Numbered from the stretch's first letter, positions 1 to 64,000 are shown. The stretch is DNA of 64,000 bases from Leptolyngbyaceae cyanobacterium (GCA_050331235.1 JBHJHA010000017.1:32001-96000); one strand, 5' to 3'. Numbers and translations: made by a program. Notes: generated by a model from the sequence alone, not told the origin.

Positions 1-2373
1 CTCACTCCAGCAGAAGAAATGCTGCGGGAATGGGCGCGCTGGGGCGATGAAGCCGCCATTGTTCGTCTCATCAATGCCGCTCTGGTGGAGCGCAGCGCTA
101 CGGTCACTGCCGAGCGTAAAGAGGAGAGCCTGCATTGCATTGTGCATCCGACCGCTCCGGAGGATGCGGCGGTTCCCTCAGAAAATTTGGTCATGGGGGC
201 CATTGCGTCCTTGCTGGAGGCGATCGCCCCCCAGGGATTGCTGCGCCTCATGATATACGGCCAAGCTCCAGAGGCGGAGACTCCAGCGTGGGTAAGATGC
301 CTCAATTTGCCAGCTCAAGATCACCCCGATTTACGCACTCCGCCCAGTGACCTTGCTCAGGAGGGAGATTTGGCGGCGTTGGCCTATTTGCTGACGCGCT
401 TGTTGAACCCTGATCTAGAGGCTCAACTGGCCACTGGGGGGATCCGTGTGCAGGTTCTCCGCCGCGATCGCCTGCTGCATCTGATGGCCGATGCCCCGGT
501 ATGCCCTACCCGGCGGCAGGTGGTACCCCAGGTGCTTGACTTCATTGAGATGCTCGAATTGCCTGACATTACTGGCATTCGCCTCTACGGCCGTCGAGCC
601 GGCCAGCAACGTCCTATGTGGAGTTTTGGCAAAGACTTCGAAACCCGCCCTGAATTGGTGCCGAAAGCGGAGCCGGTATTTGCGGTATCCGATCAGTATG
701 TGGGCGACTTGTTGGCGGGACCCCCAGCTGCGGTCCCGGATGAGGCGACGCCAACCGCCGTCGCCAATGCCCTCCAGACTGCCTGGGCACGGGGGCTCGA
801 TCACGTCCGCAAGTTTTTGTTTGAGACCCAGCTGGTGGTACCGCAGCAAGATCTGGCCCGCACGCCAGCGACCCTTCCCAATGCCGACTCCCAAGACGTG
901 GTCAAAATTGGCTTGGTCTGGGCATCGGTTGGCTTACTGTTGGCCCTCCAAGCTGACTGGATTTTTGGTCAAGTGATCAACCCTAGTCAGGCTCAGGGGG
1001 CACCGGAGGCATCCATGTCAACGGCCTCAGCCGTTTCTGACGGGGGGGCAACGACTACTCGCAAAGTGCCGACCGAAGCTGAAGGCGACTGGCAGCTGGA
1101 TGATTGGCAGGTGAGTAATCCTCAGTCAGAGGCGGCATTGACTGACGATCGCCTGGGGGACCGCAGCGATATTTTTAACGATCGCGATCTCATCGCTAGC
1201 CCTGAGCAGTCCCTCGCCCCGACCCCGGAGCTGCTGTCCTATTCTCCCTATCCCTCGTTTCGCAGCCAGCAAATGGATGAAAAGCTGGCTCTCTATCATC
1301 AGCGCTTGGCGGAGTCAGGGCCGCCAGATATTTTGATCATCGGGAGCTCACGTGCTCTGCGAGGAGTTGATCCGGCGGCTCTACAGCGAGAGTTGGCCGC
1401 GTTGGGATATGGCGATCTAAGCGTTTTTAACTTTGGGGTGAACGGTGCCACGGCGCAAGTGGTCGATCTCACCATTCGCCGTGTCCTAGAGCCCCACCAG
1501 CTGCCACGCGTGATTGTCTGGGCGGATGGAGCCCGGGCGTTTAATAGTGGGCGTACGGATGTCACTTTTAATGCGATCGCGGCCTCGGATGGCTATCGGG
1601 AACTGGGACGTCGCAATCCCGACGTGGCGGCTGCCCCCAGCGATGGTGAGGCCGTAGATGAAGCGACTGAGGTGGCGGCTGAGCCCCAGCCCATTGGCGA
1701 AGCGCTGCGGGAAAGCTATCAGGCGTTGGATGTCACCCTCAGCGATCGCCTGGGGGAACATTCCGCCGTTTATGAAAACCGCGACGAGCTGAAAGCTTTT
1801 GTCCGCGATCGGTTGCTCACACCGCTAATGGCGCCAGTTGCCCTTTCCTCGGGGACGGACAAAGCCACCCCAAATACCTCTGATATGCCGATCCCCGAGG
1901 GTAGCCGGATTGACTTTGATGGGTTCTTATCCTTAGATGTGCGGTTCAATCCGGCAACTTATTATCAGCTTTATGCTCGCGTCCCTGGAGCTTACGACAG
2001 CGATTACGATGAGTTTGGCCTAGCGGGCGAACAAACCCAAGCCTTTGAACAACTGCTGACCTACACCCAGCAGCAGGACATTCCCATCATCTTTGTGAAT
2101 ACGCCTCTGACGGACGAGTATTTAGATGGCTACCGCACCGATGCGGAAGCGGATTTCCAGAAGCTGATGCTGCAATACTCAGCGACAGAGGAAGATTTTA
2201 TCTTTCGAGATTTAGGACAGGTGTGGACTAGCCGTTACGATTATTTTTCGGATCCGAGCCATTTGAATCGATATGGTGCTTATCAGGTATCGTTGCGGTT
2301 GGCGCAGGATCCTATGATTGCCTGGCCCCGTGCGCTTGATTTGTCTGCTGCCAATCCTGACGACACGCCATGA
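1..2373 (+). CDS. Membrane-anchored SGNH-hydrolase-like protein (DUF1574-like; AlgJ/DltD-type partner of an MBOAT), probably 5'-truncated by the window edge
   Basis: Frame is open from base 1 (LTPAEEM...). One TM segment (IGLVWASVGLLLAL). C-terminal SGNH-like blocks IIGSSR, NFGVNG and FSDPSHLN. Stop overlaps the next start (ATGA). Confidence 0.7.
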   Translation, partial: LTPAEEMLREWARWGDEAAIVRLINAALVERSATVTAERKEESLHCIVHPTAPEDAAVPSENLVMGAIASLLEAIAPQGLLRLMIYGQAPEAETPAWVRCLNLPAQDHPDLRTPPSDLAQEGDLAALAYLLTRLLNPDLEAQLATGGIRVQVLRRDRLLHLMADAPVCPTRRQVVPQVLDFIEMLELPDITGIRLYGRRAGQQRPMWSFGKDFETRPELVPKAEPVFAVSDQYVGDLLAGPPAAVPDEATPTAVANALQTAWARGLDHVRKFLFETQLVVPQQDLARTPATLPNADSQDVVKIGLVWASVGLLLALQADWIFGQVINPSQAQGAPEASMSTASAVSDGGATTTRKVPTEAEGDWQLDDWQVSNPQSEAALTDDRLGDRSDIFNDRDLIASPEQSLAPTPELLSYSPYPSFRSQQMDEKLALYHQRLAESGPPDILIIGSSRALRGVDPAALQRELAALGYGDLSVFNFGVNGATAQVVDLTIRRVLEPHQLPRVIVWADGARAFNSGRTDVTFNAIAASDGYRELGRRNPDVAAAPSDGEAVDEATEVAAEPQPIGEALRESYQALDVTLSDRLGEHSAVYENRDELKAFVRDRLLTPLMAPVALSSGTDKATPNTSDMPIPEGSRIDFDGFLSLDVRFNPATYYQLYARVPGAYDSDYDEFGLAGEQTQAFEQLLTYTQQQDIPIIFVNTPLTDEYLDGYRTDAEADFQKLMLQYSATEEDFIFRDLGQVWTSRYDYFSDPSHLNRYGAYQVSLRLAQDPMIAWPRALDLSAANPDDTP

Positions 2374-3857
2374 CCTTACCTTCGATTCTTTATGGTCTCT
2401 TTTTGCTCAGCGTTGTTGGGCTCTATTGGGCTGTTGAGCGGCGATCGCTGCGAATCTGGTTATTGCTAATTGCCAGCATTGTTTTCTACACCTCGCTACA
2501 AGTGCACTATGTGCCGTTGATGTTGGCGCTGGTCGCGATCAACTACTGGTTGGGGCGCGTGCTCACCGTCCCGACGGACTGGCGGGTCCCCAATGAACAG
2601 TGGCAGATGGCCGAGCAGCAGTGGTATCGCCGTCGCCGTTACTGGCTTATTTTCGGGATTGTGCTCAATGTAGTGCTACTACTCGGCTTCAAATATCTGG
2701 AGTCCTGGCTGCGTTGGCTAGTACCCGTCGGCTTTAATCCAGAGATTACTGATGGCAGCTGGCTGACGATCGCCTTTCCCCTAGGCCTGAGTTTCTTTAC
2801 GTTTGAATGCCTTGCTTACCTGGTGGACGTTTATCGAGGGGCCCCTGCGACCCATAGTCTGTCTGAGTTCGCTGCCTACAAGCTGTATTTTCCCAAGCTC
2901 ATCTCGGGCCCCATCACGCGCTTTCACAGCTTTGTTAACCAAGTCGGCGATCAACCAAGCCTGAATCTCACTTGGGCAGTCGAAGGGCTCTGGCTAATTG
3001 GCATTGGTGCCGTCAAAAAAGTGTTGATTGCTGACCACATCGGTACTTTGGTTAACCTGAGTTTCGACAACTTAGCCCGGGCCGGTAGCTGGGATGTTTG
3101 GCTGGCCTTGTTTGCCTATGGGCTGCAGCTTTACTTAGACTTCAGCGGCTATGTGGACGTGGCGCGGGGCAGCGCCCTGCTGATGGGTATCAATCTGCCG
3201 CAAAATTTTAACTTTCCTTATCTCACTACGAGCATTGCTGACTTTTGGCGGCGCTGGCACATCACCTTGGGTGATTGGCTACGCAACTATCTTTACTTTC
3301 CCTTGGGAGGATCGCGCCGCGGTTTGCCCCGGACGGCGGTTAATCTCATGGTGGTCATGCTGGTCGCTGGGGTATGGCACGGCAACACCTGGGGATTTTT
3401 GATTTGGGGAGGGATTCACGGTTTGGCTCTAGTGCTCCATCGGTGCAGCTATGTAGTGGCCCAAGGGTGGCAGCCTTTCCGGCGATTTTGGGAGCGGTCC
3501 TGGGGCGTGGCGATCGCCTGGGCCTTGACCCAGGGCTTGGTCTTTTTTAGCTGGCTCTTTTTCCGCTTGCCAGAGCCGGCACAATACACCTTGGCCCTAC
3601 AAAAGTTGTGGGGAGCCAATAGCGATCTGCAATTTGCTCAGAAAGTCTATGTCGAGTCCCTGGGGCTGACTGCGGGGCAGCTGTGGACCTTGCTGTGGGT
3701 GCTAGTCGGTGGCATGATGGTAATTTATTTCGCCCAGCGCGAGCTCAAGCTACAGCTCAACTGGCCCGTTAAGCTTTTACTGGTTCCTCTCTGTCTCTTC
3801 TTTGCGTGGCAGCTGGCCCCGAGTGAGACGCTTTCATATATTTATTTCGACTTCTAA
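2370..3857 (+). CDS. MBOAT family O-acyltransferase (AlgI/DltB-like)
   Basis: Motifs PLGLSFFTF, QLYLDFSGY, NFNFPY, FWRRWHITL, LYFPLGG and GVWHG (catalytic His); polytopic. Confidence 0.93.
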   Translation: MTLPSILYGLFLLSVVGLYWAVERRSLRIWLLLIASIVFYTSLQVHYVPLMLALVAINYWLGRVLTVPTDWRVPNEQWQMAEQQWYRRRRYWLIFGIVLNVVLLLGFKYLESWLRWLVPVGFNPEITDGSWLTIAFPLGLSFFTFECLAYLVDVYRGAPATHSLSEFAAYKLYFPKLISGPITRFHSFVNQVGDQPSLNLTWAVEGLWLIGIGAVKKVLIADHIGTLVNLSFDNLARAGSWDVWLALFAYGLQLYLDFSGYVDVARGSALLMGINLPQNFNFPYLTTSIADFWRRWHITLGDWLRNYLYFPLGGSRRGLPRTAVNLMVVMLVAGVWHGNTWGFLIWGGIHGLALVLHRCSYVVAQGWQPFRRFWERSWGVAIAWALTQGLVFFSWLFFRLPEPAQYTLALQKLWGANSDLQFAQKVYVESLGLTAGQLWTLLWVLVGGMMVIYFAQRELKLQLNWPVKLLLVPLCLFFAWQLAPSETLSYIYFDF

Positions 3858-4057
3858 ACCTGTAGTGGGTGAACGGCTAGATCCTGTGGGACACTACTCC
3901 AAAGGTGACGCTAGTGATAGAGTTAGCGCCGTTAAGAGTCGAGCTTGGACACGCTGCTTTGACGTCGCTTTGACCAGGCTGCCTGGGTGGCTGCGCTAGT
4001 TAGCATCGAATCGCCGGCGATCGCCTCCCCCCAATGTTTGCTGTCCTGTTTTTGTTT

Positions 4058-5137
4058 ATGACTGTTTCTTCGTTTTCTGCTGCTTCGGCATCGCTAGCTG
4101 CGACAGCCCCTGAAACTCAACGTCGCAAAGCCGACCACATTCGCGTGTGTCTAGAGCAAGACGTGCAGTGCCAGCAAACAACGACTGGATTAGAGAAGTT
4201 TCGGTTTGAGCACTGCTGTTTGCCAGAGCTTGACTGGGCAGATCTAGATATCTCCACGCACTTTTTGGGCAAAAGGCTGGGTGCACCGCTATTGATCTCC
4301 TCAATGACTGGGGGCACTGACCAAGCCCAAATGATTAATCAGCGCCTTGCAGTCGTTGCCCAAACCTATAGTTTGGCCATGGGCGTTGGGTCGCAGCGGG
4401 TGGCTATCGAAGCCCCTGAGGTCATGCCCACCTTCGCGATGCGCCGATATGCGCCAGACTGTTTACTCTTTGCCAATATTGGCGCAGTGCAGCTCAACTA
4501 TGGCTACGGGGTGTCAGAATGCCAGCGTGTTGTGGATGCCTTGGCAGCCGATGCCCTGATCCTGCATCTCAATGCTTTGCAGGAAAGTGTGCAAACTCGA
4601 GGCGATCGCAACTTTAGAGGACTACTCGAGCGGATTGCCCAGCTGTGCGATCAGCTCCCGGTGCCAGTCATCGCCAAAGAGGTGGGTAATGGCATTTCCG
4701 CGCCGATGGCCCAACGGTTGCTGGAAGCCGGTGTGAGCGCGATCGATGTTGCCGGTGCTGGCGGTACTTCCTGGGCTAAAGTCGAGGGGGGAAGGGCCAC
4801 TGAGCCCCGCCAGCGCCGACTGGGCCAAACCTTTGGCGATTGGGGCTTACCCACGGCGGACTGTGTCGCCCAGGTAAGGGCGATCGCGCCCACCGTCCCC
4901 CTCATTGCTTCCGGTGGCATCCGCAACGGACTGCAGGCAGCTAAAGCGTTAGCTTTGGGGGCTGATGTTGTTGGCTTGGCTCATCCCTTCTTAGTGGCCG
5001 CTCACGAGTCAGAAGCCAGCCTTGCTCTCTTAGCCGAGTGTCTTACTGAGGAACTGCGCACTGTTTTGTTGTGCACGGGGCAGCCCAACTTTACCCAGTT
5101 AAAAACGGCTGATGTTCTCCACCGAGTATCGGGTTGA
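4058..5137 (+). CDS. fni: Type 2 isopentenyl-diphosphate delta-isomerase
   Basis: RKADHI, SSMTGG, GVGSQR, HLNxxQE, KEVGNG, GAGGTSW and ASGGIR motifs. Start may be 4034 or 4058. Confidence 0.95.
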
Positions 5138-5225
5138 TGTCTATCCGGCAGCGGCAGACCGAGTTGTCGCTCTCGGGTGCTGGCGTTACCCAGCTCGCTG
5201 CTTGGTCAAATGTGAGGTTGAGATC

Positions 5226-5402
5226 AGAAGCTCAAATGTTCTGGTGACCCGATTGAGCGATCCACTCCCGCCGAGGGAGTGGTGTCTGCAGAACGGCGTG
5301 GGGAGAGGCTACGTTTGCCCCACCCCGTCGACCTCTTCTAGGAGGAGATAATTAAAAGGGTTTGGCCCTAACCCGAACTGAGGTCATCCAACGGTAGCCA
5401 AG
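5226..5402 (+). ncRNA. ssrS: 6S RNA (cyanobacterial SsaA/SsrS)
   Basis: About 180-nt rod. The 5' arm TGTTCTGGTGACC pairs with the 3' arm GGTCATCCAACG, and there is an apical hairpin GGCGTGGGG...CCCCACCCCGTC. G-U pairs favour the + strand. GAACTGAGGTCATCCAACGGTAG resembles cyanobacterial 6S as I recall it. Ends approximate. Confidence 0.85.
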
Positions 5403-5439
5403 TGTCACTAGACTGCCACACCTGCCTGGTCCCACAAAG

Positions 5440-5805
5440 CTAAAACTCATCGTCGGCGTAATTGGGATTCATCCCCGCTTCATTGTCCCGCTTTGAGCCC
5501 AGCAGTTCTAGACGATCAACGCGAATCACTGGTGACGTTCTGAGGGCTCCCGTGGCGCGATCGTTCCACTGGTCAAACTTCAGCGCCCCGCTAATGCCAA
5601 TTAAGCTGCCCTTGCGCACGTAGTTAGCTGCGACTTCTGCCGTTCGCCCCCACATTTCTAGATTGAACCAGTCTGGCTGGTCAGAGTTGCGGGTGCGGCG
5701 ATCCACCGCTAATGAAAACTTGCAGACAACACTGCCTGATTCAAAATACTTCACATCAGGGTCACGTCCAGCTCGGCCTACGAGAGTAACGGCGTTGATG
5801 CTCAT
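5440..5805 (-). CDS. ssb: Single-stranded DNA-binding protein
   Basis: MSINAVTLVGRAGRDP OB-fold start and acidic DDEF C-terminal tip; likely start is ATG 5805, not 5931. Confidence 0.95.
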   Translation of the reverse strand: MSINAVTLVGRAGRDPDVKYFESGSVVCKFSLAVDRRTRNSDQPDWFNLEMWGRTAEVAANYVRKGSLIGISGALKFDQWNDRATGALRTSPVIRVDRLELLGSKRDNEAGMNPNYADDEF

Positions 5806-6233
5806 GTCTAAGCTTCTCCTGATTGGGTTGACGGTAGGGTGTAAACCAGATTGAACGAGATGTTGAAAATCGTCTAACCGTCCAAAATGGCTTACTTGTA
5901 CTGCTCTCCAGTGTGCCTCAACTTGGAGCAAACCGAATCTGAAGAACCGGATGAGGCGTCCTGCACAAAGCTGTTAGCAAGAAGTGCAGCTAGCCGCTAT
6001 CAAGCGTCATGGTTTAACTGATTTCTGATAGCTGCAAACATCAGTCGCTAGACGCATCGATACGAATCGTAATAAAATCCACTTCGTCCGTGTTGCAATG
6101 AGCAGCAGGCGTTCCCTAACTTTGTGTCTCGGCAGTTTGTAGTTTCAGTATCATGAGCGCATCTATGACCTAGCATGAAGTTCGGCGAGTTTACATCTAA
6201 CCGTCCATTTCGTTCGTTTGGGGGCTAAGTCTC

Positions 6234-7274
6234 GTGGGTTTTCTCGACCGGTTTTCGTTATCCCGAGACATGGGTATCGATTTAGGCACTGCCAATACCT
6301 TGGTGTATGTCTCAGGCAAAGGGGTCGTTTTACAAGAGCCCTCAGTGGTCGCGATCGATCAAGTTGAAAAGAAGCCTTTGGCTGTTGGCGAAGAGGCCAA
6401 GCGCATGCTCGGGCGTACGCCGGGCAACGTGGCGGCGCTCCGTCCGTTGCGGGATGGCGTGATCGCTGACTTTGATACAGCTGAGCTCATGCTCAAGCAC
6501 TTCATTCGGCAAGTCCATGAAGGGCGCACGCTCGTTTCACCCCGCATTGTGATTGGTATTCCTAGCGGTGTGACGGGAGTTGAGCGTCGTGCTGTAATGG
6601 ATGCCGCTCAGCAGGCTGGGGCGCGCACCGTATATTTGATTGACGAGCCGGTGGCAGCGGCGATCGGAGCCGGGCTGCCTGTGGCTGAGCCGACCGGCAA
6701 CCTGGTTATTGATATCGGTGGAGGGACCACCGAGGTTGCTGTTTTGAGCTTGCAAGGGACCGTGCTCAGCGAGTCTGTCAGAGTCGCCGGTGATGAACTG
6801 AGTGAATCGATCGCGCAGTACCTCAAAAAGGTGCACAACTTGGTTGTGGGGGAAAGAACGGCTGAGGAGATCAAAATTAAAATTGGCTCAGCCTATCCTA
6901 CAGCTGATGACAGCGAGCTCATTATGGATGTACGGGGGCTACACCTCTTGTCGGGGCTCCCCCGAACTGTCACAGTCAAGGCTGGTGAGATTCGTGAAAG
7001 TATGGCAGAGCCCTTGGCCGTCATCGTTGAGGCGGTGAAGCGGACCCTAGAGCGCACCCCACCCGAGTTGGCAGCTGACATTATCGACCGTGGCATCATG
7101 TTGGCTGGGGGTGGGGCTTTGCTACATGGTCTCGATACATTGTTGAGCCATGAAACAGGTATTGTGGTCCATGTGGCCGCTGACCCCTTAAGCTGTGTGG
7201 TTTTGGGGACTGGTCGAGTCCTTGAAAACTTTAGCCAGATGGGTCGAGTCTTTAGTGGTAGTTCTGGTATTTAG
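6234..7274 (+). CDS. mreB: Rod shape-determining protein MreB
   Basis: [20 protein letters not shown] and [10 protein letters not shown] actin-like motifs; first gene of mreBCD. Confidence 0.98.
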
Positions 7275-7290
7275 GGAAGGTTAGAACTGC

Positions 7291-8115
7291 ATGTTTGCCC
7301 TCCGGCGCTGGTGGAATCAATATGCGCTCAAGGCTGGTTTGGTGGCCTTGCTGATTGTCGCGGCCTTGGGCCTGCGAGAAAGCGGCGGAGCCGTCATTTA
7401 TGAAATGTATCGCTGGGTAACGCGGCCCTTTCATCCAGGTCCCTCGCGGGAAGCCATCCTGCAGTCAAGCTATGCCCAGGAACTGCAACAGCGGGTAGTG
7501 GAGCTAGAGAGCCAAAATCGATCGCTCCGGCAAGTTGTCGAAGGGGACAGTCAGCTCCTGTCAGAGGGGGTGCCAGCGGCCGTGATTGGGCGCAGTGCCG
7601 GTGACTGGTGGCAGCAGCTGATCATCAGTCGCGGACAGCGTGATGGCATTACGGTTGATGACATTGTCACTGGTCCTGGTGGACTGGTGGGTCGGGTGAT
7701 TGCGGTATCGCCCAACAGCAGTCGGGTTTTGCTCATCAGCGACCCGACTAGCCGCATCGGCGCGCGGATCAGCCGCAGCCGAGCCACTGGCTACATTCGG
7801 GGCACGATGGGGCAGCAGGTCGTGATGGAGTTTTTTGACAAGCTACCCGATGTGGAAGTTGGAGATGTCGTGGTGACTTCGGCCTACAGCAAGCTCTTTC
7901 CACCAAATATTCCAGTGGGTCGCGTCGTTGCGCTAGACCTCAATAAGAGTCCAGCGCCTGAGGTGACTGTGGAGCTGACCTCACCACTCAGTATTGTGGA
8001 ATGGGTTGAGGTTGTCCCCTTTGCGCCCAAGGATATTGACATGCCAGAAGCAGAGGCCCCTCTACGGGAGGCGTTTCCGACTAATGAAGACGAGGAGCTC
8101 GAGCTCGATCCATGA
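7291..8115 (+). CDS. mreC: Rod shape-determining protein MreC
   Basis: N-terminal TM, coiled coil, GLVGRV, SRVLLISD and VVTS...FPPNIPVG; follows mreB. Confidence 0.95.
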   Translation: MFALRRWWNQYALKAGLVALLIVAALGLRESGGAVIYEMYRWVTRPFHPGPSREAILQSSYAQELQQRVVELESQNRSLRQVVEGDSQLLSEGVPAAVIGRSAGDWWQQLIISRGQRDGITVDDIVTGPGGLVGRVIAVSPNSSRVLLISDPTSRIGARISRSRATGYIRGTMGQQVVMEFFDKLPDVEVGDVVVTSAYSKLFPPNIPVGRVVALDLNKSPAPEVTVELTSPLSIVEWVEVVPFAPKDIDMPEAEAPLREAFPTNEDEELELDP

Positions 8116-8696
8116 CTTCAGTCCGACTGAGTAGTGTCGCCATGCGACGTCGCTATCGCTGGCTCAATATTGCGGTGGTCGTAGGGTCAGCTTTGTTATG
8201 TACCGTGCTCTTGCCGATGCGTTTGCCTGGCATGGTGTTGCTAGGGGTAGGTCCCAGTTGGCTATTGATGTGGCTCGTGGTGTGGAGTGTCCAGCGCAAT
8301 GGCGTTGAAGGGGCGATCGCGGGTTTTATCTTAGGCCTCATTCAAGATGGTCTGACCGGTTACTTTCCTACGCACACCGTTGGGTTGACCTTAGTTGGGT
8401 TTCTCACAGCCAGCATTCAAAAACAACGCTTCATTCAAGAGGACTTTGTCTCGGTGGCCATTATCGTGTTTGGCATGACCGTAATTGCGCAAACCTTTAT
8501 GGCGTTGCAGATTAGTGCCCATCAGTTGCTCAGTCCTACATCGCCGTATCCAGGGCTGCCAGAAATTTGGCTACAGCATCAGCGCATTGCCTTGAGTTCT
8601 GCCATTTTAAGCAGCCTATGGGCACCGGCCATATACTATCCCCTGAGCCGATGGTGGGCTCACTATGAGCAGGTCATGACCCCGCCGAGTGGCTAA
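8112..8696 (+). CDS. mreD: Rod shape-determining protein MreD
   Basis: Hydrophobic, GFILGLIQDGL motif; ATGA overlap with mreC. Confidence 0.92.
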   Translation: MTSVRLSSVAMRRRYRWLNIAVVVGSALLCTVLLPMRLPGMVLLGVGPSWLLMWLVVWSVQRNGVEGAIAGFILGLIQDGLTGYFPTHTVGLTLVGFLTASIQKQRFIQEDFVSVAIIVFGMTVIAQTFMALQISAHQLLSPTSPYPGLPEIWLQHQRIALSSAILSSLWAPAIYYPLSRWWAHYEQVMTPPSG

Positions 8697-8765
8697 GACA
8701 AGACCTAAGACCAGTAAGCTCGGCCATATCGGTCGGGCAAGTAGGACAGCAGGAATGAGGAACTT

Positions 8766-9548
8766 GTGGCCCTAAGTCAATTTGTTGCGCTCGTAGTCGC
8801 CGGCCTCTTGGCGGGTATACTCGCCGGTCTCTTGGGAATTGGCGGCGGCACGGTGATGGTGCCGATTTTGCTAGCGTTGGACTATACTCCCATCCAGGCG
8901 GTGGCGACGAGCAGCTTAGCAATCATCGTGACTTCCCTGTCAGGCAGTTTTCAAAATTGGCGCATGGGATATCTCGACTTTGATCGGGTGCTCTGGTTGG
9001 GGGTACCCGCAGTGATCACAGTACAGATTGGAGTCCTGATTGCGAGTAATTTATCGCCTCGGCTGTTGCTATTTGCCTTTGCAGTCTTATTGCTGGTGAA
9101 TATCTTCTTGGTGAGTCTGCGCAAAAGCCTAGCGGCTCAAACAGCTGGGGATGTAGCTATGCCCCTGCGGCTACATCCCACTGCAGCTAGGGTGCTGACG
9201 GGGGCGATCGCTGGTCTGATGGCGGGTCTTTTAGGCGTAGGGGGCGGTGTCATCATGGTGCCTCTGCAGATGGCACTCATCGGAGAACCAATCAAACGGG
9301 CCATCCAAACGAGTTTGGGCGTTGTAGTCATGACCGCGATCGCGTCCACCATCGGCCATGCGCTGCAGGGCAATGTGGTGTGGCTGGCAGGGCTGATGCT
9401 TGGGCTTGGGGGATTGCTCAGTGCCCAGCTCAGTAGTCGCATATTGCCTCAGCTTCCTGATCAGGTCGTTAGCGTCCTTTTTCGTAGCCTACTGGTCTTT
9501 CTAATTGTCTATACGCTGTGGGAAGCTTGGCAGTATCCAGCCAATTGA
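8766..9548 (+). CDS. TauE/SafE (TSUP) family membrane transporter
   Basis: Duplicated motif GLLGIGGGTVMVP / GLLGVGGGVIMVP; about 8 TMs. Confidence 0.9.
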   Translation: MALSQFVALVVAGLLAGILAGLLGIGGGTVMVPILLALDYTPIQAVATSSLAIIVTSLSGSFQNWRMGYLDFDRVLWLGVPAVITVQIGVLIASNLSPRLLLFAFAVLLLVNIFLVSLRKSLAAQTAGDVAMPLRLHPTAARVLTGAIAGLMAGLLGVGGGVIMVPLQMALIGEPIKRAIQTSLGVVVMTAIASTIGHALQGNVVWLAGLMLGLGGLLSAQLSSRILPQLPDQVVSVLFRSLLVFLIVYTLWEAWQYPAN

Positions 9549-9726
9549 GTGGTCAGTAGTCCGTTTCACGTTGACTTTGAGTTCTGCTGTGAGCCGATGG
9601 CTGAGATTGTTGGCAACCACCGCGCAGGTGCTCACTCAGGGGTAGCGGCGATCGCTGTTAAACTTGGCCTTTGGAATTTTCCCCTCAATTATCGCCGGCG
9701 GAATGCGTACTTTACTCCGATTCCAA

Positions 9727-11853
9727 ATGAGTCATTGGGTCCGTAGTCTGACCTGTTTCTATCCAGGGTTGCTTCGCCGCGGTCGCTGGATGGGGGTTGT
9801 GCTGACGGTCATGATCATTGGCTTACTCCAGGGGCTGCCGGGGCAGGCTGCCCCGGCGATTGACATTGCCCGGCCAACTTGGGATACGGGGTGGTTTCAG
9901 GCGGAGGTGTATCGACAGTTGCTCATCGAGCTGGGATATACCGTCAATGCCCCACAGACCCTTGGCAATGATGAGTTTTATCAGCAAGCCGCTGCGGGGG
10001 AAATGGACCTGTGGACTAGTGGTTGGTTTCCGCTACACGATCGCTATTTGCAGCAACCTCAGATTGGAGAAGCGGTCGAGGCGGTCGGATTTGAGGTGCC
10101 GGGCGGAGCGCTCCAGGGCTACCTGATTGATCGAGCCACCGCTGACCGATTCAATATTCAAACCCTGGCAGATTTGACCCAGCCAGAGGTCATCGCTGCG
10201 CTGGACCACAATGGCAATGGTCTGGCCGACCTAATTGGCTGTAATGAAGGCTGGGCTTGCGCTGACATCATTGACTATCACCTTCAAGAATATGGACTGA
10301 GAGGAGCGGTCGAGCACATTCAAGGGGCCTACGCACCCTTGATGGAAGAGGTGGTGGCCCGGCAGCGGCGAGGTGAGTCAGTGCTGTTCTACACCTGGAC
10401 GCCGAACTGGACGGTCAACGAACTGATGCCCGCCCAAGAGGTGGTCTGGTTAGAGGTCCCATATCCGAGCCTGCCCGCAGGACAGAAGCAACTGGAAAGT
10501 GAGACGGTCATTACGGGTATGGTCGGTTGTGTCGCCGATCCCTGTGCCCTTGGTTTTCCGCGGAATGATATCCGAGCTGTGGCAAATACGGCCTTTTTAG
10601 ATGCCAACCCGGCGGTGCGATCGCTCTTGGAAAACGTTACTTTACCGTTAGAGGACATCGCTGCCCAAAACGCGCTTATGTTACGGGGGGAAGGCGATGA
10701 AGCTGATATTCAGCGCCATGCCCAGGCTTGGCTCAGTGCCAATCGCGAGGTCGTCGATGAGTGGCTGACCCAGGCCCAAGCCGCTGGTAGCATCCCGCCG
10801 ATCCCCGCCGACTTTGCCACCTCAGAGACTGCTCAGCCAATCCTCAGTACCACGCCGCTGCGGGTTGTCACCCAGCGGTTTGAACCCTTTGTGATTTATG
10901 AAAACCAGCAGTATCAGGGATTTAGCCTGGACCTCTGGGATGCGATCGCCCAAGAACTGGACCTGTCGTATGATTTAGTCGGGGTCAACTCCGTCGCCAA
11001 ACTCCTGGATGAAGTCGAGCGGGGCGCGGCTGATGTAGCCATCGCGGGCATTAGTATTACTTCCCAACGCGAGGCGACCCTCGATTTTTCTTATCCTTAC
11101 TATGAGTCGGGCCTGCAGGTGCTAGTGCCCAATGAAGCCAGCGAAGTGAGCAAGCTGATTACCGTGGTTTTAGCAGTCTTGAGATCGCCCCGGTTGTACT
11201 ACGGCATCGGCATTCTAATTCTCATTCTGCTGATTGTGGCCCATCTGCTGTGGTTTTCTGAGCGTAATCACAACAGTCAGTTTCCTGATGACTATTGGCA
11301 TGGTATTTGGGAAGCCTTTTGGTGGGCCGCCGTGACCGTGACCACTGTCGGCTATGGCGACAAGGTTCCCCAACGATTTGCTGGTCGATTTTTCGGTCTG
11401 TTGTGGATGTTTTCCGGATACTTTGTGTTCGCCTATTTCACTGCTAGCATTGCCACTACCTTTACCGTCCAGGAACTGCAGGGCGTGATTAATGGCCTTG
11501 AAGATCTACCCGGCAAGCGCATCGCTACGGTTACCCAGAGTGCGGCAGCGGAGTTCCTCGACGAACAGACCAATCTGCTATATCAGGACTATGACACTTT
11601 GGGCGATTTATACGCTGCGGTGATTGATGAAGAAGCGATCGATGCGGTGGTATATGATGCGCCTGTACTTCAATACTTTGTTTCCCATCAGGGGCAAGGC
11701 CAGTACAAAGTGGTGGGGGAAGTGTTTCAAACCCTGAACTATGGCATTGCCTTTGAGCAAGAAAGCCCTTATCGGGAATCTATCAATGCAACTCTGCTTA
11801 AACTCTATGAAACTGGGCGATACGACGAAATTTACGAGGATTGGTTTGGCTGA
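9727..11853 (+). CDS. Fusion protein: ProX-type glycine betaine/proline-binding domain plus GluR0-like ligand-gated potassium channel
   Basis: Signal-like N-terminus. ProX motifs GWFPLH, DHNGNGLADLIGCNEGWAC and YTWTPNW. Then S1 (ISITSQRE), TM1, pore WWAAVTVTTVGYGD, TM2 (AYFTASIA) and S2 (VVYDAPVL...YGIAF). Start is 9727 or 9790. Confidence 0.9.
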   Translation: MSHWVRSLTCFYPGLLRRGRWMGVVLTVMIIGLLQGLPGQAAPAIDIARPTWDTGWFQAEVYRQLLIELGYTVNAPQTLGNDEFYQQAAAGEMDLWTSGWFPLHDRYLQQPQIGEAVEAVGFEVPGGALQGYLIDRATADRFNIQTLADLTQPEVIAALDHNGNGLADLIGCNEGWACADIIDYHLQEYGLRGAVEHIQGAYAPLMEEVVARQRRGESVLFYTWTPNWTVNELMPAQEVVWLEVPYPSLPAGQKQLESETVITGMVGCVADPCALGFPRNDIRAVANTAFLDANPAVRSLLENVTLPLEDIAAQNALMLRGEGDEADIQRHAQAWLSANREVVDEWLTQAQAAGSIPPIPADFATSETAQPILSTTPLRVVTQRFEPFVIYENQQYQGFSLDLWDAIAQELDLSYDLVGVNSVAKLLDEVERGAADVAIAGISITSQREATLDFSYPYYESGLQVLVPNEASEVSKLITVVLAVLRSPRLYYGIGILILILLIVAHLLWFSERNHNSQFPDDYWHGIWEAFWWAAVTVTTVGYGDKVPQRFAGRFFGLLWMFSGYFVFAYFTASIATTFTVQELQGVINGLEDLPGKRIATVTQSAAAEFLDEQTNLLYQDYDTLGDLYAAVIDEEAIDAVVYDAPVLQYFVSHQGQGQYKVVGEVFQTLNYGIAFEQESPYRESINATLLKLYETGRYDEIYEDWFG

Positions 11854-12139
11854 GCATTAAGTTAAAACATTCGCGTAAATTATTGGCTCCCATCGTCATG
11901 TCGTCACTGTCTACTGGGGCCCTGGCTGAGTAGAAGCTGTCAAGCAGGACTGATAGATATCAACCGATTACAGGCAGCGTAAAGAATCTTGGTGAGTTGG
12001 GTCACAGGTCGGTGACTAGTCGGCCAGATAATCGTTACTATTTTGGGCAGGTCTATTTTTTGTCACGCTAGCAAAGACGGTAATCAATCGACGCTAGCGC
12101 GGTGATCAATAACCCATCAGTCCAATCAGGAAATCTAGT

Positions 12140-12580
12140 GTGAATCACACATTTTTAATTGAGCCTGGACGCTGGATGCTTCACGGCAATTGGTTAGAGC
12201 GCGATCGCCCTCCCTTGGCACTGCGAGGCGGCATTTTGATTGCCTGGGGACGAGATAATTGGTTCACGATGGTTATGAAATTAACTTTTCCCAATGATGA
12301 CCATCAGGAGATTGCGCTCCAATATAAAGGTCGCCTCGCCATGGGTGAGCGGCAGTACACATTTGTGCTGCAGCATAGTGACCTCGGTCGCGTCGAAGGT
12401 GAAGGTTGGGTCGCTCCAGCTTCTGTGGTGCAAAGATACTGGTGCTTGGGCGATCGCCAACGTCGTACCGGATTTGAGACGCTGTACCAAATCGACGAGC
12501 AACACTACCATCTCTCCAGCGGCATTATGGCTGGGCACTATCTCACTACCGCGATCGAAGCCAACCTAGAACGCCAGTGA
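12140..12580 (+). CDS. Conserved cyanobacterial hypothetical protein
   Basis: 146-aa ORF with GTG start and a beta-rich, protein-like pattern; function not recognised. Confidence 0.7.
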   Translation: MNHTFLIEPGRWMLHGNWLERDRPPLALRGGILIAWGRDNWFTMVMKLTFPNDDHQEIALQYKGRLAMGERQYTFVLQHSDLGRVEGEGWVAPASVVQRYWCLGDRQRRTGFETLYQIDEQHYHLSSGIMAGHYLTTAIEANLERQ

Positions 12581-12976
12581 TCGATAGCAATCCCCAACCC
12601 TTGGGTACTTTGAAGCTACTACACACCTTTTATAGGTGAACTCAGAAGCTGATCGCTGGCGGCTCACGTACCATGAGCCGAGCACCGTCCATCGGCGCCA
12701 GCCAGAGCGCGATTACCAAGACAACAGTGCGCTGCACTCAAAATTCATCAGGGTCGCTCAACCATCTCAAAATGGGACGTTTAGAATACGAAGAAGGCGC
12801 TAGTTAAAACCGTAAAATGCAGACCGAAGCGCGGCTTCAGCTCGCGCCTGTGTGATGAATTAAGCTTTGTTCGTTGATTAGACCTCCAGTCTCTAACAAG
12901 GTGAATGTGGTTGAGTAAGACAATCACATCGCTCCAACAGCCTCAGCGAATATAAGATAGGCCCGCACCTTGACCT

Positions 12977-14530
12977 ATGCCAGACCCTAACATCGGCCAG
13001 AAACTTGCAGACCGCTACGAGCTCATGGAGCTGGTGGGGCAGGGCGCTATGGGAAAGGTGTATCGCGCTGAAGATACCTTGCTGGGTGGGGTGATCGTAG
13101 CCGTCAAGTTTTTATCGCAAACGCTGCTGACGGGCAAAATGCGCGATCGCTTTGTCCAAGAGGCGACAACCTGCGCCCAACTAGGGCAAAACAGTATCCA
13201 TGTTGTCCGCGTGACTGACTATGGCGTCAGTCAAGATGACGTGCCGTTTTACGTGATGGAATACTTGCAAGGCGAAAGCTTGAGCATTCTCATCGGCCAC
13301 AAAAGCCTTCCCATTCCCCGCTTTTTGGGCATTATCCGCCAGGTTTGTTTAGGGCTCAAGTCTGCCCACGATGGTATTCGGGTTCGTGGCTATCCTCAAC
13401 CCGTGCCGATTATCCACCGTGATATCAAACCCAGCAACATCTTAGTCACCCAAGATGCCACACTAGGTGAGTTAGTTAAAATCCTCGACTTTGGCATTGC
13501 AAAGTTGATGCAGGCCGATAGCGAACAAACCAATTCCTTTATGGGGACGCTGGCCTACGCTTCGCCAGAGCAAATGGAGGGCAAGGAACTTGACAACCGA
13601 TCCGACATTTATAGCTTAGGCATTTTGATGTATCAGATGCTGACGGGGCAATTGCCCCTGAGGGCCGCCAGCCATTCTTTTGGCGGGTGGTACAAAGTTC
13701 ACCACACGGAGCAGCCTCGACCGCTGTCAGAACTGCTGCCCGACACCAACATACCTGCTGTGCTTGAAAAGCTCGTGATGGGTTGCCTGGCCAAGCAGCC
13801 AGAAAACCGCCCTCAAAATATTGTCGAAATTCTCAAAGCCTTAGATCCCCTAGAGCAGCGTTATGGTGGTGGCATCCGCATTGGGCAGCGAATCGGAGCG
13901 ACCCTTTCTCGCGTGCCCATTGTTTCTAGCCCGCAAAAACAGCTGGCCAATAGTGGTCAGCCAGAGTTGCTGACTCCGACAGAACGAGATATCTGTCAAA
14001 CTGCAACCTGGCCAGCCAATAAACCGATCGCTGAGATTGTATTCCCGCAGTTACTCTCATCCTCTAAAGGAACGCTGCCGACCCTATGGGTCATGCTCCC
14101 CCCTGCGGAAATTATTAAACGGTTGCGAGGCACCCGCTACAACACCTTTATTTGCACAATGTCTCCCCACCCGATGGCCCTGTGGCTGACGGTGTTGTAC
14201 AGCCCCAAGCACGGACCGCGATGGCTGCCCTGCTACCTCGATATCAAATCTCACGCGGGCCAGGAAATCACCTTTCATCTAGGGCAATCTGGTGAGTACA
14301 AAGTTCTCTTCTTTTCGACTGAGGAGCCTCAGAAATGCGCCCACGTGGTGACCTGTACGATCGCTGAACCTCAGCAGCATATGCTGCAGCGTTGGGTGAT
14401 GTCAGCCCGAGCCCAGCACTCAGTTGCTGATCCTAGCTTTAGCAAAAAGATGCTCAAAGATGAGCTCAATAATCACATGAAAGAGAAAATCTTACAGCAG
14501 CTAGAAGCGATATATCCCGACAACGATTGA
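12977..14530 (+). CDS. Hanks-type Ser/Thr protein kinase (possibly SpkA-like)
   Basis: GQGAMGKVY, VAVK, HRDIKPSN, DFGIAK, YASPEQ and SDIYSLG; soluble C-terminal domain. Confidence 0.93.
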   Translation: MPDPNIGQKLADRYELMELVGQGAMGKVYRAEDTLLGGVIVAVKFLSQTLLTGKMRDRFVQEATTCAQLGQNSIHVVRVTDYGVSQDDVPFYVMEYLQGESLSILIGHKSLPIPRFLGIIRQVCLGLKSAHDGIRVRGYPQPVPIIHRDIKPSNILVTQDATLGELVKILDFGIAKLMQADSEQTNSFMGTLAYASPEQMEGKELDNRSDIYSLGILMYQMLTGQLPLRAASHSFGGWYKVHHTEQPRPLSELLPDTNIPAVLEKLVMGCLAKQPENRPQNIVEILKALDPLEQRYGGGIRIGQRIGATLSRVPIVSSPQKQLANSGQPELLTPTERDICQTATWPANKPIAEIVFPQLLSSSKGTLPTLWVMLPPAEIIKRLRGTRYNTFICTMSPHPMALWLTVLYSPKHGPRWLPCYLDIKSHAGQEITFHLGQSGEYKVLFFSTEEPQKCAHVVTCTIAEPQQHMLQRWVMSARAQHSVADPSFSKKMLKDELNNHMKEKILQQLEAIYPDND

Positions 14531-14570
14531 TCTGGCCATCCTGTTGTGCTTAGGCCTGGACAGCGATGCC

Positions 14571-14996
14571 CTACCCAGGTATCTGGCCCAAGGAGACGTT
14601 GTCCGCAGCACTGTGCAAATTGTATCTGTCTTGTCTTTGCAAGTCTGGAGAAGTCATGGCCAAGTGCTGCTCTAGCAGAGCTAGATTACGCACATTTGAC
14701 TTAAAGAAAGCGTCAAAAACGTCACCCAGTAGTGGCACCGTACCTACGAGAAACTCTAAGCCAATGTTGAAGATCATTTTGCCCAACTTGCCTTTAGGCA
14801 GATCGAACTGCGTGGCCAAAAAGATGATATAGGCAGAGGTCGCTGCTGTCACCAAATCGCCGATGCCCGGTATCAATCCCACAATTGGGTCAAGACCCAC
14901 CTTTAAACCCAGACCAGGTATTTTAAAAGCGGTGTCCATCAGGCGGGTGAGACGGCGGATACGGCTGAGCTGTCTGATTTTGGATTGAGTATTCAT
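14571..14996 (-). CDS. DUF4112 family membrane protein
   Basis: MDTAFKIPG...GLDPIVGLIPGIGD and VPLLGDVFDAFFKSNVRN motifs. Confidence 0.85.
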   Translation of the reverse strand: MNTQSKIRQLSRIRRLTRLMDTAFKIPGLGLKVGLDPIVGLIPGIGDLVTAATSAYIIFLATQFDLPKGKLGKMIFNIGLEFLVGTVPLLGDVFDAFFKSNVRNLALLEQHLAMTSPDLQRQDRYNLHSAADNVSLGQIPG

Positions 14997-15071
14997 GCCC
15001 AAATTTTGCCGGAACCTGTGGCTCAAATCTTCTGGCCGAAGGGAGACATCACGCGGTGGTGGGGTCTCTCC

Positions 15072-15113
15072 GCAGGCTTATTAAGACTTGCCCTGGAGGC
15101 TTAATAAACCTGC
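15072..15113. terminator. Inverted repeat downstream of rlmN (possible terminator or stabiliser)
   Basis: GCAGGCTTATTAAG ... CTTAATAAACCTGC arms, one mismatch at DNA level; no clear U-tract. Confidence 0.4.
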
Positions 15114-15152
15114 AGCCGGTATGACTAGCGAGTCTGAGGGCAAGCTGAGCAA

Positions 15153-16241
15153 TTAATTAGCGAGTTTTTGGGCTCGCAGTTGTCCACAAGCCGCGTCTTT
15201 TTCGAGCCCTCGGGAGTAACGAACACTGACCGCTACGTGACGCTTTTTGAGCTCGTCGACAAACCCCTGGATTTGGCGATCGCTCGGTCGCTGGTAGTCC
15301 ACCTCGTTGATGGGATTGTAAGGAATCAAATTGACGTGGCTCTGAAAGCCCCCTACCATTTCGGCTAGTTCAGAGGCATGGTGGGGCAAATCATTCAGTC
15401 CAGATAGCAAAATGTATTCAAACGTGATCCGTCGTCCGGTCAGGTAAACGTATTCGTAACATTCGGCGATCAATTGCTCGAAGGGATACTTGCGGGCACT
15501 GGGAATCAAGGTTTCTCTGAGCTTCTGGTTAGAAGCGTGGAGACTGACTGCCAAGGTGATTTGTAATTGTTCCTGGGCGAGGCGACGAATTTGACCCGGA
15601 ATGCCTACGGTAGACACGGTGATCGATCGCTGCCCAATGCCGATATCTTGGTTGAGCGATCGTACCGCTTTAATCACATTGGCCGCGTTAAGCAGAGGCT
15701 CACCCATGCCCATAAACACAATATTGCTGACCCGTTGGTCAAAGTCCTCTTGCACAGTGAGGACCTGATCCACAATCTCGTGGGTTTCCAGATTGCGTAA
15801 AAAGCCGCCCTTGCCGGTCGCACAAAAGTCACAGGCCATGGGACATCCAACTTGGGACGAGACGCAGACGGTGAGGCGTTTGCCGCTGGGAATGCCGACA
15901 GCTTCAATAATGCTGCCGTCAGTGAGCTTGAGTAGATATTTAATCGTGCCGTCTGGGGCACCTGACCGAAAATGGAGGTGCGATCGCCCCACCGGCACCG
16001 CCGCGATCGCCGCTCGCCAGGCCTTAGAAAACACTGTGATATCTGCTAGGCTCCGAGCATACTTGCCATAGATCCACTGATGTAGCTGCTTGCCACGATA
16101 GGCTGGCTGACCGTGCGTCTGGACCCAATCGGTTAACTCGTCAAGGGATTGCCCCAGAAGGGGCTTCGCGGTGGATCGTTCAGCAGTAGTGGGAGAGGCA
16201 GAAGCTGGCATATTGCTGACCCTTTGGCATGGCTTATCCAT
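15153..16241 (-). CDS. rlmN: 23S rRNA (A2503-C2)/tRNA methyltransferase RlmN
   Basis: [18 protein letters not shown] radical-SAM motif, FMGMGEPL and AACGQL. Start may be 16211. Confidence 0.97.
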
Positions 16242-16350
16242 CCTAATACTTGCTCCGCCAAACCGTGAGCCAACCTCAAAGGGAGCGAATCAGCAGCCCT
16301 GCCAGCCTTAGAGTGGGATGCCAGCGCAACTAGCTCAAAGCATCCTCGGG

Positions 16351-17727
16351 TCAGAATGAGAGTTGCTCGCCCCGGATAGACTTATCCAACAGCTCCATTG
16401 GATGCATGACGGGTAATGTATCACCGCGCTGCCGTAGATGCTGTTTGATTTGCAGGGCACAACCAGGGTTGGGGGAAGCAATCAGCTGTGCCCCAGTGTT
16501 TACTAGGTTCTGGGCTTTCATATCACCAAGTTCGCGAGCCACTTCCGGCTGCAGCATGTTGTAAACCCCAGCGCTGCCGCAACAGAGCGCAGCATCCACT
16601 GGCTCAAAGATTTGCACCTGGGGAATTTGTCGCAATACCTGGCGAGGCTGGACACTGATTTTTTGTCCGTGTAAGAGGTGGCAGGCATCTTGATAAACCA
16701 GAGGTAGGGGGCCTTCAGTGAGGGGATGAAGAGCTGCCGTCAGGCCGACTTCCGCTAAAAACTCCTGCACATCGCGAACGCTGGCAGAAAACGCCTGAGC
16801 GCGATCGCGATAGTCATCGTCATCTTGCAAAATATGGCCATATTCCTTCAACGTATGGCCGCATCCTGCCGCATTGATAATGACATAGTCGACATCAGTA
16901 TCGGCAAATGCGTCAATCATTTGCCGCGCCAGAGCCTGCGCTTGGGCGGCTTCGCCTTGGTGGGCTGGCAGGGCAGAGCAGCAGCCCTGGCTGGGGGGAA
17001 TGACTACTTCACACCCGTTGGCTGTTAATACGCGGGCAGTGGCCGCGTTCACCTCAGAGAAAAAGACGCGCTGGACACAGCCCAAAATCATGCCTACCCG
17101 AAACCGCTGCTGACCTTGGGCCGGAATGACGGCAGGAAGATTATCTCGAAAGGATTGAGCGGTTACCGGCGGCAGCAAAGATTCCATTGCGGCGAGGTTA
17201 GGGGCAAATCGCTGGAGTAACCCGGAGGTACGAACTAGTTTGGCCAGCCCTGAAAACTGGTAGAGACCCAGCGGTGTGAGTAACAACCGGATCCGATCAG
17301 GATAAGGAAACAACTGGAAAATGAGGCCGCGCAGCAGTTGCTCAGGTAGCGATCGCCTGTGATTGCGCTGGACCTGTGGCCGCACCGACGCAATGAGTTG
17401 GTCATATTGCACTCCCGAGGGGCATGATGTCGTGCAGGCTAGACAGCCCAAACAAGAATCAAAATGCTCAACTGCGGTTTCTGAAAAGGGGACTTCCCCT
17501 TGGTTGATGCCGTCCATCAGATAGATGCGACCACGGGGCGAGTCCATCTCAGTGCCCAAAACTCGGTAACTGGGGCAAGTGGTCAAACAAAATCCACAGT
17601 GTACACAGGCATCGATGAGCCCTTGCGCCGGTGGATGCTGCGGATCAAACCCCGTGGGCACCGTATTAGCAGGCGGTGCTTCGGGCGGCACATTGGACGA
17701 AGCGGTCGAAGAGTCTACCGAAGGCAT
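16351..17727 (-). CDS. glcF: Glycolate oxidase iron-sulfur subunit
   Basis: Two CxxCxxCxxxCP ferredoxin motifs plus two CCG-type domains (QGCCSA, LCCGSAG). Confidence 0.9.
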   Translation of the reverse strand: MPSVDSSTASSNVPPEAPPANTVPTGFDPQHPPAQGLIDACVHCGFCLTTCPSYRVLGTEMDSPRGRIYLMDGINQGEVPFSETAVEHFDSCLGCLACTTSCPSGVQYDQLIASVRPQVQRNHRRSLPEQLLRGLIFQLFPYPDRIRLLLTPLGLYQFSGLAKLVRTSGLLQRFAPNLAAMESLLPPVTAQSFRDNLPAVIPAQGQQRFRVGMILGCVQRVFFSEVNAATARVLTANGCEVVIPPSQGCCSALPAHQGEAAQAQALARQMIDAFADTDVDYVIINAAGCGHTLKEYGHILQDDDDYRDRAQAFSASVRDVQEFLAEVGLTAALHPLTEGPLPLVYQDACHLLHGQKISVQPRQVLRQIPQVQIFEPVDAALCCGSAGVYNMLQPEVARELGDMKAQNLVNTGAQLIASPNPGCALQIKQHLRQRGDTLPVMHPMELLDKSIRGEQLSF

Positions 17728-17922
17728 GGAGGGCAAAGGGGTACGGTATGGCGTCTCCTCCAGCGTACCGCGTTGATTTTAGGTTCGTGGCGGCGTTTTT
17801 CTAACAATGACCCTAGAGAAACCTCAATCTGAGTGGATTGAGGCTCGGATGTCTGGCGCTCACCGGCATAACCGCTGGGTTGGGCTAAGGGACTATGCCT
17901 GTGAGCGCCAGTGAGGTCGCCC

Positions 17923-18351
17923 CTAGGCAGAGGGCGTAAAGGGAACGTCTTCCGCATGTCCCCAAAAGGCTTCTAGACCGTAGTAATCACGGGCTTCAGG
18001 CATAAAGACGTGGACAATCACTTCACCGTAGTCTTGCAATATCCAACTGATCTCTCCTTGACCTTCGGTGCGAATGGGATGGCGCTCAAACGCTACCGCG
18101 GCGACGTCACTGATGCTGCGAGCGATCGCCCGTACCTGAGCTGACGAAAATCCGGTGACGATCACAAAATAATCGGTGATGTAGGAAACATCAGTCACGT
18201 GTAGGATGCGGATATCGGAGCCCTTACGGTCATCCGCGGCTTGGGCCAAAGCCGTTGCAAAGGCAAGGGTTGCCTCATCTGCAGCGGCGGGGACGGACGA
18301 TGATTGATGGGTGGTTTGAAAAGGAGTTACAGCAGGATGTAAATCTGACAT
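17923..18351 (-). CDS. rsfS: Ribosome silencing factor RsfS
   Basis: DRKGSDI, DYFVIVTG, WILQDYGEVIVHVF and YYGLEAFW. Confidence 0.95.
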   Translation of the reverse strand: MSDLHPAVTPFQTTHQSSSVPAAADEATLAFATALAQAADDRKGSDIRILHVTDVSYITDYFVIVTGFSSAQVRAIARSISDVAAVAFERHPIRTEGQGEISWILQDYGEVIVHVFMPEARDYYGLEAFWGHAEDVPFTPSA

Positions 18352-18417
18352 ATGAAGGTAAATATCCTCAAATCAACAAAACGGTGAATTCATCCTCAAG
18401 ACAAGTAAAAAGGCAAG

Positions 18418-19038
18418 TCAGGCAACAGCATTCATGACGGATGATTGCCGCCGGGCTGACATAAACCTGTTATGGGTCAGGATAGTGCGCGGGTGGATAA
18501 GACGTTTGCTCTTCAACAGATGTTGTAAGGAAAAAACACAGGTCTCGTATACCGCGCCCCATAAATCAACATAGCTCAGCTGCCTGAGCTGCTGCAGTTG
18601 CGGATCTTCCCCCCGGCCCGGTTCGAGGGCGTCGGCTAAGTAAACGATCGCGCCCACCCCGTCTAAATCGGGACTGCCAGTGGTGTGTGCGGCGATCGCC
18701 CGCAAGACGACATCATTGCGTACTCCAAAGCGGTCCCGAGCGACGATCGCGCCCACCGGCGCATGCAGTAAGTGGGGCATGGCCTTTTCGACTGGATGCA
18801 GCTCCCAACCTTCGGCGGCAGCGACAGCTCGCAACTTGTCTGGAGAAAAGCATTTGGCCAGATCGTGCATCAGAGCAGCCTGCTGTGATGCAGCGATATC
18901 CACCGCATGGTGCTCGGCCAGCGCGATCGCCATATCCTCAACGCGCAAAATATGCTGTAAACGCGCCTCAGGCACAGCTGTTTGCAACCACTGTAGGACC
19001 TCTTGGCGCAGTGAAGGCGGCATAAAAGCTGGTTTCAT
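18418..19038 (-). CDS. yqeK: Symmetrical Ap4A hydrolase YqeK (HD domain)
   Basis: RLQHILRV, MHDLAK, LLHA, HTTG and YLADALEP; adjacent to rsfS. Confidence 0.9.
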   Translation of the reverse strand: MKPAFMPPSLRQEVLQWLQTAVPEARLQHILRVEDMAIALAEHHAVDIAASQQAALMHDLAKCFSPDKLRAVAAAEGWELHPVEKAMPHLLHAPVGAIVARDRFGVRNDVVLRAIAAHTTGSPDLDGVGAIVYLADALEPGRGEDPQLQQLRQLSYVDLWGAVYETCVFSLQHLLKSKRLIHPRTILTHNRFMSARRQSSVMNAVA

Positions 19039-19450
19039 AAAAGGCAATAGTGTTTGAGTTTAAACAAACCAAGATTTTCAAGAAGTATATTCTTAATATT
19101 TTATCAAGCTGTATTGCGGGGCTTAAACTTGATTCATAAACGGCGCTCTTATAACTCGCCCATCTGTCTGGTAACAATCGTCGGCTAGTGACTAGAGGGC
19201 AGTGTCAATTGCCATGGCCGTAGAGAAACTGGGCGATCGCCAGATACTAGCCGCGGTTTCGGTACTGGGTACTGGGCCTCCATTCAGCCCTTCGCCGTGA
19301 CATTCAGGGCGGCAAGTCGAAGATGTCGATGCAAAATTATGCATTCTATTTGCCATTGCTCGCTACCATAATTGGCAAATCAGTCTGAGTCATTCAGCAT
19401 TTTCCGGCTGATGACATGTTAGCTGTCGTGGCATATCGAGGAAGCGGCCA

Positions 19451-20673
19451 ATGAATTCATTCACGCCAGGCATCATTATTGCCCTTTTGATCATGTTTCT
19501 CATTGGCATTTTGGTCGGTTATTCCTTGGTGCAAAGACGCCTGCGTACCCATGCCGAAGAACTGAAAGTCACCCGCCGCCGATTAGACGAGATGGCACAG
19601 TCCCATGAGCTGCGGCTGCGGGAAGCGACCGACCAGTTACGACATGACTACGAAGCAGAATTGTCAGAAACCATCGAACATTATCAAGATCAGCTCTCCC
19701 AAAAATCGATTGAGATGGAGCAGATCTACGAAACCCGGTTTCGGGTATTGCAGCAGGGCAGTGGCGTAGCCGCTCCCCAATCATTAGCGACGGCCAATAC
19801 CGGATTGAGTGCAGTGCCGCCCCAGCGATCGCCGGTTGCGCCCCCCCCCGGCAAGGCATCGAACCGATTGCAGGCAATTCATCGGCAGGTTTGACGCCGC
19901 CAGAACTGCAGCATCTCAAGCGGCAATATGAGCTGCGCCTCAAAGAAGCAGCGCAAAAACTTCAAAAGGCTTACGAGACGCAGTTAGCCGAGCATGCGAA
20001 GACCACCAAAGCAGAGCTCAAGGCTGACTATGAACGACAAGTCGCCGCTAAATATCAGGAGTTCGAACGACAGTTTGCTGCTCGGCAAGCTGAACTGGAG
20101 CAACAGCTTGCCAGTTCGCCAGCTGAGTCGCCGACTTTGTCGTCAATGATGACGGGCAGCTACGCAGTGCCCACCCCAAGTGAGATCATGGGACGGGGTG
20201 AGGACACCACGGTGACCCTGGCTTCTTCAACACCGCCGGAACTGGGAGAGCCGGTCCCCCCAGTCGGCCAATATACGCAACACCAAGTAGACGAGCAGGT
20301 GCAAGCGGCCACCGAACAGGTGCAGGCTGAGCTAGAGCAGCGCTTGGCTGAACAGCTAGCAACGCAACAGGCCCAGTTTGATCGCCGTCTGCGGGAGCTC
20401 GAGGCCGAATATGCCCGACTAGCGGCAATACCTGAAACCACTACGCCCCAGACATCGGCAGATTTGGTGGACGACTTAGATGAAATCTTTGGCGATGCTC
20501 CCCCCGCGCCAGCGACGACAGAGATGCCGACGATGACGAACGAAGATGAAAGTTTGGTCGCGGATAACCCGTTGGAGATGACCAGCGGTGCTGAGGCAAC
20601 GACGAATAATCCCAATGACGATGACGATGATTTTGGGCCTTTAGACCTGAGCGACATTAGCCAGCTGACGTAA
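19451..20673 (+). pseudogene. Single-TM coiled-coil protein with acidic tail, frameshifted at the C9 run (19841-19849); appears as ORFs 19451-19894 and 19891-20673
   Basis: One extra C joins the two frames without a stop. Both halves share the repeat HELRLREATDQL / YELRLKEAAQKL. May be a sequencing error. Confidence 0.7.
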
Positions 20674-20867
20674 TAGTTGATAAGCAGAGTTGTGGATTTG
20701 CTGCTGCTGGGGCGATCGCTCAGCAAGAGCAGAAATCTGGAATTAATGCGCCGAGCGATCGCCCAAAACGATAAAGTGAACGAGCTACCGTCATGCTGCC
20801 GCTGTTCCCGACGATGCCTGGCTGCAAGGGAGACCCTGGGGCAGCTTGATTGACATAAGGAGACTTC

Positions 20868-21287
20868 ATGACCCGCGCAATTATGGACACCGAGAAAGGC
20901 ACCATCAATTTAGAGCTGTTTGATGCTGCTGCCCCTAACACGGTCAAGAACTTTGTGGACCTTTCCCAGGCTGGCTTTTACGATGGCCTCAAGTTTCATC
21001 GGGTCATCTCTGATTTCATGATCCAAGGGGGATGCCCCAAAGGTACCGGCACCGGCGGCCCTGGCTATACGATTAAGTGCGAAATCAATGACAACAAGCA
21101 CGAAGCTGGTAGCCTATCGATGGCCCATCGTGGACCGGATACCGGGGGCAGCCAGTTTTTCATCTGCCATGCTCCCCAGCCGCACCTCGATGGTGTCCAC
21201 ACTGTCTTTGGCAAAACTGAAGACATGGACGTGGTCAACGCGATTCGTCAGGGAGACAAAATCAACTCAGTAAAAATCGAGATTTGA
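20868..21287 (+). CDS. Cyclophilin-type peptidyl-prolyl cis-trans isomerase
   Basis: [31 protein letters not shown] and [10 protein letters not shown]. Confidence 0.96.
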
Positions 21288-21328
21288 GCCCCGGCGCGCA
21301 AAGCTACTTGAAGCATCGCAGCTACCGA

Positions 21329-21361
21329 ATCAATGGCCCTTCAAGACGGAGGGCCATTGAT
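21329..21361. terminator. Hairpin between convergent genes (probable bidirectional terminator)
   Basis: ATCAATGGCCCT...AGGGCCATTGAT perfect 12-bp arms. Confidence 0.7.
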
Positions 21362-21364
21362 CAG

Positions 21365-22429
21365 TCAGGACTTTTGGCACAACAAGAGCGCAAACTTTTG
21401 CTGCTGATCGGTAAAGGTATTGACTGTTTCCAGACCAAAAGTTGAAAGCTCCTGGGCGAGCTGATTTGGCTCAAATTTGCGAGAAATTTCGCTAAGCAAT
21501 TGTTCACCCTGGGCGAAGGTGATGGTCAGATTTAAGGCCTGTAAGGTGACTGTTTGGTCAGCCAAGCTTTCGATATACATTTCAATTTGGCGCTCAGCTT
21601 CGTTGTAACGAGCCACATGGCGAAACTGGTCGAGATCAAAATTTCCCTCAAATCGCCAGTTGAGATGGGTCAGCATGTTGAGATTAAAGTCGGCCGTAAC
21701 CCCTTGGCGATCGTTGTAGGCCGCTTCTAATGTGGGGGTGTCTTTGTGGCGATCGACCCCCAGCAGAAAATAATCGCCCTGGGTGAGTGCTTGACTCACC
21801 TGCTGAAAGAAGTGTCTCGCTAATTGCGGTGGTAGATTGCCAAGCGTGCTGCCGATGAAGGCAATCATCCGGCGTGGGAAAAGGGGACTCGGTAAGTGGT
21901 TCAGGGCTGCTTCATAGGTGCCGATGAGACCGTGAATTGTGAGGGTCGGATATTCCACTAGGAGGTCGCGGGCACTACTCTCTAAGATGCTGCCGCTCAC
22001 GTCGACGGGCACATACCTCAGCGGCGTGCCTTGGCGCTGATAGGCGTCAAACAGCAGTCGTGTTTTGCTGGCGCTACCGCTGCCCAGCTCAATCAGGTCA
22101 CAGGCCCCAATCGCTGCCGCGATCGCCTCGGCATAGGTCGCTAAAATCTGGCGCTCTGTGCGCGTTAGATAATACTCGGGCAGGTCGGTGATTTTTTCGA
22201 AGAGTTGAGACCCGTAGGCATCATAAAAATACTTCGGTGGTAGGGTTTTGGGTGCCTGAGTCAGCCCTGCGATGACGTCTTGCCCAGAGGATGCGGGGGT
22301 AGGGAGAGCATCCAGGGTGCGGTCTTCTAATGTGAAGCGATCGCCCAGCTCGACCATATCAGTGGGGGGCTGGTCAGCCCCCTTTGAAGTTTCAGGAACA
22401 GAAGGCGTAGAGTGGGAGTGAACTGGCAT
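21365..22429 (-). CDS. egtD: L-histidine N-alpha-trimethyltransferase EgtD
   Basis: KTLPPKYFYD, LPEYYLTRTE, IELGSGSASKT, AAYND.QGVTADFNLN and EISRKF. Confidence 0.95.
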   Translation of the reverse strand: MPVHSHSTPSVPETSKGADQPPTDMVELGDRFTLEDRTLDALPTPASSGQDVIAGLTQAPKTLPPKYFYDAYGSQLFEKITDLPEYYLTRTERQILATYAEAIAAAIGACDLIELGSGSASKTRLLFDAYQRQGTPLRYVPVDVSGSILESSARDLLVEYPTLTIHGLIGTYEAALNHLPSPLFPRRMIAFIGSTLGNLPPQLARHFFQQVSQALTQGDYFLLGVDRHKDTPTLEAAYNDRQGVTADFNLNMLTHLNWRFEGNFDLDQFRHVARYNEAERQIEMYIESLADQTVTLQALNLTITFAQGEQLLSEISRKFEPNQLAQELSTFGLETVNTFTDQQQKFALLLCQKS

Positions 22430-22497
22430 AGTATCTCGAAATTCGGCAGAGGATCTTCAAATCCCTGCATATTTTGACACTACAACCTGAGAAATCA

Positions 22498-23766
22498 CTA
22501 GGAACCTAGGGCACATCTAAATCCTGCGAAAGCCTGCTGCACATGGGGTTGGTACCAGTTTCGAAAGGTAGGGCGCAAGACCCAAGGCTGAGTCGCCCAG
22601 CTACCGCCCCGTAAAACCCGATGGGCCCGGTCAAAGTATGTCTGCGAGTATCCTTTGTAGGGAAATGCTTGGAAGCCCGGATAGTCGGTAAACCAAGAGC
22701 TCGTCCATTCCCACACATTGCCCAGCAAATCATCACAACCGCTAGCGCTGCGTCCCGCTGGGAACTGCCCCACCGGCGTTACCCCTCCGTGCTTGCCGCC
22801 ATAGTTCCCTTGGGAGGGATTTATGGGAGCATTGCCTCCGAGCATGGTTAGGGGATTGGCTGGGTAAGGTTGCCAACAGGCGGCTCGTTCCCACTCGGCT
22901 TCGGTGGGCAGGCGTTTACCCACAAAGCAGGCGTAGGCATCTGCTTCATACCAGCTCACGCCCCATACTGGAGCCTTGGCTAACTCGGCGTTTGTTTGCC
23001 AGTACAGGGGCTGACTAATGTCATATCGCTGCCGCCAAATCCAGCCCTGGGGGTGCCACCACTGGCTATTTTGATAGCCGCCTGCGGCGATGAAGCTGGC
23101 ATAGTCAGCCAGGGTAACAGGGGTTTGATCAATCCAAAAGTCATTGACTTGGACTGCGTGGTGAGGACGCTCATTGTCGAGGGCATCGACGCCATCGGCC
23201 CCGAGGGGTTGGGTGCCTCCAGGAATATGCACCATGCCATCGGTCGTGGTGGGGCCCCAGGCGGGCAATGCCGATGATGCAAAGACCTGAGGTGCAGAAT
23301 CGGGTATTGAAGGCGACCAGCGATGAAGTGTCAACAGATAAGTTGCGGTTTCGAGATGTTGACTTTCATGCTGCAACAGCCAGCGCCACAGCCGTAATTC
23401 CGCAGCCAGGGGAGCATGCTCTATGTAGGCCTGGGTGCGATCGCGGATATCAGCCATAAATCTCAGAATCGTTGAGAGGGCCGGGAGATTCTCACGCTCG
23501 GCTTTGGGCAACCCGTCCGCCGCAAATAAAGTTTGATACTGAGGATACGGGCAGCGCTGCTGTTGTAAATGCTCAAGCAGCCACAGCGATTCGGTGAAGG
23601 CGATGTGGCCTAGGTGCCAGCCAATGGGACTAAAGTCGGTGTGTGCCTGTTGACGAAATTCGGTTTCGCTGAGCTGCTGGGCAAACTCGAGGGTGCTTTG
23701 GCGACAGGCGCTCATATCAGCCCGCAGCGTTTGGCGTAACTCAGCGAGCGATCGCTCACTAGTCAC
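22498..23766 (-). CDS. egtB: Ergothioneine sulfoxide synthase EgtB (DinB plus FGE-like domains)
   Basis: SPIGWHLGH, QHESQH, RLPTEAEWE, GNVWEW and RGGSW; likely GTG start 23766 overlapping the egtC stop. Confidence 0.9.
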   Translation of the reverse strand: MTSERSLAELRQTLRADMSACRQSTLEFAQQLSETEFRQQAHTDFSPIGWHLGHIAFTESLWLLEHLQQQRCPYPQYQTLFAADGLPKAERENLPALSTILRFMADIRDRTQAYIEHAPLAAELRLWRWLLQHESQHLETATYLLTLHRWSPSIPDSAPQVFASSALPAWGPTTTDGMVHIPGGTQPLGADGVDALDNERPHHAVQVNDFWIDQTPVTLADYASFIAAGGYQNSQWWHPQGWIWRQRYDISQPLYWQTNAELAKAPVWGVSWYEADAYACFVGKRLPTEAEWERAACWQPYPANPLTMLGGNAPINPSQGNYGGKHGGVTPVGQFPAGRSASGCDDLLGNVWEWTSSWFTDYPGFQAFPYKGYSQTYFDRAHRVLRGGSWATQPWVLRPTFRNWYQPHVQQAFAGFRCALGS

Positions 23767-24553
23767 CGAGGGGATAAAACTGGACGTCACAGTTAGCGTT
23801 AATAGTAAACAACGAAGACTCAGCAACCGGCTCCCAGAGATCGTTAAACAGGGGCTCTGAGGCCACAATGACAGCATCGGGAAATTGCTGTGCCGCTTTC
23901 AGCCAGTATAGAGAAGGTGCTGGCTTCTGTGACGCGAGGCGCGCGCCTACTAACTGGTGCCCATCGCTCATGAGAATGTTAGCGGCCATGGCAGTATCGG
24001 CTGACTCCGCCAGTGCCAAGAGCTTGGTCAAGGTCCGCCGCAAGGCCTCGACCAAGGAAAGGTGGGGCTGCTGCGCCAAGGCCGTGAGGAGCCAACCAAA
24101 GATGTGCTCGGAGTCAGTACTGCCGTTGATGCCCGCATAGACGCGATCGCTCATCGCCTGCCGCATTGGCTGATAGAGGGTGTCTCGAAAGCGTTTGATG
24201 TAGCCATTATGGGTAAACAAGAGCTGGCCTGCCTGAAAAGGTTGGCAGTTGGCCAGGTCAATGGCCTGCCCAGGGGTCGCACTGCGGATATAGGTCAGTG
24301 CACAACCGGTGGCGACGTAGCGACACAGCGGCTCGAGGTTGATATCGTTCCAAATGGGCAAGATGTTGCGATAGGTAAACGGTGGTTTCTCTTGGGTCGG
24401 ATGATACCAACCCAAGCCAAAGCCATCGGCATTGAGCAATGCTTCATTGAGCTCCTGAGGGGCATAGGCCTGGACCACGAGGGAATGAGGCGGTTTCAGG
24501 ACGAGGGTATCTAGGTTAATTGGGGGGCCGATATATCCCAACAGACGGCACAT
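23759..24553 (-). CDS. egtC: Ergothioneine biosynthesis Ntn amidohydrolase EgtC
   Basis: N-terminal MCRLLGY (Cys2 nucleophile), NADGFGLGWY, RSATPG, HNG, TDSE and VASEPL. Confidence 0.92.
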   Translation of the reverse strand: MCRLLGYIGPPINLDTLVLKPPHSLVVQAYAPQELNEALLNADGFGLGWYHPTQEKPPFTYRNILPIWNDINLEPLCRYVATGCALTYIRSATPGQAIDLANCQPFQAGQLLFTHNGYIKRFRDTLYQPMRQAMSDRVYAGINGSTDSEHIFGWLLTALAQQPHLSLVEALRRTLTKLLALAESADTAMAANILMSDGHQLVGARLASQKPAPSLYWLKAAQQFPDAVIVASEPLFNDLWEPVAESSLFTINANCDVQFYPLGD

Positions 24554-24682
24554 AGAAAAGTCAAAGATTAAGGGACGACCGGCGCTGAAGCCGAGGCTGT
24601 TCTATCTTCCCACGAAAATTTCATTTACTTCGCCGCCAGGCACAAGCGATCACGTCATGTATGCTAATCTATTAATCCTTAT

Positions 24683-24753
24683 GCGGGTGTAGTTTAGTGG
24701 TAAAACCCTAGCCTTCCAAGCTAATGATGGGGGTTCGATTCCCCCCACCCGCT
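24683..24753 (+). tRNA. tRNA-Gly (anticodon TCC)
   Basis: Acceptor stem GCGGGTG/CACCCGC, D-loop AGTGGTA, anticodon loop CTTCCAA, T-loop GGTTCGATTCC; CCA not encoded. Confidence 0.97.
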
Positions 24754-24819
24754 TTAAATCTTCCAGCTGCCTAGAATAGATGCATCGCAGACATCTCTAC
24801 CCGGTGGTGCCGTATCGTC

Positions 24820-26241
24820 ATGACTCCCCATGCCCCAGGGCCGACTCAGTTTTTAGATGCGCCCGAGCATCGTCACCTAGATGGCCCGAAAGCCAAAGGC
24901 CTCCGACGCAACTTACGCATCCTACGACTGATCTTGCAGCCGACCGGCTATATGGATGACAACGTTCGGCGCTATGGTACTTCGTTTCAGATTGGGGGCG
25001 ACAGTACGCCGCCTCTAGTGTATGTGGGTGATCCAGCATTGGTGCGAGAAGTGTTTGCTCTCAGTCCCGACCAAGCATCATCGGGGCAAAGCAATGGGGT
25101 TTTGCAAGCCATGGTGGGTGAAAACTCGATCTTGCTGCTGGATGGCGAACCACACCAGCGACAGCGCAAGTTACTGATGCCGCCATTTCATGGCGATCGC
25201 CTGCGGACCTATGCTCAGTTAATTAGCGAAATTACTCAACAAGTCAGTCAGACTTGGCAACCAGGACAAACCCTTGTAGCTCGACCACCCATGCAAGCAT
25301 TGACCCTGGGCGTCATCTTGCAAGTGGTCTTTGGGTTGCGTGAGGGGGAGCGGTTAGTCAAGCTTCAGCAGCTCATGGGCCGGTTGCTCGATGCGTTTGC
25401 CTACCCCATCACTTCGAGCTTTTTGTTTTTTCCAGTCCTACAGCAAGATTGGGGTGCATGGAGCCCGTGGGGGCGTTTTGTACGGCTACGGGAACAAATT
25501 CGGCAGTTGCTATATGCTGAGATTCGCGATCGCCGCCGCGAACTATCCCAGTCTGACGGTGAGGCCGCCGAGCGCTCGGATATTCTGACGTTGCTCCTTT
25601 TGGCGCGTGATGAAAGTGGCACTGCTATGAGCGATGCAGAGCTCCATGATGAACTGGTCACATTGCTGCTGGCGGGCCACGAAACCACTACCTCTGCGAT
25701 GGTTTGGTTGCCTTACTGGATTCATCACCAGCCCACCGTCGAGCAGCATCTACGGGCAGAGTTGGCTCATCTTGGTCCTCAACCTGACCCGATGGCGATC
25801 GCACAGTTGCCCTATCTCACGGCTGTCTGTCAAGAGACCCTGCGCATTTACCCGATCGCGCCGACTGCCTTCGTGCGGGTGCTGCATAAACCAATGACCC
25901 TAGCGGGTTACGACTTCGTCGCTGGTACGGCCTTGATGCCAGCGACCTACATCATTCACCAAAGCTCGGAGGTGTATGATCAGCCCCAGCAGTTTCGTCC
26001 TGAGCGGTTTTTGCAGCATCAATATCCTCCCCATGAATATTTGCCGTTTGGCGGTGGTAGCCGGCGATGCATAGGCTCAGCGCTGGCCATGATGGAACTT
26101 AAAGTGGGCATTGCCACCTTGCTGCAACAGTTTGAGCTCATGCTACCGTTTTCTCGTTCAGTCAAACCGGTGCGACGGGGATTGACCCTGGCTCCACCGG
26201 CTTCCCTCAAAATCAAAGTAAAGTCTTGCCCTGAGCATTGA
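24820..26241 (+). CDS. Cytochrome P450 (CYP110-like)
   Basis: AGHETT I-helix, ETLR, PERF and heme motif FGGGSRRCIG. Confidence 0.96.
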   Translation: MTPHAPGPTQFLDAPEHRHLDGPKAKGLRRNLRILRLILQPTGYMDDNVRRYGTSFQIGGDSTPPLVYVGDPALVREVFALSPDQASSGQSNGVLQAMVGENSILLLDGEPHQRQRKLLMPPFHGDRLRTYAQLISEITQQVSQTWQPGQTLVARPPMQALTLGVILQVVFGLREGERLVKLQQLMGRLLDAFAYPITSSFLFFPVLQQDWGAWSPWGRFVRLREQIRQLLYAEIRDRRRELSQSDGEAAERSDILTLLLLARDESGTAMSDAELHDELVTLLLAGHETTTSAMVWLPYWIHHQPTVEQHLRAELAHLGPQPDPMAIAQLPYLTAVCQETLRIYPIAPTAFVRVLHKPMTLAGYDFVAGTALMPATYIIHQSSEVYDQPQQFRPERFLQHQYPPHEYLPFGGGSRRCIGSALAMMELKVGIATLLQQFELMLPFSRSVKPVRRGLTLAPPASLKIKVKSCPEH

Positions 26242-26558
26242 GGACTCGCGATTCAGGTTGACTCGCCATCTATGAGGGCGGCTGAGGTGCAATGCAGGTG
26301 GCGGGGCTCGGTTCAAGGGAAGACCCGTCTGCAACCTACTGTTGACGCGACATGGCGGTTTGACTGAGTTGGTAACCAGCGAAAACTATACTCCCTGGCC
26401 GCGCTGCCGATGCTATTCGATAAACGTGTAGTGGCGGGGCTGCGCCAAACCAGCTATTCCAGCGGTTGCGAACGCGGTTGTCCTTACCTACCCGCTGACT
26501 GATGTCGTTTACTCGCCGCTCTTTTTAGGCTGAGAGGGATGTCTGTAACTTCTCTATC

Positions 26559-27221
26559 ATGTCGAGCCAAAGCTACGAAGACAAGTACACGAAGCCGGAT
26601 CTCCGTCGCCGCCTAAAGGAAGAAATCAAAGCCTCCGACAAAGGGGGAAAGCCGGGACAATGGTCAGCTCGAAAGAGTCAGTTGCTTGTGCAAGAATATG
26701 AAAAGCACGGTGGCGGCTATAAAAATGATCAGAAAGACGAGGCCGCCAAATCTTTGGAAGAGTGGACTGAGCAAAATTGGCAAACCCTAGATGGTGATCA
26801 GGCTCGTGGAGACGGGATTACCAAACGCTATTTGCCAGAAGAGGTTTGGGACAACCTGAGTGCAGCCGAAAAGCAAGAGGCTGAGCGCACCAAGGAAGCA
26901 GGATCAGCAGATGGGGACCAATATGTTGACTGGACGCCCGCCATCAAACAGGCTATGGCAGAAGCTGGTTACGCGCCCGACCCCAATGTCGATGAGCCCA
27001 CTAAACGCAAACTATATGAACAGGCTCAAGACTTAGATATCGCGGGCCGCAGCACTATGGATAAGTCAGAACTCAAAGACGCGATCGCCCAAGATGGCAT
27101 CGATCCAGATGCTACCAAGGATGAATTATACGAACAGGCCCAAGACTTGGATATTGAGGGTCGCAGCACTATGGATAAATCGGAACTCAAGGACGCCATT
27201 GCCGATGAGCGACGACCTTAG
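26559..27221 (+). CDS. DUF5872-like protein with two C-terminal Rho_N-like helical repeats
   Basis: KYTKPDLR...KGGKPGQWSARKSQL...YEKHGGGY N-terminus; two copies of TKxxLYEQAQDLDIxGRSTMDKSELKDAIA. Confidence 0.75.
   Translation: MSSQSYEDKYTKPDLRRRLKEEIKASDKGGKPGQWSARKSQLLVQEYEKHGGGYKNDQKDEAAKSLEEWTEQNWQTLDGDQARGDGITKRYLPEEVWDNLSAAEKQEAERTKEAGSADGDQYVDWTPAIKQAMAEAGYAPDPNVDEPTKRKLYEQAQDLDIAGRSTMDKSELKDAIAQDGIDPDATKDELYEQAQDLDIEGRSTMDKSELKDAIADERRP
26998..27203 (+). repeat. Intragenic duplication, 114-nt period, two copies
   Basis: GAACAGGCTCAAGACTTAGATATC...CGCAGCACTATGGATAAG is repeated as GAACAGGCCCAAGACTTGGATATT...CGCAGCACTATGGATAAA, mostly with synonymous changes. Confidence 0.85.
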
Positions 27222-27953
27222 TGGGCAAAGAGTTCTAGAGAGGCTCAGTGCGGCAAATCATTTTGCCAGCTTTCTCAGCATTTGCTGTAGCAGACAGCAT
27301 ACTTCTCAATATGTTGTCGAATATCCTCATGACATTAAATTTGATGTTCAGAAATGAAGCTTGACTTAATCTTGAAACCTGACTCAATAGGGCAAATGAA
27401 ACAACTTCTCTACTGTCAGGTAGATGATCTTGGGGCAATGGCTTTGCCGGGTAATAGAGACTCTTCAACAAAAATGATTGAAAAGAATGCTTGAAATACC
27501 TATTTAAGAGACCTGTGTTGTTGGTCAATTGTTGAGTAAATCTCTCATGAGAGAGCTTGAAATCAGGACCAAAAATATCAACCGCTGCCGCGCTGTGCCC
27601 CAAAAAAAAGTCCTGCCAGCAAACATTTCATCCTCCTTCCTTGATTGAATATTAAGCTCAAGTGAAGACAAAAAGAGAAATCCTGAGCGGTCAAAAAGCG
27701 CTAAATTTAGCGTCTCGTTTGATGGCTGCCAGCAGCGGAAATAAGCCTTTTGATGTTTATGACAATATATTAAAAAACGTATTTTTTCTTGTCTTTAGTG
27801 ACTTAATCAAAACCTTAAAAAAACACATTGTTTACGCCATGGAGAAGCGACATCAATCAGAATGAAGTCTGTATTTAAGTCTGGTTATGACGGATAGTCG
27901 ACGACAGCGATTAGTGATCCGCTATCTGCAAGTTCCCACAGGATGATCACGCC

Positions 27954-28349
27954 ATGCCCTTCTCCCAAGACTATGTGCTCGTTTTAGATGAGCAGGAATC
28001 TCAACATCACCAGTCAGAATTGCCTGGCTTACTGGCCGACCTATATCCATTCGTCGTGACCTCTTCGGTGGAGCAGGCCGTCGAACAAGCTCAAAGGATG
28101 AATCCTTGTTTGGTGATTTTAGTCGGAGAAGATCCAGCTTGGTTTGAGCATCGCGTGAAGGCTTTGCGTCAGTCTGATCGAGTGCCGACTATGACGATCG
28201 TGGCGCTGACTGAGTCAGAATCGCCCCGATGGCAAAAATCTGAGCCTCCGGTCATGCTGGATGGATTTTTAGTCCAGCCACTAACCGATGACATTCTCGT
28301 TTCCTTGGTTCAGTCAGCAATTATCAAGCAGTCTTATCAGGCGTCGTAG
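27954..28349 (+). CDS. Stand-alone atypical (pseudo-)receiver domain protein
   Basis: REC-like pattern VLVLDE...PCLVILV...IVALT...GFLVQP; phosphoacceptor Asp and conserved Lys appear replaced. Confidence 0.7.
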   Translation: MPFSQDYVLVLDEQESQHHQSELPGLLADLYPFVVTSSVEQAVEQAQRMNPCLVILVGEDPAWFEHRVKALRQSDRVPTMTIVALTESESPRWQKSEPPVMLDGFLVQPLTDDILVSLVQSAIIKQSYQAS

Positions 28350-28988
28350 TCAATTTTGTCTGGCGATGACGCTTGCGGTCATCTCGTCGGGCAGGAGAGA
28401 CCGTAAACCTTGAAGATATGGGTAATCGCAATCCAAATATCGTGTGACTCCCGCGATTACTGGGGTGATCGCGCCTGAGATAACTAGCCATCGACCCGAA
28501 CAATTAAGTCACGCATTGGGTAATGGGCTTTACATCGCGGGAATAACATTTCTTGTTTATTAAGATAGAGAAGGTATAGCGATCGCCATAGAGATATGGC
28601 GGTTTGTCGATGAACACAGAGACATCTCAAAGCACGAGTCTTGTGCCTTGAACCTGTCCTCCGGCAGTCTGATTAGGCAAACCTGAATGTTGCTATATCA
28701 AGCGATCCCATAGGGCGATGATTTACCATTGCCCTAATAGCTAACTAGGCGATTTGTGAAAGGTCAGATCTAAAGCTCTTTTTGGCGTTGACGGCCTCAG
28801 CATTCCAGATTAAAACTTTCTTATGTGATCTCACTTTTTAAGCATTGCCCAGGAATCAGCATTTTGCTGTCGTTGTCTGACTGATGGTTACTCCTCACTT
28901 ATCGAAAGTGTCTTGTTAGCTCGGTCGTTATTCTCTACGGATGTTGTCATTAGTCCGAATGCCCCCTTAACGTTTGAGGATTAGGTGT

Positions 28989-29291
28989 TTGTTACCGAAA
29001 GTTATCGCCGAAAGCCAGGTTGAGCCGTTTAAGTTTTGGTTCAACAACAGTCTTCAAGACGGTGTCCATTTTCAGAATGAGCTTTACTTTCGGTTAAAAG
29101 AAAGCCCCATCTCTGAACGCGGTCACCTTTACCAATTAGCCTGCAAGTTGGCTCAGCGCGGGGGCGATGTGTTTATCACAGTGTCGCGGGGGCAATGTCG
29201 CTTGTGGGCTAACTTGCGTAACCAAAAAATGGTGGTCCAGAGCGTTGCCTCTAGGCTGGCCTTGCCAACCGTCGATAGCCTTATGCAGTAG
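28989..29291 (+). CDS. Conserved cyanobacterial hypothetical protein
   Basis: LPKVIAESQVEPFKFWFNNSLQDG; GAGG lies upstream of the probable TTG start at 28989. Confidence 0.65.
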   Translation: MLPKVIAESQVEPFKFWFNNSLQDGVHFQNELYFRLKESPISERGHLYQLACKLAQRGGDVFITVSRGQCRLWANLRNQKMVVQSVASRLALPTVDSLMQ

Positions 29292-29381
29292 CTGTTGGAA
29301 ACCATGCCGAAGCAGATGAAAGGACAAGACAACGGGGACAATCTGGTCCTAGAGGCTTAGGCGGGGTCTGCTCAAATCCAG

Positions 29382-30581
29382 TTAGCTAATCCTAGTTTGG
29401 CTGTCTGGGGTGGTCGACAATGGTGCATACAGGTCGCCCAATAACATTCCAGCTTGAGCGCCCGTTACGCTGGGCAAGTTGCCTGGGAAACCTTGGTGCC
29501 GCCAGTAGCCCAAAACCGCAAAGGCGATCGCTTCCTTGAGATCGGCTGGAATCCCTACATCGGTGGTTGATTGGACCGCGATGCCCGGTAAATGTTGACG
29601 TATGCGCTCGACTAAATAAGGATTTTGGCTGCCGCCACCACAGAGCAACATCTCTGCGGGCAGGGTAGGCAAAAAGTTGTGATAGCTACGAGCAATGGAG
29701 AGGGCTGTCAACTCAGTTAGACTGGCTAAAACGTCTGCTGGCGATAGATCGAGGGCTTGGGTGTCGGCAAAGCACTGCCGCCAAAAATCGCGGCCAAAGA
29801 GTTCTCGCCCGGTGGACTTGGGTGGCAACTGCTCAAAATAAGGATGACTGAGCCACTGCTCGACTAACCTCAAGCTTGGGCTACCTTGCGCTGCCCAAGT
29901 CCCGTCTTGGTCGTAGGTTTTTTGCCCAGCGGAAAACGTTTCTACCGCGAGATCGATCAGGCTGTTGCCCGGACCCGTATCCCAGCCCAGCACTTTGGGG
30001 GGGGCGCCCTGATGCGGTATCGGCCAAGGGGGCAACAGTGCCACATTCCCGATGCCGCCAATATTTTGCACACAGCGATACTGGGTGGGATGACTCAATA
30101 GTGCCAAATCAACGGGGGGCACTAGGGGCGCTCCTTCGCCGCCAGCGGCGATGTCAGCCTGACGAAAATTGCTTACGGTGGGGCATTGGGTCAAATGAGC
30201 GATCGCTGCTCCTCGTCCTAACTGCACGCTGTAGGCTAAGGCCGTCACAGCGCCAGACTCTGCCGTGGCCCCCCGTGGTCGGTGAAAAACCGTTTGACCA
30301 TGGGAGGCAATGAGATCGACGGGGCCATAGGTCTGCATGAGGTCTTGGGCCAACCGAGCAAATACCTGGGCGATCGCTTCGTCTAGCGTGGCTAGGTCAG
30401 CCATGGTAACCGATTCCCCGGCTCCAACGGCCAGCGCTTGCTGGCGAATGGCGGGGGGATAGGCCAACGTTGTCCCCCCGATGACAGTGAGGCTGAGGTC
30501 ATAGCCTTGCCCTTCGATTTCGACCGTGGCCCCGTCAACGCCGTCCACGGAGGTGCCACTTATTAGTCCGATTACGCGCAC
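29382..30581 (-). CDS. anmK: Anhydro-N-acetylmuramic acid kinase
   Basis: IGLISGTSVDGVD, SHGQTVFH, GGEGAPLVP, NIGGIGN, DTGPGN, PKSTGRELF and KEAIAFA. Confidence 0.96.
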   Translation of the reverse strand: MRVIGLISGTSVDGVDGATVEIEGQGYDLSLTVIGGTTLAYPPAIRQQALAVGAGESVTMADLATLDEAIAQVFARLAQDLMQTYGPVDLIASHGQTVFHRPRGATAESGAVTALAYSVQLGRGAAIAHLTQCPTVSNFRQADIAAGGEGAPLVPPVDLALLSHPTQYRCVQNIGGIGNVALLPPWPIPHQGAPPKVLGWDTGPGNSLIDLAVETFSAGQKTYDQDGTWAAQGSPSLRLVEQWLSHPYFEQLPPKSTGRELFGRDFWRQCFADTQALDLSPADVLASLTELTALSIARSYHNFLPTLPAEMLLCGGGSQNPYLVERIRQHLPGIAVQSTTDVGIPADLKEAIAFAVLGYWRHQGFPGNLPSVTGAQAGMLLGDLYAPLSTTPDSQTRIS

Positions 30582-30584
30582 TTT

Positions 30585-31304
30585 TTATCGGTCTCCTTCT
30601 TCTAAAGGCAGTTTGGCGAGCCCTCGATTATTGCCGATGACCACCATGACCGCTCCCTTTTTTAGCTGGGTCACGGGGCTGGGGTTAACTTCAAATTTTT
30701 CGTTATTGTCTGGCTGCGAGAGGGCCAGCAGGGTGACGCCATACTTATTGCGTAAATCTAGGTCGGCGATCGTGCGCTGATCAAAGTTAGCGGGAACGCG
30801 CAACTCGACAATGCTGTTATCAGGGTCCAACTCAAATCGGTCGAGGATGCCTGGACGGGTAATTGCCCGGGCTAGGTTACAGCCCATCTCATGTTCTGGA
30901 AAGACGACTTGATCAGCGCCTACACGCTGTAGCAGCTTGCCATGAATCTCACTTGAGGCCTTCGCAACCACATATTGGACTCCGAGTTCTTTGACATTGA
31001 GCGTGGTAATGACACTCTCTTCCACATAGTTGCCAATGGCGACAATGACTGTATCAAAATCCGGAATACCCGCTTCTTCTAGGGCTAAGCGCTGGGTTGA
31101 ATCAAGCTGTACGGTGTGGGCTGCAATTTCATCCTTGAGTGCTTGGGTCACGCTCTGTTCATTTTTGTCTACGCCGAGCACTTCATAGCCGAGGTTGTTG
31201 AGCGTCATACACACTGCTCGGCCAAACCGCCCTAACCCAATCACGGCGAACTGACGGTTTTTGTTGCGCAAGCTTCGAAAAAAGCCTAGGGAAGACAAAT
31301 TCAC
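30585..31304 (-). CDS. ktrA: TrkA/KtrA family potassium uptake regulatory (RCK) subunit
   Basis: FAVIGLGRFG Rossmann motif, VVFPEHEMG and a TrkA_C domain. Confidence 0.9.
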   Translation of the reverse strand: MNLSSLGFFRSLRNKNRQFAVIGLGRFGRAVCMTLNNLGYEVLGVDKNEQSVTQALKDEIAAHTVQLDSTQRLALEEAGIPDFDTVIVAIGNYVEESVITTLNVKELGVQYVVAKASSEIHGKLLQRVGADQVVFPEHEMGCNLARAITRPGILDRFELDPDNSIVELRVPANFDQRTIADLDLRNKYGVTLLALSQPDNNEKFEVNPSPVTQLKKGAVMVVIGNNRGLAKLPLEEGDR

Positions 31305-31640
31305 TGGGGACGCTCCTTTCCAGCCATAGGTGTAAAATTCGCGATCGGGTCACGACGAACTGTCTTCATCAGTCTACCGATGTCAGGGACGATGCTCACC
31401 TTGGATCGCCGTCGTTGCCCAGAGAGGCAAGCGGTGGTACGGCAAGTTCGCTCACGCCCCGATATGGCACGCAATTTAGTCGCCGTGGGCCAATCGGCAG
31501 CCGCGATCGCCACCAACTGGTAAAGAGTCTGGGCGATTGCCGATCTGACCCCAAATGTGCTCAACGCTTTTGTCCTAGAGGAGGCTGTCTCAAGTCTTGC
31601 CTAACCCCCCGTTAATGCAACAAAATGTTAGCCTGTCTGA

Positions 31641-32828
31641 ATGACTTCTGGGATGGAGAGAGCCGTGGAGATTCAATTAGGTCGAGGAAAAACCGTTCGT
31701 CGAGCGTATGGTTTTGATGAAATTGCCCTAGCGCCGGGTAATCGTACGCTAGATCCGCAGCTTGCAGACACCCGTTGGGAAATCGGTGGCATTGAGCGAG
31801 AGATTCCGATTATTGCTAGCGCGATGGATGGTGTAGTCGATGTCAATATTGCGGCTCAGATTTCCCAGCTGGGAGCCCTCGGAGTCTTAAACTTGGAAGG
31901 CATTCAGACCCGCTATGATGATCCTGACCCCTTTCTCGATAAAATTGCGGCGGTGGGCAAAGCAGATTTTGTCACTCTGATGCAAAAGCTGTACGCTGCA
32001 CCCATCCTGCCTGAGTTAATTCGCCAGCGGATTGCGGACATTAAGGCTAAGGGAGGCATCGCGGCGGTGAGTTTGACCCCGGCTGGGGCTGCCAAGTATG
32101 GCCAAGTCGTTGCCGATGCCGGTGCGGATCTGATGTTCGTTCAAGCGACCGTGGTTTCCACTGCTCATCTCTCACCCGAATCAATTACACCCTTAGACCT
32201 GGCTCAGTTTTGCAATGATATGCCAATGCCTGTCATCTTGGGGAACTGCGTGACCTATGAAGTTTCGCTGAATCTCATGAAAGCAGGTGCCGCCGCTATT
32301 CTCGTCGGCATTGGCCCGGGTGCTGCCTGCACCTCCCGGGGGGTGTTGGGAGTAGGGGTACCTCAGGCCACAGCGGTAGCAGACTGTGCGGCGGCTCGCG
32401 ATGACTTTCAGCGGGAGACTGGTAAATATATTCCGGTCATCGCCGACGGTGGCATTGTCACCGGGGGAGACATTTGTAAATGTATCGCTGTGGGTGCGGA
32501 TGCCGTGATGATTGGCTCGCCGATTGCACGGGCGCAGGAAGCTCCTGGTCGGGGTTACCATTGGGGCATGGCAACGCCTAGTCCCGTTTTGCCCCGCGGC
32601 ACCCGCATCAATGTTGGCAGTACGGGAACCCTGGAGCAAATCTTGAGAGGTCCAGCTCAGCTCGATGATGGAACGCATAACCTGCTGGGTGCCCTACAAA
32701 CGAGTATGGGTACGCTGGGAGCCAAAAATATTCAGGAGATGCAGCAAGTTGAGGTGGTTGTAGCGCCTTCTCTGCTGACCGAAGGCAAGGTTTATCAAAA
32801 GGCTCAACAGTTAGGGATGGGGAAATAA
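31641..32828 (+). CDS. guaB: GuaB3 family IMP dehydrogenase-related protein
   Basis: RRAYGFDEIAL, ASAMDGV, GIGPGAACTSR, IADGG and WGMA. Start may be the GTG of VEIQLG. Confidence 0.93.
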   Translation: MTSGMERAVEIQLGRGKTVRRAYGFDEIALAPGNRTLDPQLADTRWEIGGIEREIPIIASAMDGVVDVNIAAQISQLGALGVLNLEGIQTRYDDPDPFLDKIAAVGKADFVTLMQKLYAAPILPELIRQRIADIKAKGGIAAVSLTPAGAAKYGQVVADAGADLMFVQATVVSTAHLSPESITPLDLAQFCNDMPMPVILGNCVTYEVSLNLMKAGAAAILVGIGPGAACTSRGVLGVGVPQATAVADCAAARDDFQRETGKYIPVIADGGIVTGGDICKCIAVGADAVMIGSPIARAQEAPGRGYHWGMATPSPVLPRGTRINVGSTGTLEQILRGPAQLDDGTHNLLGALQTSMGTLGAKNIQEMQQVEVVVAPSLLTEGKVYQKAQQLGMGK

Positions 32829-32926
32829 CAGCGATCGCCGCTAGAGGAGTCTATGGACTCAGCTAATGCGAGTGAACCCCAGTTGACTCGAGGCTTCGAC
32901 AGGGCATTGCGATTGCTGAGAACTGC

Positions 32927-32950
32927 GTATGACCAACTCATTGGTCATAC
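32927..32950. terminator. Perfect 10-bp inverted repeat downstream of guaB3
   Basis: GTATGACCAA-CTCA-TTGGTCATAC; terminator or operator. Confidence 0.5.
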
Positions 32951-33030
32951 CTCTACGTGACTTTTATTTCAAAGCAAAGAAACATTAACTTTGGCAAGGT
33001 TGGTAGTGGCGGAATTGCAACTGGCACACG

Positions 33031-33036
33031 TACAAT
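33031..33036 (+). promoter_or_regulatory. -10 element of yfr1
   Basis: TACAAT about 7 nt upstream of the Yfr1 5' hairpin. Confidence 0.6.
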
Positions 33037-33043
33037 AAGGTGT

Positions 33044-33112
33044 ATCGGAGACGAAAGTTTCCGTTCACTCCTCACACCACACTCCGCTCAGGCTTCGGCC
33101 TGGGCGGTTCCT
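33044..33112 (+). ncRNA. yfr1: Yfr1 cyanobacterial sRNA
   Basis: 5' hairpin CGGAGAC-GAAA-GTTTCCG, conserved ACTCCTCACAC (33067-33077), 3' hairpin CCGCTCAGGC-TTCG-GCCTGGGCGG; located downstream of guaB. Confidence 0.93.
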
Positions 33113-33387
33113 CATTTTAAGGCTATGCCTCACGGCTGAACCACTGCCACCCTTGCCGGCAAAGCGGCCATCACCCGGTTGCCGGCGCAACGCTGCCAAG
33201 AAATCTCCGATGCGGAGCAATCAGCTTGAGCCCCCTGAAAATGGGCCTGACGCCGTCTGGCTAGTGATCGCCAAATGCCTGTTGATCCTTGTGAAACCAG
33301 GTGCCAAACTTTTCCGCTCCGTTCTCCTGTCCCTGGGTCTGTGCAAGAGAATGGGTGGGCTCACACTAGCTGTCGGTATCAAGGAGT

Positions 33388-34011
33388 TCACACATTGGCC
33401 GGACTACATCGGGTCGCTATAGATGGGTGGAACTCGATGTAGGGAAAGGGCTGACTCAGCGTTTCGCACTCCAAAAAGGGGCATAGTTTGTCCCAGCCTT
33501 CCCCGGCACAAATATTAATGATTAATAACTTCTGGGGATGTGCCTGAAAATATCTGAGCACATCGCTACAGTGCTGCCGATAGATTGCCAGCATGTGATC
33601 TGGATGAAAATCATAGCGGCCAAATACCGCTATTTTGAGTAACCTTGTCGCTTCTAAGGTTAGTGACCAATTGGCTGGATGATCTGCGGTTTGATATTGG
33701 TGCTCTGCATACTCCCAATGTTGCTCCAGCGATCGCAGCCAGTCTTCGGGATGGCGAATCGTCAGAATAAATTTGCTCTGAGGAAATAGCTGATCAAGCT
33801 GAGGATAAAAGGGCACAACGGTCAGATCAGTAATGCCATCATATTGATACAGCAGATGAAAATTTGCGTTGAGCGATCGCACATTTTGAACTGTCGCTGC
33901 ATCCGTTGGGTAATGAATAATATTCAATCCCAGCATGTTTAAGGCTGCCGTCAGGCTTTTGGTACCCGTTCGACTCAACCCAATACCGAAGACTTTATAA
34001 CTGTTTTTCAC
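33388..34011 (-). CDS. Sulfotransferase family protein (Sulfotransfer_4-like)
   Basis: 5'-PSB-like KVFGIGLSRTGTKSL, 3'-PB-like LTIRHPEDWLRS, and C-terminal EGWDKLCPFL...PFP. Confidence 0.85.
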   Translation of the reverse strand: MKNSYKVFGIGLSRTGTKSLTAALNMLGLNIIHYPTDAATVQNVRSLNANFHLLYQYDGITDLTVVPFYPQLDQLFPQSKFILTIRHPEDWLRSLEQHWEYAEHQYQTADHPANWSLTLEATRLLKIAVFGRYDFHPDHMLAIYRQHCSDVLRYFQAHPQKLLIINICAGEGWDKLCPFLECETLSQPFPYIEFHPSIATRCSPANV

Positions 34012-34173
34012 AGGGTCACAATATCCTTACCTAGCTCAGCTATTCATAGCCTGATGAGGTGCTTTGACTGACTGACTTCATGCCTAAAACTTTTCTAAAC
34101 CTGGTAAAAGCTGCCGATACTCTTGGTGCCTGAGCCGTTGGGGCATAGCTCAACCAATCAGCCTGGCATCCGT

Positions 34174-35166
34174 CTAAAGATGACCGTTAATCATCCAGGT
34201 AGTCAACGGTTGACCACCGAACTTGCTGAGGGTGTGGCGATTTTGATAAGCCAGTCGATTGATATTAACCAGTAAATCTGGGCGCAAATAATATTTCCAA
34301 CGGCAACGCTGAACAAAAGGTTTGATAGTGGGATAACTCTGGATCAGCGATCGCACCAACTGTTTTAAGTAAGGCTGGTCGTAGACTGGAGGATGAGGCC
34401 AAGTATGGTGCAGAAAATAGGGCAAATTGTTTGCCTCGAGTGGTTTATATCTAACCCAGTAATTGTATCTGGCATCTAATAAATCATATTGATACTGCAG
34501 CTTTGTAATAGCGACGGCGAGGCTTACCTGCTCTCGAAAATATAAGTTGTTACTCATCGCCCCGGAGCGATCAATTTTCTCGAAACAGTCTAACCACATA
34601 GCTGTTAGATCTGAGGCCAAATGAGTGTCTATTGCAATGAAGCCAGAATTAAAGTAGGGCGGCTGCAATTCATCAGAGAATAGCGTTTTGATGCGAGTAG
34701 AGGGGACCTCTGCTGAAACTGCTTGATAAATTTCTTCCCAGTTCCTACCGGTTGCCCGAAAAGTCGGAGCTGCGCTGACGGGACATTTAAACTGTCCTTC
34801 TGGATCGAAATCCCGTAGGCATAGAAGGTCAGAATCTAGAAAAATTAATTTATTCATTTGCGTAGGAATTTGCAAAGAATAAATCTTATTGGTGAGCGGA
34901 TTACCTTTAATGTCGCGAGGGCGAGGGTTTTTAAAGTACTCAATTCTGACACCCATTTGCTTAAAGGTAGCTAGCGTCTCTGGTGCGAGTTGACCCCATT
35001 TTTCTGCCGGTAAAGGCACCGCGGCAATTAGCTCATATTGCCCCTTAAGAAAGCGCTTGAGAGAAGCTGCTAATAACAGCGACAAGCCTTCAAGGTCACC
35101 TTGTTGACATACAAAGACAAACGCATAGCCGAGCGAATTGTCTGGCTGGTTATCCGTGTGGAACAT
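34174..35166 (-). CDS. GT-A fold glycosyltransferase (GT8-like)
   Basis: NKIY, FLDSD (DxD), YFNSGFIAI, EQVSL, YNY and LHH. Confidence 0.7.
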   Translation of the reverse strand: MFHTDNQPDNSLGYAFVFVCQQGDLEGLSLLLAASLKRFLKGQYELIAAVPLPAEKWGQLAPETLATFKQMGVRIEYFKNPRPRDIKGNPLTNKIYSLQIPTQMNKLIFLDSDLLCLRDFDPEGQFKCPVSAAPTFRATGRNWEEIYQAVSAEVPSTRIKTLFSDELQPPYFNSGFIAIDTHLASDLTAMWLDCFEKIDRSGAMSNNLYFREQVSLAVAITKLQYQYDLLDARYNYWVRYKPLEANNLPYFLHHTWPHPPVYDQPYLKQLVRSLIQSYPTIKPFVQRCRWKYYLRPDLLVNINRLAYQNRHTLSKFGGQPLTTWMINGHL

Positions 35167-35379
35167 GGCTCATTCCTGTAAAAAGGCAATGGAAAGATGA
35201 ATCTCGGCCATGTGTAGCTAACTCCCCGTATTTCTATAACGACATCCCTTAGAGGCAAGGCTCAACAAGTCATACTGACTAACGCAATCTAAACTGTGAA
35301 AGTTCGAAACCTCATGGTTCAATTTTATTCTAAAAGTGAACTGTCAAGGCATGTTCTAGAGAGCGCCATCTAGCCATGA

Positions 35380-36000
35380 TTAAACGTCAACTAAGCGATT
35401 TTTTTTGGTATCAACCGGTTTGGGGTCAGGATAAAAATCAGTTCGTTTATTGGTATGGGGAAAAGGCTGATCTGGAATCGGGAGTTCGAGAAAAGGACAT
35501 AGTTTTTCCCATCCATCGCCCGCAGTAATATCCATCTCCAATAGATCACCTAGTCTATCTTTGAAATAACGACGGACGTCGGCATGATAACGATGATAAG
35601 CATCGATAAACTTTTGTCGATCAAATGTCACTGTTTCATACAGCATCATTCGACGGAGGATGGCAATATCTCGATCAACTGATGGGTATTTTGTATAGAT
35701 AAACTCTGCTGAGTCTAGCCAATCTTGTAAATTGCGAGTACATAAAACGAACTTTGAATTTGGGTGCTTGTAATCCAGGTATTTATAGTAGATGACACAC
35801 CCCGCATCGGAAGCCGCATCCAAATCCTGTAGATGCTCTAGACGTGGATTGTGCTTGACTTTCCCATAACCTAGAAGCTTTACGGCTTGACAAAAAGTTG
35901 AAGTTCCTGTGCGAGGTAGGCCAATGTCCCAAACTTTGAACTTAGGTTTGCTATGGAGACCGATCTGGGCATCTTGGCTTAAGTTGGTGAATGTCATCAT
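35380..36000 (-). CDS. Sulfotransferase family protein (Sulfotransfer_4-like)
   Basis: KVWDIGLPRTGTSTF, FVLCTRNLQDWLDS and DGWEKLCPFL...PFPHTN; likely ATG at 36000. Confidence 0.85.
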   Translation of the reverse strand: MMTFTNLSQDAQIGLHSKPKFKVWDIGLPRTGTSTFCQAVKLLGYGKVKHNPRLEHLQDLDAASDAGCVIYYKYLDYKHPNSKFVLCTRNLQDWLDSAEFIYTKYPSVDRDIAILRRMMLYETVTFDRQKFIDAYHRYHADVRRYFKDRLGDLLEMDITAGDGWEKLCPFLELPIPDQPFPHTNKRTDFYPDPKPVDTKKNRLVDV

Positions 36001-36459
36001 GATGTCAACTGCTAACTTTGCTGCTGTAGACGATCTAATATTCCCATTTTTTATAGGGGCTATCAAGATGCGTTTGAGCAATTGAAACTGGGTGATTATA
36101 TCAGGATAGAGGGGAGGCGGTGCTGGCTGGTGATGACTGGCGTTTTCATCTAAGCTGTACTGAAGATTGCAGATATCTAGTGATTTGAGTTGATTTACAA
36201 AGGGGCAAATCGGCAGATTTTTCTTGTAAGCTGCATCCCTAAGATTAGACTTTCCGCGGTTTGTGGGGGATGCTATGTTTTGAAGGTTAAGTCTGTTTTT
36301 CTTGGAATACTTAAATGGTTGAAGTATTTTAGGAAGTTTAGCTTTAACTTTTTCGGGAAAATCAGGATGAAATTTTATGGATTAAACCCTGATTTATGTT
36401 TTCTGTATTGAATTGGCAGGGTTAGCGATCGCCCTTACACCAAAGCTCAGTGACCACCT

Positions 36460-38283
36460 ATGGCCTCTCCCGCTTCAGATTCCTTAAAGCGTCGCTTTTG
36501 GGTGACCTTATCAACCACGCCCAAGCTGCTGAAGTTGGTTTGGCAAGCTGCACCACGATGGTTGCTGCTATCGCTGGGCGCAACGGTAACCGCTGCGTTG
36601 TTGCCAGTTGCCTGGCTTTACATTAACAAGCTGATTATTGACGGATTAGCCGCGAGCTTAAGCATTGGCTCACCAGCTTGGCAGCGACTGGCGCTGTTAG
36701 TGACGCTACGATTTGCCCTAGCGATGTTGAAATCTGGGTTGGAAAATATACGTCCCTACATTTCGCTGGTGATTAGCGATCGCTTTTCGCTCTTTGCCAA
36801 TCAGCAATTGCTGCAGCAAGCAATTCGGCTCGATCTTGAGCACTATGAATCGTCACAGTTTCATGAGTCCCTGAGCCGCGCGATGCAGAGTGGTAGTAGC
36901 TATCCGGTCAGGGCTTTCAATAATTTCACGATGATTTTAGGACAGTCCATCAACCTGTTGGGCGTTGTCGGACTGCTAGCGCAGTTCAACCCAATCATGG
37001 TGGGTCTATTATTTCTCACCTCTTTGCCGCCCTTGCGAATTGGCGTGACCTACTCGAATAAGGGTTTTTCGCTGATGCGTAAGCAAACGCTCAACAACCG
37101 GGTGGCTGCTTACTTTCAAGGCTTGCTGACGCAGCAACCCATGGCTAAAGAGGTCCGGCTGTATGGGCTGGGTCCCTATCTCATGCAGCAGTGGTATCGC
37201 ATTAGTCAGGAGCATCATCAAAAGATGAATCGACTCATGCTGAGGCGAACGACGGCACGATTTGTGGTGGGGTTGATTCCAAGTCTGGGGTTTTATGCAG
37301 GCTATATTTGGGTCTTGATTCAAACTGTGACCCGGCAAATTACCTTAGGTGATTTCACCATGTATGCGGGGGCGTTTTCCCAATCCCAAAGCCTATTGAC
37401 CAACTTGGTGGAGAATATTTCGACGGCCTACGAGGCAAACCTGTACGTCAGTCAGTATCTGGACTTTTTGCAGCTGCAACCCAAAATTACGAGTCCGGCT
37501 CAGCCTACGGCTTTTCCTGCGGTTTTGGGGGAAGGCATTTGTTTTGAGCGGGTGAGTTTTACCTATCCTCAGGCGTCGCGGTCAACGTTACGTGATATCG
37601 ACCTCACCATTTACCCGGGGGAGAGTATGGCCTTGGTGGGGGTCAATGGGGTCGGCAAAACGACGTTGGTAAAGTTGCTGACGCGCCTATATAGTCCTAG
37701 CGCTGGCCGCATCACGATTGATGGCTATCCATTAGAAGCCTTTGACTTGAACGAACTGCGGCAGAAAATTGCTGTTTTGTTTCAAGATTTTGCCCATTAC
37801 AAACTCAGCGTTGCGGAAAATATTGGCCTTGGGGATGTGGCCGCGATCGCCGATCGCGATCGCATCGTGCAGGCGGCCAAGGCGGCTGGTGCCGATGCTT
37901 GGATTCGACAATTACCGGAGGGTTACGACACCAAGCTGGGCAATCTCTTTCCCCACGGTCAAGAATTATCCGGGGGGCAATGGCAAAAGCTGGGGTTGGC
38001 CAGGGCGTTTATGAGTCGAGCGCCGATTTTGATTTTGGATGAGCCCACCGCGGCGATGGATGCGATCGCAGAAATGGAGCTGTTCCAGCGATTTCGGGAG
38101 CTGACCCAGGAACGCACGACTATTTTCACGAGCCATCGCTTTTCGTCTGTGCGGCAGGCCGATCGCGTCATGGTGTTGGACCAGGGGCGAGTCACTGAAT
38201 TGGGCAGCCACGACGAACTGATGCAGCAAGATGGACTGTATGCCCAGATGTTTCGTTTGCAGGCGGAGGGCTATCAGATCTAG
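36460..38283 (+). CDS. ABC exporter, fused TMD and NBD
   Basis: About 6 TMs, Walker A GVNGVGKTT, signature LSGGQWQK, Walker B ILILDEPT and SHR. Confidence 0.95.
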   Translation: MASPASDSLKRRFWVTLSTTPKLLKLVWQAAPRWLLLSLGATVTAALLPVAWLYINKLIIDGLAASLSIGSPAWQRLALLVTLRFALAMLKSGLENIRPYISLVISDRFSLFANQQLLQQAIRLDLEHYESSQFHESLSRAMQSGSSYPVRAFNNFTMILGQSINLLGVVGLLAQFNPIMVGLLFLTSLPPLRIGVTYSNKGFSLMRKQTLNNRVAAYFQGLLTQQPMAKEVRLYGLGPYLMQQWYRISQEHHQKMNRLMLRRTTARFVVGLIPSLGFYAGYIWVLIQTVTRQITLGDFTMYAGAFSQSQSLLTNLVENISTAYEANLYVSQYLDFLQLQPKITSPAQPTAFPAVLGEGICFERVSFTYPQASRSTLRDIDLTIYPGESMALVGVNGVGKTTLVKLLTRLYSPSAGRITIDGYPLEAFDLNELRQKIAVLFQDFAHYKLSVAENIGLGDVAAIADRDRIVQAAKAAGADAWIRQLPEGYDTKLGNLFPHGQELSGGQWQKLGLARAFMSRAPILILDEPTAAMDAIAEMELFQRFRELTQERTTIFTSHRFSSVRQADRVMVLDQGRVTELGSHDELMQQDGLYAQMFRLQAEGYQI

Positions 38284-38775
38284 TCGCTGTGTTTGCCGGG
38301 GGGCTCCCTGGTTATCGTAAGACTGGGGAGCAGCTGCAGTTTGCCGCAGGACTTCTCGCACCAGCGCTACGTCAGGCATAGTCCCAATGTTCTGTAATCG
38401 CGCTACAGATTTGAAGATCCCCCGCTGTCGCTGCTCCGTTGAAAAAGGGGGGTGAAGAATCTATGGGTAATCGTGATTCGCAGAAATGGTATGGAACATC
38501 GCAAGGATGAGTATGAGCTAGGAACGGCGATGACGGTTTGAGAGAGGCGATTTGACTGAGACCCCAAGGCAGCTTGTTGCCACGTCATGCTTACCCAAAA
38601 TTGCCACAGTCGTCTGCCGCCGCGCTTCGTAATGGTGTCGCTGACCCATTGCCCAGATGTAGCCCCCTGGGCGAGGTAGGCTATCCGGAGCTCGGTCATC
38701 ACTCAGCGTCCCCCATTCGGCAAGCAATGACCTACTCTAAAGAAGAGTGCTGATGATAAGGGCAGAAGTACAGTC

Positions 38776-39474
38776 ATGGGCGTGTTTGGACGATTGACTC
38801 GGGTCATTCGCTCTCAGGTGAATGATTGGATACAAGGGGCCGAAGACCCAGAAAAGATCCTGGATCAGACCGTTGTGCAAATGCAGCAAGATTTAATCCA
38901 GCTGCGGCAGTCTGTCGCCCAAGCGATCGCCACCCAAAAGCGTACAGAGCGACAATCTCACCAAACGGCAACCTTGACCCGAGAGTGGTATAACCGAGCC
39001 CAACTCGCACTGCATAAAGGTCACGAAGATCAAGCGCGGGAAGCCCTGGCCCAGCGCCATACCTATTTACGGATGCAAGCCCAACTGCAAGGGCACATTG
39101 ATGAACAACAGCGGGTCATCAAGCAGCTTAAGGCCAACATGCGTGAGCTGGAAGTCAAAATTACCGATGTCCGTACCCGCCGCGATCTGTACATTGCCCG
39201 GGCGCGCTCAGCCGAAGCCTCGCAGCGCATTCAAGAGATGATCGGTCAGGTCGGCCAGGGGCGATCGCCGGGGCTGCTCAATCAGATGGAAGACAAAGTA
39301 TTAGACTTAGAAGCTCAGGCAAGTGCCGTAACTGAGTTGAATCAGGTTTTAGCCTCCCAGTCCCTCGAAGGCCAGTTCCAAGCCCTAGAACAAACGGAAG
39401 CTGCAGCCATCGAGCAAGAACTCTCTCGGATGAAGTCTCGATCAAGCGGGGACGGAGCCGAGGAGTGGGCTTAG
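38776..39474 (+). CDS. pspA: PspA/IM30 family protein
   Basis: MGVFGRLTRVIRS, AEDPEKILDQ and coiled coil; lacks the long C-terminal extension typical of Vipp1. Confidence 0.88.
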   Translation: MGVFGRLTRVIRSQVNDWIQGAEDPEKILDQTVVQMQQDLIQLRQSVAQAIATQKRTERQSHQTATLTREWYNRAQLALHKGHEDQAREALAQRHTYLRMQAQLQGHIDEQQRVIKQLKANMRELEVKITDVRTRRDLYIARARSAEASQRIQEMIGQVGQGRSPGLLNQMEDKVLDLEAQASAVTELNQVLASQSLEGQFQALEQTEAAAIEQELSRMKSRSSGDGAEEWA

Positions 39475-39746
39475 TTTTATCCCCGGTGCTGTCTATCGCG
39501 ACCATTAAATCAGTGAGCGTAATCCCTCTCAGGGTTTTCCCTTAGAACCTAACAATTCTTGCTATACTAGATCAATACTGCTGCTCCGTCTCAGGATTGG
39601 ACTCTCGATGCACTGTGCCGACATCGGACATGACCGGGATAAGCAGTCGGTAACAGGGTGTTTTTTGTTGTTAGGTTACGGTTGAGCGGTTGCAAACGAA
39701 TACTTGCGACTGCTTTTTGCTAATCTTTTTGCTGCAGGTTGCAACT

Positions 39747-40352
39747 ATGGGTGGTGACTCTTTGACTGCTCATCACAAGCTCTATATCAACGTCATGGAA
39801 ATGTTGGTGGCCGAAGAGGTCAGTCGCCAACTGGCAAAACTGCCAGAGCGCGTTTCCAAATACGTTAAACGAACGGAAGTTGAGACGTTTGCGCTGAATC
39901 GTCTGCCTGCGCTCTATGCTTCGAGCGAAAAAGGCCTTCAGCATCAATATGAGCGGGCTCAGCATGAGCACCAGACTCAAATTACCAGTGCGGTGCGCCA
40001 GGCGTTTGCCGCTGTTCAGATTGATCCGATCCGACTATCTCAACCGCTCAAGCTCAATCAAGAAGAAGCAGCGGTGTTAGAGGCGTTGCGTGACCTGCTC
40101 CATGAGCCAGAGCTGACTTGGAAGGCAGCCCTTAAGGAAATTAAGCGATTGCAGCATCGGCGTCAAGCCCGCCAAGGAACACCACCCCCCCCTAAAAACC
40201 CCCGTACGGCTGCCCCCTCGCCCCAGGAAGTGACTCACGATACGGGCTCTCGTCACAGTACGGCTTGGCGACCGGGTACCTACGGCAGCCGCATCAGTTG
40301 GAAGCCCCACGGCCCCGCTTCTGACAGCGGCTTTGGCGATAACGCCCTTTAG
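39747..40352 (+). CDS. ComFB family protein
   Basis: NVMEMLVAEEV...ALNRLPALYASS ComFB signature plus a basic, Pro-rich tail. Confidence 0.85.
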   Translation: MGGDSLTAHHKLYINVMEMLVAEEVSRQLAKLPERVSKYVKRTEVETFALNRLPALYASSEKGLQHQYERAQHEHQTQITSAVRQAFAAVQIDPIRLSQPLKLNQEEAAVLEALRDLLHEPELTWKAALKEIKRLQHRRQARQGTPPPPKNPRTAAPSPQEVTHDTGSRHSTAWRPGTYGSRISWKPHGPASDSGFGDNAL

Positions 40353-40370
40353 TAAGGGCAGTTGGTTGAA

Positions 40371-40913
40371 TTACTCAGAAAAGCCGTCAATGGTTGGGGT
40401 CTGATCTGGTTTGACCTCCAGTAACAGCTCCATGAACTTTAGTTCGAGCCAGCGATCGAACTTATAGCCCACCTGGTGAAAGTGGGCTACTTCTTGAAAA
40501 CCAAATTGCTCATGCATTCTCAGGCTGACGATGTTATCAGCGTCGATGCCTGCAACGATCGCATGGAGATTCCTCGCTTCAGCGGTTTCGATCAGCTGCT
40601 TGAGTAGTTGCTTGCCAATGCCACGACCCCGCTGCTGAGGAGTCACGTAGAGTGAGTTTTCAACGGTGTAACGATAGGCTTCCCAAGCGCGAAAGGGGCC
40701 GAGGGAGGCAAATCCTGAGACCTGATTTTCTGTGATCGCCACGATGACGGGCCATCCAGCCTGCTGCTTTTGTTGCCACCAAGCGCGACGCATCGCCAGG
40801 GTGTGCGGTGTGTAGTCATAAACGGCGGTGGTATGAAGAATCGCGTCGTTGTAAATGGCCAAAATTGCTGGTAGGTCGGCCTCCACAGCAGCCCGAATCG
40901 TCACCGCAGACAT
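40371..40913 (-). CDS. GNAT N-acetyltransferase (phosphinothricin/methionine-sulfoximine acetyltransferase-like)
   Basis: AILAIYNDAI, YRYTVENSLYV, RGRGIG and GYKFDRW. Confidence 0.9.
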   Translation of the reverse strand: MSAVTIRAAVEADLPAILAIYNDAILHTTAVYDYTPHTLAMRRAWWQQKQQAGWPVIVAITENQVSGFASLGPFRAWEAYRYTVENSLYVTPQQRGRGIGKQLLKQLIETAEARNLHAIVAGIDADNIVSLRMHEQFGFQEVAHFHQVGYKFDRWLELKFMELLLEVKPDQTPTIDGFSE

Positions 40914-40922
40914 GGCAACCCG

Positions 40923-42142
<1,220 letters not shown>

Positions 42143-42393
42143 CGCGAATCTCCCGACGATTTGGTGCGTTCAAATTGCTACTACTTTAGCGAAAATAAAA
42201 CGGACGCTAATAATAATCTGATGAGCCCATACTAAAGCTTTAGCTGACTGAGAAGGTCGAGGGAACTTTAGCGTCTCGTTTGGGTGTCCCATTAACTGAT
42301 GGGTCAAACAGTCAGTGCTTAAACAGACTAGAGTATAGGTCCATCGCGATCGCCTCGCTTTGCGTAACATCAATGCCCGCATTTGAATCAGCT

Positions 42394-43314
42394 ATGAGGC
42401 CCCAATTGCCTGGTCATTATTTATCTAAGTGGACTTTCTCAATTTTGTGTCTGGGCCTCGGGCTGGGGGGCTTGGTGCTGCCCTGGGAAAGTCGCCAACC
42501 CCTGGGGGGGATCGCCCAAGCTGCGGAGTCCCTGTGCCCAGAGCCTGCCCTAGCCAGACTCACGACCCACACCGTACAGGCTGGGGAGACCATTGACAGC
42601 ATCGCCGCAGCCCATAATCTATTGCCGGTAACTCTACTGGCGATGAATCCGGCGACGCAACCAGGCACCGTTGCCCCAGGCACAACGTTGAAAATTCCCC
42701 CCTTTAATGGAGCCGCTGTCACCGTCGTATCGGGGCAAACCTGGCAAGATTTGGCTCTAGCCTACGGGGCCCGCGCCGACGTGCTCTTCGAGGTCAACGG
42801 CTGCCCTGCATCGATACCAGAGCAGATTTTCGTACCGGGTGTCAGTTGGCTGCTAGAAAACTCTTCGGCTGACTCGGCAACAATGGCAGAAAACAACGAT
42901 CCGCTATCGATCTATCCGCTGGCTGCCCCCGGTAACATTGTGGGCAATTATGGATGGCAAACTGATGCGGAGCAAGATGCACTGGTCTTTAGCAGCGGAG
43001 TCACGATTGCAGCCCCCAACGAGACCTCTGTTGTTGCCGCTGGGCGGGGCACTGTGGCCTATGTGGGCGAAGAGGGGGCACTGGGTTTACTTATCGTAGT
43101 GAACCATGACCAGGGGGTGCAAACCCGCTATGCTCAGGTCCGTGAAGCGGTCGTCGCGGTCGGGGATGCAGTGCAGGCGGGGCAGCCGTTGGCGATCGCC
43201 ACTCCCACTGTAGAGGATACAAGTCAGCTTTATTTTGAGGTGCGCACGAACTCGGCGTTGGGCTGGGTGGCCCGTGATCCTGGCCTCTACATTCCTGAAC
43301 TGGCGGTGCGGTAA
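42394..43314 (+). CDS. LysM plus peptidase M23-like protein with degenerate active site
   Basis: Signal/TM; LysM HTVQAGETIDSIA and VVSGQTWQDLA; M23 fold VVAAGRGTV...TRYAQ...LYFEVR. Confidence 0.85.
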   Translation: MRPQLPGHYLSKWTFSILCLGLGLGGLVLPWESRQPLGGIAQAAESLCPEPALARLTTHTVQAGETIDSIAAAHNLLPVTLLAMNPATQPGTVAPGTTLKIPPFNGAAVTVVSGQTWQDLALAYGARADVLFEVNGCPASIPEQIFVPGVSWLLENSSADSATMAENNDPLSIYPLAAPGNIVGNYGWQTDAEQDALVFSSGVTIAAPNETSVVAAGRGTVAYVGEEGALGLLIVVNHDQGVQTRYAQVREAVVAVGDAVQAGQPLAIATPTVEDTSQLYFEVRTNSALGWVARDPGLYIPELAVR

Positions 43315-43318
43315 TGTT

Positions 43319-43435
43319 TAATACTATTTTTGCGAATCACGATTACCCATAGATGCTTCAAAGTCCCTTTTTCAAGGGGGCAGCGACAGCGGGGGATCTT
43401 CGAATCTATGGCGCTATTACAGAGAGTTGGTATAA
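43319..43435. repeat. Small palindromic cyanobacterial dispersed repeat (MITE-like, degenerate)
   Basis: Core AAAGTCCCTTTTTCAAGGGGG...GGGGGATCT, inner arms CATAGAT/ATCTATG and end GAGAGTTGGTATAA; lies between convergent genes. Confidence 0.5.
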
Positions 43436-43527
43436 GCTACTGCGCGATCGCGGCGATTCACTAAGAGATTTTCATCTCTAGATAGCGGGGTTGTCGCAGG
43501 TGCTCGTGAATTTTTCTGGGCGTAGCT

Positions 43528-44643
43528 TCAGGGCACGTACAAGCTGCCGTCAGGCATGACCGCATCAATTAAGCAGGCGTCTTTGAGGTTAGCCCGCCAA
43601 ACATTGGCTTGGGAGAGGTCGGCCCCTGCTAAATTAGTGCCTTTGAGGTTGGTTTCGGAAAGGTTTGCCATCTTGAGGTCGGCAAAGCGCAGGTTGGCAC
43701 CCCGCAGGTCGGCTTGACGCATGATAGCTTCCCGCAAGTCGGCATTCTCTAAGTTGGCACCATTGAGCTGAGCTTGGTGCAGGTTAGCCCCAATCAGATT
43801 TGCCCCGATTAAGGTCGTGTTTTCTAGGCGGGCGCGACTTAAGTTTGCCATGCATAGATTCGTCAAACTGAGATTCGCAAAGGTGAGGTTAGCATCATGC
43901 AGGGCTGCGCCGATCATGTTGGCGGCGCTACAGATGGCAGAGCTCAAATCGACTTTATGCATCACCGCCTCTTGCAATGTAGCCATCGCAAAATTGGCCT
44001 AGCGGAGGTCGGCATTGTTGAGGGTGGCGCTGGTGAGATTACAGCGGCTCAGGTCGCTAGTGTAAAGCGCTGTATTGCTCAAATCTGCCCAGGCCAAATC
44101 GGCTTCGGCAAACTGGGCCATGCAGGCATCCGATTGGTTGAGTGAGGCATGGCGTAAATCGGCCTGGCGGAGCTGTGCTTCGCGCAGGATGCCCCGGGTC
44201 AAGTCCGCATGGGTCAGCACCGCAGCATTGAGTGTCGCCGTTTGAAGGCTGGCGTCATGGAGGGAGACTTCACGCAAATCGGCCCCCATCATATTGGCGC
44301 GATCAAGACGGGCATAGCTGAGGTTCGCTGTGTAAAAAAGCGCCTCGCGCAAATCTGCATCACAGAGATTCGCCGATCGCAAATCCGCCATGCAGCAGTC
44401 GGCCAGAGATAGATTGACGCGCGGCAGGTGAGCCTGACGCAGGTAGACCTCGCGCAGGTTAATCCGGGGTGGCCGAGACTCGATGACGGGTTCACGATTG
44501 GGCACCTGCGATCGCCATTGATTCCACTCATCTACTCCCAAATTGAGCATGCCCAAGGGATTCGTCGCTTGGGATGAGGACACTAGACTCGATCGGTGAA
44601 CGTTGGCAGGGGTTGGTGAGAACACGGGATTAGGGCCGCTCAA
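43528..44643 (-). pseudogene. Pentapeptide-repeat protein interrupted by one in-frame TAG (43999-44001)
   Basis: GVDEWNQWR N-terminus. The A(D/N)Lxx register continues across the stop (ADLR*-ANFAM-ATLQE), and the two ORF-track pieces are in the same frame. Start uncertain. Confidence 0.8.
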
Positions 44644-44824
44644 CTCGAAAATTGGACCATCGACGCCAGGTGCAGAAGGTGGTAGCCCTAGTCTGCCCAG
44701 GAACTGAACTTGGGTTTACCCTCTGCTCGATTGGCTAAGAGTTGAATAAATCCGCCATCGCTGTGGGACTTTCGTTAGTATGAGGGCTCCATACCGGCGC
44801 AAACTTTTTACTGACGGGTTTACT

Positions 44825-45259
44825 ATGACGGCTACGGCAATCACCCATCATCACCAGCAGGTGCTCGATCTCTCTACCCAAGGCAAATCCCTTCAGCGTT
44901 TTACCCAGCAGGTGCAGAGTGTTGTGCGGGCCTCGGGCATGACCCAAGGACTCTGTACTGTGTTTATTCGCCATACCTCAGCTAGCCTCATCATTCAAGA
45001 GAATGCCGACCCCGACGTACTGGTTGATCTTGAAAACTTTTTGTCAAAACTGGTGCCCGACGGCAATCATTATGTGCATAGTGCTGAGGGACCTGACGAT
45101 ATGCCAGCTCACATCCGTTCCGTGTTGACCAGCACCTCCCTATCGATTCCGGTGATGCGGGGGCAGTTGGCCCTAGGCACTTGGCAGGGCATTTATTTGT
45201 GGGAGCACCGCGATCGCGGTCATCATCGCGAAGTGGTTGTTCACATTATGGGAAACTGA
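44825..45259 (+). CDS. yjbQ: YjbQ/UPF0047 family protein
   Basis: HTSASLIIQENADPDV, EGPDDMPAHI and LGTWQGIYLWEH. Confidence 0.92.
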   Translation: MTATAITHHHQQVLDLSTQGKSLQRFTQQVQSVVRASGMTQGLCTVFIRHTSASLIIQENADPDVLVDLENFLSKLVPDGNHYVHSAEGPDDMPAHIRSVLTSTSLSIPVMRGQLALGTWQGIYLWEHRDRGHHREVVVHIMGN

Positions 45260-45263
45260 AGTC

Positions 45264-46202
45264 ATGGTTGAAAGTTTGGGCCTATCGGCGATTCCGACGG
45301 CACCGCCGGAGTTTCGCTCTGGCTTTGTGGGCATTGTTGGACGCCCGAATGTCGGTAAGTCAACCTTGATGAACTACTTGATTGGGCAAAAGGTGGCGAT
45401 CACCTCGCCCGTGGCCCAAACGACCCGCAATCGACTGCGGGGAATTTTGACGACGGATCAGGCGCAAATTATTTTTGTCGATACCCCCGGCATTCATAAG
45501 CCCCACCACGAACTGGGTAAGGTATTGGTGCACAATGCCCGCACCGCCATTGCCTCTGTTGATCTCGTGCTGTTTGTGGTCGATGGGGCAGTGCCGGCGG
45601 GGCGGGGCGATCGCTTCATCACCGAATTGCTGACCCAACAGCAGACCCCGGTATATTTGGGGATGAACAAGCTCGATCAACGATCGCCAGACGAAGCCGC
45701 TGTGATTGTTGAGAGCTATCAGGCGATCGCCACAGCGCAAGGATGGCCGCTATCTGAATTTTCTGCTATCACTGGGTCTGGTGTACCAGAGCTGCAAACC
45801 CAGCTCATTCAAGGACTAGAGCCCGGCCCCTACTACTATCCGCCGGATCTGGTCACCGATCAGCCCGAGCGCTTCATTATGGGTGAGCTAATTCGAGAGC
45901 AGGTTCTTTATCACACCCGCGAAGAGGTGCCCCATTCCGTCGCGATTGCCATTGACCGCGTAGAAGAAGACGAAAACATTACCCGCATTTTGGCAACGGT
46001 GCACGTGGAGCGCGATTCACAAAAGGGCATTCTCATCGGCAAAAAAGGCAGCATGATGAAGGCGATCGGGTCCGGGGCCCGAGAGCAGATGCAAAAGCTC
46101 ATTACGGGCAAGGTCTATCTGGAAATTTTTGTCAAAGTGCAGCCTAAGTGGCGGCAGTCCCGAGCCCAACTGGCCGAATTAGGCTACCGCCGCGAAGAGT
46201 AG
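45264..46202 (+). CDS. era: GTPase Era
   Basis: GRPNVGKST, QTTR, DTPG, NKLD and KH domain SQKGILIGKKG. Confidence 0.97.
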   Translation: MVESLGLSAIPTAPPEFRSGFVGIVGRPNVGKSTLMNYLIGQKVAITSPVAQTTRNRLRGILTTDQAQIIFVDTPGIHKPHHELGKVLVHNARTAIASVDLVLFVVDGAVPAGRGDRFITELLTQQQTPVYLGMNKLDQRSPDEAAVIVESYQAIATAQGWPLSEFSAITGSGVPELQTQLIQGLEPGPYYYPPDLVTDQPERFIMGELIREQVLYHTREEVPHSVAIAIDRVEEDENITRILATVHVERDSQKGILIGKKGSMMKAIGSGAREQMQKLITGKVYLEIFVKVQPKWRQSRAQLAELGYRREE

Positions 46203-46329
46203 CACTGAACTTTCCTCGGCTGAGGAGCCGTGGCACTGGCTCGTGGCTGCGGCTAGGCTGGATAAGCGAGGCTCTCCCCATCAGTGGCTGACTTGTCTAC
46301 ATTAAAGGCGTAGTGATGAGCGATCGCCC

Positions 46330-46812
46330 ATGTTTTTTCCCACCTCAACTGATTTGGCCAATATCTTTCAGGTCGCCAATTTGTCCGTGCTGCCGTTTTG
46401 GGCGTTGATGATTGTGTTGCCTAACTGGGGCGGCACCCGCTGGCTAATGCGGTCCTTTATTCCCTATGCGGCCCTAGCCAGTTTGTATGTCTATCTATTT
46501 GTCACCCTCGATGGCGGTGTCCTCACGGCGTTTTCTGACCCGGAGTTAGATTTGGCCAGCTTAGCGGGCATGTTTGCCAATCCCCACGTGATGGCGTTGG
46601 GCTGGGTGCATTTTTTAGTGATGGATTTGTTTGTGGGCCGCTGGATTTACTGGCAAGGTCAAGAAAATCGAGTATTCACCCGCCATTCCTTAGCCCTATG
46701 TCTATTTGCTGGACCGTTAGGACTGTTGGTGCATCTGATCACAGCGGCGATCGCCCGTAACTTCTTGCTAGATAAGGACGACAGCACACCTGCCGAACCC
46801 TCTGCTGTATGA
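46330..46812 (+). CDS. ABA4-like (DUF4281) membrane protein
   Basis: LPFWALMI, GWVHFLVMDLFVGRWIY and LFAGPLG. Confidence 0.88.
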   Translation: MFFPTSTDLANIFQVANLSVLPFWALMIVLPNWGGTRWLMRSFIPYAALASLYVYLFVTLDGGVLTAFSDPELDLASLAGMFANPHVMALGWVHFLVMDLFVGRWIYWQGQENRVFTRHSLALCLFAGPLGLLVHLITAAIARNFLLDKDDSTPAEPSAV

Positions 46813-46885
46813 AATCTGATTGACAGCAGTTCCAAGACGGTGGTTAATTAACTTCATTTAGGTTCTGTGAAACTGGGGTTGACCT

Positions 46886-48574
46886 ATGGTGTCTTTTGTC
46901 GGATCTCGTTGGCAGCAGCGATGTCGAGTTTGGTCACGTCGCCCGTGGCGATCGCGGCTGCGCTTTAGCGCCCTTTTGACCCTGTGTCTGACCTTTGTCA
47001 TTGCCTGCACAGGCAGTCCGACCGCGGATTCTAACCCCAGTACTGACGCTGGCGCCGAAGCCACAGGTAATCGGATTTCCATGGGCACCACGCTCACCGC
47101 TCGCACCCTAGATCCGGCCGATGCCTACGAAATCTTTCCTGGCATTTTGCTGCATAATCTCGGCGATCAGCTCTATGCCTATGAACCGGGCACCACAGAT
47201 TTGATCCCCCAGTTAGCCACGGAAATGCCCACCGTCAGTGACGACGGTTTGACCTATACCATTCCCCTGCGGGAGAGGGTTGTTTTTCACGATGGCACTC
47301 CTTTTAATGCGGAGGCGATGGCCTTTTCCCTCCAACGGTTTATGAAAAATGGTGGACGTCCGGCGTTTTTGCTGGCTGATCGCATTGAGTCGGTTGAGGC
47401 CACCGGTGAATATGAGTTAACGATTACCCTGAATTCCCCCTTTGCCGCTTTTACCGCCTTAATGACATTTTGGGGGGTGACGCCAGTCCCGCCAGACGCC
47501 TATGAAATCGCCGAAGGTAGCTTTATCCCTGACAGCTTTATTGGCACTGGTCCCTATAAGTTGGCGGCGTTCAACAGCGACTCCATCCAACTGGAGGTCA
47601 ATGAAGATTACTGGGGAGAGCAGCCAGCCAACGATGGCATCGATATTCAAATTTTCAGCAGTCCGGCCAATCTCTACAACACCTTTAAGACCCAAGGGGT
47701 TGATGTCGCTTACCAAACCCTCGATCCCGAGCAAATTGCTGATTTAGAACGTCAAGCGGACTCTGGCGACTGGCAGGTCATCGAAGCGGGTACCACGGTA
47801 GTCAACTACATGAGCCTGAACCAAAAAATTGCGCCCCTAGATGATGTCAAAGTGCGACAGGCGATCGCCGCCATGATTGACCGTGACTTGGTCAATGAGC
47901 GCGTCTTCCAAGGCCAGGCCGAGCCGCTGTATAGTCTGATTCCCACTAGCTTTGAGGTCTATGAGCCGGTTTTACAAGAGGCCTATGGCGATGGCAACTT
48001 TGAGCTGGCAGAAAAGTTGCTGCGAGAGGCCGGCTTTTCTGAGGATAATCCGCTGAACTTTGAAATCTGGTATCCCTCGGCCTCTACGACTCGCAGCGTT
48101 GTGGCTAACACCCTAAAGGAGGCGTTTGAAACTGGGCTGCCTGGATTGATTACTGTAACTGTGCAAACGGCGGAAAGCGCCACGCTGTGGGGCAACGTAG
48201 ATAAAGGTGTTTATCCTTCCGTACTCGCCAACTGGTATCCCGACTATTACGATGTCGATACCTTCGTGCAGCCGTTTCTAAGCTGTGAAAAGGGTTCAGA
48301 GGAAGCTCTGTGTGAAGAAGGTGCTAGTCAGGGTAATGGCTCGTTTTACTACAGTGAAAAAGCCAATGAGCTGGTGCAAGCTCAACAATCTGAGCAAGAC
48401 CCTGAGGCGCGCAAAATCATCATTCAAGATTTGCAAGCCCTTTTACAGGACGATGTGCCCTATATTCCACTGTGGCAAAACAAGGATTACGTTTTTGCTC
48501 AAAATGGTGTCGAAGGGGTCGCCATCCAGCCCACTCAACAGTTTTTGATGTGGCAAATGAGCAAAGACAGCTGA
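46886..48574 (+). CDS. ABC transporter substrate-binding lipoprotein, family 5 (peptide/nickel type)
   Basis: Lipobox VIAC, TLDPA, FHDGTPFNAE, GTGPYKL and VRQAIA. Confidence 0.92.
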   Translation: MVSFVGSRWQQRCRVWSRRPWRSRLRFSALLTLCLTFVIACTGSPTADSNPSTDAGAEATGNRISMGTTLTARTLDPADAYEIFPGILLHNLGDQLYAYEPGTTDLIPQLATEMPTVSDDGLTYTIPLRERVVFHDGTPFNAEAMAFSLQRFMKNGGRPAFLLADRIESVEATGEYELTITLNSPFAAFTALMTFWGVTPVPPDAYEIAEGSFIPDSFIGTGPYKLAAFNSDSIQLEVNEDYWGEQPANDGIDIQIFSSPANLYNTFKTQGVDVAYQTLDPEQIADLERQADSGDWQVIEAGTTVVNYMSLNQKIAPLDDVKVRQAIAAMIDRDLVNERVFQGQAEPLYSLIPTSFEVYEPVLQEAYGDGNFELAEKLLREAGFSEDNPLNFEIWYPSASTTRSVVANTLKEAFETGLPGLITVTVQTAESATLWGNVDKGVYPSVLANWYPDYYDVDTFVQPFLSCEKGSEEALCEEGASQGNGSFYYSEKANELVQAQQSEQDPEARKIIIQDLQALLQDDVPYIPLWQNKDYVFAQNGVEGVAIQPTQQFLMWQMSKDS

Positions 48575-48933
48575 CCCAATGGATCGGCCGATTAAGAATT
48601 GACTATTCATCGCGATTTATCGGCTTTTGTCCTAAGCTTGGAAAGTTAGATCTTAGTGGTGAGCGTGGTTAATCCGACAATCGCGCTCAATCACATTGGG
48701 AAGTTTTGTCTGTCTGCTTACACCTGCTTGACCACGTCAATTAGGTGGTTTGATATTTACCGCTGTTTTTCCCAAAGATGGAAAAAAGGGGCGCCGCAGC
48801 GGCGATCGCCCATCGTTTGCAGGAACAAACGGTATAACATTTAGCCAATATTGTCACGAACGTAACAGTGCTCCAACTGGAGAGTTTCGCTCAGCGATTA
48901 GAATCAATGCACACTTACTGATGATTGCGTTTC

Positions 48934-49557
48934 ATGACCGTTGCTTGGAATCATAAATCCGATAAAGCTGCCCAAATTCTTAATGGTGCGCTTCAAGAGT
49001 TTTTGGCGCATGGCTATGCGGGAACCAGTATGGATCGGGTGGCGACTACGGCGGGCGTCTCTAAGCCGACGGTCTACAACCACTTTCAAGATAAAGAAGG
49101 ACTGTTTCGAGCGCTGGTGCAAAAAATTGCGCGCGAACGCTGTCAAATTAAGTTTAATCCAGACGGATTTGGCGATCCACCGGCTGAGTCGCTTCCCCGT
49201 TTACTCGGTTTAATGGTGGAAACAATCGCTGACGATCATGAATATCAGGATTTTGTCCGCTTAGTGATCGGTGAGTCAGGCCGGTTTCCTGAGCTAGCCA
49301 GAACGTTTGTCACCTATCTGTCTAAACCTGGTCTGGAGCTGATGCAAACCTATCTTGAGCAGCACCCGGAATTTGGCTTTGCTGACTCCCAGGCGATCGC
49401 TCAAATCATTCTGGGATCCGTCGTTTACATGTGCCTGACTCAGCACATTTTGCATGGACGGGACATTATGCCCCTCAGCAAAGAGCATTATATTGAAACC
49501 ATGGTGGGCCTGATGTTAAAGTCAGCCATTGCCGATGCAGTTCACGATGATCGCTAA
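48934..49557 (+). CDS. TetR/AcrR family transcriptional regulator
   Basis: GYAGTSMDRVATTAGVSKPTVYNHFQDKEGLF helix-turn-helix. Confidence 0.95.
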   Translation: MTVAWNHKSDKAAQILNGALQEFLAHGYAGTSMDRVATTAGVSKPTVYNHFQDKEGLFRALVQKIARERCQIKFNPDGFGDPPAESLPRLLGLMVETIADDHEYQDFVRLVIGESGRFPELARTFVTYLSKPGLELMQTYLEQHPEFGFADSQAIAQIILGSVVYMCLTQHILHGRDIMPLSKEHYIETMVGLMLKSAIADAVHDDR

Positions 49558-49722
49558 GAGCCCTCTCAGTTCGACAGGCTGTAGCTATGCAGATAGTGAC
49601 ATCGGGGTCAAAAGTTTTAGGGCAGGGGCCCAGTGTGGGTAATCATAAGTGACTGATCGTCAGTATTGCTGGGGCAAATCTGCTAGCGGTATCCGCAACT
49701 GTTTTCTACAGCCTGACGTCTG

Positions 49723-50394
49723 ATGTTTCAGTTACCGAAATTTTACGAGGCTGATCTCCTTATCCACGCCATGACCCATAAGTCTTATGCTCGAGAGCAT
49801 CCCGAGGCCAAAGCGGATAATGAGCGCTTAGAGTTTTTGGGTGATGCCATTCTGACGTTCTTGTGCGGTGAATTCTTATTTGCCCGCTACCCGGATTGTG
49901 ACGAGGGCAAGTTGACTGCGCTGCGTGCTTCTCTGGTGGATGCGACTCAGCTCGGTGATTTTGCTCGCAAGTTGCGGTTGCAGGATCATCTGCGGTTGGG
50001 CAAAGGCGTTGAGGGTAGCGGTGGCCGCCAAAATATTCGTCTGCTAAGCAGCGCTTTTGAAGCCCTGGTGGGCGCCTATTTTTTAGATCAGCGATCGCAG
50101 GTAGAACCCGTAAGAAACTTCGTCTTTCCACTCTTTGAGTCTGTGGTGGAGGCTCGCGCTGACCCAACTCAGAATATTAACGAAAAGAGCACTCTACAAG
50201 AATGGTCACTGGCCCAAACTGGAACGATTCCAACCTATGCGATTATTGCTGAATCCGGCCGCGACCACGCTAAACAATTCACAGCAATTGTACGGATAGC
50301 GGGGCAAACCCATGGGCAAGGAAGAGGACGCCGCAAACAAGATGCCGAAAAAGCTGCTGCCCGAGCGGCATTAGACGCTCTCAATTTACTGTGA
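49723..50394 (+). CDS. rnc: Ribonuclease III
   Basis: NERLEFLGDAIL signature, FEALVGA and C-terminal dsRBD. Confidence 0.95.
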   Translation: MFQLPKFYEADLLIHAMTHKSYAREHPEAKADNERLEFLGDAILTFLCGEFLFARYPDCDEGKLTALRASLVDATQLGDFARKLRLQDHLRLGKGVEGSGGRQNIRLLSSAFEALVGAYFLDQRSQVEPVRNFVFPLFESVVEARADPTQNINEKSTLQEWSLAQTGTIPTYAIIAESGRDHAKQFTAIVRIAGQTHGQGRGRRKQDAEKAAARAALDALNLL

Positions 50395-50429
50395 AGCCTG
50401 TTACTGTGCCGAGCGATTTCCGCGGCAGC

Positions 50430-51683
50430 TCAACCTCGGGCGAGGGCTGCTGGTGAGCTAAATGTCTGGGTGTGGACCTGAGTTTTGCTGACAAGCTTGC
50501 CAGCTTTAAAGACCGTGCGGCCGGGGGGCGCCGTTGCGATCGCCGTCGAGGCATCCGGCGCCTCTAGCAGCACGAGATCCGCTACGTTACCTGGAGCAAT
50601 GCCGTAATTAGCGATGCCGATGGCCTGAGCGGAGCATCGAGTCAGGATATCCATACACAGTTCGTGATGGTCGGTGGTGCCTAACTGCAACACTTGCGCC
50701 AGCAGTGTACCTATTTTGAGCATGTCGCCCTCCCCAAAGGGCGTGAATAGGTTTTGTACATTATTAGTCGCGGTGCCGACGGTGACTCCGAAGTTGTGAA
50801 GCTGGTGGAGCGGCGCCACGCCTCGGCGCACATTGTGGGTATCGCGGCGTGCCATCATATACAAGTCAGACGCTGGCAAGGCCAAAATCGCAATTCCCGC
50901 CGCCTGTAGTTCCTTAGCGATCGCCGCCAAGTCTTCAGGTGCAAGGCCGGCCAATTTGGTCATGTGGCCCAAACAAACACGTCCATGCCACTGACGTTTG
51001 TGGGTTTCGGCAATAACGATGGGTAACTGTAGCGGCGCATCATCATCCAAAAAATCTAAATGAAAATCGACATCGCAATCAAATTCTTCGGCGATATCGA
51101 AAATGATTTCAATATTCCGCTGTGGATCAGGGTCGATGTAGGGCGCGGAGCCGATTACATCGCCGCCCATGCTCATTGCCTCTCTCAAGATCGCCTCAGC
51201 GCCAGGTTGATGGGTGATTCCCTCTTGGGCAAAGACCGCAAGCTGTAATGAAATTTGGTTGGCATATGCCAGTTTCAGCGGTGAGAGTGCCGCCATGGAC
51301 ATCGTTCCTAAAATGGGGTCGACTTCCACATGGCTTCGCATCGCCGTGGTGCCAAAGGCGATCGCCCGGTCCAAGACGGTGGTGGCGCGACGTTGAATAT
51401 CCGCAACCGTGTAGTTTGCCTTCAGCTGCGACGTTGTCTGTAGTGCTTCGGCAAAATTGCCAGTTTGTGCTGGTGCCTGAGATAGTAAAAAGGCTTTATC
51501 AAGATGCATGTGTGCATCAACGAAGCCTGGAACCAAAAGTTGCCCCTGAGCATCGATTGAGCATTGGGCCTTCATGGTAAGGCGAGGCTGCACCTGGGTA
51601 ATCGCTCCCTGGTCAATGGCGATCGCCCAATGGCCCCTACGACCGATTAAAGCGGCATTTTCAATCAATAACTCTACGGACAT
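50430..51683 (-). CDS. Amidohydrolase, cytosine deaminase (CodA)-like
   Basis: PGFVDAHMHLDKA, RSHVEV, DFHLD, LGH and ADLVLL; substrate uncertain. Confidence 0.85.
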   Translation of the reverse strand: MSVELLIENAALIGRRGHWAIAIDQGAITQVQPRLTMKAQCSIDAQGQLLVPGFVDAHMHLDKAFLLSQAPAQTGNFAEALQTTSQLKANYTVADIQRRATTVLDRAIAFGTTAMRSHVEVDPILGTMSMAALSPLKLAYANQISLQLAVFAQEGITHQPGAEAILREAMSMGGDVIGSAPYIDPDPQRNIEIIFDIAEEFDCDVDFHLDFLDDDAPLQLPIVIAETHKRQWHGRVCLGHMTKLAGLAPEDLAAIAKELQAAGIAILALPASDLYMMARRDTHNVRRGVAPLHQLHNFGVTVGTATNNVQNLFTPFGEGDMLKIGTLLAQVLQLGTTDHHELCMDILTRCSAQAIGIANYGIAPGNVADLVLLEAPDASTAIATAPPGRTVFKAGKLVSKTQVHTQTFSSPAALARG

Positions 51684-51788
51684 AGGCGGCTTACTAGGTT
51701 CATAACGGCATCTCAACGTTAAAGAGGAGGTCATTCATCGCTACTCTCCTCATAGTTTAGATGTGAACATCATCCTTTAAAGTCAGTT

Positions 51789-51824
51789 GCCCCAGGTCGG
51801 TTCTCAAACCTGACCTGGGGCTTT
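51789..51824. terminator. GC-rich hairpin between the NfeD-like and amidohydrolase genes
   Basis: GCCCCAGGTC...GACCTGGGGC followed by TTT on the + strand. Confidence 0.55.
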
Positions 51825-51858
51825 ACTCAGTTACGACAACCGCTCGCAGTCAAAGGAA

Positions 51859-52173
51859 TCAGCAATCCACGCAGACTTCTGCAGGCTCGACAACCAAGAT
51901 GTTGGTGCGGCGGCCCAGAACTTTCACCCGCGTGCCCTCGGCAATGGTGATTGGGCGATCGCACAAAGCCCGCCAGCGGACGCCTTGAAATTTCACTCGG
52001 CCGAGCTGCCCCGGCTGAATGGTTGTTTGCACGGTAGCGGCAGCCTCCGACTGGGTGTACCAGGCTTCCGGATCGCCGTTGAAAGAGTTGTTGGTCAAGG
52101 GATGTGTGGTTTCGAAGAAAGTAGAAGTCGTCTCCTCAATGTCTGAACTAAAAAGCGTTTTGAGTAAGTTCAT
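51859..52173 (-). CDS. Soluble NfeD-like C-terminal OB-fold protein
   Basis: GRVKFQGVRWRA...GTRVKVLGRRTNILVVEP; no TM segment. Confidence 0.85.
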   Translation of the reverse strand: MNLLKTLFSSDIEETTSTFFETTHPLTNNSFNGDPEAWYTQSEAAATVQTTIQPGQLGRVKFQGVRWRALCDRPITIAEGTRVKVLGRRTNILVVEPAEVCVDC

Positions 52174-52787
52174 GGTGATCTCCCTTAGAGAACCACCTTA
52201 AGGCTAGTGATTTCCCTGAGGATTCCTCAATGCTTTTTGCCGCAGATTCATTGCAGAAAAGAACAGCTGCCGCTCCCCAAAACGTTGAAATGGCTGCGCC
52301 TACACTCAGTATCGCAGCGATCGCTTACTGTAGAATCTTGCTGCTCAGCCTGCTAAAGCTGTTGTGCCGGTACCTCCGCTAGGCGGCACTCCGCCTTGGG
52401 GAATGTAATCTGCCACAAATAATGGATTACCACTCCACATGCAAACGGCTAGGGCAAATGCACCTATGACGACACCCGAACCCTTGAGAGCCCAAAGAGA
52501 CATAGCCGACACCTACAACTCAATGGTTCAATTGTACCATTTGCGTCATGTGCGGAGCGACATTGCCTTAGGTTAGCTAATGCCCATTCCTGAGGTCGAG
52601 GTTCTGCCGGTGGGGGGCTCCCCGCCTTGGGGCACATAGTCGGCAACTGACTCGTGATGGACCGAAAAACTAGCGCTGAGAATAAATGCAAGGATTGCGA
52701 TTATTTGCAGCTTTGTCGAGCTTAAATGAAATTTGATCATGGTTACGAGCTCCCTGTAGGTGAAATTCTGAATGTGACTAGCGAAAA

Positions 52788-54791
52788 TTACTTAATCAAT
52801 GAAGGCCATAATAATTCACATATGGTCCCACCTCCTTCTGGTTTAGAAAAACGCGAAAATTTGCCGCACAAAACGGCTTCTAGACGAAAAGAGGACTGGG
52901 TACCATCACCCGTATGGGCCGACAATATACCTGGCCCATTGTCCTCTATTCTCAAACAATAAAATTCGTCAATGTATTTCCCTGAAACTTGTATGCGCGT
53001 AGTACCGATGGCATGTTTGCCAATATTTTGTAGTGACTCTTCGAGGAACCAGCAGAGCTGACGTTTGATATCAAGATTTAGCTGCTTACAGTTGAAAGGC
53101 TCTATGGAGACTGAGCGGACTCTAACTTTTTCAAATCCAGGCAGTTTGCGCTGAACGGCTAAACTGTAAACTTCGTAAAGGACCTCATGCATAGGATGTG
53201 TAAGGTCTAATTTGATATCCCCTTCGGAGTAGAAAAAATAAACATCTCCAATCGCTTCCTGTCTCAGTCGTTCACCTACGCCACGAATTTCCTTGTTGAG
53301 AGCCTCTAATTCATCAATTACATTTTCTTGATCAATATCCCCATCTTTGGCATTTCTCAGTAAACGGGATAATCTTTGCAGCGGGCCCGCATGAATTGCA
53401 CTGAAAGCACGTTCGATAGCATTACGCCGTTCTGATTCCAGTACTTTCGCTTCTACAAGCTCTTCTTGTTTATCGCGTAAAGCACTCCGCTGGCTGCGAT
53501 AGTTAAATCCTAAATAGGTCATGCCTGATAAGGGAAAACAAATTGCCATCGGGGTGACCGGCAGCCATAGCCCCTGACTGGCAATTAAGAAAAAACAAAT
53601 ACAGAATCCCATTAAGGTTGAAATGACGAGCGCGATCGCACTACGGGCCGAAGATTTTAGCGAAACGCTGATAGCAATCCCCGTCAAACCGGATGAAATA
53701 ATTAAAATATTTTCTAACCAGGAGGGCAGCGTATATAAAAATGGACGAGCGTTGATGACGCCATGCACAATTTGACTAACGCTATGTGCCTCTAGTTCAG
53801 GGCCGACAATCCCAAATCGAGGCAAGATTGGAGTTTGGCTACCTTCTGCTTCCTGAATTAAGCTGGAGGATGCTGCAACAGGTATAAATCTTGGAAAGTA
53901 AGAATCGATTCTGCCAACAATGACAATCTTTTCCGTGAGAATGCTGGGGGACTGAACTCCACTCAATAATTCTGAAGCGTCAATAACTGGAAAGTTGTTA
54001 TCGCCGGAGCGAAAGTTCAAGTATGTTTGGATCTTGCTAATATTTCCTTCTCGATAATATCCACCGGAGCTAGCGTTTAAAAATGGTATTTCTACAAAGC
54101 CTTGATTATCTGCATGCTGGAAAATGGGAATATCAAGCTTGCGAGGGTGGTTGTCTAAAGAATATCCTTCGCTTTTTAAAAATGTCTCTGCGAGCTTAAA
54201 GGAGAAAGAGAACTTAAAGGGATTGTCCTGAGGATCTTCATTGTTGTCTGCTAAATATGTCCCTACAAAAGTTCTACGAATCCTGCCATCCAAATCGACA
54301 GGAATGTCATTGTGCATAAACTGCTGAGATAAAACCTCTAGGGGAAAATCTTTTGGAGGATTGATAGGTCTAGGCTGTAATACCTTCTCTATGCCAAATA
54401 GGTTGGAATGAGCCTCAAATATCTGAATTAACCGCTCTCGACCGGTTGAATCGTTAGACTGACTCAGAAAAATATTGAGCCCAACGACGGTGGGTTCAGC
54501 AGAAAAAATGGTTTCGAGTAGATCCGCAATTTCCTGTTCAGAGACTCTTTCATCATTTTGAACAGAGTTTCGGTTGAAGAGAACGATGACAATTTTGTCA
54601 TCAGGTGCTTCTGCTGGTCGATTACGCAGCAAGAAGTCGAGAGTTAAGAGTTCCAAGCTGGAAAATAATCCCAGCCAGCGAGTGATCAAAATACCAGCGA
54701 TGATGCCATAGCCGATGGGCCATTTGGCTGACTTACGGGCTAAGCGTTTGAGTTTCTGTGCTGGAACTTTGATGAAGGACCGCATTGTCAC
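52788..54791 (-). CDS. CHASE2-domain sensor histidine kinase (HisKA_3-like)
   Basis: TM, CHASE2 (DLDGRIRR, KIVIVG, GPELEAHSVSQI), 3 TMs, H-box IHAGPLQ, N-box EESLQNIGKHA and DNGPG. Confidence 0.85.
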   Translation of the reverse strand: MTMRSFIKVPAQKLKRLARKSAKWPIGYGIIAGILITRWLGLFSSLELLTLDFLLRNRPAEAPDDKIVIVLFNRNSVQNDERVSEQEIADLLETIFSAEPTVVGLNIFLSQSNDSTGRERLIQIFEAHSNLFGIEKVLQPRPINPPKDFPLEVLSQQFMHNDIPVDLDGRIRRTFVGTYLADNNEDPQDNPFKFSFSFKLAETFLKSEGYSLDNHPRKLDIPIFQHADNQGFVEIPFLNASSGGYYREGNISKIQTYLNFRSGDNNFPVIDASELLSGVQSPSILTEKIVIVGRIDSYFPRFIPVAASSSLIQEAEGSQTPILPRFGIVGPELEAHSVSQIVHGVINARPFLYTLPSWLENILIISSGLTGIAISVSLKSSARSAIALVISTLMGFCICFFLIASQGLWLPVTPMAICFPLSGMTYLGFNYRSQRSALRDKQEELVEAKVLESERRNAIERAFSAIHAGPLQRLSRLLRNAKDGDIDQENVIDELEALNKEIRGVGERLRQEAIGDVYFFYSEGDIKLDLTHPMHEVLYEVYSLAVQRKLPGFEKVRVRSVSIEPFNCKQLNLDIKRQLCWFLEESLQNIGKHAIGTTRIQVSGKYIDEFYCLRIEDNGPGILSAHTGDGTQSSFRLEAVLCGKFSRFSKPEGGGTICELLWPSLIK

Positions 54792-54802
54792 TACTCACTT
54801 CG

Positions 54803-55549
54803 CTACTCGATAAGCCCTTCATCGCGGGCTTTTAGACAGGTGACAATGCGCAGGTTGCGGCCCTCTTCTTTAGCATCTTCAGGATAGATGCCGAGGACGT
54901 CATAGATTTTGCTCCAGTAATTACGCACCATGCTTTCAGATACGTGGAGCTGTTTAGCGATCGCCCGATCTTGATAGCCCTCTTTGCAAGCTAAATCGAG
55001 GGTTTCGAGCCACTCTGGCTTGAGCTCTAGTCCGGCTTTAAGGCTGCGAATGTCACGAGTGTGAGTATAGCCCTGTAGCGCTGCTCTGAATCGTTCAAAG
55101 GCTTTTTCGGTGGAACTATCTTTGCTCGTGACGGTAAACCCACCGCGATGGTTGTCGATATCAGGAATGATCCTCACCAGCGCATCGGGATAAGAGGTGT
55201 GAACAGCGATATTCAGAAACGGATATCCTGCCATGAGATCTTTAAGGAACTGAATGCCATGCTCTGTAGCGGCATTCTCTCCAGCGCTCTCAGGCAGTTG
55301 CAAATCTAACACGAGCAGGTGCGGCTGTAAGCGTTGAATGGCCTCTCTTGCTTCCTGTAATGTGGTCAAGGTCTCAAGATTGAGGTTATTACCAAAGCGA
55401 GCAAGAATGCTGTGAATACCTGCCAAAGTAGTGGGATGGTCCTCGACCACAAAAATGGTATGGCGATCGCTGCCAGAGACCGTTGGAATGGACATAGGCT
55501 CTAGGGAACACGGGATAGGGGATGGCGATGCAGATGCGACCGGAGTCAT
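54803..55549 (-). CDS. NarL/LuxR-type response regulator
   Basis: VVEDH, LLVLDLQLP, HTS, SKD and C-terminal HTH AIAKQLHVSESMVRNY; start 55549 or 55495. Confidence 0.9.
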   Translation of the reverse strand: MTPVASASPSPIPCSLEPMSIPTVSGSDRHTIFVVEDHPTTLAGIHSILARFGNNLNLETLTTLQEAREAIQRLQPHLLVLDLQLPESAGENAATEHGIQFLKDLMAGYPFLNIAVHTSYPDALVRIIPDIDNHRGGFTVTSKDSSTEKAFERFRAALQGYTHTRDIRSLKAGLELKPEWLETLDLACKEGYQDRAIAKQLHVSESMVRNYWSKIYDVLGIYPEDAKEEGRNLRIVTCLKARDEGLIE

Positions 55550-55687
55550 GGTAGAGCACAGATAAGAAAACAGGGAAACGAGCTTTTGCATAACAAAAGC
55601 CACATTCTTGTATCATGGCGCGGGTTGCCCGGTTACTCAATGCTGAAAACTACAGACTTTATGGCAGTAAACTTGGGCCGCAAAGCA

Positions 55688-56257
55688 TCAATTCCACCGT
55701 CGTCGCAGTGACTTGGCTTTGATTACCGGCTTTGCCAGCACTAACTCCAACGACTCAAACGTCACCCCTGCGTATTTTCTTACGGGTAGCGGCTCAGTGA
55801 CGTCAGGCGTCTGAACGTTCGGGGCCTTGCCTGACCGCTCAAGATCTTGACGGGTCGTTTCCCTGAGATAGTAATCGCTAATGTCGATGCCCTCAACTTG
55901 AATCGGCTCAACCACCACTCTGCCCATAATTTGAACAATCGCATCTATGGCTGGTGGCGCTGCATCACTAGCAACCCAAAGCATTCCAGTGGAGTCTTGG
56001 ACTTGGTAGAGTGAGCCTTGCAGGAGAGGAGCCTGATTCACAACGACACCTTCAATTTCGACCGGATCGCCATCTTGAGCTCGTGAAAGGCTCTCTATCG
56101 CTACGGTCGGTCGTATCATTTGTGCGAGACCAGAAGGAATATGTGACCCCGCCGATTCTTCTTGGATGGTGACCTCTGTTGATGGGCTGCAGCCCATTAA
56201 TAAGAAGACCAACACTAAACTGCTCAGGGGAATGATCTGCTGGGGAAGTTTCAACAT
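55688..56257 (-). CDS. Putative OB-fold lipoprotein
   Basis: Lipobox LMGC and VEIEGVV...YQVQDSTGMLWV. Confidence 0.7.
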   Translation of the reverse strand: MLKLPQQIIPLSSLVLVFLLMGCSPSTEVTIQEESAGSHIPSGLAQMIRPTVAIESLSRAQDGDPVEIEGVVVNQAPLLQGSLYQVQDSTGMLWVASDAAPPAIDAIVQIMGRVVVEPIQVEGIDISDYYLRETTRQDLERSGKAPNVQTPDVTEPLPVRKYAGVTFESLELVLAKPVIKAKSLRRRWN

Positions 56258-56421
56258 CTCGATTCGATGGAAAAAGGCGGCGCTAAATCTGAGACACTAG
56301 ACCTCGTGTAAGCCAGCAAAGTTTTTACAACGGTCATCTAGTCTGACCAAGCTGTTTGCGGCTGTTAGCTAGTTTGAAGGCCCGTGATCGCTCTTTGCTC
56401 CCAGCGTAACGTATGAAATCC

Positions 56422-57315
56422 ATGGCTCAAATTTTGGATGGTAAAGCTTTAGCAAAAGCCATGCAGGCTCAGCTTGCAGACAAAATTCAAACGTGGGTAC
56501 CCCAAGTAGGTCGAGCCCCTGGTTTGGCCGTTGTGATGGTTGGTGATAATCCAGCCAGCGCGGCCTACGTGCGTAACAAGGAGCGGGCCTGCGATCGCGC
56601 TGGCATAGTGTCATTTGGTCAGCATCTGCCCGGCGATACCTCCCAAGGCCATTTGCAAGGGCTGATTGCTGAGCTAAACGCTGATGAGCGAGTGGATGGC
56701 ATTTTGGTGCAGCTACCGGTGCCTCAGCACATTGATGATGTCGCCCTGCTCAGCACCATTGATCCGGATAAAGATGCTGATGGACTCCACCCTGTCAATA
56801 TGGGACGACTGATGCGTGGCGAAACGGGGTTACGGAGCTGTACGCCGTTTGGGGTGATGCAGTTGTTGCAAGCCAACCAGATTGAACTCGCTGGCAAGCA
56901 GGCAGTGGTCATTGGCCGCAGCATCTTGGTGGGTAAGCCCATGGCCCTGATGTTGCTTGCCGCCAATGCAACTGTAACCATGGCGCACTCACGCACCCAA
57001 GATTTACCTGCGCTGACGCAGAAGGCCGATATTGTAGTGAGCGCGATCGGTCGTCCCCATTACCTCAAAGCTAATCACATCAAAGCTGGAGCGGTGGTTG
57101 TAGATGTGGGGATCAATCGAATTGAGACGGCTCCAGGACAGTATCGGTTAGTTGGAGATGTAGACTATGAAGCGGTCAGTGCGATCGCGGCCGCCATTAC
57201 TCCAGTTCCTGGAGGGGTAGGGCCGATGACCGTGACCATGCTGTTGCACAATACAGTGTTGAGCTACTGCCAGAGAAATCCTGCCTTATCGAGTGAGAGC
57301 GCTCTTTTGTCGTGA
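56422..57315 (+). CDS. folD: Bifunctional methylene-THF dehydrogenase/cyclohydrolase FolD
   Basis: [30 protein letters not shown] and [11 protein letters not shown]. Confidence 0.97.
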
Positions 57316-57337
57316 CATTTCTGATGCCCATACCGCG

Positions 57338-58246
57338 ATGACATCATCTACGGATACGCCGTTTGACCTCAAATCATACCTGCGCGATCGCCAGCAGCAG
57401 GTCGAAGCCGCTCTCGATGCCTCTATTCAAGAGGGCTACCCCGAAACGATCTATCAGGCCATGCGATATTCGCTATTAGCAGGTGGCAAACGGTTGCGAC
57501 CAATTTTGTGCCTGGCAACCTGTGAACTGTTTGGGGGGGCGCCGGTCATGTCCATGCCAACAGCCTGCGCCCTTGAAATGATCCATACAATGTCATTGAT
57601 TCACGACGACTTGCCCGCGATGGATAATGACGACTATCGCCGGGGCAAACTGACTAGCCATAAAGTCTATGGTGAAGATGTGGCAATTTTGGCGGGTGAC
57701 GCGCTCTTGACCTATGCCTTTGAATATGTGGCAACGCAAACTCAACAGGTACCAGCCGAGCGCATTCTCCAAGTCATTGCAGATCTAGGCAAGGCGGTCG
57801 GTGCTGAGGGGTTAGTCGGCGGACAGATCGTTGATCTTGCCTCCGAGGGGGCAACGGATGTGAGCTTAGAGACCCTTAATTACATTCACACTCATAAAAC
57901 GGGAGCCTTACTGCGGGTCTCTGTGACATCTGGCGCAACTCTAGCAGGGGCAGACACTGCGCAGATCAAAGTGCTGGCTACCTATGCAGATCGCATTGGT
58001 CTCGCCTTTCAAATCGTTGATGATGTGCTGGATGTTACAGCCACATCAGAGGAGTTGGGTAAATCAGCTGGGAAGGATCTTACCGCTCAAAAAGCGACCT
58101 ATCCCAGTATTTGGGGCTTGGAAGAATCCAAGGCGCAGGCTCAACAACTCATTGAGTCTGCCAAAACTGATGTGCTCACTAGTTTTGGCTCAGCGGCCAG
58201 CCCACTGGTGGCTTTAGCGGACTTTATCGTTGATCGGACCCATTGA
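57338..58246 (+). CDS. crtE: Geranylgeranyl diphosphate synthase
   Basis: [22 protein letters not shown] and FQIVDDVLD. Confidence 0.95.
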
Positions 58247-58263
58247 TGACCCCGTTAGGAACC

Positions 58264-58722
58264 ATGCAAGACATTGGTGATATTTTGCAGAATCGAGTGC
58301 TGATGGTAGCTTTGGCTGCTTGCCTATTAGCGCAATTTCTCAAACTAGTCTTTGAGCTAATTATTCATCGCAAGATCAATGTACGGGTACTTGTTGAAAC
58401 GGGCGGTATGCCGAGTTCTCATTCGGCCTTAGTGACAGCTTTGGCCTGTGGTGTCGGGCAGACCTTAGGCTGGGCAAGCCCAGCTTTTGCGGTAACCACC
58501 GTATTTGCCATCATTGTCATGTATGATGCGGCGGGTGTACGCCAAGCCGCTGGCAAGCAGGCAAAAATCCTCAACCAAATCATTGATGAACTGTTTCGCG
58601 AAAAGCCGGAATTCAACGAAGATCGCCTCAAGGAACTGCTGGGGCATACGCCCATTCAAGTAGTAGTTGGCTCAATGCTTGGGTTTTGGGTTTCATTCAT
58701 GGCAGCTGCTAACTTCTACTAG
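58264..58722 (+). CDS. Divergent PAP2 family (DUF212) protein
   Basis: GGMPSSHSA, VMYDAAGVR and LGHTP. Confidence 0.92.
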   Translation: MQDIGDILQNRVLMVALAACLLAQFLKLVFELIIHRKINVRVLVETGGMPSSHSALVTALACGVGQTLGWASPAFAVTTVFAIIVMYDAAGVRQAAGKQAKILNQIIDELFREKPEFNEDRLKELLGHTPIQVVVGSMLGFWVSFMAAANFY

Positions 58723-58787
58723 TTTAGATATTTGCTAGAAATGCCGTGAGCGTAAACAAACTCTAGAGCGAGGTGTCACAGCTTAAT

Positions 58788-59162
58788 CTATGGCAAACGC
58801 AGCGCTGAAATCAGTAAGCAGAACCACCCAACAATCAATGCCACCCCACCAATGGGAGTAACTGGCCCAAAGGCTTTGATGCCGCTGAGGCTCAACACAT
58901 ACAAACTGCCAGAAAATAAGAAAGTCCCGCTCACAAACAACCAGCCGGTTGCGGTCAACCATGCGGTTGCCTGTTCCGTCATGCCCAGCAGCAGTGCCAC
59001 TATAAGTAGGGCCAAGGCGTGATAAAGCTGATAGCGAATGCCTGTGCCAAAGGTTTCAAGTGCCCGCTCCGACAAAATGCCTTGGAGGGCATGACTGGCT
59101 AAGGCTCCTCCGGTTACTGAAAGCCCACCCAAAACAGCAGCGATCGCAAGAAATAGTTTCAT
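58788..59162 (-). CDS. DUF423 family membrane protein
   Basis: YQLYHALAL, LFSGSLY and TPIGG. Confidence 0.88.
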   Translation of the reverse strand: MKLFLAIAAVLGGLSVTGGALASHALQGILSERALETFGTGIRYQLYHALALLIVALLLGMTEQATAWLTATGWLFVSGTFLFSGSLYVLSLSGIKAFGPVTPIGGVALIVGWFCLLISALRLP

Positions 59163-59271
59163 GAGGCATGACCAGCGGGGGGAAAATAAGGTGTGGGCTA
59201 AAGCAGCTTCGTACGGGCAGGGTGTCAGCTGTCCCGTGGTTACCATCCTATCGTTCCGGTCAGCGCCAAGA

Positions 59272-60192
59272 CTAGGCCTGTAGAATCATCCCTTCTCGGG
59301 CCAACCGTAGCCGATGACAGCGGTTATGGATTTCCATCTCCAGATGGTCTAGATAATCGTCGTCATGGAGCGGATTGTGACGAAATAGAATCATTTCTTT
59401 GGCTTGAGTTTTCTCCGCAATTTCGATGCTTTGATCGCAGGAAATAGCTGCGGGATCACCTTCCAAACTGGTGTAGACCGGTTCAGAGTAGGTTCCACCA
59501 AATACGAGCAGTTCCGCACCTTGGGCTAGGTAAACCAGGTTGGGATCCGGCCCAGCTGAGCCATGGAGGCTATCAGTGGCATAGACTAAAGATTTGCCAT
59601 TGTAGTTGAGACGAAAGCCGAGGGCGCTGGTAGCCGCATTGAGAGAGATCGTTTCGATCGTCAGGTGCTGGTCGAGATGGAGTAGGTGACCCGCTGCGAT
59701 ATTGTGAAACGTCATGTTCGATGACATTCTCTGTAATGGGGTAAAAAAGTTGGGCCGCAACATCTGGTCGGTCAATCGTTGTTTAATGGAAGCGCCATTC
59801 ACAGCCATGGCACCGTAAATATCAAAGGTGTTGTCTTCAATAAAGGCCGGACCAAAAAATGGAAACCCTTGAATTCGATCCCAATGGGTATGCGTAAAGA
59901 ATATGTGGGCTTGGATAGGCCTATGAGAATCTAATAGATGCTTACCTAAGACTCGGAGACCTGTGCCGCCATCAAAAATGATGCGATGACCAGCTACCAA
60001 GATCTCAACACAGGCCGTATTCCCACCATATCTAACCGTATCGGCACCAGGAGTGGGAACGCTGCCGCGAACCCCCCAAAACTTAACCGTCAAGTTGTTT
60101 TCAACTTTGGTCTCTTGCATAGCAGAAGCTGGCCCTACAGGCTCGGGCCGAGCGTTGAGATTAGTCAACATAGAAGCATCTGCGTCTGGCAT
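59272..60192 (-). CDS. MBL-fold metallo-hydrolase homologue with degenerate metal ligands
   Basis: FWGVRGSVPTPG, YGGNTAC, FDGGTG and THTHWDRIQGFPFF. Confidence 0.88.
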   Translation of the reverse strand: MPDADASMLTNLNARPEPVGPASAMQETKVENNLTVKFWGVRGSVPTPGADTVRYGGNTACVEILVAGHRIIFDGGTGLRVLGKHLLDSHRPIQAHIFFTHTHWDRIQGFPFFGPAFIEDNTFDIYGAMAVNGASIKQRLTDQMLRPNFFTPLQRMSSNMTFHNIAAGHLLHLDQHLTIETISLNAATSALGFRLNYNGKSLVYATDSLHGSAGPDPNLVYLAQGAELLVFGGTYSEPVYTSLEGDPAAISCDQSIEIAEKTQAKEMILFRHNPLHDDDYLDHLEMEIHNRCHRLRLAREGMILQA

Positions 60193-60494
60193 AGGAGAAG
60201 CGACAGTTAATGAAAAGGGAGTGATGAAGATAACAGCGGCTCAGGCAAACTGAGCATCAACATTGCTAAATATTCGAATGATTTTCAGTACGTTCAGGAA
60301 AATTTAGTCGTTTTTACTACTAACGATCGTAGAGACTCAAAGTTATATCGATCAACATCAGTGGACAGTGCGTGGCAACTGTCTGTTAAGCACGGCTAGC
60401 TGTCGGCTGCGCCCATATGTTTGCGCTGACAGCTAACCGTCTCAGTATTCAGGGTACCCATCCTACGACGACATCAAAACTCGCAGCCCTGGAG

Positions 60495-61004
60495 TTATTT
60501 GACTGCGTCGATACATTGCTGGACGAGGGGCTTGACTTTGTCAACATTTTGCCAGCCCAGAATCTCAGTAATCTTTTTCTCCAGGTTCTTGTAGCTCCGG
60601 AAAAATTCTGCAATCTCATCCAAGCGATGGGCCGCGATGTCCTCGAGGGATGTGACCTGGGCATAGCGGGGATCTTCTGCCGGGACACAGAGAATCTTTT
60701 CGTCGCGATCGCCCCCATCGATCATCTCGAGCATGCCAATGGGGCGGGCGGCAATGACGCATCCTGGGAAGGTGGGCTGATCCATTAGAACCATGCCATC
60801 AAGGGGATCTCCATCATCGGCTAAGGTGTTAGGCACAAACCCATAGTCATAGGGGTACTGCACCGAAGAAAAGAGGACGCGATCTAGAATCATCGCTCCC
60901 ATATCTTTGTCAAATTCGTATTTGTTTTTACTGCCTGCTGGAATCTCAATTAAAACATTGATGAGTCCTGGTTCGGGTTGAGCAGGAATCCGAGATAAAT
61001 CCAC
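60495..61004 (-). CDS. ppa: Inorganic pyrophosphatase
   Basis: KNKYE, YPYDYG, DDGDPLD, DEKI and FFRSYK; GTG start at 61004. Confidence 0.97.
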
Positions 61005-61194
61005 AATGCGTCTCCAGAATATTGCGTCAAAACAAGCCAAATTACCGCTCTCTGACTGTCTCGATGAAGGATGTCATCAGACTGCAAACCTTAATCCTTG
61101 CGAATTGCAGGATGTAAGGTTGAGCGGCGCTGGCATAGCAGCATTTTAGGCGAAGACGTCACCCTAACCCATTGTCTCGGTCGGCATACATCGA

Positions 61195-61380
61195 TTATTC
61201 ACGGGTTTGTGAAAGGGGATAGCTCGGTAATGTCGCGGGTGGCGGATCCGCTGCTGAAAAGTGGGCGATCGCCAACACGGGAAGCATCAAAGTCAAGATT
61301 GCGACGACTGTGCCAACAAAATGAGCAAAGCGATTACTCGGAGGTTCCGGAGGGTTCTCGGAAGAACTAACAGATTCCAT
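61195..61380 (-). CDS. Small single-TM hypothetical protein (61 aa)
   Basis: MESVSS...FVGTVVAILTLMLPVLAIAHFS hydrophobic segment. Confidence 0.6.
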   Translation of the reverse strand: MESVSSSENPPEPPSNRFAHFVGTVVAILTLMLPVLAIAHFSAADPPPATLPSYPLSQTRE

Positions 61381-61697
61381 AGAGGCGAGATAACAAGACC
61401 TAGATGTGAGAACGGTTTGGGTAGACTCGCAAATGTCGATACTAGCAACTATCACAGCGTAGCCTATACCGCAAAGGGCATGGCAAGTAAGCTTAAGCAG
61501 AGCTCAAGGCTTTGGTCTGTGTCAGTTGACTACTACACTATCGAACAATGTCGCAAGCGGTTGTGAGCTGAGCCACACAATCTGCATCAAAAATGTGAAC
61601 CATTATCAATTGTACTACGACATTTTGGGGTGGTGATATTCTAAGGCGACCATGGGCCTCCAAGTTTATTGAACCCAGAATTCAGCCCAACGCGTGG

Positions 61698-62084
61698 CTA
61701 TTGAGACTCTAAATGATGGCGGATAGCTCGCAGTTCACTGAGGATGGCATTGAGAATCTCTTGGGTGGTGGTCGCTTCTGAAGGTTGTACAGTAATGGTC
61801 GGGTTGAGGCCCAAAACATCTTGGGCAAACCGTCTCACTTCCCGAGGGTGAAACAACAGTGGATCATCTCGATCCTGCCGAATTTCTGGATTTAGCTTAT
61901 CTCCGTCAAAGGGCGGATTGAGGAGTTCGGGATCAGTATTGGCATATCGGTAAACGGAAGCCCGCGATCGCCGAATTTGCTTTTGCACATCATCAACGGT
62001 CAAGTAGGCATCGGGGGGTAACTCCTCTGTTGGTGAGTTGACCATTGAGCTAGTCGATGCCGAAAACAGCGGTTGGTCGTCCAT
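61698..62084 (-). CDS. Small HTH (excisionase/MerR-like) DNA-binding protein
   Basis: YLTVDDVQKQIRRSRASVYRY and C-terminal helix ILNAILSELRAIR. Confidence 0.7.
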   Translation of the reverse strand: MDDQPLFSASTSSMVNSPTEELPPDAYLTVDDVQKQIRRSRASVYRYANTDPELLNPPFDGDKLNPEIRQDRDDPLLFHPREVRRFAQDVLGLNPTITVQPSEATTTQEILNAILSELRAIRHHLESQ

Positions 62085-62202
62085 GGCCCTCATGAGCACA
62101 GTGCTTATTGAGTCTACAGAGTAGATGGCAGAATCTCAAGCCATCGTTCGGTGGCATAGGCAAGAGGCCAATCGCGCTTGGGAAGGGATAGAAGAATTGC
62201 AG

Positions 62203-62547
62203 CTATGAGTCGGTTAGTAAGTGCTCAAACTCCGTTCGTAAACGCTTGAAATTCGCCACTCGTCCTACAATCAAGCTGGTTTCGTCAGCGCTTCTGAGTT
62301 CTTGTTTCCAATGCTCCAGGCGATCGCTATCTTGCATCCAGAAATGAATGATTTGGGCCACGATCACATCCCAATCCCAGGCAGGGCGATGCTGGATGGT
62401 CTCAGTCGCCGAGATAAAGCCATCGAGAGTGCATTTGTAGCTGGCCAAGTAGGCACAGCTTCTCTCTGGCGATTGTTCCACTCGCTGTTGATGGCAAAAG
62501 AAATCCCACACAGAAGTGATGCCAATAATGTCAAATTGATACTTCAT
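62203..62547 (-). CDS. Conserved cyanobacterial hypothetical protein
   Basis: MKYQFDIIGIT...YLASYKCTLDGFI; likely ATG at 62547. Confidence 0.7.
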   Translation of the reverse strand: MKYQFDIIGITSVWDFFCHQQRVEQSPERSCAYLASYKCTLDGFISATETIQHRPAWDWDVIVAQIIHFWMQDSDRLEHWKQELRSADETSLIVGRVANFKRLRTEFEHLLTDS

Positions 62548-63014
62548 CTGAATACCTGAGGTCTCATCAAACGGGAGGTGAAGATAAAAAAAAGCATAGG
62601 GCACCCCTACACCTACATGACATGTTTGAACGAATGCTGGGAAAGCATAGACAGCCAAAATCTGCATTTCAGCAAAGTTACAAGCTCATCACGACTAGGG
62701 CTATCCCAAGGGTCACGATGATGGCCCCTTGCCCTTGTCTAAGGATTAGCTTGCTGACAAAGCGCCCTGATTGTTTGTTGCCCTCTAATATAGTGAGTTC
62801 CATCTGGCTAACTGTTCAGAATTAACGGGATAGGCAAGTTTTTGCTCCAATGTCATCGGGCCTCTAGCTGCTGGTGCGGAGTTGGCGATTGTCCAGGGGA
62901 GTGCAACCGTAACTGTGCCGATTATGGCGGGCAACAATACAGGTGGCATGGCTATCAGAGTCTCACTGAGGCCACAAAAGCGTGCGAGTTAGGAAAGAAA
63001 TGCCGACAGCTTTT

Positions 63015-64000
63015 TTATTGGGCCGGCAAGCGTCCCTGGAGCCAATAGGTAGTCATTTCTCCCTTACCCTTGACATCGATCGCGCCGCGCTTTTGAAAAG
63101 CGTATTGATGCTTGAGTTGCTCATAAATCGCCGCCGTGACCTGAATCTGGTCAGCAACCCCCTGTGACTCCATGCGGCTGGCCACATTTACGGCATCGCC
63201 CCACAGGTCGTAGGAGAACTTCTTGAGGCCAATGACGCCAGCAACAACGGGACCAGAGTCGATGCCAATGCGGAGACTGAAATTAGATTGATCTTGACGC
63301 TGGAATTGCGCGATCGCTGCTTGCATATCGAGGGCCATTTCTGCGATCGCCTGCGAATGGTTAGGCAAGGCTCTAGGAATGCCGCCAACTACCATATAGG
63401 CATCGCCAATGGTTTTAATTTTTTCTAGGCGGTGACGCTCTGCTAAATGGTCAAACGCAGAAAAGATCTCATTTAGCAAGTCAACGAGTTCCGTCGGTGC
63501 TAAGGCTCCGGACAACTCTGTGAAGTTGACAATGTCAGCGAATAAGATGGTGACTTCATCAAAGCGATAGGCGATTGATCGGCTGCTGCGTTTTAGCTGG
63601 TCAGCGATAGATGCCGGGAGGATGTTGAGCAGCAATCGCTCAGAGCGTTCTTGCTCGACCCGTAGGGCTTCTTCAATTTCCTTGCGATCTGTAATGTCGG
63701 TGAGAAACCCTTCGACTACGGCGACTGATGCATTGCGACTAGAGACCGGAATCCCTTTTTCCAACACCCATTTTTCCTGTCCAGTGGCCGTGAGAATCCG
63801 GTAAGTCATTTGAAACGGGGACCCGTCGGGCAATGCCCGTTGTACTTCTCCCTTGACATAGAGGCGGTCGTCTGGATGAATGAGCTCTTCAAACGGGAGG
63901 GACTCCTCCCCGAGTAAGTCGCTAGGGGCATAGCCGGTTAGGTCATAGCACCCGTCGCTGACAAAATCTAAGGTCCAGTGAGGATCGCAGTGACGGCGGT
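63015..64000 (-). CDS. PAS-domain class III adenylate cyclase, 5'-truncated by the window edge
   Basis: Frame is open to the edge (WTLDFVSDGCYDLTGY, PAS-like); SERLLLNILP, LFADIVNFT, KTIGDAYM and YDLWGDAVNVASRMES (Lys/Asp pair indicates ATP specificity). Confidence 0.93.
   Translation of the reverse strand, partial: RRHCDPHWTLDFVSDGCYDLTGYAPSDLLGEESLPFEELIHPDDRLYVKGEVQRALPDGSPFQMTYRILTATGQEKWVLEKGIPVSSRNASVAVVEGFLTDITDRKEIEEALRVEQERSERLLLNILPASIADQLKRSSRSIAYRFDEVTILFADIVNFTELSGALAPTELVDLLNEIFSAFDHLAERHRLEKIKTIGDAYMVVGGIPRALPNHSQAIAEMALDMQAAIAQFQRQDQSNFSLRIGIDSGPVVAGVIGLKKFSYDLWGDAVNVASRMESQGVADQIQVTAAIYEQLKHQYAFQKRGAIDVKGKGEMTTYWLQGRLPAQ

Follow-up and report, generated by a model that had tools for sequence, protein, structure and literature searches.

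Results

A ProX-GluR0 fusion gene in the window

The window, that is, the whole 64,000-nucleotide stretch of Leptolyngbyaceae cyanobacterium DNA that was analysed, carries on its plus strand a single uninterrupted frame (9727-11853, stop TGA) encoding 708 aa. The following features were assigned to it:

9727..11853, +: ProX-GluR0 fusion ORF, 708 aa; an alternative start, M22 at 9790, is possible
9727..9849, +: predicted signal peptide, residues 1-41 (hydropathy; the presumed cleavage, between GQA and AP, was read by eye)
9850..10788, +: ProX domain, residues 42-354, RATWDTGWFQ subfamily (Pfam, NCBIfam, structure matches)
10789..10851, +: variable linker, residues 355-375 (disordered in the model; column conservation 0.25)
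10852..11136, +: S1 half of a GluR0-type ligand-binding clamshell, residues 376-470, with S443 (11053) and R448 (11068)
10897, +: Y391, counted with the fusion-specific helix face
10984..11022, +: fusion-specific helix face V420-N421, A424, K425, D428, R432, the predicted ProX docking surface
11188..11262, +: M1 transmembrane helix, residues 488-512 (hydropathy, AlphaFold model)
11293..11361, +: pore helix (523-538) and K+ selectivity filter TTVGYGD (539-545)
11377..11478, +: M2 gating helix with AYFTASIA, which is SYTANLA-like (motif search, model)
11479..11850, +: S2 half of the clamshell, residues 585-708, with A606 (11542) and D644 (11656)

The first-pass annotation of this DNA had described one uninterrupted ORF in which ProX is fused to a GluR0-type S1-M1-TTVGYGD-M2-S2 core. 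The ORF check agreed on the first point, and Pfam, NCBIfam, structure matches and the AlphaFold model agreed on the second. The motifs that it had named were all found in place, including the Trp codons at 10024 (W100), 10252 (W176) and 10396 (W224) and the filter at 11341-11361; ISITSQR begins at 11050 and AYFTASIA at 11431. The Pfam matches were OpuAC (45-337, 4e-47), SBP_bac_3 (381-708), Ion_trans_2 (498-579), Lig_chan (497-596) and Lig_chan-Glu_bd (378-469). The AlphaFold model of the full protein (pLDDT 89, pTM 0.77) consists, in order, of an N-terminal helix, ProX, a disordered linker, S1, M1, the pore helix, M2 and S2; an M4 helix is absent, S2 running to the C-terminal residue 708. The hydrophobic stretch near the N-terminus covers residues 21-39 by hydropathy, and the corresponding helix of the model residues 16-34. 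Linker pLDDT falls below 50 at residues 363-372, and the linker spans a median of 21 aa across the fusions (range 15-116). None of the solved chains aligned well over both ProX and S1/S2 (6h30, rmsd 21; 4q0c, rmsd 23), and promoter and terminator scans around the gene stayed at chance level.

The fusion gene is flanked on one side by a TauE-family gene and on the other by an unknown ORF, beyond which lies a Ser/Thr kinase gene. No proW homologue was found on the window's contig, which for proW agrees with the earlier statement that neither proV nor proW lies in the window. A proVWX operon with its own proX is located elsewhere in the genome (C35:106071-109519), as are a second ProX (C84), further OpuAC genes and a BCCT gene (C11).

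Authenticity and distribution of the fusion

A chimeric join had been named at the outset as a possible flaw, and none was found. One stromatolite-metagenome contig, possibly the source of the window DNA, covers 9300-12300 with zero differences; sequencing runs X2 and X3 cover the gene in pieces only. OpuAC and Ion_trans_2 occur together in 119 of the 120 best homologues listed, and the join is therefore not an assembly artefact. An assembly chimera or read-through was rejected on the basis of the spanning contig (possibly of the same source) and of full-length relatives in many genomes. The presence of an intact gene for a fusion of ProX with a GluR0-type K+ channel is thus confirmed.

The homologue search matched 724 proteins out of 7996 scored candidates. 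At least 44 of 79 GTDB loci, drawn from the best 80, carry the fused ORF; those among the best 80 belong to Cyanobacteriota (16), Thermodesulfobacteriota (9), Actinomycetota (9), Chloroflexota (3), Sericytochromatia (2), unclassified deltaproteobacteria (2), Acidobacteriota (1), Pseudomonadota (1) and Gemmatimonadota (1), and fused relatives span at least seven named phyla. Of 121 genomes in the taxonomic family of the window genome, 20 carry the fusion, and these comprise 12 of the 13 other members of its genus. In a Leptolyngbya MAG (G071, L004:5956-8119) the gene is broken in two by a frameshift in the part encoding the pore region.

A quick tree was built from 107 ProX domains; it placed all 44 of the fused ones in a single clade (SH-aLRT 96), together with seven free Acidimicrobiia copies. 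The tree of the channel part, which is unrooted, intermixes fused with stand-alone proteins, with six changes, at least three of them forced by starred branches, a pattern that would fit repeated loss or swapping of ProX. The stand-alone GluR0 P0165, which has A424/K425/R432 and Gly443 as in the fusions, is perhaps a recent loss of ProX.

Several variant arrangements were also noted. In Chloroflexaceae the same ProX subfamily is fused to an amino-acid binding protein without a pore, giving ProX+SBP_bac_3 tandems (L046:5848-7935, L050:5468-7603, L063:734-2950 and L063:5590-7932) whose second domain is presumably AapJ-like. Their ProX is sister to the channel-fused clade in the quick tree. These tandems were considered as a direct precursor and rejected; they represent a separate fusion, because the second domain barely aligns to the window S1/S2 (best E 0.007). 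Altered filters (SGREGWG, PFGAGN, VGDGK) occur in the fusions P0240, P0249, L043:961-3138 and L056:5938-7917, and P0240 has two ProX domains. Moreover, two Geminicoccaceae carry tandem arrays of six and seven ProX paralogues (L067:5896-12789 and L071:5878-13983).

The ProX domain and its putative betaine cage

The ProX part scored 340.8 against the NCBIfam ProX model PRK11119 (cut-off 215), and its best solved match was E. coli ProX 1r9l (E about 3e-65 to 7e-65). By fold, 304 residues were aligned with 1r9q (Z 36.8, rmsd 2.1), whereas Z was lower for OpuAC (23.9), DmpX (23.4), ChoX (23.3) and TmoX (22.8). The three Trp, the Cys pair and the NG loop noted at first reading stood up as W100/W176/W224, C172-C178 and DxNGNGxAD, and these Trp and Cys residues, together with H104, all align to 1r9l. 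Across 189 fusions the cage is kept almost throughout (W100 and W176 in 189/189, W224 in 184/189, W52 in 188/189, H104 in 175/189), as are C172/C178 (189/189) and the filter residues G542/G544 (189/189). W140 and the His of E. coli ProX presumably have a role in its ligand cage. W65 and W188 are named in PMC8601584.

The domain also has the additional W52 and a second Cys pair, C268-C273. W52, D53 and W56 are features of the RATWDTGWFQ subfamily, which exists as free proteins as well, and are missing from E. coli ProX. In the alignment W52 falls opposite a Trp in lactococcal OpuAC that we take to be a cage residue. This Trp is W330 by count on the 3l6g chain, and the same offset yields W377, a residue named in the excerpts of PMC2861598. 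We infer from these alignments a four-Trp cage for a carboxylated quaternary amine, and the ligand that ProX captures on the outer side of the membrane is likely glycine betaine or a closely related betaine.

A fusion-specific face on S1

A first comparison of 117 fusions with 68 signal-peptide-bearing stand-alone GluR0s showed that Y391, N421, A424, K425, D428 and R432 are nearly fixed in the former and free in the latter; 50 of 118 newly gathered proteins had been set aside as fragments or as lacking a signal peptide. The relatives are not mutually independent in any of these family counts. In the pooled set the A424/K425/D428 motif is present in 193 of 201 fusions and in 0 of 149 stand-alone GluR0s. 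For A424 and K425 the counts are 31/32 fusions and 2/27 stand-alones in an equal-divergence subset (mean identity 0.50 and 0.49), and a separate 50%-cluster library gave the motif in 10/13 and 0/83, respectively. Furthermore, a rate comparison placed sites 424, 432, 428, 425 and 391 as the most slowed in the fusions. Phylogenetically independent contrasts for motif and pocket yielded two to three pairs on starred branches and were not significant.

ProX is predicted to dock on this conserved S1 helix. The motif-less fusion P0117, a single control protein modelled with the same 117 sequences, reached a pTM of 0.64 against 0.77 for the window protein; by rough calculation, unplaced halves would give about 0.5 and a rigid unit of ProX with S1/S2 about 0.76. 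A two-chain complex prediction scored 0.47, with the best of three controls at 0.00, which is weak support; contact agreement among the runs was at least 92% and partner pLDDT at least 88. The mark for the complex score was reached by 116 of 157 solved pairs and 2 of 215 mismatched pairs, and at scores of 0.60 or below by just 18 of the 157 solved pairs, yet by both mismatches. Covariation (MI-APC, 189 sequences, Neff about 84) was at noise level, with zero usable ProX-to-S1/S2 contacts. On the ProX side no matching patch was found, since P204 alone is clearly fusion-specific and D201 and E196 stand out weakly. Instead of a docking site, the motif might be an inter-subunit surface.

Relaxation of the amino-acid pocket

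The nearest solved structure to S1/S2 is that of Nostoc 2pyy (E 4e-41, Z 28.1, 40% identity), and pocket positions 443, 448, 606 and 644 were mapped by alignment to 2pyy and GlnH. We take 443 and 606 to be canonical amino-acid-pocket positions. The S1 Arg and the S2 Asp, described in the excerpts of PMC2950845 as totally conserved among bacterial iGluRs, are both present in the window protein (R448 and D644). The complete set of four residues (S/T443, R448, T/S606, D/E644) is found in 133 of 149 stand-alones, in 7 of 8 fusions without the S1 motif and in 42 of 193 fusions with it; clustering at 70% gives 92/108, 3/4 and 2/44. The close clade of 56 proteins has Gly at 443 in 55 members and either Ala or Pro at 606 throughout, and 29 members have lost R448; D644, the S1 motif and GYG are each kept in 56/56. 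The window protein is the sole member of that clade with Ser at 443, encoded by AGT, a single base from Gly, and has A606 where stand-alone GluR0s have Thr. Sites 606 and 443 are the most accelerated in the fusions, and seven different residues (G, A, D, E, N, S and T) occur at 443 among deep members, with no single replacement. R448 and D644 are still slow in the fusions (11th and 27th percentile), which could reflect an altered ligand instead of none. All 32 fusions without R448 keep W52/W100/H104/W176, the S1 motif and GYG.

As judged from these substitutions, the amino-acid pocket is relaxed across the motif-bearing fusions, and the S1/S2 clamshell likely acts less as a sensor of amino acids than as a lever. 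Since the pocket is relaxed and the cage is intact where R448 has been lost, ProX may be the main sensor and not a modulator superimposed on gating by glutamate.

The first-pass annotation had proposed a dual-ligand channel. In such a channel S1/S2 would bind a true amino-acid agonist, perhaps a new one, and ProX with betaine would tune open probability or desensitisation, as the N-terminal domains of NMDA receptors do. The window protein (P0001) keeps S443, R448 and D644, so that its S1/S2 may still bind an amino acid. In addition, 42 of the motif-bearing fusions retain the whole canonical pocket, D644 is invariant within the close clade, and R448 evolves comparatively slowly. A dual-ligand arrangement would accommodate the evidence on docking and gene neighbourhood equally well. 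However, R448 is lost from about half of the close clade, Gly replaces Ser or Thr at 443 in all but the window protein, and none of the 56 has Thr or Ser at 606; the variation at 443, moreover, looks like relaxation more than new specificity. The proposal is thereby weakened, and we consider it rather unlikely, although it is the main alternative.

Genomic context of the fusion genes

Among fusion loci with at least 4 kb of flank, 31 of 55 include a BCCT gene, as against 0 of 12 loci of stand-alone channels, which supports the betaine link drawn in the first reading. In the GTDB loci (flank at least 4 kb), BCCT lies beside the gene in 17/22 non-cyanobacterial and 0/11 cyanobacterial cases, both counted by hand. 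Many of these BCCTs contain a WW-x-SW motif, presumably BetP-like. Other neighbours of the fusion loci (61 chosen neighbours scanned) include ProVWX, MttB-family and dimethylamine methyltransferase genes.

Pairs of BCCT and free OpuAC/ProX genes, mostly without an ABC permease or ATPase, were observed at L013:418-3023, L024:2979-5686 and 30 more loci, and may constitute binding-protein-assisted BCCT systems. By hand count these are 32 of the 37 BCCT-bearing fusion loci. This count bears on the proposal that ProX is a membrane-tethered binding protein or an assembly cap, which would either hand captured betaine to a BCCT or ProVW transporter nearby or hold the tetramer together, while the pore gates independently. 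Fusion genes do often adjoin BCCT and sometimes proVW, the linker is variable and disordered, and ProX bears no clear fusion-specific patch, all of which such a role would accommodate. Most BCCT-bearing fusion loci, however, already have a separate free binding protein, the proVW of this genome has its own proX, and the fixation of the S1 helix and the relaxation of the pocket, seen only in fusions, would be left unexplained. We regard this role as improbable.

The BCCT gene of the window genome lies in a cluster at G000:C11:65562-75717 (L145:3562-13717) with genes for a Rieske oxygenase, a DAO+GcvT dehydrogenase, a sarcosine-oxidase-like protein, a serine dehydratase and a GntR regulator. The Rieske oxygenase is GbcA-like (152.6, below the GbcA cut-off of 670), and the dehydrogenase is present in 43/121 genomes of the taxonomic family. 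Such gene content suggests a cyanobacterial pathway for the breakdown of betaine. The earlier compatible-solute label may be too narrow, the genome's BCCT being part of an apparent breakdown cluster. This BCCT or its dehydrogenase-like neighbour was counted by hand in 18/20 fusion genomes and 33/101 others of the family, which is not an independent test because 13 of the 20 fusion genomes are of one genus.

Hercynine and ergothioneine are also betaines. About 10 kb downstream of the fusion gene, the ergothioneine genes egtD, egtB-like (just under the cut-off) and egtC occupy window positions 21365-24553.

The same architecture and coupling might also serve a methylated compound other than glycine or proline betaine, such as dimethylglycine, choline, DMSP, carnitine or hercynine/ergothioneine. 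The residues that the subfamily adds (W52, D53 and W56, the first aligned with the lactococcal OpuAC Trp), the MttB-family and dimethylamine methyltransferases among the neighbours and the sub-threshold score of the genome's Rieske oxygenase leave room for such a ligand. Nevertheless, the E. coli cage, His and Cys loop are all retained, the fold is much nearer to ProX than to ChoX, DmpX or TmoX, and the WW-x-SW motif of many neighbouring BCCTs, presumably BetP-like, points back to betaine. Another ligand of this kind is likewise improbable, and if anything marginally more so than a tether or cap.

Discussion

In this study, a natural fusion of ProX with a GluR0-type channel was analysed. Synechocystis GluR0 (slr1257) and the Group 1 iGluRs, as described in the excerpts of PMC2950845 and PMC13099474, share with it the order S1-M1-P(GYG)-M2-S2, the K+ filter and the lack of M4. 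The Synechocystis receptor further resembles it in the S1 Arg and S2 Asp and in the fold (1iiw, Z 26.5), and perhaps in having a signal peptide. In contrast to that receptor, the fusion has a 310-aa ProX before S1 (residues 42-354), and its family has an S1 helix of its own and a relaxed amino-acid pocket. The Nostoc punctiforme GluR0 core (2pyy), glutamate-bound according to its PDB title, is likewise stand-alone and without an N-terminal binding domain. E. coli ProX of ProU (1r9l/1r9q) has the three Trp, the His and the Cys loop in common with the fusion, whereas the window ProX is channel-fused, is not encoded with proVW and, with its extra W52/W56 and second Cys pair, belongs to a distinct subfamily.

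Eukaryotic iGluRs with an amino-terminal domain (AMPA, NMDA, delta and plant GLR) also carry an extra clamshell before S1, and the ligand-binding and transmembrane part of the model matches GluA1/GluA2 AMPA receptor structures. However, the N-terminal domain of the fusion is ProX/OpuAC and that of eukaryotic iGluRs has a LIVBP-like class I fold; M4 and the C-terminal tail are absent from the fusion, and its filter is of the K+ type, unlike the non-selective eukaryotic pore. The two N-terminal domains are analogous, not homologous. DeCLIC is another bacterial ligand-gated channel with extra periplasmic N-terminal modulatory domains, and betaine is a ligand of pentameric channels in nematodes (PMC9860315), but both belong to an unrelated pentameric family and neither has ProX or a K+ pore. 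Excerpts of bioRxiv 2021.01.27.428399 report an engineered EhuB-GluR0 chimera in which an ectoine-binding (osmolyte) protein can gate the GluR0 pore. In that artificial protein the sensor replaces S1/S2, whereas the natural fusion stacks the sensor on a retained S1/S2.

Our main reading, to which we give a probability of about 50%, is a K+ channel under betaine control in which ProX would dock on the S1 lobe and do most of the sensing. The channel is likely betaine- and not glutamate-responsive, because the betaine pocket and the predicted docking surface are fixed while the amino-acid pocket decays. A stronger form of this reading, which we hold more tentatively, is a natural ligand swap, in which the agonist clamshell would be vestigial and a bacterial iGluR would be gated by betaine via an independently acquired amino-terminal sensor. 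Under the main reading the subunits would assemble as a tetramer with both binding domains outside the cell, by analogy with GluR0. Betaine would close the ProX clamshell, docked on S1 near the mouth of the cleft, and this closure would presumably pass through S1/S2 to the M2 gate. According to the PDB title of 1iiw, the core of GluR0 can close without ligand. Physiologically, betaine outside the cell might elicit a rapid change in K+ or membrane potential, and would be imported as an osmolyte or nitrogen source. GluR0 is a passive K+ influx path in Synechocystis and was assayed by rescue of E. coli LB2003, according to the excerpts of PMC13099474; the direction of flux in the fusion channel would depend on conditions.

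No description of a ProX/OpuAC-GluR0 architecture was found in the open-access literature on GluR0, iGluRs or K+ channels with betaine, OpuAC or BCCT, and within that literature the earlier remark that no characterised example was known still stands. The domain list for 100 sequences in the excerpts of PMC2950845 names no OpuAC domain, and its supplements may bear on the point. Database labels describe the fusion proteins as ABC-transporter binding proteins. The family is a real and widespread variant of GluR0 that is apparently undescribed.

Bacterial glutamate receptors are viewed as the simple two-module ancestor of animal iGluRs. The fusion family adds a third layer from a different fold, into which ligand sensing has apparently moved. 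If the ligand swap is true, the protein would be a bacterial betaine-gated K+ channel, and the three-layer iGluR plan would have a second, independent origin, spread over at least seven phyla. How amino-terminal domains control the gate is an open question for NMDA and delta receptors, and the fusion could offer a small natural model of such control, as well as a scaffold ready for a betaine biosensor. In saline habitats betaine is important both as an osmolyte and as a source of nitrogen, and for the bacteria that carry the fusion such a channel would provide a direct electrical read-out of it.
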